A stretch of DNA of 64,000 nucleotides. Origin: Octopus vulgaris. Its lineage: Eukaryota. Under the pieces are notes generated by a model. That model made no database searches, was not told the origin of the DNA, and saw only the letters and a list, made by a program, of their open reading frames with translations. Below are positions 1-64,000 of the stretch, one piece after another. The DNA lies in contig OX597815.1 in assembly GCA_951406725.2 (NCBI GenBank), forward strand, positions 70,618,001 to 70,682,000, written 5' to 3'. Each line of letters opens with the position of its first letter. Within the stretch, counting starts at the first letter, position 1. Position numbers and translations under genes: made by a program.

Positions 1-21
1 ATTGGGGCTTCCGATACTCAA

Positions 22-398
22 GTTTCAAGTTCAATCCACTGCACAGCACCTTGGGTAAGCATCTACTATAGCCCAAGGCTGACCAAGAGCTGATATGGTT
101 AACAAAAAATGTAAACAATCTCGTTGTATATGTGTGTGCATGCGCGCGCGCGTGTCCTTGTCCTGACATCGTGATAGTTGTAAATGAATGCCTCTGTCAT
201 ACAAGCAGTGACGTTCATTTCCAATATTCCCCTGGTTAAGGGGAAATATTACTTTGCTTAGAAACAGGTCAGGGTTGGCGATAGTAAGGGTATTCGGCCG
301 TAGAAAATTTGCCTGAATAAACTCCGTCTGATTCATTTCATGCTAGCATGGAGAAATGGACGCTATAGTGATTATAGTAATGATGCAGTGTAATGATC
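22..398 (+). mobile_element. tRNA-derived SINE (CORE-like body, RTE-type 3' tail), degenerate
   Basis: GTTCAATCC B-box-like motif, then CACCTTGGGTAAG...CTACTATAGCC shared with other SINE copies here. Ends CATGCTAGCATGGAGAAATGGACG followed by a degenerate (ATG)n-like tail. Confidence 0.7.
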
Positions 399-504
399 AC
401 AAACAAGTTATAGAATGGTTAAAATAGATGTGGACAGCGTTTCTCTGAGTAAAAATAATTATTATCACCTTCGGAATCGTATCGCTGTAAAATCTCATTA
501 TTAA

Positions 505-715
505 AGTGGTGAGCTGGTAGAATTGTTTGAGCTTCAGAGAGAATATCCTGTCTTGTAATATTTCTTCTTGTTCTTTACGTTCCAAGTTGAAATCTCACCT
601 TTCCTTACTCCAGGATCAAATAAAGAACTCATCGAGTAATGAGATGGATGCAGTCGACTAAACACCACCGTTCAAAAATTTCTGGCCTTGTGCCTGAATC
701 AGAAGCTGCTATTAA
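505..715 (+). mobile_element. Degenerate SINE of the GGCGAGCTGGCAGAATCG family
   Basis: GTGAGCTGGTAGAATTG head and TGGCCTTGTGCC tail match the copies at 12126-12340 and 48732-48907. Confidence 0.55.
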
Positions 716-1037
716 TGTTATGAGGTAACAAAATCATAGTGTGGCACTAAACTGTAGTTATACTATCATTCGAAAAAAACCCCCAAAACTATGGAGTTAT
801 ATAAAATGAATCGTTATATACTTCAAACACTTTGCTTTCGCAAAACTTTTTAGCAAATCTGTTATGAAGTGAAAAGAAAGTATTTTGATATTCAGTAGTG
901 AAATAAAAATATCTTTTGAAACAATTTATTAAATAACTGAGAAAAATATTGACATATTTGACATAACTAGTAACGTCTGTCCTATGTTGTTAGCTGTGCA
1001 TATTCAAACAGCAGAAATATACAATAACTTTATTCAA

Positions 1038-1393
1038 TCATTTACATAAGACATCGCATTATCAAAAATATAATTGTTTTATTATTTAAGGCCGAAAATG
1101 ATGTTTTAGCAAAATATTAAGACGATATTTTTATCGACTCAAAACTGTTACAAGAGAAAATGGCGGATCGGTACCTAAAAATTGTGTTTGTTGGGGCAAT
1201 CAGACCCCTCGTATCTGACTTGCATTGCCATCTAGAAGATTGAATTTACATAAAAATATACCAGATATTACTATTCTTTAAAATATTGACAGAAAAAATC
1301 GTGAATGGAGAAATGAAAGGCTTAAAATTTAGTGTTGATCATAGCCTACACTGATTGTTCGGAGTAGACAACACGACATTTCTATGGTAATAT
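1038..1393 (+). repeat. Unclassified dispersed repeat, copy 1 (copy 2 at 32051-32394)
   Basis: Colinear with 32051-32394; shared blocks include GAGAAAATGGCG, TCTGACTTGCATTG and GAAAGGCTTAAAAT. Confidence 0.8.
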
Positions 1394-1907
1394 TATATGC
1401 TAGAAGTGTCTCTGAAACAGAATTTCTTTGGTAAAATGTAACCAAATGTCTTTTCTTGGGTTTTCAGAAAATTGGTTAGGTTTTGTTAAGAAACTCCAGC
1501 AATTTACACAAGAAACATATAGACAAATAACACAGTTGTTGTTTGGCTGCCATGCGTGTAGTTGGTCGCACTGTTGATTTGTTTTCTACTACGTCCGCGC
1601 CTAATGCATACCTAGCTGTTTATATCAGAAGTTGTCAAATTCGTCTACATCACCAGCTTTTAACTCGAATATTCTTATTTGTCCTTAGTAAAGAATCATT
1701 TTGATAGATATAAAAATATATGTATATCTAATTCTATCGTTTACTGTTTTGTTGTGTATACATTTTGATTTCTATTATTTTGTGAATTTTAGAAAAATAT
1801 CCTCATCAAAAGACGAAAGAAAATACTCTCATCCTAAAAATGGCACAATGTATCGAATTAATCGTATAAGTCCAAAGGATGTAGAAACAAGAGATGAATT
1901 GAAACTC

Positions 1908-2045
1908 TCCTAGTGGTTAAAACACTAGCTTCGCAACCGAGTGGTTTCTAGTCCGGTTCCACTGTACAGGATCTTGGGTACGTATCTTCTCGTATAGACC
2001 CGGGCTGACTAATACTTTGTGAGTGAATCTGGTAGACAGAAACTA
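1908..2045 (+). mobile_element. CORE-like SINE 5' part, degenerate
   Basis: Resembles the head of the SINE at 55686-56060 (CTTGGG...TCTTCT...TTGTGAGTGAATCTGGTAGACAGAAACT). Confidence 0.6.
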
Positions 2046-2051
2046 TATCTT

Positions 2052-2385
2052 TATTTTTACTTATTTCAGTCATTAGCCAGTGGCCATGCTGGGGCACCGC
2101 CTTAAGGATTTTTAGTCGATTGAATCAACCCCATTAGTTTTTTTTTTTAAGCTTGGTACTTACTCCATCGTAAAGTTATAGGGAGATAAACACATAAACT
2201 CTAGTTGCCAAGTGGCACTTGGGGACAACCCCCCCCACACACTCACACATATACATACGCCGGGCTTCTTTCGGTTTCGGGCTATTAGTAGAAGACACTT
2301 GTCCAAGATGCCGCGCAGTGAGATTGAACCCGGAACCATGCAGATAGGAAGCAAGCTTCCTAACAAATAACCACGACTGCGCATA
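2052..2385 (-). mobile_element. CORE-like SINE with internal deletions
   Basis: Reverse-complement match to 55686-56060 (TTTCAGTCATT...CCATGCTGG; GTAGAAGACACTTG...GGAACCATG). Confidence 0.75.
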
Positions 2386-2388
2386 CAC

Positions 2389-2827
2389 ACAGAGGTCTTT
2401 TAATGATGTTTATTGACTTGATCGGTTTCACCTTTTTAAAAAAAAGATTTTCAAAAGTAAAATGTAAGGCTTTGTGTAGTCTTTATTTTTGTTAAAAAAT
2501 GGTTATCATAGATGTATTAAAATATAGTTATACAGTCTTTGATAATGATAAGAAAATGTTAAGAAATAGAATGTTTGACAATGATAAGAAAATGTTAAGC
2601 AGGGGTTTTTTTTTTTACAAAAAAAAAAAAAAGACCTCTACAGTTTAAAGCCCCTCTAAACATTTTCTTAACATTGTCAAACACTGTATAACTGTATTTT
2701 AATACAACTATGATAACCATTTTTTAACATAACAAAAGCTACATAAAGCCTTACATGCTACTTTTGAAAATCCTTTTTTAAAAAGTGAAACCGGTCAAGT
2801 CATTAAACATCTGTAAAAGACCTCTGC
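2389..2827. repeat. Imperfect inverted repeat (~170-bp arms), Penelope-like terminal fold-back
   Basis: 2389-2560 is the reverse complement of 2659-2827; contains a GAAACCGGTC hammerhead half-motif. Confidence 0.75.
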
Positions 2828-2962
2828 ATTTTCAAAGCCTCTTTCCTATTTATTTTCACTCGTGCGGTACTTTTACTTTGTTTTGTATTTGTCTCCTTTT
2901 ACAGAAACAAAAGGGTTTATAGGACTGCAAAAGAAGTGCTCAAATATAAATGAGACGAAGAT

Positions 2963-3748
2963 AAAGAAGTATTGGTTATAGAACAATCATTAAATTTGGG
3001 TCAACGACTTTACATACAACACCACCTCTCAAACATTTAATCATATATAAAAATCACCATGGTTTTCAAGCACATAAAAAATAATACACATACATAAAAT
3101 CACAGAAGGTAAAAAATATAATCGAATAAAATACAAATAGGACGGCCTATCAAGAAGTTGAATATACACGACTAAAAATTCATAAACTACAAGAAAACAA
3201 ACCTAATAGACAAATATAAAATAAAGACAGAAATAAAATAAAAGTTTTATCAGACGATTAAAATATTAGCAAAGATTTTTTTAAAAAATTCTTTTTAAAT
3301 ATTTGAAAAAAGTTTTATACTTCCCTCACACAAGTACGTCCAAAGTTCATAAGTAAACAGACTTCCACAGGTCAAATTCACATACATCTTGAAAAAAGTC
3401 TTTTGCTCCTCTCACACAAGTACATCCAAAAGTTCATAATAAACTGACTCCAGAGGTCAAATTCAACATTCACATATATCTATCTATGGCCATTTCGGGA
3501 GTTCACTATCGCAGTTCATTTACATTAAAGTGCATCACGGCGATGCCCCCCGACACCCCCTCATCAGGATAAACAGGACACACGCACAGATCAAAACTTT
3601 TTTATGAAAAGATTATACTTTTCATGAAAAGCTTATATAATTTAAAAGAAAAGCCCATCAACGGACCAGTGGTTTTTAAATATGATTAAATGTTTGAGGG
3701 ATGACGTTGATCCAAGTTTAATGTTTGTTCAATAACCAATGCTTCTTT
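2963..3748. mobile_element. Non-autonomous Penelope-derived element with inverted ends
   Basis: 2963-3062 is inverted at about 3666-3748. It has an internal ~90-bp tandem duplication (about 3300-3480) and a hammerhead motif at 3481-3571. Confidence 0.6.
3481..3571 (-). ncRNA. Type I hammerhead ribozyme motif
   Basis: Minus strand reads tatc-CTGATGA-ggggg...ctccc-GAAA-TGGCCA-TA-gata: stem I, both catalytic boxes, stem II, palindromic stem III and an AUA site. Confidence 0.7.
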
Positions 3749-3790
3749 ATATGTATATATATATATATATATGAGAGTGTGTGTGTGTGT

Positions 3791-4892
3791 ATGCATATAT
3801 GGGTACAGGACATCACTAACTATGTAAACAACATGAAGTACGGAAACAAACGAGTTAAATACGCAAACAACGAGAGGAAAAAAATGGAAAACAGGACAAG
3901 TAACAGAGAACGACCCTTCATCAGTTGACGGCTGTCTATCTACTCCTCACTTTGAGTATTCAACGACAATATGAGTCTTCAAAGACAGTCTCTCCCATAA
4001 AATCAAAAATGAAATTTTGGATTTATGGAGGGTCAAAGTTGGAAACAAAAAACAGGACAGTGGAGACATACCATGAAACAGACCGAAAACAAACATGGAG
4101 GGTCTTTAGAACAAAAAGAGAGGAAAATAGTGAACGCTGGAAGAAATATTTTCTTTGAAAAGTGAAAAGATAGAAGAGAGAGATAGAATATGTCCATTCC
4201 TTAGAACGTCGTGCAGGATAAGAAAGATGGTCACCTGAAGAAAAGAAAGATGGACGATGGTCACATGTGAGCAACGAGAGAGAGAGAAAAAGAGTAAGAG
4301 CTGAGAGAGACAGATAGAAAACGGTGAAGGGGTGAAAAAGGGAATTAGAGAAGGATGGAGGAGAAAACAGTATAGAATCGCATCAAGAAGATTAAGATAA
4401 ACTTACTTGGAAATGGATGCATGGCGTTTCTCTCTCGTTGCTCATACGTGACCATCGTCCATCTTTCTTTTCCTCACGTGGTCATCTTTCTTTTCCTGCA
4501 CGACGTTCTAAGGACGGACGTTCTTCTATCTCTCTCTTCTATCTGTTTTCTTTCCAAAGAAAATATTTCTTCCAGCGTTCACTATTTTCCTCTAGTTCTG
4601 GTCTAACTATCCTCCATGTTTGTTTTCGTTCGGCTTCCTTGCATTTCTCCACTTCCTGCTTTTGTTCCCAGCATTGACTCTCCATAAATCCCAAATTCTA
4701 TTTTGGAATTTATGGGAGCAACTGTGTTCGAAGACTCATATTGTCGTTGAATGCTCGAAATGAGGAAGTAGATAGACAGCCGACAATTGATGAAGGGTCG
4801 TTCTCTTTTACTTGTCTTGTTTTCCATTTTTTCTCTCGTTTGTTTTCGTACTTCATGTTGTTTACACAGTTGGTGATGTCATGTACCCACAT

Positions 4893-4896
<4 letters not shown>
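3791..4896. repeat. Large diverged inverted repeat (~480-bp arms)
   Basis: 3791-4285 is the reverse complement of about 4425-4896. The ORF track shows mirror-image peptides (4023-4274 minus vs 4417-4677 plus). Confidence 0.9.
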
Positions 4897-4938
<42 letters not shown>

Positions 4939-5043
4939 TTATTTGGAAGAGGATGCGTGGCGTTCAATCATATAATAATAATAATAATATATATATATAT
5001 ATATATATGCATATATACATACATATATGTACATACATCTATA

Positions 5044-5104
<61 letters not shown>

Positions 5105-5109
<5 letters not shown>

Positions 5110-5386
5110 GATAGGCGTTTTGAGTGTAACCCACTATGGGATATCCAGTATACTGCCAGTAAAGTACTCAGAAGGCTAATACATAAATGCTTAGAATTTC
5201 AATGCAATTACTTCATTTATTGTATTATATGGGCGAAGGTAAAATGTTTTACCTCAAATTCATAATACAAAATAAGAAAATGGAGGAATAGATTTCTTTC
5301 AATTATCAACTTCCAATAAATTATATGAATTGGTATTATCAGGAAGTTGATAATTGAAAGAAATCTATTCCTCCATTTTCTTATTT

Positions 5387-5390
<4 letters not shown>
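5105..5390. mobile_element. Penelope-derived terminal fragment with a perfect 49-bp hairpin
   Basis: 5266-5314 is inverted at 5342-5390. 5105-5285 is related in reverse to about 6750-6935. Flanked by (TA)n. Confidence 0.6.
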
Positions 5391-5453
<63 letters not shown>

Positions 5454-5454
5454 G

Positions 5455-5760
5455 TTTATGAATTTGTGTTGCAAGTTTCCTGACGTGAAGTCGTTTGTTG
5501 AAACAGATATTGTTGTATTCCGAGACGGTCATTTTTTTTTTGTCAAATAAACACCCGCACTATATATTCGATCTTCACTCGTTTATTCTTTCATCACACA
5601 TCTATGACCTCCTGTGAGGAGGTCACAGGTGTGTGACGAAACATTTCCGGACAATGGGTATGAGTTAGAATAAGAATAGTAACAAACGAGTGAAGAACGA
5701 ATATGTAATGCGTGTGTTTATTTGGTAAAAAAAAATTACCATCCTGAAATACAACAATAT
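5455..5760. mobile_element. Fold-back of a Penelope terminal repeat (same family as 8085-10196 and 39525-39730)
   Basis: GTTGAAACAGATATTGTT...CACTATATATT is shared with 8090-8210 and 39525-39640. 5506-5610 is inverted at 5617-5760. Confidence 0.7.
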
Positions 5761-6074
5761 ATGTATATATATATATATAACCCTATTAGCTCCCCTAATT
5801 TCGCTCTTGCGTCTCATGTTTGATCTTTGACTTCTGGCCGAAATCAGATCGCCATGTTGATTCGCTAGCTTTTGCACGCATATTTTTTCTCTCCTTCTTT
5901 CTGTGTTTTTTTTTCTCTATGTATCTTTCTGTTGAAACGTTAAAGACTTGTTTCATTTATATTTCCTGAGCGCCATACTAATACAATTGTTTGTTTGTAT
6001 TCCACCTGCCTTCGTCTTTTGTTTATTTCCGTAAACCTGCCTTCGTCTTTTGTCTATTTTCATAAAGCTTCCCG

Positions 6075-6762
<688 letters not shown>

Positions 6763-6940
6763 GTAGTATTAATTTACGGTAATATTATTACCTTTGCCCA
6801 TATAATACAATAGATGAACTAATTACTTGGCAATTTTTAACATCTATGTATTAGTCTTGTTGGGTACCTATCTAGCAGTATATTGGATATATGTTATCCC
6901 ATGGTGGGTTGAATTTTTCAATCCCTATCTCATTTTATAA

Positions 6941-7099
<159 letters not shown>

Positions 7100-7558
7100 C
7101 ATAGAGATGGAAATAGCCAAAGAAGTAAATCTAAGACATTTCAATTTAAGAAGGAATTCAATAAAATTATTTTAAAACTATATAAAGAAAATATTACCCG
7201 TTTCGATGACGAATCTCATCTTATCAAATATCAGTAAAAATTTATATCTTCTGTCTGGAGGTCAATAACATGTCTGGAGTTTTTCGTTAGTCTTCTTTGA
7301 ATAAAGCTTGGTATAGAGTTCAAGGTGTTAGAGAGAAAGAGAGGGGGTGTAGTTGTCTATTATCTAAAAGAAATCTTTATGGATTCTTGTAATTTATTAA
7401 ATGGCTTTTATATATAAGTAATTATTTGGACCCAGGATATATGTTTTGTACCATACCGATTAGAGCACTTTCACCGTTTAGGCTACCTGATGTCATCCAC
7501 ACTTACGATACTATTGTCACTGGATCTACGTCAGGAATTCCGTTGTGTTTGTTGCGTT

Positions 7559-7840
7559 TATAATGAGTGAGGGAAACGGAAATGCATTTAGGAAGAATAT
7601 TTACTCAACACAACGATCGTTTCGACCCATCCTGCATCTCTCCCTTACGGGTAGGATACTGTACATCTAACTGTTGCATCCATCAATACAGGCATGTTGT
7701 GGTCGCCTGTATTATGTTGGCTACAATGACAGTAGATGGAAATGATTTCGGTGTTGTAACCTGTAGATGGATCTGGCTATAGTTCGCAGTGAAGATTCTT
7801 GCTAAATCCATTTTCCGTTTCCCTTCCCTGACTCATTATA
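7559..7840. repeat. Short element with ~40-bp imperfect inverted ends
   Basis: TATAATGAGT...GGAAACGGAAATGCATTTAGGAAGAAT is inverted at 7795-7840. A GAAACGATCGT half-hammerhead lies on the minus strand at about 7612-7624. Confidence 0.55.
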
Positions 7841-8047
7841 TATAGAGAGAGTTGCCTCTTTTAGGTATATCCCATTGACAAGAGTCAATAAACTCAAAAC
7901 ATCGATGTCTGGGATTCTTGATAGATGGCGACACTGAGCAAACTGGGAGTTTTCAAACCTTTTATTATATGAGAGATATTTTCTCCACAGAAACTGCAGT
8001 ATATATGCCCTTTAGCAGATGAAATACATCACAAACATATTCTACTA

Positions 8048-8081
<34 letters not shown>

Positions 8082-8084
8082 GTT

Positions 8085-10188
8085 TAAATATTTGTTGTGC
8101 AAGATTTTTTATGTGAAGTCATGTGTTGAAACAGATATTGTTATATTTCGGAATGGTCATATTGCCAGTTTAGCCAATAAAAACACACGCACTATATATT
8201 TGGTGTTATTTTGCACATGCACTAGGAGCTAGTATAAGAGTTACCCTAAAAGGCCACACATTTAAATTTAATAATAAAATATATGCCCAGGACGAGGGGG
8301 CAGCCATCGGTGTTAGTATCGCTGGTGATGTGGCCAACCTCTTCATGGTATGGTGGGACAGAAGGCTTAAAGAATGCCTACTGCAGAAATCCATACTCGT
8401 AAACATGTACTCTCGCTATGTTGATGATATCAATATAGTAGTAAAGGCACCCCCACAAGAGAGTACTGTTGATATAGTAATAGAAACTAATACTATGGAG
8501 AGCATCCAGCAAATAGCTAACTCCATCCACCAGAGTATTAAGGTCACAATAGACTACCCCACTAAACACCCCAACCATAGACTACCAGTACTAGACACTG
8601 AACTCTGGCTAGAAATTGTGAAAAATAAAACCCAAATCCTTCATTCATACTATGCAAAACCTATGGCCTCAAAATACCTGATCCACCGGAACTCAGCCAT
8701 TGCGGGCAATGCCAAATTCAATATTTTGATGGCAGACCTCGTCAGAATAATGAGAAATGTGTCACGCATGTGCGAGCCTACAGAATTAAAGAGACACATA
8801 CAGTATTTCATTCACCGCATGCAGTTCTCAGGTTACAGCCATAAAGAAAGGATCAGAGTATACAAAGGAGCCATGAAGAAATTTGATAATATATTATGTA
8901 ATGATAGGAATGGGATTTGCCCACTCTATAGGAATAAGTCATGGAACACTATAGAAAGGACAAAAAAGAAAATAGGGAAGGCCAACTCTTGGTATGATAG
9001 CCATAAATACCAGAGTGTCATGTTCGTTGACACCACCCCTGGAGGTGAACTAGCGTACCGCTTTAGAAGGACCCTAGATAAACTTAAACTAAGAATTAAG
9101 GTTGTTGAAAAGCCAGGCAACCCTATCAGATCTATAATTGGTAGAAGCTATCCTTTTAGTAGAACTCTCTGTACGGATAACTATTGCACTGTATGTAGAT
9201 TTAGCCCACAAACGAACTGTAAAGCCAGAAATGTGGTCTATAGTATAAGATGTATAGAGGGACGATGCAGTAACAAGACAGTAACATACGTAGGGGAAAC
9301 TGCAAGAAGCATTGGTGAGCGGGTGAATGAACATTGGAGACAACTCAAGGAAGGTAAAAGCTCATCGATTCTGTACCAACACGCCGAACAAGAACACGGG
9401 GGATCAATCAATAACATAGAGATTAAGATATTGTCCACACATAGAACAGATGCAACAATTAGACAAATTACAGAAGCTACATATATAATAGAAAATAAAC
9501 CTAGCCTGAATAGAAAACTAGAATGGAGCAATAGCGCACACCACAACATATGACAATAGTGGATCCTGCAAACATAATAAATACACAGGTAATTAAAGAA
9601 ATAGAAATGAATATCTATATGTGTATGTATGTGTGTATATATGTATGTATATGTATATGTATATGTATGTATATATATATATGTATATGTATATATATAT
9701 TTTTTTTTTTTTCGATTTTTTTCGATTAGATTTATTATTATTATTACTAATATTGTTGTTATACATACAAACATATGTAATGATAATAATGGGTGGATGT
9801 AAACACATGAACAAAATTAGAACAAAAGCAACAACAACAAAAACAAAATACAAATTACAAGAATGTATATAACCAGAAGATACAAATATTACAGGCATCC
9901 CCCCACACACACTAAATAAACATAGACGCACATAGAGATATAAGCATGCGCAAATGAAGACATACAATAGAAATACAAAATGGCTGACGGTTAGTAAGGA
10001 GAGACACAAGTAAGTGAGAAGAAAACAAAGGACCACTGATGCGGTCACAGGAGTGTGACGAAAGAACTTTGGCCGAAATAAGATTAAGATTAATGTAAAA
10101 AATAAATATCACTGAAGCAAAATAACACCAAATATATAGTGCGTGTGTTTTTATTGGCTAAACTGGCAATATGACCATTCCGAAATAT

Positions 10189-10196
<8 letters not shown>
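8085..10196 (+). mobile_element. 5'-truncated Penelope-like element with inverted terminal repeat
   Basis: A perfect 80-bp inverted repeat (8135-8214 / 10117-10196) brackets an RT-GIY-YIG ORF. Both ends lie in (TA)n. Confidence 0.92.
8216..9553 (+). CDS. Penelope-like RT (C-terminal half), Cys-rich linker and GIY-YIG endonuclease; 5'-truncated
   Basis: Frame is open upstream of the listed ORF (FKFNNKIYAQDEGAAIG). Motifs: RYVDD, LPVLD, CTDNYCTVC linker, VVY...YVGET.R...R..EH, E...I.....PSLN. Confidence 0.92.
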   Translation, partial: HALGASIRVTLKGHTFKFNNKIYAQDEGAAIGVSIAGDVANLFMVWWDRRLKECLLQKSILVNMYSRYVDDINIVVKAPPQESTVDIVIETNTMESIQQIANSIHQSIKVTIDYPTKHPNHRLPVLDTELWLEIVKNKTQILHSYYAKPMASKYLIHRNSAIAGNAKFNILMADLVRIMRNVSRMCEPTELKRHIQYFIHRMQFSGYSHKERIRVYKGAMKKFDNILCNDRNGICPLYRNKSWNTIERTKKKIGKANSWYDSHKYQSVMFVDTTPGGELAYRFRRTLDKLKLRIKVVEKPGNPIRSIIGRSYPFSRTLCTDNYCTVCRFSPQTNCKARNVVYSIRCIEGRCSNKTVTYVGETARSIGERVNEHWRQLKEGKSSSILYQHAEQEHGGSINNIEIKILSTHRTDATIRQITEATYIIENKPSLNRKLEWSNSAHHNI

Positions 10197-10244
<48 letters not shown>

Positions 10245-10464
10245 TCAGTTGTGAGACCTTAATAAGCTCAGTATAGAAAACATGAGTAGTGTTCAAACGA
10301 ATTTGAACTTAAATTCCGACTCTTCAACAGGGCAAGACCCACGGCATCAAGAGTGGCTATAAGAGAAAACCAAATTGAGCTGTTATGGGGGTAGTATGGT
10401 AAATGAACACAATTAAACTTGATACATATATTTACATAGAGCACAAAAATACAAAACAAAAAAA

Positions 10465-10498
<34 letters not shown>

Positions 10499-10559
10499 TG
10501 TGTAATGTTTCTCTCCCCTCTCTCTCTCTCTATCTCACTTTCTTTCCTACATTTAAAGA

Positions 10560-11250
10560 TGTCTAAAATCTGATATGAAAATTTTTCATTTGTCAATGGT
10601 ACAGAAATGATTAGACAACGAGAAAAGTGCCAGACTGGTAATGCATGAACACGTGATTGACTCAGTAGCTAGTGATACATACTATCTTAAGAGTATTTTA
10701 TTCAGTAATGAAGCTAATTTTCTTGATAGTGGTGGTGGTGGTTGGATGTGTCTACAAATTTAAGTATCGAGTATGGGGTTAAGAAAGCTCTTTCGAAACA
10801 CTTGATGAAAATCTTCACGAATGACCTGATCTTTGCTTCCAATCATCAAAAGTTATCACAGTACAGCAGCTTTTTGGTAGCTATATATATTTTTTGTTGA
10901 CATTACTATATTTTTGAAAGATAGTTTGGTTCCAGATATGAAACACAAAGGGATTTGTTCAAGCTCTTTTCTAGAGCATGATGATTCATCTTTATACTGT
11001 TGCTTCAATATACGGCAGTTCTTTAATACAAAATTTCCAGGTTATAAGTGAGGTAAAGATAGACTGATCTTTTGGTCACCTAGACGCCTTGATCTCACTC
11101 ACTCGGAATTCTATTTTTTAGTGGGTTATAATCATGATCAGTTCTATCTGCAATCACAGATTTTGAACATTTGAAGCTAAGAATTGTAGATTTTGAACAT
11201 TTAAAACTGAGAATGTAGCAGTTGATATGTCAATATTGTATAAAGCATGG
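10560..11250 (+). pseudogene. Highly decayed Tc1/mariner-superfamily transposase
   Basis: Manual translation gives ILFSNEANF (about 10695, cf. FSDEAHF) and WSPRRLDLTHSEFY (about 11073, cf. WPPRSPDLTPLDF). Confidence 0.65.
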
Positions 11251-12125
11251 TGTCGAGTGTTTTGAATCTTATATTTTATAAAATAAAATTGTTATTTAAA
11301 ATATGCAAAGATTTTTCTTGGTACATTTGTAGATAGATTTATTAATATTGATTTCAAAGTTTGGCAGAATGTCAGCAATTTAGTGGGAGGAGTTAAGTCG
11401 ATTACATCGACTGGTACTTATTTGCCCGGCGTGCTAACGATTCTGCATAACACCGACTTGTTAGATTTGTAGCGAGCTCTAGTGAGCTTCCTCTCTTATA
11501 TTAAGTACATACGAACGTATCAGGTAACAGCTAGCCTTTGGAGCTGTTTTGGACCCCGTTGTGTCTACCACTCCGATTGGTTGATATTGGCGTAATTTGT
11601 CTCATACTCTATCGCATGCCAGTATGTAACCCAACCAATCACAGCCTGCAAATAAGTCATATGAGACAGTCTGTTTCAAACAAGTATTTGAGCCTACCCC
11701 TCAGCTATGAAAGCTCACCTCTTCCTATGCTCGACGTCAGTTGGTTCTATACTTTTTAAGGTCTAACCATTGACCACCTTGCAGCGACCTCCATCTTCGT
11801 CGCCACACCAGATGTCTCTCACCAATGTCGTCAACATCTACACAGCACCAACACACTGCTCTGTTTCCTACATCGCTGTTCGTGAGCTTCTCACCAGGGT
11901 TCACAGCTTACATACAACCCATACAGATGCCTATAGATATATATGAAAGTCCATCTACAATTCTATTCATCATTCCATTGTGTATGTGCGTGTGACCACA
12001 ATAAACGCGTTAAAGTCATTTCCTTGTGTTTTATATATTCTTCACCGGATACCTATCTCCACAATAACATTAGATGACACCACATTCCATAACATCTAAA
12101 GATTTATTAATATTACAGTGCCAAA

Positions 12126-12340
12126 ATGTGGCGAGTTGGCAGAATCGTTGGCACGCCGGGCAAAATACTTAGTGGTATTTCGTCCGTCTTTACGTTCTTA
12201 GTTAAAATTCCGCCGAGGTTGACTTTGCCTTTCATTCTTTCAGATTCGATAAAATAATTACCAGTTGAGCACTGGGGTCGATGTAATCGTCTTAACCCCA
12301 TCCCCCCTAAATTGCTGGCCTTGTGCTAAAATTTGAAACC
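12126..12340 (+). mobile_element. Full-length tRNA-derived SINE (Nin/Deu-like core) with 17-bp TSD
   Basis: GGCGAGTTGGCAGAATCG head and GACTTTGCCTTTCAT...CGATAAAAT...ACCAG core. TSD AATATTACA(G/A)TGCCAAA at 12109-12125 and 12341-12357. Confidence 0.88.
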
Positions 12341-13268
12341 AATATTACAATGCCAAAGGGATTTTAGAATCGCTTTGTAAATTTCCATAGAACTTAACTC
12401 GCTTTTATGAAAACTGCCATATCCAAGAAGAAAAGAACTTTATTAGAGAAGAAAGAAAAAAGACCTTAATATTTATTACAAAAGACTTGCGAACAATTCT
12501 GATCTGTCGCTAATACCTCTGGCTGTTGAAGCATAAGATGTATGTGAAACGTATGTATTTTTGCATTTTATTCTAGATACAAGTTATTCTTAAAGACCGT
12601 ATGAGCTAATAATGTGTATACATGCTGACTTCTTCGGCTGGATTTGCTGCAACGCAATAACGTGTTGAAATTTCACGATCTATTATTATTTGAGCTCTTA
12701 ATTACTGTGGCAGTATATTTTTATGTGTTTTTTAAACCAAATTTTTACAAACTATTTTCATAACGTTTCTACTTCGAGTTCAACTGTTAGGAACAAATTA
12801 TTTCATGTTCTCTCATTGTTTCTAACTTCTTATGACCTCCTCACTCTCTCTCTCTCGTTATATATATATATATATATATATAAAGGGGCAAATCGAATTT
12901 CATTGTCTATATTTAGACATGCTTCAAACACTCAGACTTGCAGCAAAATATTTCATATTTGGAAGAACTTTCGAAAGCTACTCACTTTTACTGTCAATCC
13001 AAGTCTTCCTCTCTTTCTCTCTTTATCTCTCGCGCGTGCGTACACCGACCCATTAATACATCGGCAGTAATATACATTTACTTTAGGAATTGAACGCTTT
13101 CACCAATATTGTTTCTTGGGTATCTGTCAAGCGATATGAAAAGAAGAGAAAAACAAGTGAGGTTTGAAAAGGAAACCGGTGAAATGTTAGTATAAAAGTC
13201 TTTTCATTGAATACTCTTTGCTTCTTTCTTGGTATTATTCTTTCAAACGAGGAATACATACATACATG

Positions 13269-13321
<53 letters not shown>

Positions 13322-14049
13322 GCACGCACCACATACACATACTGTCAGATAAATTCATTCGTTCGTTCCTCCACAGATACACACCATTTATTTTAATCCT
13401 TTGCAATGCAATTAACACAAAAAATATTTTTATAGTGTTTTTTTTTTTTCTGGGGTTTTGTTTTAGTAATTCTAAACTTTCTCTACAACTTTTATCGTTT
13501 TTGAAATTTGAATAAATTTTACATCTTATGAAAACAGGGCGATGGAGTACCAATTAGAAAAAATACCCCAACGATTTATTTATTTATCTGACAACCTAGT
13601 GTGTGTGTGTGGGGGGATATTATTCCCCTTAAAGAGAGTTCCTACGACAATTTCTATGAACCATAAGCGTTGTGGAGTGAGTCACCTTCTATTTAATTCT
13701 ATGTTCGTGTCATTTGATTGCGAACAAGTGTTAAATAGATGCTTGTAAAGTGTTAAATGTGTAAATGTATGTGTACATATTTGAGTGGGCCTGCATACAT
13801 GTGTGTTTGTATGCATGTATGTATGTATATGTGTGAGCGTGCGTGTGGGTGGGTGTGAGTGTGCGTGCATTTATATGTGCATGTGTATTCATATGTAAAG
13901 CACCTTTTTGAGCATCAGTACACATCAGCTGATGGCACAGAGATGACTAATAACTGTTTAAATTGTGTTCATTGTGCTTTCAAGTAAACTTGAATTTTTT
14001 TCTTCTTTATTATTTCTTCATACACCTGAGGATCTGATTTGAAATCCAT

Positions 14050-14165
14050 CAAAGGAATTTGTGCCTGTTTCGGTAGGTTGAGATGAGCTCGGTCCTTTTT
14101 TCTTTTTCTAGAATTTGGTAAATAATATGAAATTTCTCTGAAAGACAGAAGTCACAGTATTCCGG
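14050..14165 (-). pseudogene. Penelope-like endonuclease C-terminal relic
   Basis: Translates PEYCDFCLSEKFHIIY...KRTELISTYRNRHKFL*, matching the typical CxLCLxEK...KRxELISxCRH end of these ORFs. Confidence 0.6.
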
Positions 14166-14699
14166 GAATTTCGATTAAATATCAGGATGCTATATTTGAT
14201 ATTGACTATATGAATAAGCTTGTATCAGATTTTATATATGCCTAACAAAAGTGTTAATTGAGAATTTGTATGGTCTTGTATCACAAAATAACCAAATGCT
14301 GTACGTGAATTAACGGCGGAATCTTTTTATGGTTGTTAGAAATTCAAGAAATAGCAGCTAAATATCTTCCAAATAACACCCAAAACTCTTAAAACAAGAT
14401 AAAATAGCCATGATAGACCTAGAGTTAAACAATAAACAAGCATGCACACACACACACGCACACACATGTACGTGTATGCGTATATACATATATGCACACA
14501 CACACAGCCCAAAATATACAACAAATATTAAAATAATAATGTCAATAAAAAACAATAACTTATCAATTTTTTATTTATGCAAACAAAAGGGGAAGTAGAA
14601 ATTTACGGTAATACAGTTTTAAATTACAATTATGGAACATGGTACATCTTAAATATTTTCCATGTTCCCAATACATGATAACGCCGAAGTACTAAGTTC

Positions 14700-15972
14700 A
14701 TTAAAATCCTAAAAAATCACTCATCATCTTCAGCACCGAATAAAGCTTCATAATCATCAGGATGAACGATATCATCGCAAGATTCTCTTCATCTTCATCT
14801 TCGCTGTCCATATTTAGAGGCAGTACATCATCTACTTCTTCGTTATCCATGTCATTCTATAGACAGTTGTCTTCTGTACCATCCAATGGATTCGAAAGTC
14901 CACATTTTTTAAATGATCTGACAACAATTTCAACTTTTATTTCCTTCCATGAATCAACGATCCATTCACAGATCAGAGGCAGTGGTGGAGCCCGCATACT
15001 ACCTCCTTTCGTGTACGTTTTTTTCTCCATCATGCATCTAGTTATTCCACTTGATTCTTATCATGTTCTTAAATGATTTATGGTTGCAAAACATTTGTAA
15101 GCCCGCCGGGAACTTCAGCTATATCAGTATTTTGTGACTTGAGGTTATCAACAACATTCTTCACTAGATGTGTCCTAAACTGATCTCATACGAACAAACT
15201 CTTTTCCTTTCATAGTCCACCAGTCGTAAATTACAAACCTTCTTTATCCATTTTCTCCGTCCACCTTCATCCATCCATCCTTGTGGATGTACATGGATGA
15301 CAATTCGTTTCGGAAATTTCTCCTTCGGCACAGTTTTTCTCTTAAAAACAACCATCGATTTTAATTTAGTACCATCAGCCATACATGAAAGAAATAAAGT
15401 AACCTTGCTTTTCTCGTGGCCAATGGTTCTCATGAATACTGGGTTTTCTCCTTTTTGATTCATAGTTCGATTCTCTGGCATTTCTTCCATGTTCCCAATA
15501 CATGATAACGTATACTCCTCTTTCTGCTGATTTCTTATTAAAAACCGATGAAACTATCATCTTATCTAGATTAGCAGGCAGCTTTTGTGCCATCTTAGTT
15601 CTCTGCCGAAGTACTAAGTCATAACGTCTCATGAACTTAGTGTACCATCCAGCACTTGCTTTAAAATCTGAAATTCCATCCTTCTTTGATTCCTTTCGTG
15701 CATGAATTCGGATGGTTTCACGAGTAACACCCTTTCACCAATTGTGGCCACTTGATAGGCTTTCCTCTGTTAGCACATTTTCTTTTTGGCATTGTTTGAG
15801 GTTTGTTAGATATCTTTCTCCAGTCTCTCACAAGTTTCTCAGAAACACAAAATTCTCTTGCTGCAACACAGTTATTTGTCTTCTCAGCAACTTCAGCAAC
15901 TTTTAGTTTAAATGCTGCTGTATATTTGTTGATTTTTCTGGAGGGCATTTTTACGTAAAATGACATAGACAT
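14700..15972 (-). pseudogene. pogo-family transposase (Brinker-type DNA-binding domain, CENP-B HTH, DDE), frameshifted
   Basis: YTAAFKLKVAEVAEKTNNCVAAREF, FKASAGWYTKFMRRY, GHEKSKVTLFLSCMADGTKL and QGWMD spread over several frames, plus an acidic tail. Confidence 0.9.
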
Positions 15973-16599
15973 TTTAAACCCTCAACTATACGACTGTATT
16001 CAACGGGTGCTATACGGAAACTAAGGTCAGCTGAGCTGCAAAGAGATGTTAAGACTCGACTCTGACTTGATTTTTTAAAATCCCAACTCTGACCTGGTAT
16101 CTTAAAATTTTCACGCTAAATTCCTTCATTGCCCTCTGTTTTCTCACCTACTTTTTTAATGTTTAAATTGCCATGGCATTTTAAGCTATTTTTCTCTGAT
16201 AAAAGTTATCGGTTTGACTCTTACACAGTTCCATTGATCATTGTAGTTGGGAGGAATCGTCAAAAGCTGCACGTCAAATCGAATCCTACATTAAAGCAAA
16301 AAGGAATGCCGGTACAAATTGTTATGCCATGAAACAAGAGCTGTATTAAAAAATAGATCAGTATGAAACGTACAGTAATAATATAATGTTAATGCATTTC
16401 GGCATAGACGCTATCGTATTCACGCTCACGCTTACTTGCTATTTCGTGGAATACGTTCGTCATACGATTCTTAAAAGGTAAACAGTGTGTTGTGTTCTGT
16501 GTATATGTTGTTCCCCAAAGAAATGAAAAAAAGTTGCAAGATGTCATGTGCAGTTACCAGTAAATGTCCATAATATGGTGTAGAGTTGTTAAGTTGGAA

Positions 16600-16718
16600 C
16601 AGGGATTCCCAAAGTGCGTTCAGCAAAACCCCAGGGTTCTCTGAAAGTTATCAGGGATTCCAGGTTTTTAAAAAATAATATCGATGGATTCCAAGGCAAA
16701 GAAGTTTGAGAACCACTG
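16600..16718. mobile_element. hAT-like MITE
   Basis: Imperfect TIRs CAGGGATTCCCAAAGT ... AGTTTGAGAACCACTG. No TSD seen. Confidence 0.55.
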
Positions 16719-17067
16719 ATCTAGCGATTAACTAAATGTTTTTAGGCTTACCGAAGTCATGCCTCTGTACGAATTCATACAGTGGTGTTTGCTGTTGTTC
16801 GCCGATAGTGTTGTCTGTGAAACACGTTTCTCACCATATAAACAGACGAGCGTATGACGCATGAGTTTATTGTATTTGGAGATGAGGAAAATATAAAGGT
16901 CGCATGGGAACCAATGATCTAGCGATTACTTGAATGTTTTTAGGTTTACCAACGTCATGTCTTTGTACGAATTCAGACAGTAGCGTTTGTCAGTGTTCGC
17001 CAATAGTGCTGTCTGTGAAACACATTTCTCACCATGCAAACGAGTGTATGACGTATGTGTTTATTGT
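16710..17067 (+). repeat. Diverged tandem duplication, period about 198 bp
   Basis: GAACCA(C/A)TGATCTAGCGATTA...TACGAATTCA...GTCTGTGAAACAC...GTATGACG occurs twice. Confidence 0.85.
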
Positions 17068-17329
17068 GCTTGAAGATCTATGCAGGGTTGCAGCAGATCC
17101 TGTGCATACATTTTAGTAATGGTGACGTTGCACCCATCAACAGATGTGTAGCGCTAGCTATTAAATGGTATTTTACGATAAGTACCAAGCAATCCATTAT
17201 AAGCACCAAACATTCCACCAACAGAGCAGGTTACAGTAAGGTAGACACACAATTTTGTAACAGTGTTATTTCTACGTACAGGATAATACGGTACTTTGAC
17301 CCACAAATGTTGTCCAGCTCGTGAAATAC

Positions 17330-17432
17330 TAGTATCGACTTTTATACGGGGTCTATGGAAAATTCCCAATTCTTTGGCCAAAAACAAGGGGTCGCTTTTT
17401 ACATGAGATCGACTGTTACTTGAGTATATACA

Positions 17433-17434
<2 letters not shown>
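17330..17434. mobile_element. pogo/Tigger-like terminal fragment
   Basis: Repeated TCGACT...TATAC subterminal motifs ending GAGTATATACAG next to (TA)n. Confidence 0.5.
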
Positions 17435-17528
<94 letters not shown>

Positions 17529-17534
17529 TTCAAA

Positions 17535-17675
17535 TTTATAGAAAAAGCAAGACAAAAACATGTGTAGGAACAACAAGCAAGTGTATCAGTTTGACGCTCG
17601 AGAAAAATAGAAAGGCCTTTTAAAACGTTTCGAGTCTACACTCTTCGACAGAAAGGAATAAGAGGAAACACATAA
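17535..17675 (-). mobile_element. Short Penelope-derived repeat with variant hammerhead motif
   Basis: Minus strand reads CTGTCGAA-GAGT-gtag-ACTC-GAAA-CGTT. Related to 5880-6070, 38005-38225 and 56084-56275. Confidence 0.55.
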
Positions 17676-18294
17676 AATGCAAAATACAAAGTTATATCTT
17701 GATATCGCTAGTGATAACAATACTCAAAATATATAACAGACTGGAATTGTTAGCTCTTCTTTTTTCTCTACATTGTATACTTTATAGACAATAGCCTTTT
17801 CTTTAATTTAATTTTTTATTATCCATCTGGACGCTAATTTCTGCACGCTAATTTTATTTTTAATTTATTCCCATTCATGTGAAACCACTTATTCAAGTTC
17901 AAATCATTCATGCAATTTTATACCAATTGCTATTTTTACTTTTGTTATGTTACGATTATATTATACTTTAGTTTGATTTTAATTATTACTTACTACATAT
18001 AATTCAATTGTTATTATTATTTTTATTGTTGAAGTGAAAGCATCTGACATAAAATAAAGAAATATTTTTGTTTCATTTTTAACACATAATACTGAAATAG
18101 TGGAGAAGATATGATATTGCTATGGGCTCGCTCTAGGCTAGAAGTTGAACATTTATTTTGCCCATGAAACTACATGGATCCTAAGTAAGGCATGTGTAAA
18201 ATTTGAATGAAATTGGTTGTGTAGTTCTCAAGTTTTAGGGAAACACACAGACAGACACGCACACACACATTCTCAGTTTTGTGTATATATATAA

Positions 18295-18412
<118 letters not shown>

Positions 18413-20128
18413 TTTGCCTATGTGTGTGTGTTGGCTGTGTGGTAAGACGTTTGCTTTCTAGCCACATAGTTCTGAGTTCAGTACTACTGTGTGGCACTAT
18501 ATTGTTTTGCCTCAATTTTGCGTCACTTTTATATTTTTACTTGCTTAATAGAATTAGATGTGTATATAACACATTAATGAACTAGCCTGATTAAATAATT
18601 AACTAAAAAGAAAAAGGAAAGCAACTAAAAAGAAATTAGCAAAAAAAGCAGAAAGCAAGTAAAGCTGAAAGAGAAAATTAGTAATAAAAGTTAAAAGTTA
18701 GAGCAATAGCATATTAAAAATAACATTATTAATTAAATATCAAAGTTAAAAAATAAGTTGTAGACTATAAGTACTTTTGACTAATGCCTTTTCTAAACAG
18801 CCTTACTACATGACCATAGATACACAACCAGAAATGTCTATATTCTGTCAATGGAATTTTGAATTTTAAAGAAAATAAAGATAAAATAAAGTTAGTTTTT
18901 TTATGCAAATTTAAGTCACGTAGATCTTGAGTTGATAAAAATAATAATTTTTGCGATTTGAAATGAAAAATAAACACTTGTGTTATGTAATAAATTTAAT
19001 TAACAATGGTCAATGACATAATTTATTAAATAACTTCATTGCTAATAAATTTAAGATTAAGATTAAAAGTAATATAAAATATAATCACTTAGAATTGTGA
19101 CTTTTCTGAACAGCCCTACTACATGATTCAGTACTGCTCAGAGAGACACAGTCACAAGTGGCTATATTTTATTGAATAATTTAGGTTGTTTAAAACAAAA
19201 ATTAACATGAAGTCATTTATAAAAGCAAGTAATGCCCTGAACCTACATCCCTACAAACCTTTCATTGGAAAGCTGAAAATCAGATTATTAAACAAATGTG
19301 TTTACTTTATTATAAAATCGTAGTAATCTACAAAAGTAGATTAATTGTCAATATTTATGAGTGTGTAAATTTTATTTTTTAATTGAGATAAAAGCAAGGA
19401 AAAAATATTTAATTTAATGGGACCAAAACTATGAAATTTCTCATGGTGTCATTGATAATTTTTTTATTACCTCAATGATGCCAGTCACATACATTAAAAG
19501 TCTCCTTATAGAACTATATTCAAAAAAGTATAGAACTGTATCATCACCCTCAAATTTGAGAAACAAACACTCATAGCTTTTTTCTTTTAGAACTTCATTA
19601 CATAAGATTGATACCATGAAATTCCTCGAATTGAGCTCTATCATTTAAGCTTAATTAAAATACAGTTTGTTTTCAAAATAAAGAAGTTAATTATATTTAA
19701 ATCCAATTTTTTGCCTTACTTATATATTTTTTCATGATATTTTACCTCACAACTTTTTTCATATAAATTTTTGTTGCATGGGACAAAAATTATGAAATTC
19801 CTCATGCTTTCTTCTATCATTTAAGCTAAGATAAATATAATTTGCTTTTAAAATAAAAAAACAACTTATTTAGATCTAAACTTGGTTGGAAGCATTATTT
19901 ACTTTCCTATAACATTGCTACAAATTTTTATGTAAACTTTTTTCTACAAGACCAAATCTCAATTTTTCATGCTAAAATGTAGCTAGGGACTAGTCCTCAT
20001 CAAAAATATGAACATTTTCAATTTGGTTAAGAACTGAATTAGTGACAAGCTTTAAAAGATGCTGCGTATGAGTAAATTGCAGTCTTAAGAATATTATTCA
20101 ACTACTACTGTAGTTGAATGATACATTT

Positions 20129-20187
<59 letters not shown>

Positions 20188-20358
20188 TAGCTGAGTTAGA
20201 GGTTAAAATAACAATCAAAGGGATAGAAGTATCCATTACACTACTGGTATATTACCTATGTTTAACCATGGGCATACATATGCAAGCATATTATACTCAT
20301 AAACTATAGGTAAAGACAAGGATAAACATGAGTTTATCAAGAATCAAAAATTAAAGAA

Positions 20359-20389
<31 letters not shown>

Positions 20390-20394
<5 letters not shown>

Positions 20395-20540
20395 GCTTCT
20401 TTCAGTTTCCATCTACCAAATCCACTTACAAGACTTTGATCAGCCCAAGACGATAGTAGAAGACACTTGCTCAAAGTGCCAAGCAGTGGGACTGAACCTG
20501 GAACCATGTGACTGGGAAGCAATCATACAGCCACGCCTAC
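20390..20540 (-). mobile_element. CORE-like SINE 5' part
   Basis: GGGCTTCTTTCAGTTTCC...GTAGAAGACACTTG...GGAACCATGTG, as in other copies. Confidence 0.75.
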
Positions 20541-20739
20541 ACACACACCATACATATAATAAAACACAAAATGCCCCTGTCAATCACGCTTGGGGGAAAG
20601 AAAAGTAAAGCAACACACTCAGTGGGAGAGGGTGGCAGTGACAGGTGTTAATGCAAACTCCAAAGACACTGATATTTTAATCAAAATAAACTTCAAAATT
20701 TTTGCTGTTTACAGTAGTGCTTGAATGGAAGGTGTGTAG

Positions 20740-21070
20740 CATGTGATTGTCGCATTGACCATGACAGAGAAAGTTGAACAGAGATTTTGCATCAAATTTT
20801 GCCAAAAGCTAGGCAAAACCTGCTCAGTGGCCTACGCAAAGTTTTCAAAAAGTTTCATCTTTCTCAACACAATCAAGGAGATCTTGTGCAACTGAAACCC
20901 AAGTGTCTTTTTGGTTAGCTGAAAGCAGTTTTGGCACAAATTTGGCAGACATGCGTCTCATACCCAAATCTTCAGTGATAATGGACGGAACGGAACCAAA
21001 CAGTAACTGCACATCTTCTGATAACTCACGGATAGTGATTTAATGATTTCCCCTTCAGATGTGGATCGTT
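20740..21070. mobile_element. Rearranged mariner fragment (N-terminus on +, internal segment on -)
   Basis: Plus strand gives MTEKVEQRFCIKFCQKLGK from 20761. Minus strand gives ITIRELSEDV...LGMRRMSAKFVPKLL at about 20900-21040. Confidence 0.7.
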
Positions 21071-21084
21071 TTATTTGAAGCATA

Positions 21085-22791
21085 TCAAGAGAAGTCTGCC
21101 TTTTTCCTGCCTTTCAAAATGTTACGAAAATACGCCAGAGTAGTGTCATTAAATAAAGCAGCTGTACGACCTGTAGATACTTTTTCAGGATGATGTTTTT
21201 CTACAAATTCAGAAAGATATTGCCACTTTGCCAACACTGCCTTTATGTCACTCGTAGAGTTAACAATCTCTGCTACACTGTCCTCCTCCGGAGAACCAAT
21301 CTCTTCCACCGCATCCAAATGCTACTGTCCCTGAAGCTGCAGGAGTTCATCTGTCGTCAGCTTCTCTGAGAGTTCCTCGACAAAATCGTTAATGTCCCCA
21401 TCATCAACCTCGAGGCCCATGGACTTGCCAAGAGACACCATCTCCTCAACAACAGGGGTCCCAAACTCAAACCCCTCGAAGTCGCTTTCTGATACGCAGT
21501 CAGACCACAGTTTCCTCCATGCAAAATTCAGCGTTCTCCTCGTTAAACCTTGCCAGGCCATTCAATGATTTTTCAGGCAGTTTACAATGTTGTAGTGCCC
21601 CTTCCAAAACTCAGGAAGGGTTAGATTTGTATTTTCGGTGACTTCAACGCACCGACGAAACAGGTATCTGGAGTACAATTTCTTATAATTAGAAATCACC
21701 TGTCGGTCCAGGGACGGTAAGACAGGGGTGGTGTTGCGTGAAAGGTACAAAACTTTTATGAATTTAAATTCGTCCAGGATATTATCTTCGAAGATAGGGG
21801 GTGAGCAGGAGCATTGTCGAGGATGAAGAGAGCCTTGACAGGAAGATCGTTCTCCAGAAGGTACTTTTTCACTGCTGTCCCGAAGATAAAGTTGACCCAC
21901 TCGGTAAAGAATTGCATGGTGATCCAGGCTTTAACGTTTGCCCTCCACATGATCTGCAGTTTCTCTTTCAGGATTTTGTGTAACTTGAACGCTCATGAGT
22001 TTTCGGAATGGTAGACAAGGAGCGACTTAATCTTCAAGTCTCCACTCTCATTGGCACAAAGAGCGAGAGTTAGCCTATCTTTCACAGGCTTGTGGCCTGG
22101 CACTTTCTTCTTCTCTGCAGTTATGTAGGTTCTTCTGGGCATTTTCTCCAAAAAAAAGGTAAGTTTCATCACAGTTGGATACCCGTTGTGCGATGTACTC
22201 CTCGGCTGCGATGAGCTGACGGAATTCGCGCACGAAATCCTCAGCTGCCTTTGTGTCAGAACTTGCTGCTTCTCCATATCTGACGACACCATGAACAGTC
22301 CTCTTCTTGAAATTATCGAACCAGCCGCGACTAGACTTAAATGTGTCTGCTGATGTCTCCTCTGTTGTTGATGTTCCAGGGTTCTGCTTCAGGAGATCCC
22401 CATACAGCGCTCGTATGATTTGTATTTTCGATGACTTCAACGCACCGACGAAACAAATGATTTCTTTCTCGCAAATGATTGTCTCCGTAATCGTATCCTC
22501 TTCGAATTGCTTCTCGTTCATCCACAGCAGTAATTTTTCCATCTCTTCTTGGACAGATGCGCGTTGCTTGGAGAGCCTGGAGACACCACTTGCTGTTGTA
22601 AAGGTATTGATCTCGTCCTTTTTCTTCAGGTTAGTGCAGATTGTCGACATGCTTCGTTCATATTGACATACTATGTTCACAAAACACACTCCTCTCTCAT
22701 GTTTATCAATGATTTCCTTCTTCAATTCTATCATTATCAGCTTTTTCTTCTTCCTAGAACAATCCTTTGTACTTACCTTCTTAGGACCCAT
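21085..22791 (-). pseudogene. Tigger (TIGD1-like) transposase, frameshifted
   Basis: MGPKK...IELKKEIIDKHERG, FKSSRGWFDNFKKR, GEAASSD, NCDET, KDRLTLALCAN, KAWIT, LDNAPAHP, AWRKLW. Confidence 0.92.
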
Positions 22792-23100
22792 GGCTAATAC
22801 AACCAATTATTATAAAATAATATGGCTAACACAACTAATTATTATAAAATAACATCTAATTATCATAAAATAAGGCGGCAAGCTGGCAGAATCGTTAGCA
22901 CGCCGGGCGAAATGCGTAGCCGTATTTCGTCTGTCGCACATGTGTTCGTGAAGTAAGAATTGCTGTTTCGTGGTGTTAATATTGTTAACAACTGTTGTTT
23001 CTTGTTAAACTGTTGAATAACTTAACTGTTGGAGTTTTCAATTGAAAACACTTAGTGCTTGTGGTAGCACGCGTTGTTCATTCCCCCTTTGGGGGGAAGA

Positions 23101-24627
23101 ATGTCGTCTAGCATGGAGCCTACCGTTGGAGCAGAAATACTTGTTTCTCTTGTTGAGAGGAGGAAATACATGTCCGGCGAGGAGCCAACTACAGACAAGG
23201 AAATAGGGGTTTCCCCCGCTACAAGAAGGAATAGCAGAGAGGATAATATATTTGATATTTTTGGAGATGTGTCTGAGAGCTCGTTAGAACTTTCACCAGA
23301 AGAGTTTCCGACTTTGCCAGAGAACAAAGGCATTGTGTCGAAGAGAATAATTGATGTGCCTAGCATCCAGATAGAACCAAAAAATGGAAAAAAAAGTTTT
23401 GCGTTGGCTGCTGGGGGTGGAACCCAGATACTGTCGACGAATAAAAGCGAAATTATGAAATACAGCAAAATGATGGAAATAACTGACAACAGTGTGAAAA
23501 TTGAACCTCCGCAAAAGTTATTACAGGAAGAAAAGCAAAAAACAATAATTTTCAAAACATATTGTCTACAAAATAGAAAAATTGAAAGAATGTCAGAAGA
23601 GAAAATAGAAAAGTGCTTAAAGCCAATATTGGGCGATGTAGTATTTCTGAGAAGAGGAAAAAAATTCGGAACGGTGGAAGTAAGGTTCACCAATAAAGAA
23701 ATAGCACACAAGAACTCAGTTGAAACGTTGAAAACGAACGACGTGGAGTTAATACCCTATTATATGGGGATGAGGACGTCGCGAATAAAAATTACAAGGG
23801 TCCCGCCAGAGGTCGAACCTATGTGGTTGTTGGCGGCAGTCCTAATCAAAGAGGTAGAAAAAATTACTCTCCTCCAGGCTACCGCTACGGAAAACCCACG
23901 CTGGGATGGTCAAACAATTAATCTTCTCATTCAAGCGGACCCTAAAATAATTCAAACAATTCCTGAGACAATTGAGGTAGGGGAGGAGAACCTCGTGGTG
24001 TTTGTTGAGGGCCGAAAACCTCGATGTTTTTTATGTGGTCAATTAGGCCACATTCGAAGGAACTGCAAGGAAAATGAAGAAGAGGAGGAAGAGGAGAAAA
24101 AAGACAAAGAGGAAGAAGATAAAGAAGAAACAGATGAGAAAAAAACAACAAACAAAAGAAAAATACAACCAGCAACCCAGCCGAGAGCGGCGACTACTAC
24201 AGAACAACGACCAAAAAAGACTGCCAGAAGAGAAAAAGAAGAAAAAGGCATAATAGCCGTATACACTAAAGATACTGAGCTCATGAGAGACATTCAACTC
24301 ATAAAGACTGTAAAAAAAATTGATAACCTTTCAGAGGAATTTATCAATTACGACATATATGAAGTCTCAAATAAGACTTATAGAATTCTACAAAATAAGT
24401 ACAGAAAGACTGTATCTTCATTGAGATTAGATTTTAACAAGTCGATATTTCATGGATTACCAGCTCCGATCCCGCGAGAAAAGGAAAAGGTGGAGATTCC
24501 CCCTCCACCTGATAATTCTGTGTCGGTGGTGAGACGGGATTTTGACAAATCTATTTCCCAAGACCGTCCACCTCCGACCCTGGATAAAAAAAAAGGTGGA
24601 GGGTCCCCCTCCACCGGACAATCCTAA
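23101..24627 (+). CDS. LINE ORF1 nucleic-acid-binding protein with CCHC zinc knuckle
   Basis: Uninterrupted ORF (first ATG at 23101) with CFLCGQLGHIRRNC followed by an acidic/basic low-complexity tract. Lies directly upstream of ORF2. Confidence 0.88.
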   Translation: MSSSMEPTVGAEILVSLVERRKYMSGEEPTTDKEIGVSPATRRNSREDNIFDIFGDVSESSLELSPEEFPTLPENKGIVSKRIIDVPSIQIEPKNGKKSFALAAGGGTQILSTNKSEIMKYSKMMEITDNSVKIEPPQKLLQEEKQKTIIFKTYCLQNRKIERMSEEKIEKCLKPILGDVVFLRRGKKFGTVEVRFTNKEIAHKNSVETLKTNDVELIPYYMGMRTSRIKITRVPPEVEPMWLLAAVLIKEVEKITLLQATATENPRWDGQTINLLIQADPKIIQTIPETIEVGEENLVVFVEGRKPRCFLCGQLGHIRRNCKENEEEEEEEKKDKEEEDKEETDEKKTTNKRKIQPATQPRAATTTEQRPKKTARREKEEKGIIAVYTKDTELMRDIQLIKTVKKIDNLSEEFINYDIYEVSNKTYRILQNKYRKTVSSLRLDFNKSIFHGLPAPIPREKEKVEIPPPPDNSVSVVRRDFDKSISQDRPPPTLDKKKGGGSPSTGQS

Positions 24628-24642
24628 TTAAACAGGTAAGTG

Positions 24643-27600
24643 ATGGCTATTCACATTGGTTGTTTAAATGTTCATGGCCTGTTGTCAAGCTGGAAGCAAG
24701 GACGCTTTCTGAATGACATCAGGTCGAGAAATTTGGATGTAATTGTTGCAACGGAAACCCGGGTGAAGGGGCCAAGAGATCTGCTCCCCCTCCTGAACGG
24801 CTACGAGAAATACGTTTCTCCGAGTCGGGCGGGAGGTGGGGGTGGGGTGTTGGTCCTACTAAAAAGAAACCGGGTAGCCGAGAAAAAGTTGTTTTTTCTG
24901 ACCCAGAAGGCAGGCTGGTCGTTCTCGACTTGACATTCAGTTGTGGCAAGACAATCAGGCTGGTCGCTATTTATGCACCAAACATTATTGGCCCGCAAAC
25001 TGAATATTTTCGTGGCCTAGGAAAGTTCCTAGCCACGTCGCATTCACTAGTAGTGTTAGGAGACTCTAATACAATATGTGCAGCACACACAGATTGTGTT
25101 GGCTCAAACTCGAACATGAACAGAAAATGTAACACAGGCTTTCGGGATCTGCTAAGTCAATTTCAGCTAGCAGATCCATATAGGTTGGAGCACCCGAACA
25201 CTCCACAGTGGACGTGGTCAAATAGTGACGGGTCTACCAGAACATATCTAGATAGGATTTTAATTAGAGAAAAAGATAAGTCCATAGTTGAGTGTCCACA
25301 GTTTTTTCTAGTCAGCTACAGTGACCACAAGATGGTTACCTGTAAACTGACGGTAGATAAGTTGCATAGACAGGGATCTGGCTACTGGAAACTCAATACG
25401 TCCCTTTTGGCGATTGAGGAGTACAGAAAGCGGATCAAGATGTTAATACAGAGGGCATTAACAGGTACCATCATTAATAACAAATGGTGGTACGCCCTAA
25501 AAAGAGCCATCAAATATGAGTCTATTAGGTTTAGCATAAGTTTAGCTAAGAAGGGACGTAAAATAGGAGATGGTCTAGTTAAGGAACTAGAAGAAGCCTG
25601 GAGGACTGGTAATACAGACCAAGCGAGGGTGAAAAGACTGGAGTTAAACCAGCATCTTGAAGCCCACCACATGGGAAGTATTACCAGAGCTAAGTTACGT
25701 GCAATGGGAAGTGAAGGAATCAAAGCCGCTGGATGGGCCCGAGTGGTGGAAGCTCGGCAAGGAAATAGTTCCTCTATTCGGTCTTTGACGAATCAAAATG
25801 GTGTCTTGATAAACGAACCCGAGAAAATGTGTGAGGTCTTTCGGGAGTACTTCGCCCAGCTGTTCGGGGGTGACGGCGGTCCTGGTGGTGGGAGAGCCCT
25901 CGAGGACTTTCTTACCGGGCTGCCGTGCCTCTCGGGGTCGGATGCGGAGTCTTGCGAAGGGCCAATCACACTTGAGGAGGTGATGGAGGCTTTGGCCGAT
26001 TGTAAAGCGGGTAAGTCACCGGGACTTGATGGTCTTCCGTACGAGCTGTATAAATGTATGCCAGACTTGTTCGGGCAACTACTGACTGACGTGTACGCGA
26101 ACTGGAAACAGAATGGGTTTATCCCCAGATCTGTGCGCCGGGGAGTAGTGACGTTGGTCAGAAAGGACCCGGACAAGGGGGACGTTCTAGAGAATTTCAG
26201 GCCCATCACTCTGTTAAACGCAGAAGTGAAGATTTTGGCCAAGGTTCTAGCAAAAAGGTTGGCGCGTGTCGCGAATGGTATAGTCGGGGAGGCACAGACA
26301 TGTGCCATCCCAGGCAGAACCATTCAGGATACCCTCCATCTTATTCGCTATACCATAGAGAGGTTTGGTAATAAATCTGGCAAAGGTGGGGCATTGGTGC
26401 ATTTGGACCAGTCTAAAGCTTTTGATAGGGTTGAACATCGATACCTAGCGACTGTGCTTGCGCGGTTTGGCCTGGGCCTTGGCTTCCTCAGGTGGTTTAT
26501 CGCTTTGTACCACAACATTGACTCGATAGTTCGGGTGAACGGTTTCCTTTCGAAGCCGTTCTGCATCAGACGCTCGGTTCGTCAAGGATGTCCGCTTTCA
26601 CCACTTTTGTATGTGATGGCTCTCGAGCCATTACTGCAAAGGTTGAGTGGCATCCCGAGAGAACCAGGACTAGAGGAGTTTGTTACGGCTTTCGCGGATG
26701 ATATCACTATCAGTGTAACCACAGTGGCACGCCTACGTGAAGTAGGTAAGACTATTGAGGCTTACGAGGAGGTAGCAGGAGCAAAGATTAACCGGGAAAA
26801 GTCGGTCGGCTTGCAGCTCGGCACCTGGGTTGGCAAGTCGATGCCTTCAGACAGTGTTGTTAGGCGCTGGACGGAGGGACCGGTTAAGTTGCTGGGAGTC
26901 TGGTTTGGACCAGGCCTCCAGATAGAGAAGAACTGGACGGAGGTATTGAGCAGGGTGACTGCAGTAGTCAAGACCTGGTCTTGGCGGTGGCTATCCCTGA
27001 AAGGGAGGGCGGAAGTGGCCAATGTGTTTATCGCATCGGTCATTACCTACCGCCTGACTGTCGTGCCCTGTCCGGATTCGTGGTTGATCAGGTTGGAGAG
27101 ACAGCTCTTTCGCTTTTGTGGAAGGGCAGGTCGCCACTTGTGAAACGCTCTGTCTGCTGTCAAAAGCCTTTAAATGGAGGTTTAGGGATGCCTTGGTTAA
27201 TGATGCGCAGACATGCGTTGAGGTTGAGGCACCTCTGGATTCTCCTGGATAGTGAACGGGTGTGGTCTCCGCTGGCCAGACAAATGTTCCCTGAGTTCAA
27301 GAGTTTTTGCGAACAGGAAGCCTGGTGTTCTCGTAGACCGAGGTCGAGTGAGTGGCATAAAGAGTGCCGTAAGGCCCTCTTGCTGTTCCGGCGCTCGGGC
27401 AACGCCAGCGGTGGGGGTTCCACACGGATTTTATATAGTGGGTTGGTAGAGTCTGAATGCGACGATGGCCTGGGGTCGACTCTAGGTCTCGGATTTATTC
27501 AACTGGACAGCTTGTTTCATCGTACATTCGGGTTGAGAACGTTGGACAACTTCCAAAAGTCCTTAACCTGGCAATGCTACAGAGGTGCCTTGCCCGTTTG

Positions 27601-28041
27601 GGATAAGCTCGCAAGACATGGTAAACGTCAGTCGCCGACCTGTCCAAGATGCGGGGGGACAGGGAAACCGTCCCTCACGCTATTGTTCAGTGTCCGGAGA
27701 TAACTGAAATGTGGGCTTATGCTGAACATCTGTTGTCCGGCGAAGGAAGAGTACGACTGTCGACTGAGTCAATTATAAAAATTGACCCACCGGGAGTTCT
27801 AACGAACGAAGGTAAGAATTGTTTTCTCACGGTTGTAGCAATAGCAAAAGAGGCTGTATGGAATACTAGGATAAAAGGAATTAAGACAGGCAACTTTATC
27901 TCTGGTGACAATTTACGATCCTTTTTTTCTTTTCATTTGAAAAGGAAACTGTGGCTGGAGAAGAGGTGTCTGTCAGAGTGTACGTTCCAAAAGAGATGGA
28001 AGTATGTTGCACGAGTGTTGTGCGTGCAAGGAACCGTGTGA
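24643..28041 (+). CDS. LINE ORF2 (APE endonuclease, RT, Cys/His C-terminus) with three frameshifts
   Basis: LNVHGL, TET, IYAPN, LDRI, SDH; KSPGLDG, FRPITLLN, LDQSKAFD, QGCPLSP, FADD; CPRC...ETVPHAIVQC. Frameshifts near 24890, 27115 and 27655. Confidence 0.92.
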
Positions 28042-28925
28042 ATAGACGAGGAAAAAAAAAGGAAAAATAAAAAGGTATCAGCGGTAGATCGGGGCTTGTG
28101 GGATCGGAGCGTAACTTGATCATCGCTTCATTTGTATTGTTTTTGTACTGCGTATTCCATTCGATTTTTATGTATTGTATTTTATTTTTGATGTCACATT
28201 TATGTAAAATCATATCGATTCACTGATCCCATCAGTTGTACTGTCCATATCTATGTTTGGCCCCCGGTGGGCAATAAAGAAATTCGTATTTCGTTCTGAG
28301 TGCAAATTCCGCCGAGGTCGACTTTGCCTTTCATCCTTTCGGGTCGATAAATTAAATACCAGTTACGTACTGGGTCGATGTAATCGACTTAATCCCTTTG
28401 TCTGTCCTTGTTTGTCCTCTCTGTGTTTAGCCCCTTGTGGGTAGTAAAGAAATAGGTATTTCGTCTGCCGTTACGTTCTGAGTTGAAATTCCGCCGAGGT
28501 CGACTTTGCCTTTCATCCTTTCCGGGTCGATAAATAAAATACCAGTTACGCACTGGGTGTAATCGACTTAATCCCTTCGTCTGTCCTTGTTTGTCCCCTC
28601 TATGTTTAGCCCCTTCTGGGCAATAAAGAAATATATCATAAAATAACAGCAAAAAACGCACAGAGACTAAAAAGAACACTAAGAAAAACACAAAGGGATG
28701 CTGTCCCAACGAGATGAATACGTGACCTGAGCGAGTGGAGGGTGCGCTTGTAGAGAGAGAGAGAGAGAGCGTGTGCGCGCTCAGCACCGACAAGCGGTCG
28801 CTTGTATGAAACTAGCTCGTACTGCAGATTTCCACTCTTACCTCAAGACAAAAATTCGCACGAGCCTCGGCTCGTACAGCAAATAACTCGTACAATGGTG
28901 CCCTCGTAGTGCGAGATTCTACTGA

Positions 28926-28987
<62 letters not shown>

Positions 28988-28988
28988 A

Positions 28989-29155
28989 AAAGCAGCGAAA
29001 AATATCACAAAAACTGTTACTCAGAGTTTCACGTTCCCGTTCGTCGGACAGTTTTGTTTAACTGCAGAGGAGAAGAAAGATTTTAAACAAAACTGTCCGA
29101 TGAACGGGAACGTGAAACTTTGAGTAACAGTTTTTGTGATATTTTTGCTGCTTTA
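28989..29155. repeat. Fold-back (~70-bp arms) with a hammerhead motif on each strand
   Basis: 28989-29061 is inverted at 29085-29155. Confidence 0.88.
29089..29134 (+). ncRNA. Minimal type I hammerhead ribozyme motif (CCGA variant); mirror copy on - at 29010-29055
   Basis: aaaactgt-CCGATGA-acg-ggaa-cgt-GAAA-ct-ttg-ag-TA-acagtttt: 8-bp stem I, 3-bp stem II, short stem III, GUA site. Confidence 0.7.
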
Positions 29156-29262
29156 CAATAAAGCATATTACTCTGCCTCTGGTATTCGAGTACTATTTTT
29201 TCCACCTTCTTTCGCATTTATGTTCTTACTCCGTATGTATGTATGTATGTATGTATGTATGT

Positions 29263-29304
<42 letters not shown>

Positions 29305-29477
29305 ATAAGATCCAAGGACCAATGATGTAGGAATTTAGTAAACTTCGAGCAGCCTGTAGATCGTATAAAAAAACAATTTTCAGGAATAATAGTAGTTTAT
29401 TGACGCAAAAGGTTGTAAATTTTTTTCATATCGAAGTTTGATGAGGTGAAATATGTATACGTATGTATGTATGTATG

Positions 29478-29504
<27 letters not shown>

Positions 29505-29510
<6 letters not shown>

Positions 29511-30620
29511 GGCAGTCTGTTTGTGTCAAGTTGCCGTCTACACCCATGAATGAATTTTCGTGAAACTTTGCATTCATGTTATAGTAACATCCAGTTTGTT
29601 ACTAGGTTCACTGGAGTTTAATAAAAATTTAGACTCTAGAAGGGATCCAAATATAACGCCCCCACCTCATTTGCCTTTAACGGCCAAGGGGAAATAACCC
29701 ATTAATTTTTCTTTAGTTTTCTCTTTTGCCCACTGGTAATTTGCGCTCTACATTACGTGGACTTTCTTACAAGAAGTTGTCTGACAAAGTCAGTGATTTT
29801 ACTATCAAACTAACCCCTGTCCTAAGTCAATATATAAATTTAAAGACATTTCTTTCATTTAAAACAAATTTGAGTAAAATCTGACCATGGGTTATGGAGA
29901 GATATCAGTGCCACAACATATTTGCAAATTTTACCATTAACATAATGTTCCCATGGCAATCGTGCAAAAAATTACCAAAATATATTTTATTTGGTATAAA
30001 TCAAGTTGAGTGTGTTTATTTCTTAGTATTTGAAATATTAGGGTTATTATCGCACCTTACCCAGTATTTTCCTCAACAACAGGTCCACTTATTTCGGTTA
30101 GTGTCTTATTCACGAATATACCATGAATCACGATGCTTTTCATGTCACTTCAGCCAATTGACAGACACTGCATGAAGAACTGTTCTGCTTTTAGACAAAT
30201 GCACTGTCATCATAAAGGTCACACCCTGTTTACATGTAGGAACACCTTAATTTATACTGATAGATGTGTTAATGTTTGTAACGATGTACTTTATGTAACA
30301 ACTAACCACACAAGCAGACAGAAATTGCCATTTATCTATCAATAGCATTGCAATCTGCTTTACCCTCATAAAATTCCCACGCTGTTTACTTGTAGGAACA
30401 CCTTCTTAAGTCACATTGATAGCTGTGTTGATGTTTTCTTAACATGTACCCTTTACTTTCCTTTAACGGCCAAGGGGAAATAACTCGTATAAAGTCCTTT
30501 TTTTTCTTTTTCGTCCACTGGCCATCTGCACTGTCCTCATAAAGGTCATACGCTGTTTACATGTAGGAACACGCTCTTGATTTATATTGATAGTTGTGTT
30601 GATGTCTTGTAAAGATGTAA
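29505..30620 (+). mobile_element. Non-autonomous Helitron-related fragment with internal subrepeats
   Basis: Start resembles 38730-38815. CTGTTTAC(A/T)TGTAGGAACAC occurs three times. 30155-30605 is homologous in reverse to 63710-64000. Confidence 0.6.
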
Positions 30621-30826
30621 CCTACCACAAAGACACTGACTTCACGATTTTGGTATTCATAACTTATTTCCTAAAACAAGATCCTATGTAAGACGGTTTG
30701 GTATTCTCCGTTTTAAGGGCTACATACATTGTATAGTTGCTATTGGATTAGCGAAACAATTATGAGAATGAGATCAATGGATAAACCCCGCTTTTCCTGG
30801 AATTACCAGGTATGTCAGCTAGTGTG

Positions 30827-30869
<43 letters not shown>

Positions 30870-30999
30870 ACAAACATCATAATTTCGATTCATACATTTA
30901 AATTTTCTAAATATCCATTATCCTACAAAGGAGCGCACAAGTGTGTAAACACACGCGCTCGCGCTCACACTCACATTCGTCCATACGCGCAATATTTAA

Positions 31000-31367
31000 A
31001 ACGTACGCGTATGTATGAGTACGCTTACGCTTGTAGAAGTGTAGTTTATACACATCAACACCTCAAGCTATACCTACAGGCTAATAACGACAGCTGCATA
31101 ATGGAATACTTAGATCGCTATATAAATCGTGTGCGGATGGCATGCAATGCAAATAGCTTTATATAGCTAGTATGTAATAACGATTGGTAGAATATTGATT
31201 ACAATGATCAATCAAGTTTAATCGATTGCACGGGAGAATTCAGGTAAAATGATTGAGCAGACAACTTGCAATAAATCTCAGATGTCGCTTCTCGGGCAAA
31301 GTTGTATGTGGCGCCATCTTTGTGTAATTGCATGAATAATAAAGAACCAATAGAGTTAACTGCCCCT
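31000..31367 (+). repeat. Unclassified dispersed repeat (inverted copy at 53425-53800)
   Basis: Identical core AATGATTGAGCAGACAACTTGCAATAAATCTCAGATGTCGCTTCTCGGGCAAAGTTGTATGT; both copies end at GAGTTAACTGCCC. Confidence 0.85.
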
Positions 31368-31507
31368 GAAAAACAAACTTTTTTTTAGTAGCTGACAGTG
31401 ACAGAAATTAAGATACTAGATAATAGCAATGACGATGTGATTTAAAGCAGGAGTCACAACCATTAGGCTGTGGGTAATTAATTTGGTACAGAAAGAAAAG
31501 TGTCTTT

Positions 31508-31922
31508 GGATCTTTTCGGTTTGAACGGCAGTTTTTAACATAATTTCTAGGTAACTAAAAAATTTTAAACTTCGTATACTGGTAGGATGTGTTTATAAAA
31601 CATCTTTTTCTCTTGACTTTATTGAGAAAATTCTATAGTTTGTAAGATATTTGTTGTTTTTTTTCTTCAATTTCTGCAATTTCAACCAATCACTGACGTC
31701 TATTGAGGTGAAAACATTATGTGCCGTATGAATATGTGCCTTGTTTAAGAAACAGATTGGGTTTATTTACATTTCTGAAGAAAAAAAGATATCTTTCCCC
31801 CACTCCTAACCCTAACCCTAAAAGAGATTGAAATGCAATAGATCGATACTAGGGTCATAATTATGGGTGACAATTTCACATGACACCGCTAGAAAAAACT
31901 GCCGTTCAAACCAAAAAGTTCC
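31508..31922. mobile_element. MITE with GGATCTTTTC... TIRs and 8-bp TSD
   Basis: TIR GGATCTTTTCGGTTTGAACGGCAGTTTTT; TSD GTGTCTTT at 31500-31507 and 31923-31930. Confidence 0.9.
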
Positions 31923-32016
31923 GTGTCTTTTACTATAGCCGTGGGCCGAATAAAGCCTTGGGAGTGGATTTGTAAGAAGGAAACTGAAAAAACCGGTCGT
32001 GTATATATATATGACC

Positions 32017-32050
<34 letters not shown>

Positions 32051-32394
32051 CCATTTACATAAAAAAAACATCATGAAAAATACAATTATGTTACTTGTTA
32101 AGGCCAAAAAATTATATCTTAAACAAAGTTTTATTGACTGAAAACTGTTAGAAGAGAAAATGGCGAATAGGTATCTAAAAGTTGTGTTTGTTGGTGCAAA
32201 CAAACTCGTCACATCTGACTTGCATTGTCGTATAAGAGAATGAATTTATATAAAAGATATACTACATATGACTATCCTCTAAGATTTTGACAAAAATATT
32301 TTTAACAGGTAAACGAAAGGCTTAAAATCTAGTCTTGATCGTAGCCTACCCTAATTTTTTGGAATAGACAACCAAACATATTTATGGTAATATT
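32051..32394 (+). repeat. Unclassified dispersed repeat, copy 2
   Basis: Homologous to 1038-1393. Confidence 0.8.
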
Positions 32395-32504
32395 GGGTTA
32401 GCAACTGAGTTCCTGCCGTTTTTTAAAATTTTGGAATCTATTTTTTTCGAGAATTCTATTCTTGAATCATTTTGGAATCTATTTTGTTTACTCTTTGACT
32501 CTCT

Positions 32505-32697
32505 CTCTTTTTTACTTGTTTCAGTCATTTGACTGTGGCCATGCTGGAGCACCGCATTTAGTCGAGCAAATCGACCCCAGGACTTATTCTTAGTAAGCCT
32601 ACTACTTATTCTATCGGTCTGTTTTGCCGAACCGCTAAGTTACGGGGACGTAAACAACAGCATCGGTTGTCTAGCGATGTTGGAGGGACAAACACAG

Positions 32698-32728
<31 letters not shown>

Positions 32729-32899
32729 TGTATACAACGGGCTTCTTTCAGTTTCTGTCTACCAAATCCACTCACAAGGCTTTGGTCGGCCCAAGGCCAT
32801 AGTAGAAGACACTTTCCCAAGGTGCCACGCAGTGGGAGTGAATTTGGAACCATGTGATTGGTAAGCAAGCTACTTACCACACAGCCATTCCTACGCCTA
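32505..32899 (-). mobile_element. Full-length CORE-like SINE with internal microsatellite
   Basis: Reverse complement of 55686-56060; also matches 47620-48016. Confidence 0.88.
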
Positions 32900-32949
32900 T
32901 GTTTGTTTTTTTTCTCTAGTTAATTTTTGTTTATTTTCAGATCATTGAA

Positions 32950-33835
32950 ATGGAATGTCAAGTTAAGAAAAATGAGCATTTTTGACACCTTTTTACTTTT
33001 AATCAAGGTTCTAAGGCTGCAAAAGCTGCTCGCGACATTTGTGTTGTGTATGGAAAGGGTGCCATAGCTGAAAGAACTACTTGTGATTGGTATGCCAAGT
33101 TCAAAACTGGAAATTTTGACCTCAAAGATGCACCTCGTTCTGGCCGTCCAGTTGAGCTTGATGAAAAGCAATTAAACCAACTTTTGCACAAAAATTCTCG
33201 TCAAACGACAAGGTAACTGGCAGAGAAAATGGAATGCTCCCACACTGCTATAGAGAAGCATCTTCACTCGATGAGAAAGGTTCAGAAGTATGGAGCATGG
33301 GTTCCACATGCTTTAAGTGACAACAGCAAAAATCAACGAGCCACAATCTCTGCTGGTTTGCTTGCTTGTCATCGCTCAACTCATGGGCACAAGCAACAAT
33401 TTCTTTACCGAATCGTTACTGCAAACGAAAAATGGTGCCTGTAAATCAAAATGAAGTATCGTAAAGAATGGCTTAGCCCCGGTAAACAAGCAACACCACA
33501 TGTGAAACAAGATCTTCATCTGTGTAAAATGATGTTGTGCATATGGTGGGACTGGGAAGGGATTATCCATTACGAATTGCTTGAACGGAACCAAACAGTC
33601 AATGCAGAACTCTATGTTCAACAGATGGAACGACTCAACACAGCTATTCAAGAGAAAAGACCTAATCGGCAGCATGGAGTTTTGGTGCAGGACAATGCCC
33701 ACCCTCATATCGCCAATATGACCAAGGAAGCCATTCAAATGCATGGCTGGGAAGTGCTGCCACACCCGCTGTACTCTCCTGATTTGGCACCAATGGATTT
33801 CCAACTCTTACGATCTCTTTCAAATGCTATGTTTT
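32950..33835 (+). pseudogene. mariner transposase, decayed and 3'-truncated
   Basis: PRSGRP, GAWVPHAL, IVTANEKW, QDNAHPH, YSPDLAPMDF, with stops and a frameshift. Confidence 0.93.
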
Positions 33836-34268
33836 CGTGTCAGTTGAGAGGTTAAAGTATAATAGAAGGAAAGAGAAAAGTGTCTTGCAGTTGAGGAGAG
33901 ACATGGCTACTCCAGTTGGAAAAGAAAGGAGAAAAAGAAAGAGAGAGTTGGTTGTGGATATGTGTCGGGTCAAACCACAAGGTATAATGGGGGAGGATGA
34001 GTATAAATGAAGTGATACAGAAGGTTGGACAGGGTGAGAGGGTAGATGGGATAGAGGGAGAAGTTTCATAAGAATGTGAGAAGAGATGGCTAGTGATGTC
34101 ACACCTTTCTATAACTTTCTGATGTTTTAACAGCCACTGATATGAGGGAGCTGTACCCAGAGTGCTACACCTCAGCAAACTGGTGAATAAGCAAAACACA
34201 AACACTGAATATGTGCAGTCAATAATGTTTACAACACTAGCACTGCTTTTAATTTGCACACACACACT

Positions 34269-34309
<41 letters not shown>

Positions 34310-34310
<1 letters not shown>

Positions 34311-36210
34311 AAAAACCAAAGTCTTAGTAAGTAGGAAGGCAGTCAAATCACAAACACCTTCAGGTAGATGACCCTGCTCAATCTGTAGAAAAGGCATAGG
34401 TAGAAACTCTATAAGATGCACCCATTTTAAGCTTTGGACACATAAAAGGCGCAGCAAGATTGACAGGAAAAACAGTTTTTGTATGTGGAAGATGCACAGG
34501 TACAATAAACACTGAAAATGTACAGAAATTAGACTCCATCAAATACCAATAGGGTAAGCTATAGGTAGTTGATAGCTTCCGTTATCTAGGTGACCAAGTT
34601 AGTAGCAGAGGTGGATGCTCCAAGAGTGTAGCTGTCAGAATAAGATTAGGCTGGGCAAGTTCAGAGAGTTCCTACTTCTTGTAGTCACTGGAAGTTCCTA
34701 CAAGACAGCTTCATGAGGGCCACAGGCTAAATTTGTGGCTGGTGCAAGTGCCAAACTGACCTAGGGTGATATGGTGGTGTAGTAGTGTAGCAGACAGGGC
34801 TATTAGAACAAAGAAAAAGGACTGGAATGACTGGAAGAGAGATGGTAGCAGAGGACTATATCAGATAGCTAGAATGGAAGATAGGTGACAGGTATATTTA
34901 GCTAGTGGAGAAGCAGAAAGGAAGAAGTTTGTCAATGTTCTGCAGCATGAGGACCAGAGGCTTGAAATGTTCTGAATTGCAAGATAGTGTGTCAGAGAAA
35001 ATCATGATGTAGGGGAGAACTGAGTCCGCATGATGATGGTTCACTTGCACTTAGTGATTCTGCAATGAAAGATGCATGGCAGTGCCACTATGAACAGCTG
35101 CTAAATGTGGAGAATGCATAGGAGAAGGAGAGTTTATCTAGTGTGGACCTAACAGAAGGACCAGCTATCCAACTGACAGAAGCTTGGTAGAAAAAATCAA
35201 TTAAGGATATGAAGACAGGGTAAGTCTTCAGCCCATCAGGAATCACTGCTGTGATACTCAAAATATCTGAAAGCATGGGATTGGGCTTAGTCATTCATAT
35301 AGTTGAACAGGTTGTCCATGAGAGCAGATCATATCCAGTGACTGCTGTAGCAGCATTATAATCAACTTCTGCAAAGATAAGGTGATGCCATAGACAGAAA
35401 TAATATCAGATATCAAATTACTGGACCAGGTAATGAAAGTTAGTGAAAGGGGCATAGCCCAACTAATTAGGAACTGAGTTAAAATAGACGAGATGTTGTT
35501 TGGTTTTGTACTTAGATTTTGTTGATATGGAGAAAGCCTTTGACAGGGCCCCACACTCCCTCATCTCATGGTGAGTGCAGAAGTTAAGGATAGATGAGAA
35601 GTTGGTGGAAGCTGTACAAGCCATGTATAGGTATGCTGTCAATGAAGTGAAAGTTGGCAATGAGTATAGCAGTGATTTTAGTGAGCAGGTTTACCAAGGA
35701 TAGGTTCTCAGCTCTCCCATGTTTATCATAGTCCTCCTGGCCATAGCAAAGGAATTTAAGACTGGTTGCCCTTAGGAGCTCCCCAATGCTGATGACTTTG
35801 TTCTGATAGCTGAATCTCTACTTGAATTAGAGAAGAAATTTCAGGTGTGGAAGCAAAGTCTTGAATCAAAAGGCCTTAGAGTTAATTTAGCAAAGACCAA
35901 ATATGTAGAAAACGTGTAGGTAGAAATTCCATATTCAGTGCTAACTATGGCCTTTAAGAGAAGCAGCAGTATCACAGGAATGTTGAAACAGAAAGTAGTC
36001 TTTGTGTGTGGCATATGTGCTGGTACAATAAACACTAAGAATGTACAGAAGATAGACTTCCTCACATGTTTGGTGGGATTCTAAGAAGTAGTAAATAACT
36101 TCTGTTACTGAGGCAACCAAGTTAACAGAGGAGAAGGGTTCTCTGAAAGTGCAATTGCTAGAATAAGATTGCACTGGACGAAATTCAGAGAGCTTTATTA
36201 CCTTTGCTGA
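34310..36210 (+). pseudogene. Two decayed RTE-type LINE fragments (34310-34680 and about 34760-36210)
   Basis: FVDMEKAFDR (about 35520), QG*VLSSPMFII, ADDFVLIAES, ESKGLRVNLAKTK, a Cys-rich insert, FRYLGDQ, RIRLGW. Confidence 0.85.
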
Positions 36211-36909
36211 ATACAATTTACAAAGATAAAACTAACATGCAGTTCAATGCTGAGAAGTTTCAATCACTTGTCTATCGACAAACAAATGGATTCCATTCAG
36301 CAAACGCAGGACCAAGGGGTAGTTCCAGGGTCAGAGTCAGTGCATGAATAATATGAATAATTATGCAACATTCCATTTGGTGACTGAGCCCACATTATTA
36401 TCTATATCTTTACATACTTGTTGTAATGGATGGCCTACCCCAAATCCCATTCTGACTCTCTATTTTGCTCCTCCCGCTGGTCTTGAATCTCTCAGGTATT
36501 TATATGAGATGCTTGCATGTTTGAGATCTGTATTTCAACCCTGTCCAAGGAGGTGTTTGATAGGATTGCATATATGAACTTCATTTAGAGTTTGACATCA
36601 TTAATTAATTACCAGATGCAGAAGCATATATAACAGATAAAATAAAAGAATTCCAATTACTTGCCAATGTTTTTTTCTCACTCATTGTTGAAGTGCTCTT
36701 TATATTATGTTGTAGCCCTTTTTGAACTGCATAGAACTCTATGAGATCACACAACAGAAGGAGGTTTACATGTTTACTAATAAGAGCTGTAACCAGAACA
36801 GTAAATTATCATGCATCCATTTCCACTTATATGTAAATATATATGTTGCAAGTCATAACCAAATAAGACCACTTTCTCAATCCATTTCACTCTAAGAAAC
36901 ATCACAAAT

Positions 36910-37590
36910 TTAGTCTCCCCAAAGCTGTTGATGCCTCACATTGCTCCTAAGGTCTTCAAAGGACTTACAAATCATTCCACACCAGACACAAGTCAGACCA
37001 TCTAGCAGCACCACCACCACCATCTGGATGTTGGAACCTACAATGCTGAGTGAGTCCACTAGCCAACCCACACACTCTGCTACACAAGGTACATGAGAGA
37101 TGAGGCTGCCTCCATGATCACACTTGTGACAGAGAAGCAGGCACAATCACCCTGACCAAAAAAAAAAAAAAAACTCTCTGATCTCTTCTTTAAACCAGTA
37201 GCAATCAGATTCCTGAACAGCTCCCTATCTGATGCAAGATCTTCCTGGGTGTTAGTATCAATATTGATAATTTTAAATGTATCTTAAAGATTGTCTTTGA
37301 AATGCTTGCATGGCTTGCACTGGGGACATTTTCCTTGCTCCAGCACAGTATACAACACTTGTTTTGGCATGCGGATGTCCTGTAAATGGTATGTATACAA
37401 AGATATATCCTTTTGTATACAAACACACACAAGCAATGCACCCTGGCCCCGGAATTGCCAGGGTGTTATGACCTACAACCACATTGTATTATCTGTTCCT
37501 TTCTTATGGGTAGAATCGGCACACAAAGAGTATGAAGCAAACAGCTCTTCTTTATAAACATGTTTTACAGTCATTTTCTGATGAACAATG
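36910..37590 (-). pseudogene. RTE-type LINE C-terminal relic
   Basis: DIRMPKQVLY...QGKCPQCKPCKHFKDNL...EDLASDRELFR and a terminal TCVWCGMICKS zinc-finger remnant. Confidence 0.7.
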
Positions 37591-38004
37591 TTGCAGTTTC
37601 CAGGCTACTAAATTCAGTTACAAGTCTGAGGTTGGCCCCAGGGCAATAGTGGAAAACACTTGCCTAAGGGACTGAATATGGAATACTTGTAGAGGAACTG
37701 AACGTGGAACCATGTGGTTAGGAAGCAAACTTCTCAATCACACAGCCATTCTTGCACCTAATGTGTGTGTATGTTAACATCTGTTGTTAAATAAAGCATT
37801 GTCTCAAAGTTCATCAAGCAGAGATCTATAAAATAAATGTCAGATTGAAATATGCACTGAGGTCAGTGTGATCAATAAAATTTTTGATATCCCATTATGG
37901 CAACAGTCAAAATACTAAACCTAGTAAAATAATGTTTAAAGACTTAATGCCTCAAATTTAAGGTAATGGATTACTAACCACAAGATATATGTATGTATGT
38001 ATAT

Positions 38005-38225
38005 AAAGTTAATCCAAAACATGAAAACACAAAGAGAAAACACAACAACGTGAGGACGTGGAACAAGTATAGTGTTATTGGACGCTCAGGAAAGGAAAGA
38101 AAGAAGGAGGATTTAACGTTTCGAGCGGAGCTCTACGTCAGAAACATAGGAAAAGGAAAGATCCAAGAAAGGGAAGATGGAGGAAAAAAATCGCCAACGA
38201 TACACACGAGGTCACATTTTGAATG
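38005..38225 (-). mobile_element. Short Penelope-derived repeat with hammerhead-like motif (copy at 56084-56275 on +)
   Basis: Minus strand reads tttCTGACGTa-gagc-tcc-gctc-GAAA-CGTT-aaa; colinear with 56084-56275. Confidence 0.75.
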
Positions 38226-38723
38226 ACCGGAACGGAATGGGTGAAGAAAAAGTTATGTATGTATGTATGTATCTATTTATAGTTGTCTAAGAATCCATAA
38301 GTCAGAAAAAGGATGCACTTGTATATTTGTCAATGTGGGTATATTAATCAAAGTATACAGCACTATAGATCCATTATAGGTTGATCTTACCAATCAGTTT
38401 CATACTGCTTTTTGCGATCTTTGAAGAGCATGCTATGTAACATACAGTAGCAGGGACTTCAGTACCAGTAGTAGCAGTAGCAAAAGTGTGGACAGAACCA
38501 ACAGCACCATTGCCAGTGATAACAGAAACAATAACAATAGCAGTATCCCTAACGACAGTAGCAACATCAGCAGCAGCTTCCCCAACGGTTACAATAGCAG
38601 GCTCGACAGTTCCAATAGCAACAGCAGCACCATCGCCAACGATAACAACAATAATATCGATGGATGTAAAACCTAAGGTAATCCCATAAACCAGCCTTAT
38701 CTAACTAATATATATATAATATA

Positions 38724-39517
38724 TCTATATATAAACGGCAGTTTGTCTGTCTGTGTGTCTGTCAGGTTGTACCCTCACCCTGACCACGGCTTTCAACCGA
38801 TTCTGATGAAACTTGACACACACGTAGCCCAATGTCATAATTCAAAACTAACGCAGCGAAAATTTTGAAAAGTTCCCCCAGTTCTGAAAAATAATCGATA
38901 AATTCGATATGGGTCGAGAATCTAAGCTTTTTATATGCAACACATTTTCTACAGACTGTCTAGGGGACGCAACTCGACCTTTTTAACTCTCGGAACACGT
39001 GGGGTAAGTATCCCAAAATGTATAAAAATGTACAAAAACGGCAAAAAAGCGGGCAGCAATGTGAGTGACAACAACGAAAAAGTCAAATGTGACCTAACTG
39101 AAAAAACGAATGGAAAAGGTTTTTTGATGCACACGACAAAAGCGGTTTATAATAAACCAAGAGTTTACAAGTAGCGTCCGAGGACCCTTAGGGTACGTCA
39201 AAAATTTAAGGTAAAACGTTTGGGGTGGTAGTTATAAAGAAAGTGTAAACAAAAAAATATTCGAATAACTTGCGGCTGCAGCAGCTATTAGCAGAAGTGG
39301 CGGTGTTGGGGGTAAAGTCTCGAATGTAATTTCTTCCTGGTAAGAATTGGTTGGGTTGAATTATCGATAGCTGTTTGATAGTTATTTGGGAGTGAAGAGA
39401 ACACATTGCAACCTACACATGCGCCTTCGTTCCCTAGAAGGAAAGGACTAGATTGGGATTAGTCGTTGCCTACTAGGGGCTCTTACATACCCGGGCAACG
39501 CCGGGCTATGCTGCTAG
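38724..39517 (+). mobile_element. Non-autonomous Helitron
   Basis: 5' TC start, 3' hairpin CCCGGGCAACGCCGGG followed by CTAG, inserted between A and T, no TSD. Confidence 0.85.
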
Positions 39518-39524
39518 TATATAT

Positions 39525-40877
39525 TAGATTTGTGTTGCAAGGTTCCTAATGTGAAATCGTATGGTGAGACAGATATCGTTGTAATTCAGGATAATCATAT
39601 TTTTTTTTTGTCAAATAAACACATGCACTATATATTCGTTCGTCACTTGTTTATTACTGTTCTTATTCTGACTCATGTTCATTGTCCAGAAATCTTTCGT
39701 CACACAACTGTGACCTCTTCAGCAACACTTTCCGTCTTCGTGTGTGCTCTTGCTCCACTTATTTCATTCTGTTCTTCTATGATATGTATCCTTTGTGCGG
39801 AAGCATTAGCATCTTTGTTTGTGTGTGTGCGTACATGTGTGCGTCATTGTTCTTAGTAGCTCTACGACCTTCCCCTCAGCCCCAGCTCCAGTTGTTGCTA
39901 CTGCTGTCCTAGGACCCGAAATTTGATACAGTTCCTGTACCTCTGTGTTTCTTTGTTTGCCCACGCTCCTGGTTGTTGTTGTTGTTATTGCCGTTGTTGT
40001 CACTGATGTTGCTATTGTCATTGTTATTCGTATTTCTGATATTGTTGCGGCCATCTGTGAAGTTGTTGTATATATGTTTCTGTATGTTTATGGATTCGCT
40101 TCCTATGTTGTTTGAATCCGTGCCCTTTATATAGATTTTTTTTTTATCCATCGCTATCATATTGTCGACAGCGATTTGCGTTGGACAAAACACATCGCTA
40201 AAATTGCTAAGAAGGCTGAGGGTGTTTTGGCATCACTCACCAAGTCCTTTGTGAGCCGCTCTCCGGCTATCTATCTGCGGCTTTATATAGCTATGGTACG
40301 ACCTCACCTGGAATTTGCATCACCGGTCTGGAACCCCTAGCTTGTCCGGGATATTAATCGTATGGAAGCCGTTCAGCGACGTACAACCAAGAGAATACCC
40401 TCCATCAGGTATTTGCCATATTCTGAACGCCTTACTTCCCTGGGCATGGACACATTGAAACTCCGACGTCTGGCAGCTGACTTGGCAGACACCCATAAAA
40501 TTATTAACCATCTTACAAACAATAACTCTGGGCACCTTTTCAAACTCCACCTGTCTAACACCCGTGGACATGTTTACAAAGTCAGAAAACAGCACAGCTC
40601 CCATGACTTTCGGAATCATTTTTTCACACTAAGAGTTGCTGAAGCATGGAACAAACTGCCGGCATCAGTTGTTACTTGTTGGAGCACTGCATCCTTCAAA
40701 ACCTCCATGCTTCCAGAGATTCGCCAATACTACACCTGATTTTCCCCCCTCCATACACACGCAAACATGTATCTGACTCATACACTGTTCGCTTTCCAGA
40801 CATTTGTACATTACTGCATATACTTTATATGCACTTTTGACAAGTTGTGGTGCACCTGAGCACTGTATACAATAATT

Positions 40878-40913
<36 letters not shown>

Positions 40914-41270
40914 TTATCACAGGTATGTGCATATATGTCTGTTGTGTGTGTATTTGTGTTTTATATATTTATTTTTTTCCTCTTTCTTCTCCTCCCTTCA
41001 GTCTTTAGTCGTCATGTTGTGTGGTGTGGTGGTGGATGTTACTGTTCCATTCGTGTTTTCTACAGAGGCTCGGTCTGTTTATTGCTATGTGTGTAGCTTC
41101 TGTGATCTGTCTAAGTATTGTGTCACTTCTATGTGTTGATAATACCTTAACCTCTATACTATTAATCGGGCATCTATGTTCTGCTTGAGCGTGTTGGTAG
41201 AGTACTGACGAGCCTTTCTCTTCTTTGAGCTCTTGCCAGTGTTCACCTATACGCTCCTCTATGCTGCGTG
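39525..41270 (-). mobile_element. Penelope-like element 3' part, split by a CR1 insertion
   Basis: 41005-41270 encodes RSIEERIGEHWQELKEEKGSSVLYQHAQAEH...RQITEATHI, paralogous to the end of the 8216-9553 ORF. The terminal repeat at 39525-39730 matches 8090-8210. Confidence 0.85.
40161..40910 (+). mobile_element. 5'-truncated CR1 LINE
   Basis: IVDSDLRWTKHI...LYIAMVRPHLEFASPVWNP*...EAVQRR...NTRGH...FFTLRVAEAWNKLP, then an (ATT)n tail at about 40880-40910. Confidence 0.92.
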
Positions 41271-41271
41271 T

Positions 41272-41395
41272 GGGGAGGGGCCGGTTGATTAGATCGACTC
41301 CAGTAAACAACTGGTACTTAATTTATTGACCCCGAAAGGACGAAAGGTAAAGTCGATCTCGGCAGAATTTGAACTCAGAACGTAAAGACAGACGG
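41272..41395 (-). mobile_element. SINE fragment (Nin/Deu-like core)
   Basis: CTGGTACTTAATTTATTGACCCCGAAAGGACGAAAGG...GAATTTGAACTCAGAACG is the reverse complement of the SINE body at about 28295-28375. Confidence 0.8.
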
Positions 41396-43229
41396 TCATA
41401 ATACAAACATTTGCCATGGCACTAGTACACTGTTTACAGGTGCTTACATTTTTTATGTTTTCCGTGAATTTTTCATGGGTCCATTAAAATAAAATTCTTT
41501 CAAACACGAAGAGTAAATAAGTTTGGTGTAATCAGTAAATAGAAAAGTTGACAGGGAAAGATATTTCAAGATTATACCTTATATTTCGCTTTCGAAGTTT
41601 CTCGAGATGATCTAAACCAGCATTTTCAACCATTTTTGCATCTATCAACCCCTTTGATTACTATTTTATTCTGGTGGACCCCATAGCCATTCGATGTTTA
41701 AAAACTAATTTTATAGGCACTTCTTTCAAAATTCTTATTTTGCTATTCACTCATTAACTTGTATAGGTTGAACAATGTGGAGAAAGAAATTTAGCTGTTT
41801 CCTGCAATAAAAACATCAGAATCAAAGTCTTTCATGGACCTCTAAACTACAACTGTGGATCCCTGATATACTATTTGCCTAGCATGGATCCCCAAGGGTC
41901 ACGTGCGTGTGTGTGTATCTGGAAGGTAAAGGAATAATCTGTATAATAAAGTGGCAAAGATAGGTAAGATGAAACTAGTTTCCATTAATGGTCAAGTTGG
42001 CGGTTAATAAATGAGGTCAGTAGTAAGTAAAGAACTCGGGTGTTCTTAGTTGAATGCTAATGAATAATTAAGGAAAGGCGTGAACATTACAGTTTTATAT
42101 TCCCCTGTCATCTATGTCTTAAACAAGCATGTGTTAATGTATTAATACACAGAGAAACGTAATTACTAAGAGGAGATAACTCTCGACGATTTCAGTTCAG
42201 CTATGGGTTTTTTTTTTTTTAAATTTCCAAAACATAAACATGTTTAAATGACACGAGGAGTAAATTTATTGCATATTGCAACATTTTGTGAGTCAATGTG
42301 TAGCGGGCTGAAGTGAGATGTCATATCATGTTGATATGATGTAACCGACTACCAAATGTAGCGTGTAGATGTAACAGGTGCTTGTTTTGTGTGTGTGTGC
42401 GCGTGTGTGCGCGTGCTTGTTTCACTGTCTGTGTGTACGTGCGTGTTCTTGTTTGTGTGTGTGTGTGTGTGTGAATGTATGTGTGTGCGTGCTTGCTCGT
42501 TCCTCTGTGTGTGTACCTGTTCTGTTTTTAGAGGAACAAGCACGCACACACTCACAAACAAGCACGTACACACAGAGGAACAAACACGCACACACATACA
42601 CATAGACAGAGGGACAAGCACGCACACACACACACAAAAAACAAGCACGTACACACACACACGGAGGAACAAGTACGCACGCACGTACAACCCATTAGCT
42701 TCCTCTTTCCGCTTCGATACGTTAACTGACAGGTGACAAGATAACACGTGTTCACAGAAATTACCGAGTAATTTGTTGACAAAATTCGAGTCAAAACGAA
42801 ATTACGCCGAAGATTCTTGTGTCGGAGTAACCAGTAAACATCGAGAAATCAACACCAAGATAGGAGAAATATCATTTACATATACTTATTCGTTTGCCCG
42901 ACATGTAGTTAGAGATACCGTAGTAATCGTAGTGATAGTGACAAAAAGGTTGGTTCGTTGGTTAGTAGTTGACAGTGTAGAAGTTGCTGTCAGTAGAGAG
43001 TGAAAGAGTAAGGAATGCATGGTGCTGACTAGGGAAAGACTTCTTCGCGTCCCCACTCCATTTTCTCGCAAATTATTGTTTTTTAAAAAAATTTTTGCCA
43101 AAAACCCACGTTGTCGGATACGGAGATTCCGGAAAATTGCAAAAAATCGGAATTTTGAACTTTTTTGCCACCCCTTTACTCCTCCCCAAATTTCTTCATT
43201 TTCCATTTTTAACCCTAAAACCCCAACCC

Positions 43230-43690
43230 TAACCCTAAGTAGAAAAAGTTTTGGAAATTTGTTTCAGAATCATAATCTCCATATTTTCCCGCTTATTTTG
43301 ACAAAAAAAAAAGTGAAAAATAAATTTTATAAAAATTTTTAGAAATTGTTTTCAGAATCATAATCTCCGTATTTTTCTGCATATTTTGAAAGAAAAAAAA
43401 AAATTTCTGAAAAAAGTTTAAAATTAAGAATTTGTGGGTGAGGGGTAATTTCAAAATGCCGATGTTGTCTCAGTTTTAGACGCACCAAATGATTTTAGCT
43501 CAATTAGAGGCAATTGATTGGTCAAAATTCGAAAAATTAAACTACGTTAAACAAACACATTGCAATTTTCTCAAGAAAGCCAAGAGAAAAAAATGTTTTA
43601 TTTTGACACATTCTACCAGTATACGAAGTTTAAAAGTGTTTAGTTAACTTGAAATTGTGTTGAAAAGTGCCGTTCAAAAGGAAAAGATCC
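43230..43690. mobile_element. Partial copy of the GGATCTTTTC MITE family
   Basis: Ends GCCGTTCAAAAGGAAAAGATCC; 43460-43690 matches 51230-51450 in reverse. Confidence 0.75.
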
Positions 43691-43943
43691 GATCGCTTCA
43701 GATAATGCTAAAAGAATTAAACTACAAGCCTTACATACCACGACTCATTCGTGGATTAATTGAAGATGATGGAGATCTGGAAGTGTAAATAGACACAATT
43801 GCACTTACAGAGCTTCAAAGAATCCTCATCTAAGCAGTCAATTGAAACATTTTAATAATAAATTTCTGGATTGTTGGTTAATTGCCTTGTCTTAATTGTA
43901 ATTGTAAGTAACTGTAATTGTAAGTGACTTTATTGCCACCCTG

Positions 43944-43993
<50 letters not shown>

Positions 43994-44005
43994 AGACTGT
44001 ATGTG

Positions 44006-44038
<33 letters not shown>

Positions 44039-44069
44039 ATGTGTATATGTATGTATATATATTCAATTC

Positions 44070-44850
44070 TTTTTTTTCTCCACATTGTATGTTTTGAAAA
44101 TGATCGTTCATTCCAGAACGTCTGTTATAATGCCTTGTGCAGGGGCCACTTTAATTTCAGTTCCCTCTCTTGACAATAATTCTCTGTGCTCTCTTAAATT
44201 TTCGGCATTAATTTTCCTGGACCTGCTCCCGGCGGCTGCCGCGAAGCTCATCTCTTTTGTGCCACTTTGTGCTTCGCCAGTTGCAAGACTGGACACCTCC
44301 ATGTTCCTCCTCACGTTCAACTTTGATTTTTCCTCTTTTCTAGGTGAGTCTTTACTTGTACTAGGCTTTGGGGATTCTTTCGTTTGGCATTTTCTTGGTG
44401 ATTCTTGGTTTGGAGATTCACTCTCCGAAGACAGCATTTCTGATTCCATTTCAAAAATGGCACCACAGAAAATTCACGCAGCAAAAAATGTTTTGAACAA
44501 CAATTTGTTTTTTCCTCTTTTCTAGGTGAGTCTTTACTTGTACTAGGCTTTGGGGATTCTTTCGTTTGGCATTTTCTTGGTGATTCTTGGTTTGGAGATT
44601 CACTCTCCGAAGACAGCATTTCTGATTCCATTTCAAAAATGGCACCACAGAAAATTCACGCAGCAAAAAATGTTTTGAACAACAATTCCCCCACACGCGG
44701 GGGAATTAACAGCAATTTGCTTTACAAAAAAGCAATTAAGTTTTTGTTTTTTTTTCAAACAAATATCAATAAGTTTAACAACAGCAACAATTCTTCACCT
44801 TCAATAGCACGACCAATAACACAACTAAACAGCACCAACCAAATGAATGT
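44070..44850 (-). mobile_element. 5' UTR and truncated ORF1 of an L1/Tx1-like element, with a 182-bp tandem duplication
   Basis: SFAAAAG...IKVAP...TIIFKTY aligns with SFALAAG...VKIEP...TIIFKTY of ORF1 at 23101. 44327-44505 is repeated at 44509-44687. Confidence 0.75.
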
Positions 44851-44863
44851 TCGAAGAAATTCC

Positions 44864-46587
44864 TCTTTTTATTGCCCACTAGGGGTCAACGAAGAGGGGC
44901 CACATACAGGACATATAACATATGAAGATGAATGATATGGGTTTGTACAAATGAAGATGAGACGGTCACTCCGGCCCCACTCCGGGGTGGTTACGTTTTC
45001 TCAATTAATTCAGAATGTTTCTATAATTTTTCTTTTTTTTCTTCCTTTTAAAACGTTCATTGTTCATTCAGTTTTCGGTTTTTCCTAAAAGTTAATTCTC
45101 AATAATTTTTTCTACTTACCATTTCATGTCTTTCTTTATCTCGTCATATTCTACCACTGGGGTGTGGGGGTTCATTTCTAACCTCCAGCCCCAGTAGATT
45201 CACATCTGATGGAAATGCTTCTTTTAGTGTTTTATATCTTTCTTCATTTATCAAAATACATCTCATGTCTTTATCATAACCTTCTGGTAATTTTACTTTT
45301 GTAATACCTTTCATTTTTGTAATTTTTCTTTCAATTTTTTGATTTGTGTAATATGTTACTAAGTATATTCTGTTTCTATATATGTTCTCACCCTGTTGTG
45401 CATTTTGCATGTCTTTGTATTTTTGTGCGTATGTACGTCTGTGTGTCTGTACGTTTGTGTTTTTGCTTTGTGATTCCGTTCTGCTTGTGATGTTTTTTTT
45501 CCCTTTTTTTGGTGAACCTATGGGTCTGTTGCTTCTGCTTGTTGTTGTTGCTTGTCTTAATGGGTATGCTTCTTCCTGTGTCTTATGTTTCTTTTGCTGT
45601 AGTTCCTCCTTGGGCGGTGTATTCCTCCTTTCTCTCTTTCTTGTTCTTACGTCTGTAAACTTTGTGTCCTGTTTTTCGTCTCGGGTCTTTTGCTCTAATT
45701 CCATTGCGCATTCTTGTGCTTCCATCTCTGGGACCTCCTTCACTTATTGAGGACACCTTTTTTTATGTGTCCCCTCTCCCCACAAAAATAGTAGGTAGGG
45801 AGCCTTCCATCCAATATTACTTCCAATTTTACCCCATTTAATAGTTCTATTGTCTCCAGTATTCCAGCATATTCTGTTTGGTTGACTCGAAAAAACCTCT
45901 CCAGCCCGTAACCCCATCATTTTATTTGTTGGGTCCGGGTTATCTGGAGAATGGTAATGCTCTAATCTCCTTCGTCTCCCACGTCAAGGATCGCCGCTAT
46001 CAGCCACATGGGTTCCATTTCAGGCGGAATCCTGCCTACCCTAACTCTGGCAATGCGCTTACCCAGGTATGTAGGCAGGAGGGTCCACTTGTCCGAATGT
46101 AACGACACAGCGGAGTACTCGCTTGCCTCCTTTTTGGAGGCGAAAGTGACCACCACTGTGCCTTACCTTCTACCTCTTGTGTAAAAGGTAATAACGTCTT
46201 TAATCTCTTGTAGGCACTTTTCTATCTCTTCCTGTATTGCCATTTCTATTTTTCTCTTGCTTCTCGAGAACATTCTGTAAATAATCTCTTTCTTTTCCAT
46301 TTCCTTCAATTCGTCTTCTGGTGGGGTCAACTTTATGTTAGACCCCTCTCTCAGTATCCTTTCTAGGTATGTTTTTATGAGCTCGTCTTTGAAATCTACT
46401 TCATATTACTTCAGCAAACTTGGGTCCACAGTTTTCTGTCTTCCCGTTACTGAATCGTAACTCTTCGACTCCATTTGAGATACCTTTCCATGTAAAAACC
46501 AATTACAGACACAAGCCAATCACTACGGATGACGTCACACTGGTTAAATTATCTTCTTAACATTACTAATAAAGTTACTACGATTGT
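44864..46587 (-). mobile_element. ORF1-only (non-autonomous) L1/Tx1-like element
   Basis: Decayed ORF1 at about 45144-46490 (EEIEKCL, RIPPEMEPMWLIAAIL) is followed within about 280 bp by the tail CCCCTAGTGGGCAATAAAAAGA. There is no room for ORF2. Confidence 0.8.
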
Positions 46588-47063
46588 TCGACGAAATTTC
46601 CTATAATTTGGATTTCTCAAGTTTATTGAATTTTTAAAACACCAATTTCTCGCAAATTTAAATATTCACTGTGTCCAATTCATCACAAATTTAAATATTC
46701 ATTGCATTCACTGCGGAGTATTCCATTTTCATTTGCAAAGCCTCTCACTTTCTCTTTAAAGTTTTAATTTGCTATTAACGTATACGTAATGTAAAAACGT
46801 TATTTATTGAATGAAGATTTTAAAAAATACTCATGTAATTTTTGAATGCGGGATAACTGTGTGAAGTATCTAGAAAGTTTGGTAATTACTATTAGAAGAC
46901 GAGAAGAAAAAACCAAAAAGTTACCGACAAGTACTCGAAACTTTCACCGTTTCAGTTTCTAAACACAACTTCAACAGTAACACACATACACACACACACA
47001 CACACACAATACACACTCGCGCACGCATATAGATACACATACACACGAATGAAAGGCAATGAA

Positions 47064-47095
<32 letters not shown>

Positions 47096-47619
47096 CGTGT
47101 ACTGTTCACTGACAAAACTTCGTGCTGCATCACTTTTGTGAAATTTTGCCAGTGAACAGGTTGCGGTTTGAAAGCGACGAAATATTTTGACACAAATGAA
47201 GTTTTAATGTTGAAGTGAAACTAACGGTATTTGTGTGTTCTTGAACGGTTTTCAAACATCTTCCTCGCTGAAATTGTTTTTGTTTCAGCATACGATCTCG
47301 GATAAGTCACTTGCTATGCAAGTTTATCTCCGTAATTTTTTTAAATCACTGTGGATAAATGTCAGCAATGACCTTCTCAGGCTCTCCAATATTTTAATTT
47401 CTAAACAGAAACAGTCGGGGGCAGGGGGGGGGGTTACAAAAAAGTCCTAATTTCTCAAATTTTCTTTTTTATAGCATATAAATGTATTTATAGGGAAAAA
47501 ATATTGAAAAACATCAATACATGCGAGAGTGATAAAGAAACGAGGCGGGTTGTCTTTGGATTTGTTACAAGCAACAGCCAAATCACCCTTAAATCACTTT
47601 CTACTCTGATAATATTTAA

Positions 47620-48016
47620 CTCTTTTACTCTTTTACTTGTTTCACTCATTTGACTGCGGCCATGCTGGAGCACCGCCTTTAATGGAGCAACTCGACCCTG
47701 GGACTTATTCTTTTGTAAGCCCAGTACTTATTCTATCGGTCTCTTTTGCCGAACCGCTAAGTAACGGGGACATAAACACACCAGCATCAGTTGTCAAGCA
47801 ATGCTAGGGGGACAAACACAGACACACAAATACACACACGCATATATATATATATACATATATACGACGGGCTTCTTTCCGTTTCCGTCTACCAAATCCA
47901 CTCACAAGGCTTTAATCGGCCCGAGGCTATAGTAGAAGTCACTTGCCCAAGGTGCCACGCAGTGGGACTGAACCCAGAACCATGTGGTTGGTAAACAAGC
48001 TACTTACCACACAGCC
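47620..48016 (-). mobile_element. CORE-like SINE
   Basis: Matches 32505-32899; absent from the paralogous site near 49135. Confidence 0.88.
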
Positions 48017-48574
48017 CAAAAAATTTTTTTCTACCGAAAATGTTCTTCCCATGGTTTTGAAGTGCAAAAAAAAATTTGGCCAAACAGGTCCGGAGTTGAA
48101 TGATGAGGAAGTAGGTGGGGTGTGTAAAAAAAGAGTTTTCAAAACTTTTTTCATACAAAGATGCCCCAACCCCATCATTTCGAAGGCTGTGGTTTTTTTT
48201 AATAATGAGGAAAATCATCGAAAAAATTTTCCCCACAACTTTATAATCGTAATCTATGCCGTTTGAAAGGGATTTGTATAAATTTTCATTAAAAGATACC
48301 CATCTTCCTGAAAGTTATGAGGGAAAAAAGTCAGATCGTGTGAAATTTCTGAACTCCTTACTCCACCCCCTCGGAAAAATTCTTTTCCATGTATCTCTAT
48401 ATACTCTAAAGCCACAACATCTAAGTGGTATTTGTAGAAAATTTTGTTAAAAAGTATCCATTTTCTGGATGTTATGAGGCAACAAAATCGCGGGCGTATA
48501 CATCTGTAGTAAATGCACTTTTATTTATACGATTTTTTTCATTTCATATTTATTTCATTCATTGTTTGCAATGT

Positions 48575-48638
<64 letters not shown>

Positions 48639-48649
48639 TCACACACACA

Positions 48650-48684
<35 letters not shown>

Positions 48685-48731
48685 AAGCTTACATATGGGC
48701 CGCTGAATTGGTATCTCTATGTTGCTTTGAG

Positions 48732-48907
48732 AAGTGCTTAGCGATATTTCGTCTGTCTTTTACGTACTGAGTTCAAATTCCGCCGAGGTCGACTTTTCCT
48801 TTCATCCTTTCGAGGTCAATAAATTAAGTACCAGTTGCGTACTGAGATCGATCTAATCGACTGCCCCTCTCCCCAAATTTCGGACCTTGTGCCTAGAGTA
48901 GAAAATA
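48732..48907 (+). mobile_element. 5'-truncated SINE (Nin/Deu-like core)
   Basis: GTTCAAATTCCGCCGAGGTCGAC...CCTTTCATCC...AAGTACCAG...CCTTGTGCC. Confidence 0.85.
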
Positions 48908-50153
48908 ATATTTTAATTTCTAAACAGAAACAATCGGGTGCAGCGAGTGAGGTTGCAAAAAATACATAATTTCTCAATTTTTTTTTATAGCATATAAATG
49001 TATTTATGGAGAAAAATATCGAAAAACATGCGTGAGTGATAAAGAAACGAGGAGCGCTGTCTTTGGATGTGCTACAAGAAACAGCCAAATCACCCTTAAA
49101 TCACTCACTTTTCCCTCTGAAAATATTAACAATTTAAACAAAAAATTTTTTACCGAAAATGCTCTTCCCATGGTTTTGAAGTGCAAAAAACATTGGCCAA
49201 AATAGATCTGGAGTGGGATGATGAGGGGTGGGTTGTAAAAAAAGAGTTTACAAAGCTTTTTTCGTACAAAGATGCCTCAACCCCATCATTTCGAAGGCTG
49301 TGGTTTAAAAATTAGGAAAATCCCCGGAAAAATTTTCCCCATAAATTTCTTTATAATCGTAATCTTTGACGTTTGAAAGGGATTTGTATAAGTTTTCATT
49401 TAAAGATACCCATATTCCTGAAAGTTATGAGGGGAAAAAAGTCAGATCGTGTGAATTTTCCGAAACTCCTCACTCCACACCCTCGGAAAAATTCTTTCCC
49501 AAAACTCCCTATATACTCTGAAGCCACATCTAGGTGGTATTTGTAGAAAATTTTGTTGAACAGTATCCATTTTCTAGATGTTGTGAGGCAACAAAATCGG
49601 GGCGTATATATCTGTAGTAATGCCCTTTTATTTATATGATGTTTTCATTTCATGCTTATTTCATTCATTGATTGCAATGTTCTCTCTCCTCCTCTCTCTC
49701 ACTCACTCACACACTGCAAAGCTTACAGATGGGCTGCTGAACTGTAATCTCTATGTTGCTTTGAGGGAACGGTAAAATTTGACAAATTGCTTATCCCTCT
49801 GTTGTGATGTTTTATTAAAAAAGAGAGGTTATGACTGTGATAAAATAATGAAAGCAATAAGCAAGTGAGCACTATTATACAAAGAAATAATTAGACGTAA
49901 AATATAAAAATTATTAGAACTGGGAATCAAATAAAATATTATCAAAGGGCTAGCAGAAAACTGCTAGTATATATAACACATTTAAAAAGGGTGGCTTATT
50001 AGCAATTAGAACCTATAAAGGCAAAATTAATAGAGATCACAAAAGTGACAGATGGTACTGACTAGCACCCCTTTTGCTAAAAATAAGAGTTAAAATAACT
50101 CAAAGCCACAAAAGCACTGAAGGCATAAAGGGAGGTTAGTTCTCAGCGTACAT

Positions 50154-50209
50154 AGCCAAATCGCGATTTCGGATTTTGATGTAGATCATCTTAATCCTCA
50201 TCAGCGGCT
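50154..50209 (-). ncRNA. Type I hammerhead ribozyme motif
   Basis: Minus strand reads agccg-CTGATGA-ggatt...aatcc-GAAA-TCGCGA-TT-tggct: intact boxes and a palindromic stem III. Confidence 0.72.
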
Positions 50210-50261
<52 letters not shown>

Positions 50262-50282
50262 GTGACAATTAGTTGGTTGTCA

Positions 50283-50343
50283 TAATAAAACTCAATTTCG
50301 GATGCCGGGGCTGAAGTCTGCTCCGGCATCTCATCAGTTATTA
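50283..50343 (-). ncRNA. Hammerhead-like motif inside a 120-bp element with inverted ends (50254-50372)
   Basis: taataa-CTGATGA-gatgccgg...ccggcatc-c-GAAA-ttgag-TT-ttatta; one extra C before GAAA and a weak stem III. Confidence 0.55.
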
Positions 50344-50492
50344 AGAATACTAACTAGTTGTCACATATTATATATATAGATAAATTCCTCTATTTACATA
50401 ATATCGAGGTCTCATTCATTCTTTTGTTGTCATATTGTTATTATTAATATATATATATATATATATATATATAGATAGATAGATAGAGAGAG

Positions 50493-50562
<70 letters not shown>

Positions 50563-50714
50563 TTATATAAATACGCACACACACAATACATGGTACCTTC
50601 ATCTGGAAAGTTTCCAGTAGTTCAGATACAAAAGTTCGCTTCACAACCACTTGGGCAAATGTCTTCTACTATAGCTCTGGTCCCATCAATATCAGAAACT
50701 ATTTAGTATCTGTC

Positions 50715-50807
<93 letters not shown>

Positions 50808-51228
50808 TACATATATATATATATATACACACACACACATACGTTAGACGGAAACTATAGGCGCAGGTTTAAAGGCCGTGTGGTAAGAAGTTTCCTTCCC
50901 ATTTACATGTTTCGGGGTTCAGTCACATTGTTTTCTTCTATTACCTCGGGCTGTGGATTTGGTTGTTGAAAATTGAAAGAAGCCTGGAGTGTGTGTGTGT
51001 GTTGAAGCACCAGCATGCAACCCTAGTATTTAAATCCACAGAAGAATACACTTCGAACGAGCCTAGGCATCTGACATTCTAACACCGTTAATCCTGGTAT
51101 CATAGCGAAAAGGTGGGGGTGAGAGGTAAAGTAGTCTTTAGTAGAACTTGAACTCAGTATGCCGTAAGTCGGAACAAATACTAACAAGACATTAATACCA
51201 TATTGTTACCGAACCATCTTGGTTGGCG

Positions 51229-52054
51229 GGATCTTTTCCTTTTGAACGGCAGACAATTTCTACTTAACTAAACACTTTAAAACTTCGTATACTGGTAGAA
51301 TGTGTCAAAATAAAACATTTTTTTCTCTTGGCTTTCTTGAGAAAATTGTAATTTGTTTGTTTAACATAGTTTAATTTTTCGAATTTTAACCAATCCTATG
51401 CTCTCTTTTGAGCTAAAATCATTTGCTGCGTCTAAAACTGAGACAACATCCTGTAACTAACCCTAAACCTCTCCCTAACCCTAATTTTTTTTTTCTTAAT
51501 TGTTAAATTAATTTAATTGTTATGCGTGTAAAAAAAACTAAAGCAATGGAAAATAATTTAAGCAATTAACAAACAAAATAATTCTATAATTTTATACACA
51601 CGCTTTCCGTATACGTATACGGAAAGCGTGTGTATAAAATTATAGAATTATTTTGTTTGTTAATTGTTTAAATTATTTTCCATTGCTTTAGTTTTAAATT
51701 ATTTAAATTATTTTCCATTGCTTTAGTTTGTTTTTTTTACACGCATAACAATTAAATTAATTTAACAATTAAGAAAAAAAAATTAGGGTTAGGGAGAGGT
51801 TTAGGGTTAGTTACAGGATGTTGTCTCAGTTTTAGACGCAGCAAATGATTTTAGTTCAATGGATGTAATCGATTGGTCAAAATTGCCGAAATGCTCGGAT
51901 TTTCAGACGAAATATCTTACAAACTATAGAATTTTCTCAATAAAACCAAGAGAAAATGATGTTTTATAAACACATTCTACCAGTATACGAAGTTTAAAAC
52001 TTTTTAGTTACCTAGAAATTATGTTACAAACTGCCGTTCAAAAGGAAAAGATCC
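51229..52054. mobile_element. Fold-back MITE with 8-bp TSD
   Basis: TIR GGATCTTTTCCTTTTGAACGGCAG; TSD GGTTGGCG at 51221-51228 and 52055-52062; spacerless palindrome centred at 51614/51615. Confidence 0.92.
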
Positions 52055-53424
52055 GGTTGGCGAATGTTATGAGACGATTTCGTTTAGCAGTTTGGACACT
52101 AGCGATTTAGCACGGTTGACAGGACATTCAGCCTGTTTTAGCCGCAGTACTTTCTGGCACTGGAGGCAAACATACACACGCTCACACACACACATAGAAA
52201 TAGACACGTACATCGAAAGAGTGAATGAGAGAGAGAGAGAGAAAGAGTGAGGGGGGGGAGGGGAAAGAAAGAAGAAGAAGAAGAAGAAGAAGAGACAAAA
52301 TAAATATGTCAGCGTCAAATAAAAGACGTCAAATTGGTGACAGCAAAATGGTTGTGCGAAAATGCCTCACATCCGTTCGCGGCTGATGGTTGTTTCTTTA
52401 AACCTAAACAGGAGCTTACATTATCTTTCAAGTATTATAAATACCGACGTCACTATATAAGCAGTGTCACTAAATTTTGCTTAGATCAAAGGTGTAACTT
52501 GTGATTTTGCAAGAAGCCAGGAAATACCGGCCACCAAGAGACCTAATATAATGCCTTGTATGTCTTTAGCGAAGTTTTCTAATGCCACCTTCCGCTTTAT
52601 TCTTCATCTTTCAGGGTTTTCTAATGAAATTTTTACCAAAGGTTTATGTCAGGTATTAGCGACATTGATTTTCCCAATTCCATGTATGGAGTATGCAAAG
52701 ATCATAAACTCTCCTCCTCAACAGTAAACACCCGTATAAGTAGAAAAAGCAGATAAATACAAGTAGGTTGGATTAGCGTATTTATAGGGAGTACAAATAA
52801 GCAAATAAAATGAGCATGCCTTTTTGTTTATTTATAATGCATATAAATAATTTGATTAAACCTTCTTGTGTTTTATTGTTTTTAACTTCCATACCCGATC
52901 GATCAAAATCGCTCTTATAGTCAACTTCCAACATCAGAGTCACCTACACGGGTTGAAAAAGTTGCAAGTTTTCATTTATGTTAGAAAGAACTTAATTGCT
53001 GAACAGCCAGCGATTCCACACTTGGTTTAGTCTTCTTCAACACCACACACACGCACTAGAATAGCTGGGGTGGGTGGGGTGTGTCTGCTGTAGGCAATAC
53101 GTGTTTTTTGAGGGGTCCGGGGCGGCACACACTCTAGCTACGCTACTGCACACACGTACACATTATATATCCATCTTCATGTGTGTGTACGGGCGCGCGT
53201 ATGTATGCAAGCCTCTTTCAGTTTCCTTCTACCAAATGCACTCACTCAGCTTAGGTGTACAGTAGAAAGCACTTGCCCAAGCTTCCACACTAAATGAAAT
53301 TTTCTTCCTGTACGAAACGATCCACGGTCGACTATAAATCACATTCTCATTGCTATAATCTATTATTTTGATTTCTCCTTTTGTAAAACTTCGATTACCA
53401 TCAAATACTCTAAATTTACTGACG

Positions 53425-53800
53425 GAGGGCAGTTAACTCCGTTCAGTTATTCATTATTTATCGCATATACATAAACAGATGGCGCTACATACAACTTTGC
53501 CCGAGAAGCGACATCTGAGATTTATTGCAAGTTGTCTGCTCAATCATTTACTTGTATTCTCCTGCGCAATCGATTAAACTTGATTGATCTCTGCAATCGA
53601 TATTCTGCCAATCGTTATTACTTACTAGCAATATAAAGTCTTTTGTATTGCATACTACTAGCAGCACACAATTTATATAGCGATCTAAGTATTCCCTTAT
53701 GCAGTTGTGTGTTGTTAGTAGCTTGTAGTTATGGATTAAGGTGTACGTGTGTAGAAACTTCTCTTGTGCAAGAGTATGCATACATACATATACATACCTG
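53425..53800 (-). repeat. Unclassified dispersed repeat (copy of 31000-31367)
   Basis: Reverse-complement homology with an identical ~60-nt core. Confidence 0.85.
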
Positions 53801-54046
53801 TACATTTTAAACATTGTGTGTGTGTGTGTGCTTGTGGGTGCACGTATTTATGTGTGTGTGTGTGTGTGTTTGTGTAGTGGCTTTATGTAAATATAACTGC
53901 TGTCACAGAAAAACTTATTTTACCGTAAAAAAAAGTGCTGTTAAGTGAAATTTGGCGGTCGAAGATCGAATCCGCGCCATGCCTGCATGAAGCCACTACA
54001 TATATGATGAAATAATGTATTTGACTCATAAAAGTATTAGTTAAAT

Positions 54047-54426
54047 GGATCTTTTCGGTTTGAACGGCAGTTTTTTCTAGAGGTGTCATATGAAATTGTC
54101 ACCCATAATTATGACCCTAGTATCGATCTATTGCATTTCAATCTGTTTTAGGGTTAGGGTAAGGGGTGGGGGGAAGGGTATCTTTTTCTTCAGAAATGTA
54201 AATAAACCCAATCTGTTTCTTAAACGAGGGACATATTCATACGGCACAGAATGTTTTCACCTCAAATAGACGTCATTGATTGGTTGAAATTGCAGAAATT
54301 GAAGAAAAAAAGCAACAAATATCTTACAAACTATAAGAATTTTCTCAATAAAGCCAAGAGAAGTTTAAAAGTGTTTAGTTAATTGGAAATTATTTTTAAA
54401 AACTGCCGTTCAAACCGAAAAGATCC
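54047..54426. mobile_element. MITE with GGATCTTTTC TIRs
   Basis: TIRs at both ends; TSD AGTTAAAT / AGTGAAAT (7/8); reverse orientation relative to 31508-31922. Confidence 0.9.
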
Positions 54427-54520
54427 AGTGAAATTAATTTCGATCGTGTTTTGTTTTGGAAAAAGTTTTATAAGACTTACACTTTCATTAAAGCAGTATC
54501 TATGGAAGATCGGTGGAATT

Positions 54521-55157
54521 ATATATATATATAAAACTGTAGTTGTGTGAGTGTCTGTCCCCTTCGATTTAGATTCCTAACTACTCCCACATTTTGCGGT
54601 GCAGTTTAACCAAATTCGGGTATCTTATAGTCGTGATTCATATCGAGCCCGTCTGAGTATTAGCGCGCGTCTACGATGAGTCTACGATTTTAAAAATAAT
54701 TTAACATAATTTTTTATTCCATTTTAATGCATAATTTTTCGTGTGTCGATGGCGGCGGAGTTGGCATCCACGCTCACACCTGCACCTGTGGGGAAGGGAG
54801 TGTAAGGAAATCAACGTCGTAATGCGTTGTCAAGGAGACCAGCGTTCTTTTAGAACAACGACTTCATGGCTTGAAGACACCAAAACAGAAATGGCTAAGA
54901 AAGCGTCTACGATGAGTCTACGATTTAAAAAAAAATTTACCATCATTTTTTCCATTTTAATGCATTTTTTCGCTATTATATAAGGGAAGTAACTCTCTAA
55001 AAATGTCTACGATGAGTCAACGATTTAAAAAAAAATTACCATCATTTTTTATTCCATTTTTAATGCATTTTTTGCTATCTTTTTGCTATAACTCACTAAA
55101 AATGCTTATATAGTTATTTCCCTTACAAACCCGAGCAACGCCGGGCGATACTGCTAG
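54521..55157 (+). mobile_element. Non-autonomous Helitron with internal subrepeats
   Basis: 3' hairpin CCCGAGCAACGCCGGG followed by CTGCTAG|T, as at 39517. GTCTACGATGAGTC occurs three times. Confidence 0.82.
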
Positions 55158-55685
55158 TTAATTATATGAACTTAAAGATTGATCGCAATTTAGCATATAA
55201 TTTAGTTATTGCAGTTTACCGATACAGTGTACATATACCAATACAATGTACATTAGTTTATGTCTCTTGTTGTAGTTTTAGTAAAGTTAGTTTTTAATCC
55301 TGCCTATATATTGATTGATTGAAATAATGTGATTATTAAGTTTTTACTTTTACATTACACTACGGAAGACGGTAGAGATTATGATTTTGTATGACTTAAT
55401 GGAGTTGTCGCTGTTTAGTTACGTATTTAGGAATGGTTTGTAGTTTACTTACGGAATATTTTTATCGATACGGTTGTACATTGGTTTGTTTGTTCCCAAA
55501 CACCACTTATTTTAGTGCTGTTGACACCACCGGATTGAATGGTACTGGCCAGGTGTCGAAACCATAATGATATCCTTGGAGGTATGTTGGATTGTTGGTA
55601 TGACTGTTTTTGTATATGTCGATTAGTATTATTGGATTGTTAGTATGGCTGTGGAATAGTATTATAACACATCCTTTTGATATAT

Positions 55686-56060
55686 AGGCGTTAGGAGTGG
55701 CTGTGTGGTAAGTAGCTTGCTTACCAACCACATGGCTCCGGGTTCAGTCTCTGGCACCTTGGATAAGTGTCTTCTACTATAGCCTCAGGCCGACCAAAGC
55801 CTTGTGAGTGGATTTGGTAGACGGAAACTGAAAGAAGCCCGTCGTATATATGTATATATATATGTGTGTGTATGTATGTGTATGTGTGTCTGTGTTTGTC
55901 CCCCCAACATCGCTTGACAACCGATGCTGGTGTGTTTACGTCCCCGTAATTTAGCGGTTCGGCAAAAGAGATCGATAAGATAAGTCCTGGGGTCGATTTG
56001 CTCGACTAAAGGCGGTGCTCCAGCATGGCCACACTCAAATGACTGAAACAAGTAAAAGAG
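55686..56060 (+). mobile_element. Full-length CORE-like tRNA-derived SINE
   Basis: TGGCTGTGTGG A-box-like and GGTTCAGTC B-box-like motifs, CACCTTGG...AAGTGTCTT body, tail CAGCATGGCCAC...TGACTGAAACAAGTAAAAGAGTA. Confidence 0.88.
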
Positions 56061-56083
56061 TATATATATATATTATATATTTT

Positions 56084-56268
56084 TTCAAAATGTGACCTCG
56101 TGTGTACCGTTGGCGATTTTTTTCCCTCTGTCTTCCCTTCTCTGGATCTTTCCGACGAAGAGCTCCGCTCGAAACGTTAAACCCTCCTTCTTTCCTGAGC
56201 GTCCAATAATACTATATTTGTTCCACGTCCTCGCGTTGTTGTTTTTTTTTGTGCTTTCTTGTTTGGAT

Positions 56269-56275
<7 letters not shown>
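56084..56275 (+). mobile_element. Short Penelope-derived repeat with hammerhead-like motif
   Basis: tttCCGACGAa-gagc-tcc-gctc-GAAA-CGTT-aaa at about 56149-56181; flanked by (TA)n. Confidence 0.75.
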
Positions 56276-56337
<62 letters not shown>

Positions 56338-57964
56338 AATTAAATATATATACTATATGAAAACAATATTGTACTAAATATATTGGGTCATCCCATGAAT
56401 AATGTGGCTTTTTTTATATACTTCTTTTATTTTTCAATAAATTAAGATAAATACATTTTTTAAAAATCTAAAATATATTCTCCTTCACTAGACCTAGTTG
56501 GTTTGGCTGCCAGCATCAATTACTGTTCAAATTGATTCAGTGTAATGATATACTTTTATAGGCTAATGATTGACGTGAAAATCATTTTCGCTATAAATCA
56601 ATAAATAAAGAGTTATTAGCAATCAAAGTTTGGAAAATTTGGGTAATTTTAGCCAATCGTAAGCCACAGACACATCTATGCTTGTTTACATAGTAACAAG
56701 CCAAACATGAGAACGCTTTCGTCAGCGAGAAAGCACGTGTGATGACAAATATATTCTACGCGATGCCAGGGGTGTTTACGCTATGTTCTGTTGCTTGTGC
56801 CTATCTGTTGTTTGTACCCTGGTAGTGAGATGTGCAAAAAATAACATCTAAATCGCCCTTAAATTACATCCCCATCATTAAAAAATTTCATTTTGCATAA
56901 TCGTATCAATACCTGTGTTTAGGGTAAAAAAGTCATGAGGGGTTATATGTCGTACGTTAAGCAGAATTTGATTCATTTACAGTTTTGTAGTGGATCTTGC
57001 ATGCATGAAGTGGATTCGATCCACCACAGCCAAATTTAAATTAACACTGCTACAGAACTTTTCCCACGGTGGAACAATGGTTTTTCTCACACAGCAGTTT
57101 TACATTTTCCAGATGCCTTTAGTTAGGCCAAAATAATGTCTTCGCTACTTGACCCTTTCTAACATCTTCTACTTCACCAAAAGCTAGAATAGAGATAACA
57201 AGACCACCAACTAAATCTATTGTTCTCAATGATATATCTATCCTTCTGGATCTTAATATAAGCAAGCACATCCCAAGCAAAAATCAGTTCGTTACAGTCG
57301 TGACGACTCAACGGAGTTAGTCACTTGCCGAAAACTGAACGAAGCAGCTCGTGACGACACAATTAGTTAAGGAAAGGACTGCTAGAATATAATGGTCAGC
57401 GAGAGAAATGAAAATTCTTGTCAGCAGCTGTGAGACAACACCATACAATTCTCTCTAGCTCTAATACTGTCCCTTACAACGTCATTCTATTTCTCTCGGT
57501 AATTACTACTACTAAACAATGAAGAGGACACATACACAAACTTTACTTCGCATGCTAATGGATTTATCACAACCTGCTCGTCGAGGTTAGGTATTGTAAC
57601 GTAACGGTAAATAAATACTTTCTTAAAACTTCATGCATTGTTCCATCTTTCACATCCTACAGTATGCTGTCATAACAACAAAAAAATTATCGTTGCATCT
57701 GCTGACCACAACATATCATAATATTGTTTACCAATGCATTTTTGCCGTTACAATTTCATACAAAAACGCGCGCTATTTTCAGAGTGTTGACAACACGTGC
57801 AGTAACGCACAAAATGACAGCTTCCAAGTTCTGTTTCCTGACTGGGTGAAAACGATCAAACTTTAAACCTCTATAACTTTCTAAAAACATGCTAAAATGG
57901 TATGGGTTTTCAGTCAGTTGTAGTCTGTAAACTGATTCCTCAGGTTTGGAAAGACTTTATTCAT

Positions 57965-58823
57965 TAGTTACTTTAAATCAGGTACCATATGTCCAAAAGC
58001 AATTTTACCCGGCCATCCTTCTTGCCAACCGAAGTGCCATTACCGATGTCCAACAGTTGCTTTGAAAAGTTTCTGTCTGCATCATCACCGCTGAGCTGCA
58101 CTCTCATGCTGGTTGTGAGTCTCAGCTTTTGCACACTACTCCATAGGTAGGACGACTTTATAGTGGAATTTACCTCGTCAGCTCTAGTCCCCTTTGGAAC
58201 CACGGGAAGGGTTTGTTTAAAGTCACCTGGAAGTAAAACTGTGGCACCTCCTATAAGCCTGATGTTGTGTCTCAGATCCTGAAGGGCCATGTCAAGAGCG
58301 TCAAAGGAAACCTTATGGCTCATTGTCGCCTCATCCCAGATAATCAACCTGCATTCACCCAAGAGTTTGCATTCTATAGAACCACGACTAATGTTGCAGT
58401 TTGCCTTCTCTTTCTTGGACAGGTCCAAAGGGAGTTTGAAGCACGAATGAGCTGTGTGGCCACCACTTAGCAAAGTTGCAGCTATTACACTTGACGCCAC
58501 TGCTATGGCAATGTTTCATTTGACGCAGTTTATCCAGAAGTTTGATGACAAATATCTTGTCAGTTCCACCTGGAGTATCCAGCAAGAAAAGACTTCCTCT
58601 TTCACTTTCAATGCTTGAAATAATAGTCTTATAAACACCCAGTTGGTCCTCTATCAGTTTGTGTTCGTTATCAGCTATTTACGCCGTCATTTCCTCGATG
58701 TCATAGCTGATTTCTCGCAGGTACTCAATCGTGAGATTGTTTGCTGCCTGCTCCGGTTGAGGCAAACCAAATGTGGCAATGCCTTGACTTCCCATACCTT
58801 GCACTCAGATGTACAAGTCAAGT
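57965..58823 (-). pseudogene. Helitron PIF1 helicase region, decayed
   Basis: LDTPGGTDKIF (Walker A relic), ASSVIAATLLSGGHTAHS, LIIWDEATM, GDFKQTLPVV, LRLTTSMRV, LLDIGNG. Confidence 0.92.
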
Positions 58824-58828
58824 AGTGC

Positions 58829-59107
58829 TGTGGGATGACGTCAGCAGCCGGGTGCGTTGACCGGAAGCTGGGGCAACCGGAAGGGGTCAGCCGTCAGGCG
58901 TGCGCAGGGAGCGGGAATTGCGCCCTTTCCAACGTGGGTCTTGCAGGTGACAAGACGTGTGAGGACGTCGCTAAGGGTTTGGGCTAGCAACTGCTATCGT
59001 TAGTGTTCGGGTCGGGGCTGTGAGGAAGGACTAGTCATCACTGGAGGGTCTCCGTCACTAAGAAGAGAAGGTAGGTGCCTCTATATTCAAATCGCGCACA
59101 CACTACA
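58829..59107 (+). repeat. 5' LTR (279 bp)
   Basis: Direct repeat of 62700-62978; five substitutions counted by eye. Confidence 0.97.
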
Positions 59108-59119
59108 AGCTATTTCGGC
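59108..59119 (+). promoter_or_regulatory. Non-canonical primer-binding site complementary to tRNA-Phe nt 1-12
   Basis: AGCTATTTCGGC abuts the 5' LTR. Its reverse complement GCCGAAATAGCT is the 5' end of animal cytosolic tRNA-Phe(GAA). Confidence 0.8.
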
Positions 59120-59151
59120 CGTTCTTAAACATTTACATTTTTTTCAACACG

Positions 59152-59916
59152 ATGTCTGCAAAAATTAGGATCGCCAGTGACGTCGTCAGACCTTTTAATG
59201 GCGAAGGCGATGTAGTGGCCTGGATTCGTAAAATCAGGCTGGTGGTAAGACTGCAGGGCATAAGCGACGTGGCGAGTCTTATGGCGCTGTATTTAGAAGG
59301 GAGCGCGTTAACGCTCTACCTAGAGATGGATGAAGAGGAACGACTCAGCGAGGAGAATATAGAGCGACGCTTGCGTGATGCCTACACGGAATGCGAGTAC
59401 ACAGCTTTTGCTAATCTAGGTGCAATCAGGTGGACGGGAGGCCAAGTGGATGACTTTGCATCAGAAGCTAGAAGGCTAGCGACTCTGGCCGGGTTTGCCG
59501 GAGAAGGACTGGAGAGAGCAGCCCGACTGGCGTTCGTGAATGGGTTCCCCGACGATGTAGGGATTCACCTACAACGACTGCCCGGGGTTAAAAAGATGTC
59601 GTTGAGCGAACTTGTAGCTCAGGTTCGCGTGTTGACGAGACACTCTGGGCGGAAGGCGATAGCGATGGCGGTGACGGAGGCGCGTAAAGACGGACGACGT
59701 CCCGAGAAAGAGGTACAGAAGCTTACCGTGCAACGAGAGCGGCCGTTCTCAGGACGGTGTTTTAGATGCCAGGGACCGCACATGGCGCGGGACTGTACGC
59801 AGCCGGGGCCCGTTTGCTATCGATGCAGGCAGACAGGGCACATTGCCCGTGATTGCGACCAGGGAAACGACCGCGGGGAAGTTGCTGCCTCTCGAACTTT
59901 CCCCTCAAACGAGTAG
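59152..59916 (+). CDS. gag: Gag with two CCHC zinc knuckles
   Basis: Intact 254-aa ORF; CFRCQGPHMARDC and CYRCRQTGHIARDC. Confidence 0.93.
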   Translation: MSAKIRIASDVVRPFNGEGDVVAWIRKIRLVVRLQGISDVASLMALYLEGSALTLYLEMDEEERLSEENIERRLRDAYTECEYTAFANLGAIRWTGGQVDDFASEARRLATLAGFAGEGLERAARLAFVNGFPDDVGIHLQRLPGVKKMSLSELVAQVRVLTRHSGRKAIAMAVTEARKDGRRPEKEVQKLTVQRERPFSGRCFRCQGPHMARDCTQPGPVCYRCRQTGHIARDCDQGNDRGEVAASRTFPSNE

Positions 59917-59920
59917 AGGC
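59862..59920 (+). promoter_or_regulatory. Predicted -1 ribosomal frameshift signal
   Basis: G GGA AAC in the gag frame, 6-nt spacer, stem GGGGAAGTT/AACTTTCCCC, and loop GCCTCT able to pair with AGAGGC (59915-59920). The protease is in the -1 frame. Confidence 0.8.
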
Positions 59921-62686
59921 GCTATTGGAGACGCTGCCATTGATTGACGTGGAGGCCGAGGGCGAGACGTTCAAGGCCCTTGTGGATACGGGCTGTACGA
60001 CCACCCTGGTGACTTCGAGGGTGACGAAGGAATGGAACGGGGTGAGTAGTGTCCGGGCGGTCGACGGCAGCGAAATCCGTTGCAGAGGCAGCAGTAAGGT
60101 AGAGATAGTGGTGCGCGGCGCGACGCTAAGGCTGCAGGCAATTGTGGCCGAACGCGTGATAGATAGAGTTGATGTGGTGATGGGGATGGACGCCATCAAC
60201 TGCCTCGGTGGCGTCAGTGTTGTGGGAAATGAGGTCACGTTCGGAAGCGTGGGGGCGTCGTGCACTGCGAGTCAGGATCGCCAGAGAGAGCAGAGCCCCG
60301 CGAGGGACTGCGCCGCTTACACCATCGAGGACAAAGACTTTCAGGCGGTGGACGATAGAGTGGCGATGGAAGGACGAGCCCCCGACGCTGGAGAACAGGG
60401 TGAGCTGTTACCAGCATACCCTGAAAGGCCACGCCAGGGTCGAGTTTGAAGACAAGGTGGAGAGGTGGATCGAGGAAGGGGTCCTTGTCCCTTGGAAGGA
60501 GGAGTTAGCGGGCGGAGTGCTACCCCTGATGACGGTGGTGCAGCCTACGAAGGGAAAAGTCAGACCGGTGCTGGACTTCAGGGAGCTAAACCAGCACATA
60601 TCATGTCACACGGGAGGTGAGGCGACAGACGTTTGTGGCGAGGCATTACGTAAGTGGAGACAGTCGACTGAGGCAGCGACGATTGTCGACTTGAGATCGG
60701 CATACTTGCAGCTCCATGTGAGCGACAAACTGTGGCGATATCAGCTGGTGCGGTACAAGGGCCGGACGTACTGTCTAACCAGGCTGGGTTTCGGGCTGAA
60801 TTCCGCTCCGAAGATCATGGCGGCAGTGCTTAGGTTCGTCCGAGGGAAAGACGGCAAGATTAGAAAGGCCACCAGCTCCTACATTGACGACATTTTGGTG
60901 GACGAAACTGTAGTGCCAGCCGACGAGGTAGTTAGACATCTGGAGAAGTTCGGACTGATTGCTAAGCCACCGGAGTCGATTGAAGGGGGAGCCGCGCTGG
61001 GGCTGAAGCTGCGAAGAGATGGATCAGGTGAATTGGTGTTCCGGAGAGGAAATGAAATCCCAGAGCTGAGTTCCAGCGTCAGCAGGAGAGAGCTGTTCTC
61101 GGTGTGTGGGAAGTTAGTCGGTCACTACCCGATCGTTGGATGGCTGCGCACGGCCTGTAGTTACACCAAGAGACGAGCAGAAGGAGAGAGGTGGGGCGAC
61201 AAGGTGGGAGAAGGGACGGTGGCGATGATGCAGGAGATCCTAGAGAGGACAAGAGCGGAAGACCCGGTCAGAGGGAACTGGTACGTGACCAAGACGAAAT
61301 GCGGGACCATCTGGTGTGATGCTAGCAGTATAGCGATAGGGGTGGTGTTGGCAACCGAAGGCACTGCGGTGGAGGACGCGGCCTGGCTTCGGAAAGCAGA
61401 TGATTTCAACCACATCAATGTCGCCGAATTAGACGCGCTGCTGAAACTTGGCCTTGAAATGGGGGCTGCGCACGATTGAAATCCGGACGGATTCGGCCAC
61501 TGTGCTTGGCTGGTGACAGGAGAGTGCGGACGAAAGGTGCTGCGGAGATGTTAGTGAAGGGCCATCTAGGAGTTCTAGGTGAATTGATCGCCGAGTTCGG
61601 ACTGAAGCTGAACGTGGTTTTCGTGCCTTCGGAGAAAAACAGGGCGGACGTACTGACCAGGGTGAAAAGAGCGTGGTTGGAAGAACCGGAGGAGGCCCGG
61701 AAAGGGATAGCTGCGGCGTGTCGGTTGGATGACTCTGAACTGAAGGAACTGCATGCTATGCATCACCTGGGTGTGGACAGGACCCTGTATCTGGCAAAAA
61801 AAATTGATGCTGACGTCACTAGGAGAAGCGACCGGAAGGTGGTCGGGAGCTGCGACAGGTGTCAGTCCATCGACCCTGCTCCGTGTGGACATGAACAGGG
61901 AAGCCTTTCCGTGGAGCAGAACTGGAAAAGGCTAGCTGTGGATGTGACACACTACCGTCAGCGAATGTACCTCTCCATGGTCGACTGCGGGCCGGGCCGG
62001 CTGGCCATTTGGAGGAGTTGAGATCGGGCATTGCTGACGAGATCGTGCAGATCCTGAACGGGATATTTTTAGAGAGAGGTCCCGTGGAAGAACTACTGAT
62101 GGACAACGGGGCGGCGTTTCGTTCGGAAGCATTGAAGGTTATGCTTGATCGGTGGAATGTGCGACGCTTGATCAGAGCAGCGTATAGGCCGAGCGGTAAC
62201 GGGATCGTGGAGAGGCACCATCGGACAGTCAAGGCCATAGCGGAAAGAGGGCACATTTCGCCGCTTGAAGCAGTTTTTTGGTACAACTTGTCTCCCCGAT
62301 CCGGACAAGCTGAGGAATCTGTGCCGCAGAGAGCTGTGTTCAAATATGAATGGAGGCACCCGAGCAAAGCGCCGGAGGGTCACGAGGAAGAGAAGGGACC
62401 CGTTCGCGTGAAAATAGGGGAGGAAGTCTGGGTCAAGCCACCAAAGGCGCGCTGTACGTCTCAATGGAGCAGAGGAACGGTGACGGCGATCAATTCCAGA
62501 AGCAACGTATCCGTAGATGGAACACCACGACACGTCTTGGACCTTCGCAGGATTGTTGCTTCGACGGACGATGATTCTGGAGAGGGGGAGAACGAGGAGC
62601 CCAGCTTGAGAAGATCTCGACGAGCAAGGCGCTCTCCCGGTTGGATGGTGGACTACAACATGGAGCGGAGAGATTGTGATCTTTAA
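59865..62686 (+). pseudogene. pol: pol (protease, RT, RNase H, integrase) broken by frameshifts near 60345, 61445-61515 and 62015
   Basis: ALVDTG; RPVLDFRELN, VDLRSAYLQ, GFGLNSAP, YIDD; WCDAS, HINVAELDA, TDSATV, NRADVLTR; H...H...CDRC, LAVD, DNG, GIVER. Confidence 0.93.
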
Positions 62687-62699
62687 GATCAGGGTGGCG

Positions 62700-62978
62700 T
62701 GTGGGATGACGTCAGCAGCCGGGTGCGTTGACCGGAAACTGGGGCAACCGGAAGGGGTCAGCCGTCAGGCGTGCACAGGGAGCGGGAATTGCGCCCTTTC
62801 CAACGTGGGTCGTGCAGGTGACAAGACGTGTGAGGACGTCGCTAAGGGTTTGGGCTAGCAGCTGCTATCGTTAGTGTTCGGGTCGGGGCTATGAGGAAGG
62901 ACTAGTCATCACTGGAGGGTCTCCGTCACTAAGAAGAGAAGGTAGGTGCCTCTATATTCAAATCGCGCACACACTACA
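62700..62978 (+). repeat. 3' LTR (279 bp)
   Basis: Direct repeat of 58829-59107, preceded by a weak purine-rich tract AAGATCAGGGTGGCG. Confidence 0.97.
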
Positions 62979-63560
62979 AGTGCCTCATTGTAAATGGCAT
63001 TATTGAATGTGACAATTTCCGTTGAGTTTTGCCTTTGAATCCTTCCTAGGATGTTCTCTGCCATGCTGGTTTTGTTGGTCGCCCAAAGCTTGAGAGGTTC
63101 ACCCAAACCGCATGTCATCATGATAGAAAATAGCTGGTACAGTTGACTTGGTACTCTGCTGACTGTTGCCTCCTCCAGTGTCTGATTCCAGTGAGCATTG
63201 GCCTCCAGTAATCCATGTTTGGCGCAGGTTTCTCTGTAGGTCGTGCAAACTTCCTCATTGTGTCTTCGAAAGTCTGTGAATGATGTAGGACCTCTGGCAG
63301 TGTGCAACAGTAGACGCTGAAAGAAGCACTCCTACTGATTAGAATGCACAGTAGTGTACACTCGTCCGATGGCCTCACTTCTGAAGACAGCATCTTCTTC
63401 CCAGCCAACAACGTGAGCCCCTTGATTGTGTCTGTTCTATCTATTGTATGCTCAGGTATAGTACACGGAAACTTCAACATACAACAGTGTTCAGGCGAAC
63501 ATATCACACTCGCTTAATTTGAAGAAAGCTGTCAAAGTGGTTTCTGATGTGACACACTTG
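62979..63560 (-). pseudogene. Helitron Rep-to-helicase linker region, decayed
   Basis: TTLTAFF, LLLHTARGPTSFTDFR, TYRETCAKHGLLE...HWNQTLEEA. Reading continues in frame across the LTR insertion (YNEAL|LDLYI*VQGMG...FGLPQP). Confidence 0.9.
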
Positions 63561-63709
63561 CGTATGTCTTTGCCGTTCTTTTCGTGCGCGCACAGGTCGA
63601 GAACTCAGCGCAATGGCATGGCGACCTTGTATTTCAAAGCTATTGAGGGGGAGAAGGAGCGCCATTACGCATACTGAAACTTGTCTTTGTTTTAGAGTAC
63701 ATCTTTAGA

Positions 63710-64000
63710 AAACATCGACACAACTATCAATATAAATTAAGTGTACCAACATGTAAACAGCGTGAAACAGTTAAGAGGACAGTGCGGATGACCGTTGGGT
63801 GGAAAAGAAAACGAAAGGATTTTAAATGGGTTATTTCCCTTGGCCTTTAAAGAAAAGTAAAGGGCACATCTTAAGAAAACATTAACACAGCTATTAATGT
63901 AATTTAAGGTGCTCGTACATGTAAACAACGTATGATCTTTATGATGACAGAACATTTGTCTAAAAGCAGGAAAGTTCTTCGTGCAGCGACTGACAATCGG
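63710..64000 (-). repeat. Subrepeat region upstream of the Helitron ORF, homologous to 30155-30605
   Basis: ACATGTAAACA units and GTTATTTCCCTTGGCC match 30155-30605 in reverse. Confidence 0.75.

Follow-up and report, generated by a model that had tools for sequence, protein, structure and literature searches.

A LINE in the genome of Octopus vulgaris inserts at one base of pre-existing SINEs, at the junction between SINE head and body, and generates a 15-bp target duplication there. We consider it probable that a site-specific lineage of L1/Tx1 type targets this junction, and that type-I copies of the SINE were also made by an older phase of the lineage or by an unsampled close sister sharing its target. 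The element was followed from a 64,000-bp window (the whole stretch of DNA analysed here, C2:70618001-70682000) through the genome, which was searched as 2.8 Gb on 227 contigs.

A full-length LINE within a SINE array

All parts of the insertion lie on the forward strand. The host SINE follows the left copy of a 13-bp outer target duplication (TATCATAAAATAA, 22861-22873), and the identical right copy (28634-28646) stands behind the last SINE unit, enclosing the entire SINE array together with the LINE. The SINE head (22874-22920) is C-type (..GCGTAGC|C). It contains a motif at 22884-22894 that is A-box-like by the box consensus, as well as the second insertion site of the system (~22887/22888). 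Next comes the left 15-bp target duplication of the LINE (CGTATTTCGTCTGTC, 22921-22935; site 1), its last bases being the LINE-type T variant. The LINE itself (22936-28284, 5.35 kb) is full-length and belongs to a young subfamily with C-type junctions. An open ORF1 of 508 aa with a CCHC zinc knuckle (23101-24627) is followed by a frameshifted ORF2 (24643-28041) with predicted APE endonuclease, reverse transcriptase and zf-RVT domains. The last 35 nt of the 3' UTR (28042-28284), and weakly the last 85, are homologous to the type-I SINE tail. The insertion splits the tRNA-type SINE between its promoter boxes, as judged from box-like motifs.

Behind the LINE, SINE body 1 (28285-28454; type-I tail, TAGT variant) starts with a remnant of the right duplication copy (CGTATTTCGT, 28285-28294). 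Family-wide the duplication measures 15 bp; a 12-bp deletion in body 1, after CGTATTT, leaves just 10 bp of it recognisable at this locus. Body 2 (28455-28633; type-I tail, CAAT variant) is headless, with the junction tail-A|GGTATTTCG, and restarts at GTATTTCGTCTG (28456). An earlier note, made from the letters of the window, had described a LINE in the SINE head with a duplication on both sides and a second SINE unit restarting directly after a tail; both features are where it placed them. The two bodies are ~7% different, yet have some rare variants in common, and an old local duplication is a possible origin.

Several other repeats occur in the window. Decayed pogo/Tigger-like transposase pieces (21993-22806, reverse strand) lie just upstream of the host SINE; their HTH_Tnp_Tc5 and DDE_1 matches are weak and below the cut-off. 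A relic of a related ORF1, 37% identical, is found at 45755-46342 on the reverse strand. Four copies carry the same SINE head/body with other tails (~12130-12350 and 48730-48900 on the forward strand, 41280-41394 and 11390-11446 on the reverse). One SINE body with at least three tail types implies several partner LINEs. A second dispersed repeat family of ~200-300 bp is present at 20342, 32688, 47818 and 2286. Two direct repeats of 281 bp (58829-59109 and 62700-62980; 98% identical, 3.9 kb apart) are possibly the ends of a mobile element, and a 182-bp tandem duplication, 99% identical, occupies 44322-44685.

The LINE is specific for one site in the SINE

The exact 25-nt LINE tail pattern matched the genome 75 times, and the flanks of all 75 were retrieved. 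SINE body follows at the same base in 69 cases, one of which is merely the 25-nt tail in a chimera. Two more have the same site followed by the 5' end of a sister LINE, three are off-target and one is a SINE bearing the LINE tail. The best 30 of 40 scored LINE 3'-UTR matches (295 candidates), a set that takes in the window copy itself and one duplicated pair, are all followed by SINE body at that base. Likewise, the best 30 of 40 scored 5' matches (64 candidates) are all preceded by a SINE head and the 15-mer. An arbitrarily chosen 200 kb of the genome contains 29 such sites, or ~7 × 10−5 per base and strand. With 71/75 tails at the site, the targeting is therefore not due to chance, and the site specificity for the SINE that the earlier note had proposed holds against random flanks. 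Even the off-target flanks resemble the site (GATATT, GGTATT, CTGTAT).

The SINEs that carry the LINE are older than the LINE. Without CpG sites, and with a few partial or duplicated loci excluded per segment, the flanking SINE bodies diverge from their majority sequence by 4.3% and the heads by 3.9%, compared to 0.2-0.7% for LINE segments. SINE halves at ~4% around a LINE at <1% indicate targeted insertion into older SINEs and no composite element. Outer duplications at LINE-bearing SINEs are locus-specific and were exact in 7/23 pairs.

Among 5'-truncated LINE copies, seven retain the SINE head, cut at positions 32-54, while ~17 others have no SINE head adjoining the 5' end, likely through deletion or nested insertion. 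No outer duplication was found around these headless copies, in a weak test given that type-II tail ends are badly located. 3' transduction of SINE body by truncated LINEs was set aside for want of an outer duplication, by the same weak test. LINE and SINE sequences were also present in public contigs of runs labelled organisms A, B and D. In the contigs of all four runs searched, no locus-specific joint of an empty allele was seen, the search being swamped by SINE copies.

Some loci are more complex. At L090 and L093 (L211, L212) a LINE tail runs into the site-1 sequence, behind which another, related LINE begins with its 5' end, so that insertions are stacked at one site. L093, L102, L118 and L070 are SINE-LINE chimeras, in which a SINE head and 35-58 nt of body are joined to a truncated LINE, or a SINE has the exact LINE tail; these are possible template switches. 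L004 and L006 (C3, ~153.11-153.12 Mb) are two near-identical LINE-in-SINE units 6.45 kb apart and probably reflect a local duplication.

The LINE lineage switched its target base

When LINE copies are sorted by a diagnostic tail variant, the junction is C-type (tail|CGTATT) in 47/48 young copies and G-type in 19/21 old ones. A tree of 53 copies with more than 700 aligned bases separates the 13 G-junction copies from the rest by a branch with 99/98 support. Their tips measure 2.5-5.6% (one 9.4%), compared to less than 1.5% for the youngest C-junction copies. The junction type of the LINE lineage thus changed a single time, from G to C. Each of the five truncated young copies that are informative lies in a C-type head (p=0.008). 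Of 36,812 intact targets the first 100 were counted by eye, and 38 of them have C before GTATT. The notion that C-type SINEs are simply younger SINEs was ruled out (5.1% vs 4.5% diverged).

The 5' junction carries a further signature. The left 15-mer ends in TGTC in 20/30 LINE copies, while the right 15-mer ends in TGCC in 22/30. The TGTC variant is found at only 2/32 free C-type targets, compared to 20/30 LINE 5' junctions (p=6 × 10−7). At paired loci, variants of the right 15-mer are mostly missing from the left, with one shared (L007/L054). From this we infer that the 5' end of the LINE RNA is target-like and anneals at this point, making part of the 5' junction. The last 27 nt before the LINE show low variation, which fits either an RNA-made junction or selection of intact targets. 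At L094 a C-junction lies within a G-type tandem junction, and so the junction base can sometimes be derived from the RNA.

The SINE inserts at related sites and forms arrays

The SINE is short, dispersed and high-copy, and it has target duplications. Its head shows box-like motifs by the consensus; ARAGORN found no tRNA in the window copy, and Rfam gave no tRNA or ribozyme match for copy L150. It has no TTTT terminator. Exact type-I SINE tails number 81,605 in the genome. Slightly shorter tails followed by NNGTATT number 37,413, a count that takes in some unique-DNA flanks. About 45% of SINE tails abut site 1, and of the first 30 tails inspected by eye, 14 abut a body there and two abut the second site. 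The second site, in the A-box region of the SINE head, takes 1,707 tails, mostly CAAT-type, and is used by one sister LINE, L106. Tandem SINE junctions therefore fall at a fixed base and not at variable positions. To this extent the SINE does supply landing sites, as the earlier note had claimed, but about half of the SINE copies sit outside SINEs.

Copies outside SINEs reveal a similar preference. SINE loci ending in unique DNA had an outer duplication in 18/38 cases versus 3/1406 mismatched control pairs, and these duplications are 13-20 bp long. With three microsatellite cases excluded, the upstream copy begins with GGT in 9/15 loci and with GTATT in 2/15, where 2 of the 15 loci had been selected by the GTATT pattern. 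Where a duplication directly adjoins the tail, the base before it is a pyrimidine in 11/11 cases. Lone SINEs occupy degenerate versions of site 1, and these starts suggest that the enzyme that moves the SINE has a preference for Y|GGTAT, a motif offered by the G-type head.

Array structure was examined in 233 deduplicated SINE loci, partly picked by tail pattern and partly bystanders plus 200 kb of arbitrary DNA. Headless junctions lead from type I to type I in 69 cases and from type I to type II in 17, with none from type II to anything. Divergence is 6.1% for type-II bodies within arrays, 7.1% for lone type-II bodies and 3.7% for internal type-I bodies; type-II bodies are also more diverged than their type-I array neighbours (paired p=0.04, n=19). 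The order of I before II and the greater age of type-II bodies indicate that type-I copies entered older hosts. In arrays of at least three bodies, adjacent units differ by 3.0% on average and 13/53 pairs are identical, compared to 7.8% between loci. Long arrays therefore grew by local duplication. The idea that arrays arise by insertion is thus supported for type-I copies ahead of type-II bodies, but does not extend to arrays of at least three bodies. Two-unit type-I arrays are a mixture, with units 1-11% apart (mean 6.1%, n=16). No age gradient was found between the first and last units of type-I-only arrays (p=0.74, n=28).

C precedes GTATT in just 381/37,413 SINE junctions (1%). Since the young LINE makes C-junctions, its present subfamily did not build the arrays, which fit an older, G-targeting phase of the LINE lineage.

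The LINE and the SINE share a tail

In the window, the LINE tail is an 88% match to the SINE tail over 34 bp, with a weaker match over 85 bp. Both contain a CCCC-loop-GGG hairpin and end with AATAAAGAAAT; the target motif and the duplication length are also common to the two elements. The near equality of the tails reported in the earlier note is upheld by this match, except that the CAAT tail it quoted is a minority SINE tail, enriched at the second head site. The SINE and the window LINE differ at CCCCTTGTGGG versus CCCCCGGTGGG, in a terminal A versus T, and in the majority TAGT versus CAAT.

Older LINE copies are closer to the SINE. Two of them carry its TTAG variant with G-type flanks, and the tips of the G-junction copies overlap the SINE divergence of 3.7-4.9%. 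These older copies have the same target, duplication length and activity period as the SINE, unlike the young C-junction subfamily. In addition, one SINE (L070) has the exact LINE tail.

Three sister LINEs, L034, L129 and L106, have tail segments closer to the SINE. The L034 family was rejected as a partner, as it ends differently and 0/12 of its flanks are in the SINE; the L129-type tail has just three matches. The TTCGCCCC tail pattern (256 matches) failed as a diagnostic, as it includes SINE variants. The L034 family (1245 candidates) is itself site-specific for other repeats, with 7/12 flanks beginning with one motif and 3/12 with another. The LINE family comprises some hundreds of copies (295 candidates), compared to more than 81,000 SINEs. 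The best partner candidate found is the G phase of the LINE lineage, with a real chance that an unsampled sister is the partner instead, and mobilisation of the SINE would be the work of this lineage.

Classification of the LINE

The ORF2 of the window copy has single-base deletions near 24892, 27114 and 27653 relative to L108, a natural copy with an open ORF2 of 1133 aa and predicted APE, RT and zf-RVT domains. The L108 N-terminus matches Pfam Exo_endo_phos (E 2 × 10−10) and L1-EN structures, and the APE catalytic motifs look intact in an alignment to L1-EN. RVT_1 (E 2 × 10−28) and a C-terminal zf-RVT (E 8 × 10−8) follow. Among solved structures, human L1 ORF2p is the closest match (E 5 × 10−62, versus 1 × 10−20 for R2). 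On these predicted domains, an APE endonuclease, an L1-type RT and a zf-RVT, the LINE belongs to the L1/Tx1 group.

A CCHC zinc knuckle in ORF1 marks Tx1 as opposed to mammalian L1, and the zf-CCHC match of ORF1 scores above the curated cut-off. Of the named ORF2 relatives, the nearest is an Argonauta protein (62% over part), and one protein match bears the automatic name "Transposon TX1". A tree of 42 RT regions groups L108 with the Argonauta protein and an unnamed one; since it contains no curated Tx1 or L1 references, it does not separate Tx1 from other L1-group lineages. As a published criterion, a target preference is called when more than 20% of flanks lie in one repeat (PMC4494074); here 69/75 lie in the SINE and 71/75 at the site. 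Domain layout and targeting make the LINE a likely member of the Tx1 clade. Endonuclease differences exist between old and young copies, and the old ones are too decayed for a specificity residue to be assigned.

A proposed mechanism and its alternatives

In the mechanism that we propose, the APE domain would nick Y|GGTAT in the older phase or C|CGTAT in the young phase, with a second nick 15 bp farther on. ORF2 would bind the hairpin of the shared 3' tail and prime reverse transcription at the nick. The cDNA end could then anneal to the upstream target, the RNA 5' end carrying target sequence, and annealing by LINE cDNA would overwrite part of the left duplication. As the head of the SINE RNA equals that of the host, an incoming SINE would replace the head without doubling it, giving head-body-body. 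Unequal exchange or slippage between two bodies may lengthen some arrays. A LINE insertion would part the SINE promoter boxes, whereas a SINE insertion would keep head and body intact and add another site.

The earlier note had gone further and proposed a closed loop with arrays. Carried further here, the loop would have one Tx1-type lineage amplify the dominant SINE of the genome, in which alone the lineage would regularly land and in which the SINE itself would land too; SINE-in-SINE insertions would add sites, sisters would split the two head sites, and the LINE would later have shifted by one base to an unused SINE subfamily. The shared tail, target and duplication length speak for the loop, but the young subfamily, with its C-junctions against the 1% of C among SINE junctions, did not build the arrays. 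We hold this full version tentatively, at slightly under even.

Two SINE halves frame every full-length LINE copy, and they might be taken for the LINE's own ends, with the SINE as an internal deletion product of a composite element. RIME/ingi-like bipartite elements provide the model: their short-element halves are the LINE termini and diverge with the LINE. The ~17 truncated copies without a head and the few target bases that the LINE RNA seems to carry at its 5' end could be read in this way. The divergence of the SINE halves is, however, six to fifteen times that of the LINE between them, and the halves come from different SINE subfamilies. Truncated copies keep partial heads, there is a 15-bp inner duplication, and the headless truncated copies have no detected outer duplication (in the weak test above). 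The composite reading is largely refuted by the divergence contrast and has hardly any probability left. The tandem bodies, for their part, could be dimeric master SINEs copied whole, combined with DNA-level duplication via GGTATT microhomology and involving no repeated SINE-into-SINE targeting. Outer duplications do enclose whole arrays, Pol III could read through arrays that have no TTTT terminator, long arrays are homogeneous, and G-type internal junctions stand behind C-type heads. Local duplication offers no way of combining bodies with two different tail types, however, and these follow a strict order of I before II. Type-II bodies in arrays are diverged like lone ones, above their type-I neighbours, and lone SINEs choose the same motif elsewhere. 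We judge dimeric masters improbable.

A stronger competitor, though still rather unlikely, is that a different, unsampled Tx1-type family amplified and stacked the SINE, while for the LINE described here the SINE is no more than a safe harbour, and the tails are alike through the common ancestry of sister LINEs. The tail differences, the SINE-like tail segments of sister families, the large copy-number gap and the C-type base at merely 1% of SINE junctions would all be explained, as would the dominance of CAAT-tailed SINEs at the second site, which sister L106 uses. Conversely, older LINE copies have G-junctions (19/21), the age of the SINE and in some cases its TTAG variant, and the best-matching sister ends differently and targets other repeats. 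Even if a different family were responsible, the loop would persist at the level of the clade.

Comparison with known systems

In R1 and R2, RNA carrying target sequence shapes the 5' junction by read-through or homology-assisted joining. Their targets are host rRNA genes and not a mobile partner, unlike that of the octopus LINE. Known target-specific LINEs land in host RNA genes, microsatellites and unrelated transposons. The following comparisons refer to the accessible text of the cited papers. The point about co-transcription behind such 5' junctions is also made in PMC4494074. Published Tx1 targets include Tx1D, U2, microsatellites, and Mariner-N4 with SINEU (PMC4494074, PMC1950540). The closest parallel is found in crocodilians, where Tx1-Mar LINEs and SINEU target Mariner-N4_AMi (Kojima 2015, PMC4494074). 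In both cases a Tx1-type LINE and an inferred partner SINE share target sites inside a mobile element, with two preferred positions used by different LINE families, less strict SINEs and tandem insertions, and the partnership is argued from common target and age (PMC4494074). The crocodilian target is a third element (PMC4494074). In the octopus it is the partner SINE, whose tail is also that of the LINE, and a single sequence is both cargo and landing site. Xenopus Tx1L in Tx1D is likewise an APE-type LINE with a highly specific endonuclease and a transposon as safe harbour, but Tx1D is a DNA transposon independent of Tx1L, without feedback (PMC4494074, PMC1950540).

Frequent tandem units, up to half of copies, are also described for Dip/B2 multimers (PMC8466645), bivalve SINE arrays (PMC11481361) and squamate SINE-derived satellites (PMC10702118). 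As in the octopus, longer arrays are more uniform, and unequal recombination is proposed for their growth (PMC8466645, PMC11481361, PMC10702118). Those units are full-length and head-to-tail, or internal fragments, and the papers describe no demonstrated site-specific LINE (PMC8466645, PMC11481361, PMC10702118). The octopus units, by contrast, are headless and start at the exact base used by a LINE.

SINEs with L1-clade tails are described as few (PMC3747384). Octopus repeat papers count L1-Tx1 elements and SINEs (PMC13282606, PMC8967140), and in one survey 893 SINE families with recent activity are left unclassified (PMC13282606, Table 1). The word "target" is absent from the accessible text of that survey (PMC13282606), and that of PMC4758252 and PMC5786205 contains nothing on LINE targeting of a SINE. 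Searches of the accessible literature found no LINE that targets its own partner SINE. The families themselves may already be described in Repbase.

If a LINE multiplies the very sequence that shelters it, the persistence of a small LINE family beside a very high-copy SINE would be explained. The same loop would account for the many headless SINE multimers, which are confusing for repeat annotation. Because the target switch involves one base and a single ladder-like lineage, it makes a change in APE specificity directly testable. If the loop is true, shifts in endonuclease specificity would be preserved as a dated natural series, with targets recorded by the tens of thousands.

Follow-up and report, generated by a model that had tools for sequence, protein, structure and literature searches.

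Primers of LTR retrotransposons

In ordinary long terminal repeat (LTR) retrotransposons, the primer-binding site (PBS) pairs with the 3' CCA end of a host tRNA, and the 3' end of the primer sets the inner edge of the LTR. A survey of plant LTR elements, in the portion accessible to us, lists three types of primer: whole tRNAs that prime with their 3' end, half-tRNAs produced by a cut in the anticodon stem, and self-primers (PMC6317226). Half-tRNA priming is described, in the accessible parts of the sources, for Drosophila copia, Ty5, Osser, Bryco, Bianca, and fungal Helenus. Its primer is a 5' tRNA fragment with an internally made 3' end, its PBS pairs with the anticodon stem-loop, and it is known from Copia lineages and their dependants (PMC6317226, PMC10886601, PMC5371799). 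In Tf1, Tf2, Tj1, and the Tf1-sushi group, as far as the excerpts go, an 11-12 nt primer made of the extreme 5' terminus of an RNA lies on the PBS and must be cut at the duplex edge, which RNase H does in Tf1 (PMC7175516, PMC4600332), cleaving between bases 11 and 12 (PMC7175516).

We read a 12-mer that follows the 5' LTR of an Octopus vulgaris element as the minus-strand PBS of a distinct LTR lineage, for which a host tRNA would be cut in trans by the RNase H of the element; for this whole chain, which is drawn from sequence comparison, the probability is about one half. As in the half-tRNA elements, the primer would be a 5' tRNA fragment, but the octopus lineage pairs with nt 1-12 (the 5' strand of the acceptor stem to the D-stem) of Phe or Lys-type tRNAs. 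Anticodon half-tRNA priming and membership of Ty1/Copia were rejected on this register and on the position of the integrase after RNase H. The length, the 5'-terminal origin, and the required cut are those of the Tf1 group. However, Tf1 self-primes with its own transcript in the accessible descriptions, whereas the RNA here would be a host tRNA acting in trans, without a complement in the LTR (PMC7175516, PMC4600332). Also, the reverse transcriptase (RT) of the octopus lineage is far from the sampled Gypsy RTs.

The site most likely represents a fourth primer class for LTR retrotransposons, judged from its sequence. If so, this class joins the geometry of Tf1 with a host tRNA and could link tRNA priming mechanistically to self-priming. 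It would also predict that a host tRNA is cut under the direction of a guide and that very short 5' tRNA fragments arise from a new source. Pipelines that test tRNA 3' ends only, as one does in the part of its description available (PMC13524379), would score such elements as lacking a PBS. No earlier description of the site or its register was found in the full-text literature searched, which was covered mostly as titles and the starts of abstracts, with Repbase, subscription journals, and bioRxiv supplements lying outside the search; we think it unlikely that the site has already been noted somewhere in the literature or in Repbase.

Structure of the octopus element

The retrotransposon spans positions 58829-62978 of the window, the whole 64,000-nt stretch of O. 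vulgaris DNA that was analyzed, and all of its features are on the forward strand. The target-site duplication (TSD) AGTGC flanks it at 58824..58828 and 62979..62983. The two direct LTRs (58829..59107 and 62700..62978) are each 279 bp long, run from TG to CA, and show 5 differences (1.8%). Between them, gag (59152..59916; 254 aa) carries two CX2CX4HX4C zinc knuckles (59758-59796 and 59815-59856), and pol (59853..62686) encodes, in order, protease, RT, DUF7047, RNase H, and an integrase with HHCC and rve domains. The RT motif YIDD is found at 60880-60891, and the RNase H motifs are WCDAS at 61312, HINVAEL at 61411, TDS at 61487, and NRAD at 61638. A G-rich stretch resembling a polypurine tract (PPT; 62692..62699) precedes the 3' LTR. 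The direct TG..CA LTRs, the TSD, the gag-protease-RT-RNase H-integrase order, and the PPT are those of an LTR retrotransposon. The pol of this copy is broken: the frame changes between protease and RT and again inside both RNase H and the integrase.

Two smaller features of the coding region can be mentioned here. In the window copy, the heptamer GGGAAAC lies in the gag frame at 59862-59868, where gag overlaps the -1 frame of the protease, and is likely a -1 frameshift site, going by its sequence. Just 5' of the PPT is the inverted repeat TGATCT-TTA-AGATCA (62677..62691), which is seen in distant relatives too. A GATC-spacer-GATC inverted repeat before the PPT recurs in L074-L092, L103, L104, L105, L114, L115, and L135, reaching relatives with about 46% RT identity, and it could have a role in dimerization or in PPT selection.

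A 12-mer complementary to the 5' end of tRNA-Phe

An earlier sequence-only reading of this DNA had placed AGCTATTTCGGC immediately next to the 5' LTR, without a TGG, and had claimed a 12/12 match that stops both at tRNA nt 1 and at the LTR edge. Both claims were borne out. The 12-mer occupies 59108..59119 with 0 bases between it and the LTR, and it is the exact complement of nt 1-12 of host tRNA-Phe(GAA). That the host tRNA begins in this way, which had been assumed, was confirmed in the octopus genome: a 25-nt pattern of the tRNA-Phe 5' end has 77 exact matches there (control, 0), and ARAGORN called tRNA-Phe(GAA) at all 12 motif loci fetched, with the gene start at the first base of the motif in 11 and 1 nt before it in 1. 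Among 87 tRNA-Phe start matches in the same genome, the bases opposite positions 7-8 of the site are AA in 85 and AG in 2, and variant 12-mers with CG or TG opposite these positions start no tRNA-Phe gene there. About 46 of the tRNA-Phe 5' motifs form a tandem array with a 200-bp period (G000:C18:30147728-30157146).

Read from the sequences, the terminal CA of the LTR faces tRNA nt 13-14 without pairing. Within the element, 59108-59119 forms the best duplex with tRNA nt 1-12 (-19.8 kcal/mol, against -14.6 for the next site). The co-folded tRNA and element RNA reach -35.1 kcal/mol compared to -24.7 when separate, in a calculation in which RNAfold did not give the cloverleaf of the tRNA. The site would have to invade the stable acceptor stem.

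One could also consider that the tRNA stays intact, with the site anchoring its 5' strand while the freed 3'-CCA end starts synthesis elsewhere, either at a second site or after a template jump, in the manner of a bipartite PBS. Bipartite PBSs are used by Ty1 and Ty3, according to the accessible part of one paper (PMC5371799). In the window element, 16 contiguous pairs (G.U included) can form between tRNA-Phe nt 13-28 and the stretch at 62628..62643 on the forward strand, with a score of 35 against a shuffle maximum of 28, and this match is unchanged in 23 of 29 copies of the window family. However, it is confined to that family, being absent at that position from a second octopus family and from distant relatives. 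The LTR edge of the window element has no TGG and no complement of a tRNA 3' end, no other PBS is present, and the LTR boundary coincides with nt 12 instead of the CCA end. An intact tRNA primer is thus improbable. The 62628-62643 stretch, found post hoc and lying in coding sequence, begins its pairing exactly where the primer site stops; it is possibly an auxiliary site or a chance match.

Conservation within the octopus genome

In the family of the window element, the exact 12-mer is present in 28 of 30 copies (the best 30 of 40 scored, among 543 candidates, with the window copy included), and the other 2 differ at one base. The site varies at 2/360 positions, compared to 66/1790 (3.7%) in the adjacent LTR end and 45/956 (4.7%) in the leader; the start of gag is about as invariant as the site (3/836). 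The genome contains 279 junctions of ACA with the 12-mer, compared to 3 matches of a reversed control. When 20 of these junctions were sampled from the first 100 among the matches listed, 17 led into a gag of this lineage, and the base after the 12-mer was free. The expectation that other copies keep the 12-mer, with no TGG site in its place, therefore held, and of the two outcomes named beforehand as fatal to the idea, a different start of host tRNA-Phe and a normal TGG in other copies, neither was seen.

The same genome holds a second family, with 71-75% identity in RT-RNase H and with an LTR and leader that differ from those of the window family. Its loci carry the exact 12-mer in 13 of 20 cases and a single change in 3, and the other 4 have no complete 5' LTR end. 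As a control, ordinary Gypsy loci of the octopus were fetched (13), and TGG lies 0-2 nt past the CA in all 11 that show an LTR pair. Junctions of the Lys type were not found in the octopus genome (0). In contigs from 4 sequencing runs, which do not show starts or ends, none of the 40 rows listed, out of 104, is a variant within 59108-59119. The locus L335 is a short, TRIM-like derivative whose LTR starts are 613 bp apart and whose primer site is kept.

Conservation and variation in distant relatives

Scanning metagenomes yielded 69 loci, which were anchored on gag by a protein profile only; 42 had upstream sequence and 40 of these were non-redundant. An initial pattern built from the data was too loose at two mismatches and was replaced by this gag-anchored, unseeded test. 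The relatives in the test have about 42-59% RT-RNase H identity to the window element. An unseeded motif search upstream of their gag genes returned nACAAGCTATCnCGGC, with a score of 652 against 225 for shuffles, and the register of CA followed by the 12-mer was aligned in 38 of the 40 pre-gag zones, those of L154 and L160 being degenerate. The exact site in L093 lies farther upstream of gag, and the zone of L143, which has a weak gag match, has no site (1/40). A strict site pattern matched 30/40 pre-gag zones and 0/56 control zones, and allowing one mismatch gave 35/40 and 3/56. With two mismatches, the junction pattern matched 16/56 control zones, so L143, L144, and L153 are not counted as sites. 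The site abuts the LTR end where a whole LTR pair is visible, in L104 and partly in L111; for most of the relatives the LTR edge was placed by the CA, since many contigs are permuted or partial. Two contigs from a deeper alignment (35-37% identity to its first row) also carry the site. The feature is real, lineage-wide, and sharply bounded.

The variation of the site has a shape of its own. In a table of sites picked by a pattern, with the rows of L143, L144, and L153 included, the information content is 1.6-2 bits opposite tRNA nt 1-3 and 8-12, is smallest opposite nt 5, and drops to at most 0.34 bits just past tRNA nt 1. Variation is concentrated opposite nt 4-7, a few variants (L119, L127, L154, and L160) depart opposite nt 1-3, and the variants are scattered over a quick RT tree. 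The sequence-only reading had proposed a check for matches to the 5' ends of other tRNAs, and one was found: the L126 variant is the exact complement of nt 1-12 of tRNA-Lys(CTT) from the octopus genome. The match is in the same register, so the register survives a change of isotype. The two commonest variants are distinguished by their base opposite nt 5, G in one and A in the other, either of which could pair with U. In phage and virus contigs, whose tRNAs show that such 12-mers can begin tRNAs and are not the host tRNAs of the elements, the two commonest variant 12-mers begin tRNA-Thr at 19/37 loci and tRNA-Phe at 4/37, which leaves the isotype for these variants uncertain. Covariation of the variant sites with the host tRNA is suggested by these sequences. 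The variant site of L139, CGCTACCGAGGC, is also changed opposite tRNA nt 12, suggesting another isotype.

These patterns bear on whether the 12-mer could instead be a protein-binding, packaging, or integrase-end signal that resembles a tRNA 5' end by coincidence. The conserved bases do flank the CA that integrase recognizes, and covariation with the host is only suggested. Against such a signal, the 12/12 complement is exact and reaches no farther than tRNA nt 1, the positions that vary lie opposite nt 4-7 of the acceptor stem, another variant has a second tRNA as its partner in this register, and there is no other PBS; we give this explanation little credence.

Self-priming from the transcript of the element, direct or spliced, was weighed as well, since there is no match to a tRNA 3' end and the length of 11-12 nt is like that of Tf1. 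Complementarity of the PBS to the 5' end of its own RNA, the hallmark of Tf1/sushi elements, was not found. The best complement in the LTRs of the window has 4/12 mismatches, the longest complement upstream of the site is 7 nt or less in 42/42 loci (some with only part of the LTR), and the LTRs do not share the conservation of the site. Spliced self-priming was rejected on a best spliced junction with 2-5 mismatches in 15/15 cases tested. Without an LTR complement, direct or spliced, self-priming fails, and we regard it as very improbable. Priming by a palindrome was also rejected, as the site is not palindromic.

A few loci came from unexpected places. L258 and L259 are LTR elements of the lineage, with the primer site, inside bacterial metagenome-assembled genome (MAG) contigs, which are probably eukaryotic contamination. 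No member of the lineage was found in viral contigs, where L260 is an ordinary TGG element.

Proposed priming mechanism

In the reading that we favor, priming would start with the pairing of the 12-mer to nt 1-12 of the host tRNA, Phe in this case, with nt 12 facing the LTR edge; the complementarity itself is observed. The nucleocapsid of Gag would then help the element RNA to displace the 3' strand of the acceptor stem and to open the D-stem. Since tRNA nt 12 faces the inner edge of the LTR, the primer should be a 5' fragment that ends at or near this nucleotide; the tRNA would be cut at or near the edge of the duplex, after nt 12, and the new 3'-OH would prime strong-stop DNA. Should integrase trim terminal bases, the primer may instead end at nt 10-11. 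Between the G-run that precedes the 3' LTR and the TG there are often about 2 nt; with 2 nt removed by integrase at both ends, nt 10 instead of nt 12 could be the last of the primer. Taken jointly, pairing, strand displacement, and a cut near nt 12 appear highly probable from the geometry of the site.

The cut would be the work of the element's own RNase H, which would act on the host tRNA in trans much as that of Tf1 acts on its 11-nt self-primer. The catalytic motifs of RNase H are kept in 23-25 of 25 aligned relatives, and activity is predicted from them. Alternatively, the same primer could be made by the host, either by an endonuclease or by trimming of a longer 5' tRNA fragment to the protected 12-bp duplex, with the element only capturing the product. 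A helix-measuring host nuclease, as tRNase Z is, could also explain a duplex fixed at 12 bp across relatives. Moreover, the half-tRNA primers of Ty5 are attributed to cleavage by host RNase P in the accessible part of the literature (PMC5371799). On the other hand, the cut would coincide exactly with the LTR edge regardless of the tRNA isotype, so it seems to be set by the duplex with the element and not by tRNA structure, and Tf1 shows that an RT-RNase H is capable of such a cut. A host-made primer is rather unlikely. The precedent of Tf1, the kept RNase H motifs, and the failure of self-priming favor cleavage in trans by the element RNase H over a host nuclease; given a cut near nt 12, the element's enzyme is, by analogy, the somewhat more probable agent.

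Finally, plus-strand synthesis would copy the short primer and run off at tRNA nt 1. Such a run-off would explain the exact end of the site, and it could let the site track the tRNA of the host. This step would not be general, as the PBS of Ty3 and Ty1 is not copied from the primer, according to the accessible part of the same paper (PMC5371799).

Relation to known lineages

The protein domains set the octopus lineage apart from the groups sampled. DUF7047 (Pfam) was matched by 25/25 aligned members, while the Gypsy-type RNase H profiles PF17917 and PF17919 and the BEL/Pao Peptidase_A17 (PF05380) were matched by 0/25. The GPY/F motif, which some Gypsy clades also lack, was found in 0/51 aligned rows. 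The RT motif Y/F-[IVL]-DD is present in 25/25 and 25/26 rows, and CX2CX4HX4C occurs twice. An rve integrase was detected in 24/25 members with no recombinase family, and the best solved relative of the integrase is the retroviral integrase of PDB 5cz2 (E 2.5e-15). The RT profile of the lineage found Gypsy RTs at E 7e-6 or worse and a single BEL RT at E 0.07. In a quick RT tree with thin sampling and long-branch warnings, in which one BEL and one LINE row sat on long branches, 21 lineage RTs formed a clade of their own (SH-aLRT 97), separate from the 6 Gypsy RTs (95). A structure model (pLDDT 65) followed by a fold search confirmed the RT fold only. Neighbors in a protein atlas, which were unnamed RT clusters and the hepadnavirus P protein, are leads only.

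The sequence-only reading had suggested that the Troyka elements may have similar sites. In the accessible parts of the sources, Troyka and the Kuafuorterviruses are similar in being compact animal LTR elements with the order protease-RT-RNase H-integrase, no GPY/F, and a divergent RT (PMC12440569, PMC11673190). The suggested link did not hold, and Troyka membership was rejected: Troyka is described there with CG..CG ends, a 3-bp TSD, a CX2CX8-10HX4C knuckle, and the RT motif [IVL]ADD, whereas the octopus element has TG..CA ends, the TSD is 5 bp in the window element and L074-L077, and the lineage has CX2CX4HX4C and Y/F-[IVL]-DD. The main text of the Troyka paper, in the part available, has 0 occurrences of tRNA, primer, or PBS (PMC12440569). 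In the accessible supplement on the Kuafuorterviruses (RT sets of 95, 80, and 418 taxa), where alignment gaps could hide a motif, no RLGFGL was found and the only match to RPVLD is DIRS-1 (PMC11673190).

Ty3/Gypsy elements, including the MolGy clades of mollusks as far as their description was accessible, share the domain order, TG..CA, the 5-bp TSD, and separate gag and pol frames with the octopus lineage (PMC6238403). The lineage differs in showing no PF17917/PF17919 match, no GPY/F, and no TGG site, and its RTs group apart from the 6 sampled Gypsy RTs in the quick tree. The part of the MolGy supplement available gave 0 matches in the five files searched (PMC6238403). The lineage may nevertheless be among the MolGy clades or the Gypsy entries of Repbase already, unrecognized.

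The DIRS features of a tyrosine recombinase with neither a DDE integrase nor a TSD were not found either. The octopus element differs from DIRS-1 in its direct LTRs, TSD, protease, and DDE integrase, rve was found in 24/25 members, and none of the 25 members has a match to a tyrosine recombinase. In the octopus genome, 7 tyrosine-recombinase loci have no RT. The RNase H motifs of the lineage presumably resemble those of DIRS-1. The RT motifs, compared by eye with the DIRS-1 row of the accessible Kuafuortervirus supplement, resemble it too (PMC11673190).

Named homologues were found in Argonauta (66%), Aplysia, Petrolisthes, Oratosquilla, Palaemon, Macrosteles, Nymphon, and Trichuris, and a Sycon homologue lies on a deeper branch of the lineage. 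In the Sycon-type branch (P0218, P0219, P0224, P0228, and P0231), gag and pol share one frame of about 1340-1420 aa, and the integrase region is longer. Against the pol profile, 1252 cluster representatives scored at E 1e-30 or better, some of which probably match through shared domains only. From these sequences, the lineage is apparently large and unclassified, and it lies apart from those Gypsy elements that were sampled. A broader view is tentative and, in our opinion, doubtful: the lineage would be a group at the level of a superfamily, with a DIRS-like RT-RNase H, a protease, and a DDE integrase, using the fourth primer class with an RNase H cut in trans after nt 12 and a site rewritten from the primer in each cycle, and ranging from sponges to mollusks, nematodes, arthropods, and possibly protists. 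If this is true, the rewriting of the site would let an element re-tune to a new host tRNA or isotype after transfer.

Other features of the window

The element is inserted in a minus-strand fragment of a PIF1 helicase (Helitron-like), which lies at 57973-58515 and about 62979-63513; the right-hand part appears from its sequence to be the continuation of the left. Elsewhere in the window are a Penelope-like RT with a GIY-YIG domain (8174-9553) and a LINE-type element with a zinc-knuckle ORF and an endonuclease-RT (23068-28041). Beside long TA runs, at 6304-6762, lies an inverted repeat whose 229-bp arms match perfectly across a 1-nt spacer; it is possibly an assembly fold-back or a MITE. A one-mismatch match to the 12-mer at 6562-6573 was rejected as a candidate site, as it falls inside this unrelated repeat.

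What the first reader, a model, noticed from the sequence alone, without database searches (positions are those of the whole stretch)
60208..62686. Compact 4.15-kb element with Gypsy domain order but atypical, DIRS/BEL-like RT and RNase H motifs
Seen: RT motifs RPVLDFRELN / VDLRSAYLQL / LGFGLNSAP / YIDD, RNase H WCDAS...HINVAELDA...TDSATV...VPSEKNRADVLTR, a very short connection and a short DDE integrase. Established: HINxxEL is typical of DIRS RNase H, and typical Gypsy RT has R.C.DYR.LN and MPFGL. Inference: this may belong to a deep lineage separate from Metaviridae, consistent with its unusual primer site.
Basis: partly seen in the sequence, partly recalled or inferred. Interest (0 to 1): 0.72.

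Follow-up and report, generated by a model that had tools for sequence, protein, structure and literature searches.

The report
Retrotransposon primed from tRNA's wrong end
This is a young copy of a widespread family of invertebrate jumping genes that we could not find described; its primer site matches the first twelve letters of a host transfer RNA instead of the last, so it likely starts copying itself from a short piece cut off the tRNA's front end, a priming route absent from the papers searched.

Summary
The element is real: window 58829-62978, 279-bp LTRs (TG...CA, 5 differences), 5-bp target duplication, gag then -1-frame PR-RT-RH-IN. All quoted motifs are present; the 'very short connection' is not (145 aa vs 146-162 in Gypsy). 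It belongs to a large lineage marked by Pfam DUF7047 (named hosts: cephalopod, gastropod, crustaceans, sea spider, Trichuris).

Main result: the primer site abuts the LTR and is the exact complement of nucleotides 1-12, the 5' end, of host tRNA-Phe. It was found in 30 of 30 testable copies chosen by protein (0-2 mismatches). In metagenome relatives it switches among other tRNA-type 5' ends (26 of 32 fit one pattern, set after seeing the data). This fits none of the three primer types listed in PMC6317226. Priming by a cut 12-nt fragment is inferred, not shown.

RT has a very long stem and nests in no Gypsy subclade. RNase H resembles archaeal-type, not Gypsy-type, enzymes. But an AU test does not reject grouping with Gypsy (p=0.33), and no DIRS or Troyka sequence could be put in a tree. 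It is not Troyka. The scan had not noted this lineage before.

The parts
58824..58828 (+). 5-bp target-site duplication, left copy (AGTGC)
58829..59107 (+). 5' LTR, 279 bp, TG...CA
   Evidence: 5 of 279 positions differ from the 3' LTR
59108..59119 (+). primer-binding site AGCTATTTCGGC, directly after the LTR's CA; exact complement of nt 1-12 of host tRNA-Phe(GAA)
59152..59916 (+). gag, 254 aa, two CX2CX4HX4C zinc knuckles
   Evidence: (PF00098 E 7e-10)
59862..59868 (+). slippery heptamer G GGA AAC in the gag frame (predicted -1 frameshift site)
   Evidence: 23 of 25 relatives with -1 overlap have an in-frame heptamer
59875..59920 (+). stem (59875/59895) 6 nt after the slippery site, with a loop sequence (59887) complementary to 59915: predicted H-type pseudoknot
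   Evidence: stem by RNAfold; second stem by inspection; covariation not tested
59853..60449 (+). pol piece 1: aspartic protease (DTG)
   Evidence: PF13975 E 4e-6
60181..61479 (+). pol piece 2: RT (RPVLD 60562, YIDD 60880), thumb/connection = DUF7047, first half of RNase H (WCDAS 61312, HINVAEL 61411)
   Evidence: (PF23088 E 6e-23)
61458..62021 (+). pol piece 3: end of RNase H and HHCC start of integrase (the TDSATV motif at 61487 lies in a third frame between two breaks)
61895..62686 (+). pol piece 4: integrase core D-D(35)-E and short tail, no GPY/F
62684..62699 (+). purine-rich tract abutting the 3' LTR (putative PPT)
   Evidence: same position and near-identical sequence across families
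62700..62978 (+). 3' LTR
62979..62983 (+). target-site duplication, right copy
57976..58828 (-). host of the insertion, downstream part: decayed Helitron-type PIF1 helicase gene
   Evidence: (PF05970 E 4e-47); the Helitron label is recalled
62984..63331 (-). host of the insertion, upstream part of the same helicase gene

Best explanation
This is a recently inserted, broken copy of an LTR retrotransposon lineage whose primer site is the exact complement of the first 12 nucleotides of a host tRNA, and which likely primes reverse transcription from a 12-nt 5' tRNA fragment that its own RNase H would cut off. Shown: LTRs, 5-bp duplication, gene order, -1 overlap with slippery site, intact catalytic residues in the family, the primer site, its position flush against the LTR, its sharp end at tRNA nucleotide 1, and its switching among tRNA-type 5' ends. 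Inferred, in order: (1) Gag and a -1 frameshifted Gag-Pol form a particle and nucleocapsid anneals the 5' strand of the tRNA acceptor stem plus nt 8-12 to the site (12-bp duplex, predicted -18.7 kcal/mol); (2) the tRNA is cut after nt 12 to give a 3'-OH, most likely by the element's RNase H as in Tf1 self-priming but on a tRNA in trans (about 55:45 against a host-made, trimmed fragment); (3) minus-strand DNA starts directly on the LTR's terminal CA; (4) plus-strand strong-stop DNA runs off the primer's 5' end, so each cycle recopies the site from whichever tRNA primed, which explains the exact boundary and the switching; (5) a DDE integrase inserts the DNA with a 5-bp stagger. The lineage is probably a separate deep branch of LTR elements rather than a Gypsy clade (about 65%).
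For: Site = complement of the 5' end of 8 of 8 inspected tRNA-Phe genes. Copies picked by DUF7047, not by the site: 30 of 40 testable, of which 21 exact, 6 with one and 3 with two mismatches, all after CA, gag identity 38-95%. Conservation stops right after tRNA nt 1. Metagenome and MAG relatives picked by RT peptides (70 loci, 32 testable): 26 have AGCTA-N4-GGC just before gag against 0.006 expected per 210-nt window. Variants match other tRNA starts: L140 = 5' end of this genome's tRNA-Lys(CTT); L144 = 5' end of its tRNA genes with a 'cata' loop (Met by my reading), with the paired change at nt 12; the two commonest variants begin tRNA-Thr or tRNA-Phe genes in viral contigs (28 of 120 loci). 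Those two variants are not clustered on the RT tree (288 and 235 of 500 shuffles as low) and close sisters L107/L109 differ. No self-primer in the LTR: best match 3-7 mismatches, shuffle level. No canonical 3'-end site: best 3 of 12 mismatches, inside gag. RNase H keeps all four acidic residues; best solved stand-alone RNase H matches are archaeal-type (4e19 Z 16.5, rmsd 2.1, 122 aligned; 3u3g and 3aly Z 14.3) above HIV (11.7), human (11.6), E. coli (10.7); the Sulfolobus enzyme cuts dsRNA (PMC9719913, passages); Tf1 RNase H cuts between bases 11 and 12 to make its primer (PMC7175516, passages).
Against: No primer, cut or cDNA was observed; only contigs of runs guessed to be RNA were available. 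The pre-set strict test (at most 1 mismatch to this copy's site) found only 7 of 39 metagenome loci, controls 1 and 0; the wider pattern was defined afterwards. Hosts of the metagenome elements are unknown, so matching of site to each host's tRNA is shown only in this genome; five singleton variants were not matched to any tRNA gene here. The archaeal likeness may reflect compact fold only: Ty3 and CaMV RNase H were compared only inside whole RT chains (Z 21.7, 22.5), and tblastn of the domain found nothing in plasmids or phages. The lineage lacks a His or Arg in the C-terminal RNase H loop (role recalled). Deep placement unresolved.
Confidence: 0.7

Rival explanations
1. Same primer, different maker: the host supplies 5' tRNA fragments cut in the D arm, and a nuclease trims them back to the 12 paired nucleotides; the element's RNase H plays no part in making the primer.
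For: Half-tRNA primers of Copia and Ty5 are cut tRNAs (PMC10886601 section 3.6; PMC6317226 passages). D-loop 5' fragments of 14-16 nt are known (recalled). All sequence evidence above fits equally.
Against: Pairing stops at nt 12 inside the D stem; the next three tRNA bases mismatch the LTR end in register, so an extra trimming step is needed. The fixed 12-nt length across Phe-, Lys- and Met-type sites suggests an element-side ruler (inference).
Confidence: 0.3
2. The 12-mer is only a docking or packaging site (as with the second arm of the bipartite Ty3 site, recalled) and DNA synthesis starts elsewhere, from the tRNA's 3' CCA, a 2'-OH or a protein.
For: Binding the 5' strand frees the tRNA's 3' end. 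No primer has been observed.
Against: The site abuts the LTR's terminal CA in 30 of 30 and 24 of 26 cases, where minus-strand synthesis must begin; no complement of the tRNA 3' end lies near; docking alone does not explain jumps between discrete tRNA sequences on the tree.
Confidence: 0.12
3. The lineage is a fast-evolving Metaviridae (Gypsy) clade that replaced or remodelled its RNase H and changed primer; its odd motifs are long-branch divergence.
For: Gene order, 5-bp duplication, CCHC knuckles, Gypsy-type protease and H2C2/rve integrase Pfams; profile scores highest with Gypsy for PR (33 bits), RT (52) and IN (103); single-RNase H fold equally close to Ty3, CaMV and MLV; p-AU 0.33; the four nearest non-lineage long proteins are Gypsy, though only at E 0.06-0.24.
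Against: Nests in no supported Gypsy subclade in RT or IN trees; Mag grouping rejected; PF17917/PF17919 on none of 240 listed homologue rows and at most 15 bits in 12 scanned lineage proteins against 54-94 in two Gypsy proteins; RNase H profile gives at most 4 bits on any reference; no GPY/F.
Confidence: 0.3
4. The RT-RNase H module is sister to BEL/Pao or derived from a DIRS-like element and was joined to a Gypsy/retrovirus-type protease and integrase.
For: BEL joins the lineage's stem (88/86). By eye on published alignments: 18 of 53 ungapped identities with Dictyostelium DIRS-1 RT against 11 with Tf1 and 12 with SFV1 (one example each, hand count); 7 of 12 with Cer7 around FGLN. A sub-branch of the lineage has a different integrase, so module swaps happen here.
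Against: Long-branch warning on the BEL join; no PF05380 hit in 12 scanned or 240 listed rows; RT profile scores decayed BEL at 5 bits; gag is 254 aa without BEL domains; no tyrosine recombinase; no DIRS sequence could be tested.
Confidence: 0.35

Closest known systems
Tf1/sushi self-priming Gypsy elements (PMC7175516, PMC6317226; passages)
   Same: Short RNA:RNA duplex at a site next to the LTR; primer is the 5' end of an RNA; 11-12 nt long; needs a cut to make the 3'-OH.
   Different: Tf1 uses its own mRNA in cis; here the LTR has no complement of the site and the match is to tRNA nt 1-12. Proteins do not group with chromovirus-like references.
Half-tRNA priming of Drosophila copia, Ty5, Osser, Bianca, fungal Copia/Helenus (PMC10886601 section 3.6; PMC6317226 passages)
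   Same: Primer is a 5' part of a cut tRNA.
   Different: Those sites pair with the anticodon stem-loop and occur only in Copia; here the site pairs with nt 1-12 and gene order is PR-RT-RH-IN.
Troyka / Kuafuorterviruses (PMC12440569, PMC11673190)
   Same: Aquatic-animal LTR lineage long filed under Gypsy; same domain order; single RNase H; no GPY/F.
   Different: Troyka has CG...CG ends, 3-bp duplications, IADD/VADD/LADD, CX2CX8-10HX4C, mostly 5-6 kb; this has TG...CA, 5 bp, YIDD, CX2CX4HX4C, 4.2 kb.
Metaviridae (Ty3/Gypsy)
   Same: Domain order, ends, duplication length, knuckles, RT-to-RNase H spacing, overall RT-RH fold (Ty3 RT Z 21.7).
   Different: RNase H sequence type, RT motifs, no GPY/F, primer site, very long RT stem.
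Belpaoviridae (BEL/Pao) and DIRS
   Same: Local RT motif likeness by eye; BEL attaches to the stem in one tree.
   Different: No Pao peptidase family hit, small gag; DIRS lack DDE integrase and protease (PMC12440569).

Membership tests
LTR retrotransposon (Ortervirales-type) | Direct LTRs TG...CA, target duplication, gag, PR, RT, RH, DDE integrase | tested here: met
   (17 of 28 analysed copies with exact 5-bp duplication; 6 more are duplicates of one insertion, 1 has 4 of 5, 4 have none)
Metaviridae / Gypsy | Order PR-RT-RH-IN | tested here: met
   shared with BEL and Troyka, so not diagnostic
Metaviridae / Gypsy | RT nests within Gypsy | tested here: inconclusive
   In no supported subclade; Mag rejected p 0.017; broad grouping not rejected p 0.33; 14-17 Gypsy references only
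Metaviridae / Gypsy | Gypsy-type RNase H (PF17917/PF17919) | tested here: not met
   0 of 240 listed rows; at most 15 bits, below cut-off, in 12 proteins
Metaviridae / Gypsy | GPY/F motif in integrase (common, not universal per PMC12440569) | tested here: not met
   0 of 194
Troyka / Kuafuorterviridae | CG...CG ends, 3-bp duplication, xADD, CX2CX8-10HX4C | tested here: not met
Belpaoviridae / BEL-Pao | Pao peptidase A17 region (PF05380) and large gag | tested here: not met
Belpaoviridae / BEL-Pao | RT sister to or inside BEL | tested here: inconclusive
   88/86 with two decayed BEL copies, long-branch warning
DIRS | Tyrosine recombinase, no DDE integrase or protease | tested here: not met
   element has PR and DDE IN, no recombinase ORF
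DIRS | RT and RNase H group with DIRS; HINxxEL diagnostic (recalled) | not testable with these tools
   no DIRS sequence recovered; by-eye RT likeness only
Pseudoviridae / Copia | Order PR-IN-RT-RH | tested here: not met
Retroviridae / Loki / Odin | Tether plus second RNase H, env | tested here: not met
   single RNase H 145 aa after the RT active site, no env ORF
Known primer types (full tRNA 3' end; half tRNA; self-primer; PMC6317226) | Site complementary to tRNA 3' end, anticodon arm, or own 5' LTR | tested here: not met
   match is to tRNA nt 1-12; no LTR complement
5'-fragment priming (proposed) | 12-nt tRNA fragment attached to minus-strand DNA | not testable with these tools
   needs biochemistry or particle cDNA

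The most novel reading that the evidence does not exclude
A new superfamily-level lineage of reverse-transcribing elements, spread over molluscs, arthropods, nematodes and probably other eukaryotes, whose archaeal-type RNase H cuts a host tRNA after nucleotide 12 to make its own primer: a fourth priming mechanism, possibly with an RT-RNase H module that links BEL/DIRS to Gypsy-type integrase elements.
Probability: 0.35. Interest if true: 0.92.

Novelty: new variant of a known kind. Interest (0 to 1): 0.8.

Why it matters
Reviews list three ways for LTR elements to start reverse transcription (PMC6317226). A conserved site for the tRNA 5' end would be a fourth, and it is directly testable with purified RT-RNase H, a tRNA and a short RNA. 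It would give 5' tRNA fragments a role in priming or silencing transposons, where 3' fragments are the known players. It would explain why annotation tools that look for TGG or tRNA 3' ends miss these elements. The lineage is large (491 clusters at 50% identity with E at most 1e-30), unnamed except as DUF7047, and bears on how RT, RNase H and integrase modules were shuffled among Gypsy, BEL and DIRS.

Tried and rejected
Troyka/Kuafuortervirus: rejected on ends, duplication, RT motif and knuckle. Self-priming: rejected. Canonical 3'-end site: none. 'Very short connection': rejected. Rfam: no match at E up to 1 in 58700-63100; no tRNA gene in the window. Viral contigs hold no relative. DIRS references: 7 recombinase loci in the genome had no RT beside them; two motif scans of the genome found nothing; two scans of viral contigs gave one false hit each. 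Copia hits were too decayed for trees. The 52-row careful RT tree did not finish (quick tree only), so 33- and 31-row sets were used; the window's Penelope-like and LINE RT cut-outs were left out. No RNase H tree was built: the lineage profile aligns to no reference above 4 bits. The chromovirus AU test was not completed. tblastn of the RNase H domain against plasmids and phages: no match. Expression: no RNA holder listed; contigs of four runs guessed to be RNA cover the element but cannot show strand, start or level. ESM Atlas leads: unnamed eukaryote clusters at 0.95, Pao cluster only at 0.85; no sequences given. Literature: 10 searches found no description of the lineage, of DUF7047 (0 papers) or of a 5'-end primer site; the stored part of the Kuafuortervirus supplement (282,042 characters, cut) has no LGFGL motif; the Troyka supplements could not be read; Repbase, Dfam and GyDB could not be searched and may hold these families under Gypsy names.
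Full report
Observation. The finding lies inside a 4,150-bp LTR element at 58829-62978. Its 279-bp LTRs begin TG, end CA and differ at 5 positions; it is flanked by the duplication AGTGC. It interrupts a decayed PIF1-helicase gene on the minus strand (PF05970 E 4e-47). A 254-aa gag with two CX2CX4HX4C knuckles is followed by pol in four open pieces, order PR-RT-RH-IN. Two descriptors fail: RT-to-RNase H spacing is ordinary (median 145 aa, n=83, against 146-162 in 13 Gypsy references) and the integrase core is ordinary; only its tail is short, without GPY/F in 0 of 194 proteins.

Copies. A DNA search of the own genome (2.8 Gb; earlier scan notes call it an octopus, and the nearest named protein is from Argonauta at 68%) scored 30 of 1,095 candidates and returned about 25 near-full-length copies at 88-96% identity. 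Of 28 analysed, 17 have an exact 5-bp duplication, 1 has 4 of 5, 6 are duplicates of one insertion and 4 have none; intact LTR pairs differ at 0-10 positions of about 260-305. The family is young; no host rate is available to date it. Pol overlaps gag in the -1 frame with G GGA AAC and a stem 6 nt downstream. Among 28 metagenome relatives with both frames, 25 overlap in -1 (23 with an in-frame slippery heptamer) and 3 are fused (39 rows, 11 without adjacent gag).

Lineage. RT-RH searches gave 778 and 503 proteins among about 8,000 candidates each; all 240 listed rows carry PF23088 (DUF7047), none PF17917, PF17919 or PF05380. Named hosts are Argonauta, Aplysia, Petrolisthes, Oratosquilla, Nymphon and Trichuris; most rows are unnamed, many on contigs of about 4 kb. 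The exhaustive search found 491 clusters (50% identity) at E up to 1e-30 and 1,709 at 1e-10. Among proteins over 1,680 aa the only non-lineage hits were four Gypsy proteins at E 0.06-0.24.

Primer site. The 12 bases after the 5' LTR are the reverse complement of nt 1-12 of tRNA-Phe(GAA): 94 genomic matches of the tRNA start, 8 of 8 inspected being tRNA-Phe genes that begin at the match. CA plus the site occurs 287 times against 14 for the control, and 28 of 30 inspected loci have lineage gag or pol beside it by tblastn, with unlike LTRs; this set was chosen by the site and is circular. The non-circular test chose 40 of 150 DUF7047 loci across score classes: 10 lacked a gag start; of 30, 21 match exactly, 6 with one and 3 with two mismatches, all after CA. 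Outside this genome, 70 loci were chosen by RT peptides. The pre-set test of at most one mismatch found 7 of 39 with enough upstream DNA, controls 1 and 0, but showed recurring variants at the same place. With the pattern AGCTA-N4-GGC, defined afterwards, 26 of 32 testable loci match just before gag, against 0.006 expected. Of the other six, three have the site just outside or cut by the scanned window and three have further variants. The variable positions correspond to tRNA nt 4-7 in the acceptor stem; those for nt 8-11 stay fixed, and conservation ends after nt 1. One variant equals the 5' end of this genome's tRNA-Lys(CTT), another that of tRNA genes with a 'cata' loop, which I read as Met, including the paired change at nt 12. 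The two commonest variants start tRNA-Thr or -Phe genes in viral contigs (28 of 120 loci hold such a tRNA); their eukaryotic hosts are unknown. On a 35-row RT tree these two variants are no more clustered than shuffles, and sisters L107 and L109 carry different sites, as expected if the site is recopied from the primer. The LTRs hold no complement of the site and the element has no complement of the tRNA 3' end near the LTR.

Mechanism. Minus-strand synthesis must start at the LTR edge, and a tRNA paired by nt 1-12 offers no 3'-OH there unless cut after nt 12. Tf1 offers the precedent: its RNase H cuts between bases 11 and 12 of an RNA duplex (PMC7175516, passages). The RT-RH model (pLDDT 94) has one RNase H; whole-chain matches are MLV, CaMV, Ty3 and foamy RT at Z 21-22.5, and the best stand-alone RNase H matches are archaeal-type (Halobacterium Z 16.5, rmsd 2.1, 26% identity; LC11 and Sulfolobus 14.3) above HIV, human and E. 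coli (10.7-11.7). Pfam agrees: RVT_3 at 19-30 bits in 12 of 12 lineage proteins, Gypsy RNase H models at most 15. The Sulfolobus enzyme cuts dsRNA (PMC9719913, passages). I therefore favour cutting by the element, narrowly, over a host-made trimmed fragment. The archaeal likeness may be compactness only, and nothing here shows a cut. Run-off of plus-strand DNA at tRNA nt 1 would explain the sharp boundary and the switching (inference).

Placement. References came from this genome (Mag-, CsRn1- and other Gypsy types, labels by recalled motifs; two decayed BEL) and viral contigs (Gypsy, caulimoviruses, retroviruses). In the 33-row RT tree the lineage is one branch (99/96) on a stem of about 2, and lineage+BEL stand apart from Gypsy, caulimoviruses and retroviruses at 88/86; without BEL the stem is 3.7 and joins no Gypsy subclade. 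AU tests: with Mag rejected (p 0.017, group named after seeing scores); with all Gypsy+caulimoviruses not rejected (p 0.33). The 36-row integrase tree leaves the main group (100/99) unplaced and puts four longer members in a separate clade (100/100), so that sub-branch has another integrase. Profile scores favour Gypsy and retroviruses for PR, RT and IN and nothing for RNase H. By eye, the RT motif block shares 18 of 53 residues with DIRS-1, 12 with SFV1, 11 with Tf1, and Cer7/Tas BEL share the KAFLQ and FGLN look; these are single examples. No DIRS, Troyka or usable Copia sequence entered a tree, so the root and the DIRS question stay open.

Known systems. Not Troyka/Kuafuortervirus (PMC12440569, parts 1-4 of 5 read; PMC11673190, parts 1-2 of 3 and supplement parts 2-3 of 29 plus searches). 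PMC6317226 (passages) lists three primer types: full tRNA, half tRNA cut in the anticodon stem, self-primer; PMC10886601 (section 3.6) says truncated-tRNA primers pair at the anticodon loop and are confined to Copia. PMC8220671 and PMC3587641 (passages) describe annelid and crustacean clades, some unclassified, with no such site in the passages seen; PMC12859917 (passages) adds nothing. Ten searches found no description; Repbase, Dfam, GyDB and the Troyka supplements were out of reach and may hold these families as Gypsy entries.

Verdict. A real, young LTR element of a large unnamed lineage. Its primer site for the tRNA 5' end is well supported as a sequence fact and is the novel part; 12-nt fragment priming is a strong inference (about 0.8), cutting by its own RNase H a weaker one, and superfamily status likely but unproven (about 0.65). 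Interest 0.8; new variant of a known kind.

Noticed in passing
window 57976-58828 and 62984-63331 (minus strand): The element split one decayed PIF1-helicase (Helitron-type) gene; the reading continues across the target duplication.
   Followed up: partly
proteins P0442, P0451, P0473, P0480: A sub-branch of the lineage with longer proteins has an integrase that groups apart from the main lineage integrase (100/100): likely integrase replacement. Its primer site is unknown.
   Followed up: partly
protein P0372: A 2,125-aa protein with Gypsy RNase H Pfams but odd RT motifs; the best non-lineage RT score (52 bits) and unplaced in trees; may be another deep LTR lineage.
   Followed up: no
ESM Atlas: Nearest clusters without DUF7047 are unnamed 540-aa eukaryote proteins, commonest phylum Euglenozoa (3 records), score 0.95; could be VIPER/TATE-like or basal members.
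   Followed up: no
L014, L015, L018, L020, L021, L022, L024: Seven copies share one left flank (six also the right) on three contigs, several beside a rearranged piece of a second family at about 73% identity: segmental duplicates of one insertion.
   Followed up: partly
G000:C18:30147732-30157146: About 45 matches of the tRNA-Phe start in tandem with a 200-bp period.
   Followed up: no
window 58837-58850 and copies L002-L028: The LTR start holds a 14-bp unit whose copy number varies among copies and between the two LTRs of one copy.
   Followed up: no
last 6 bases of the 5' LTR, window 59102-59107: Duplex folding adds 3 pairs between tRNA nt 14-16 and the LTR end across a bulge; may be only the terminal inverted repeat.
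   Followed up: no
L167, L168, P0278, P0321: Lineage elements sit in contigs filed as bacterial MAGs and two proteins are named as Gammaproteobacteria: probably eukaryotic contamination.
   Followed up: no
window 8174-9550 and 23068-27700: Long ORFs of other retroelements, by recalled motifs a Penelope-like RT and a non-LTR element.
   Followed up: no
L321-L327: Seven tyrosine-recombinase loci in this genome without RT nearby, perhaps Crypton-like.
   Followed up: partly
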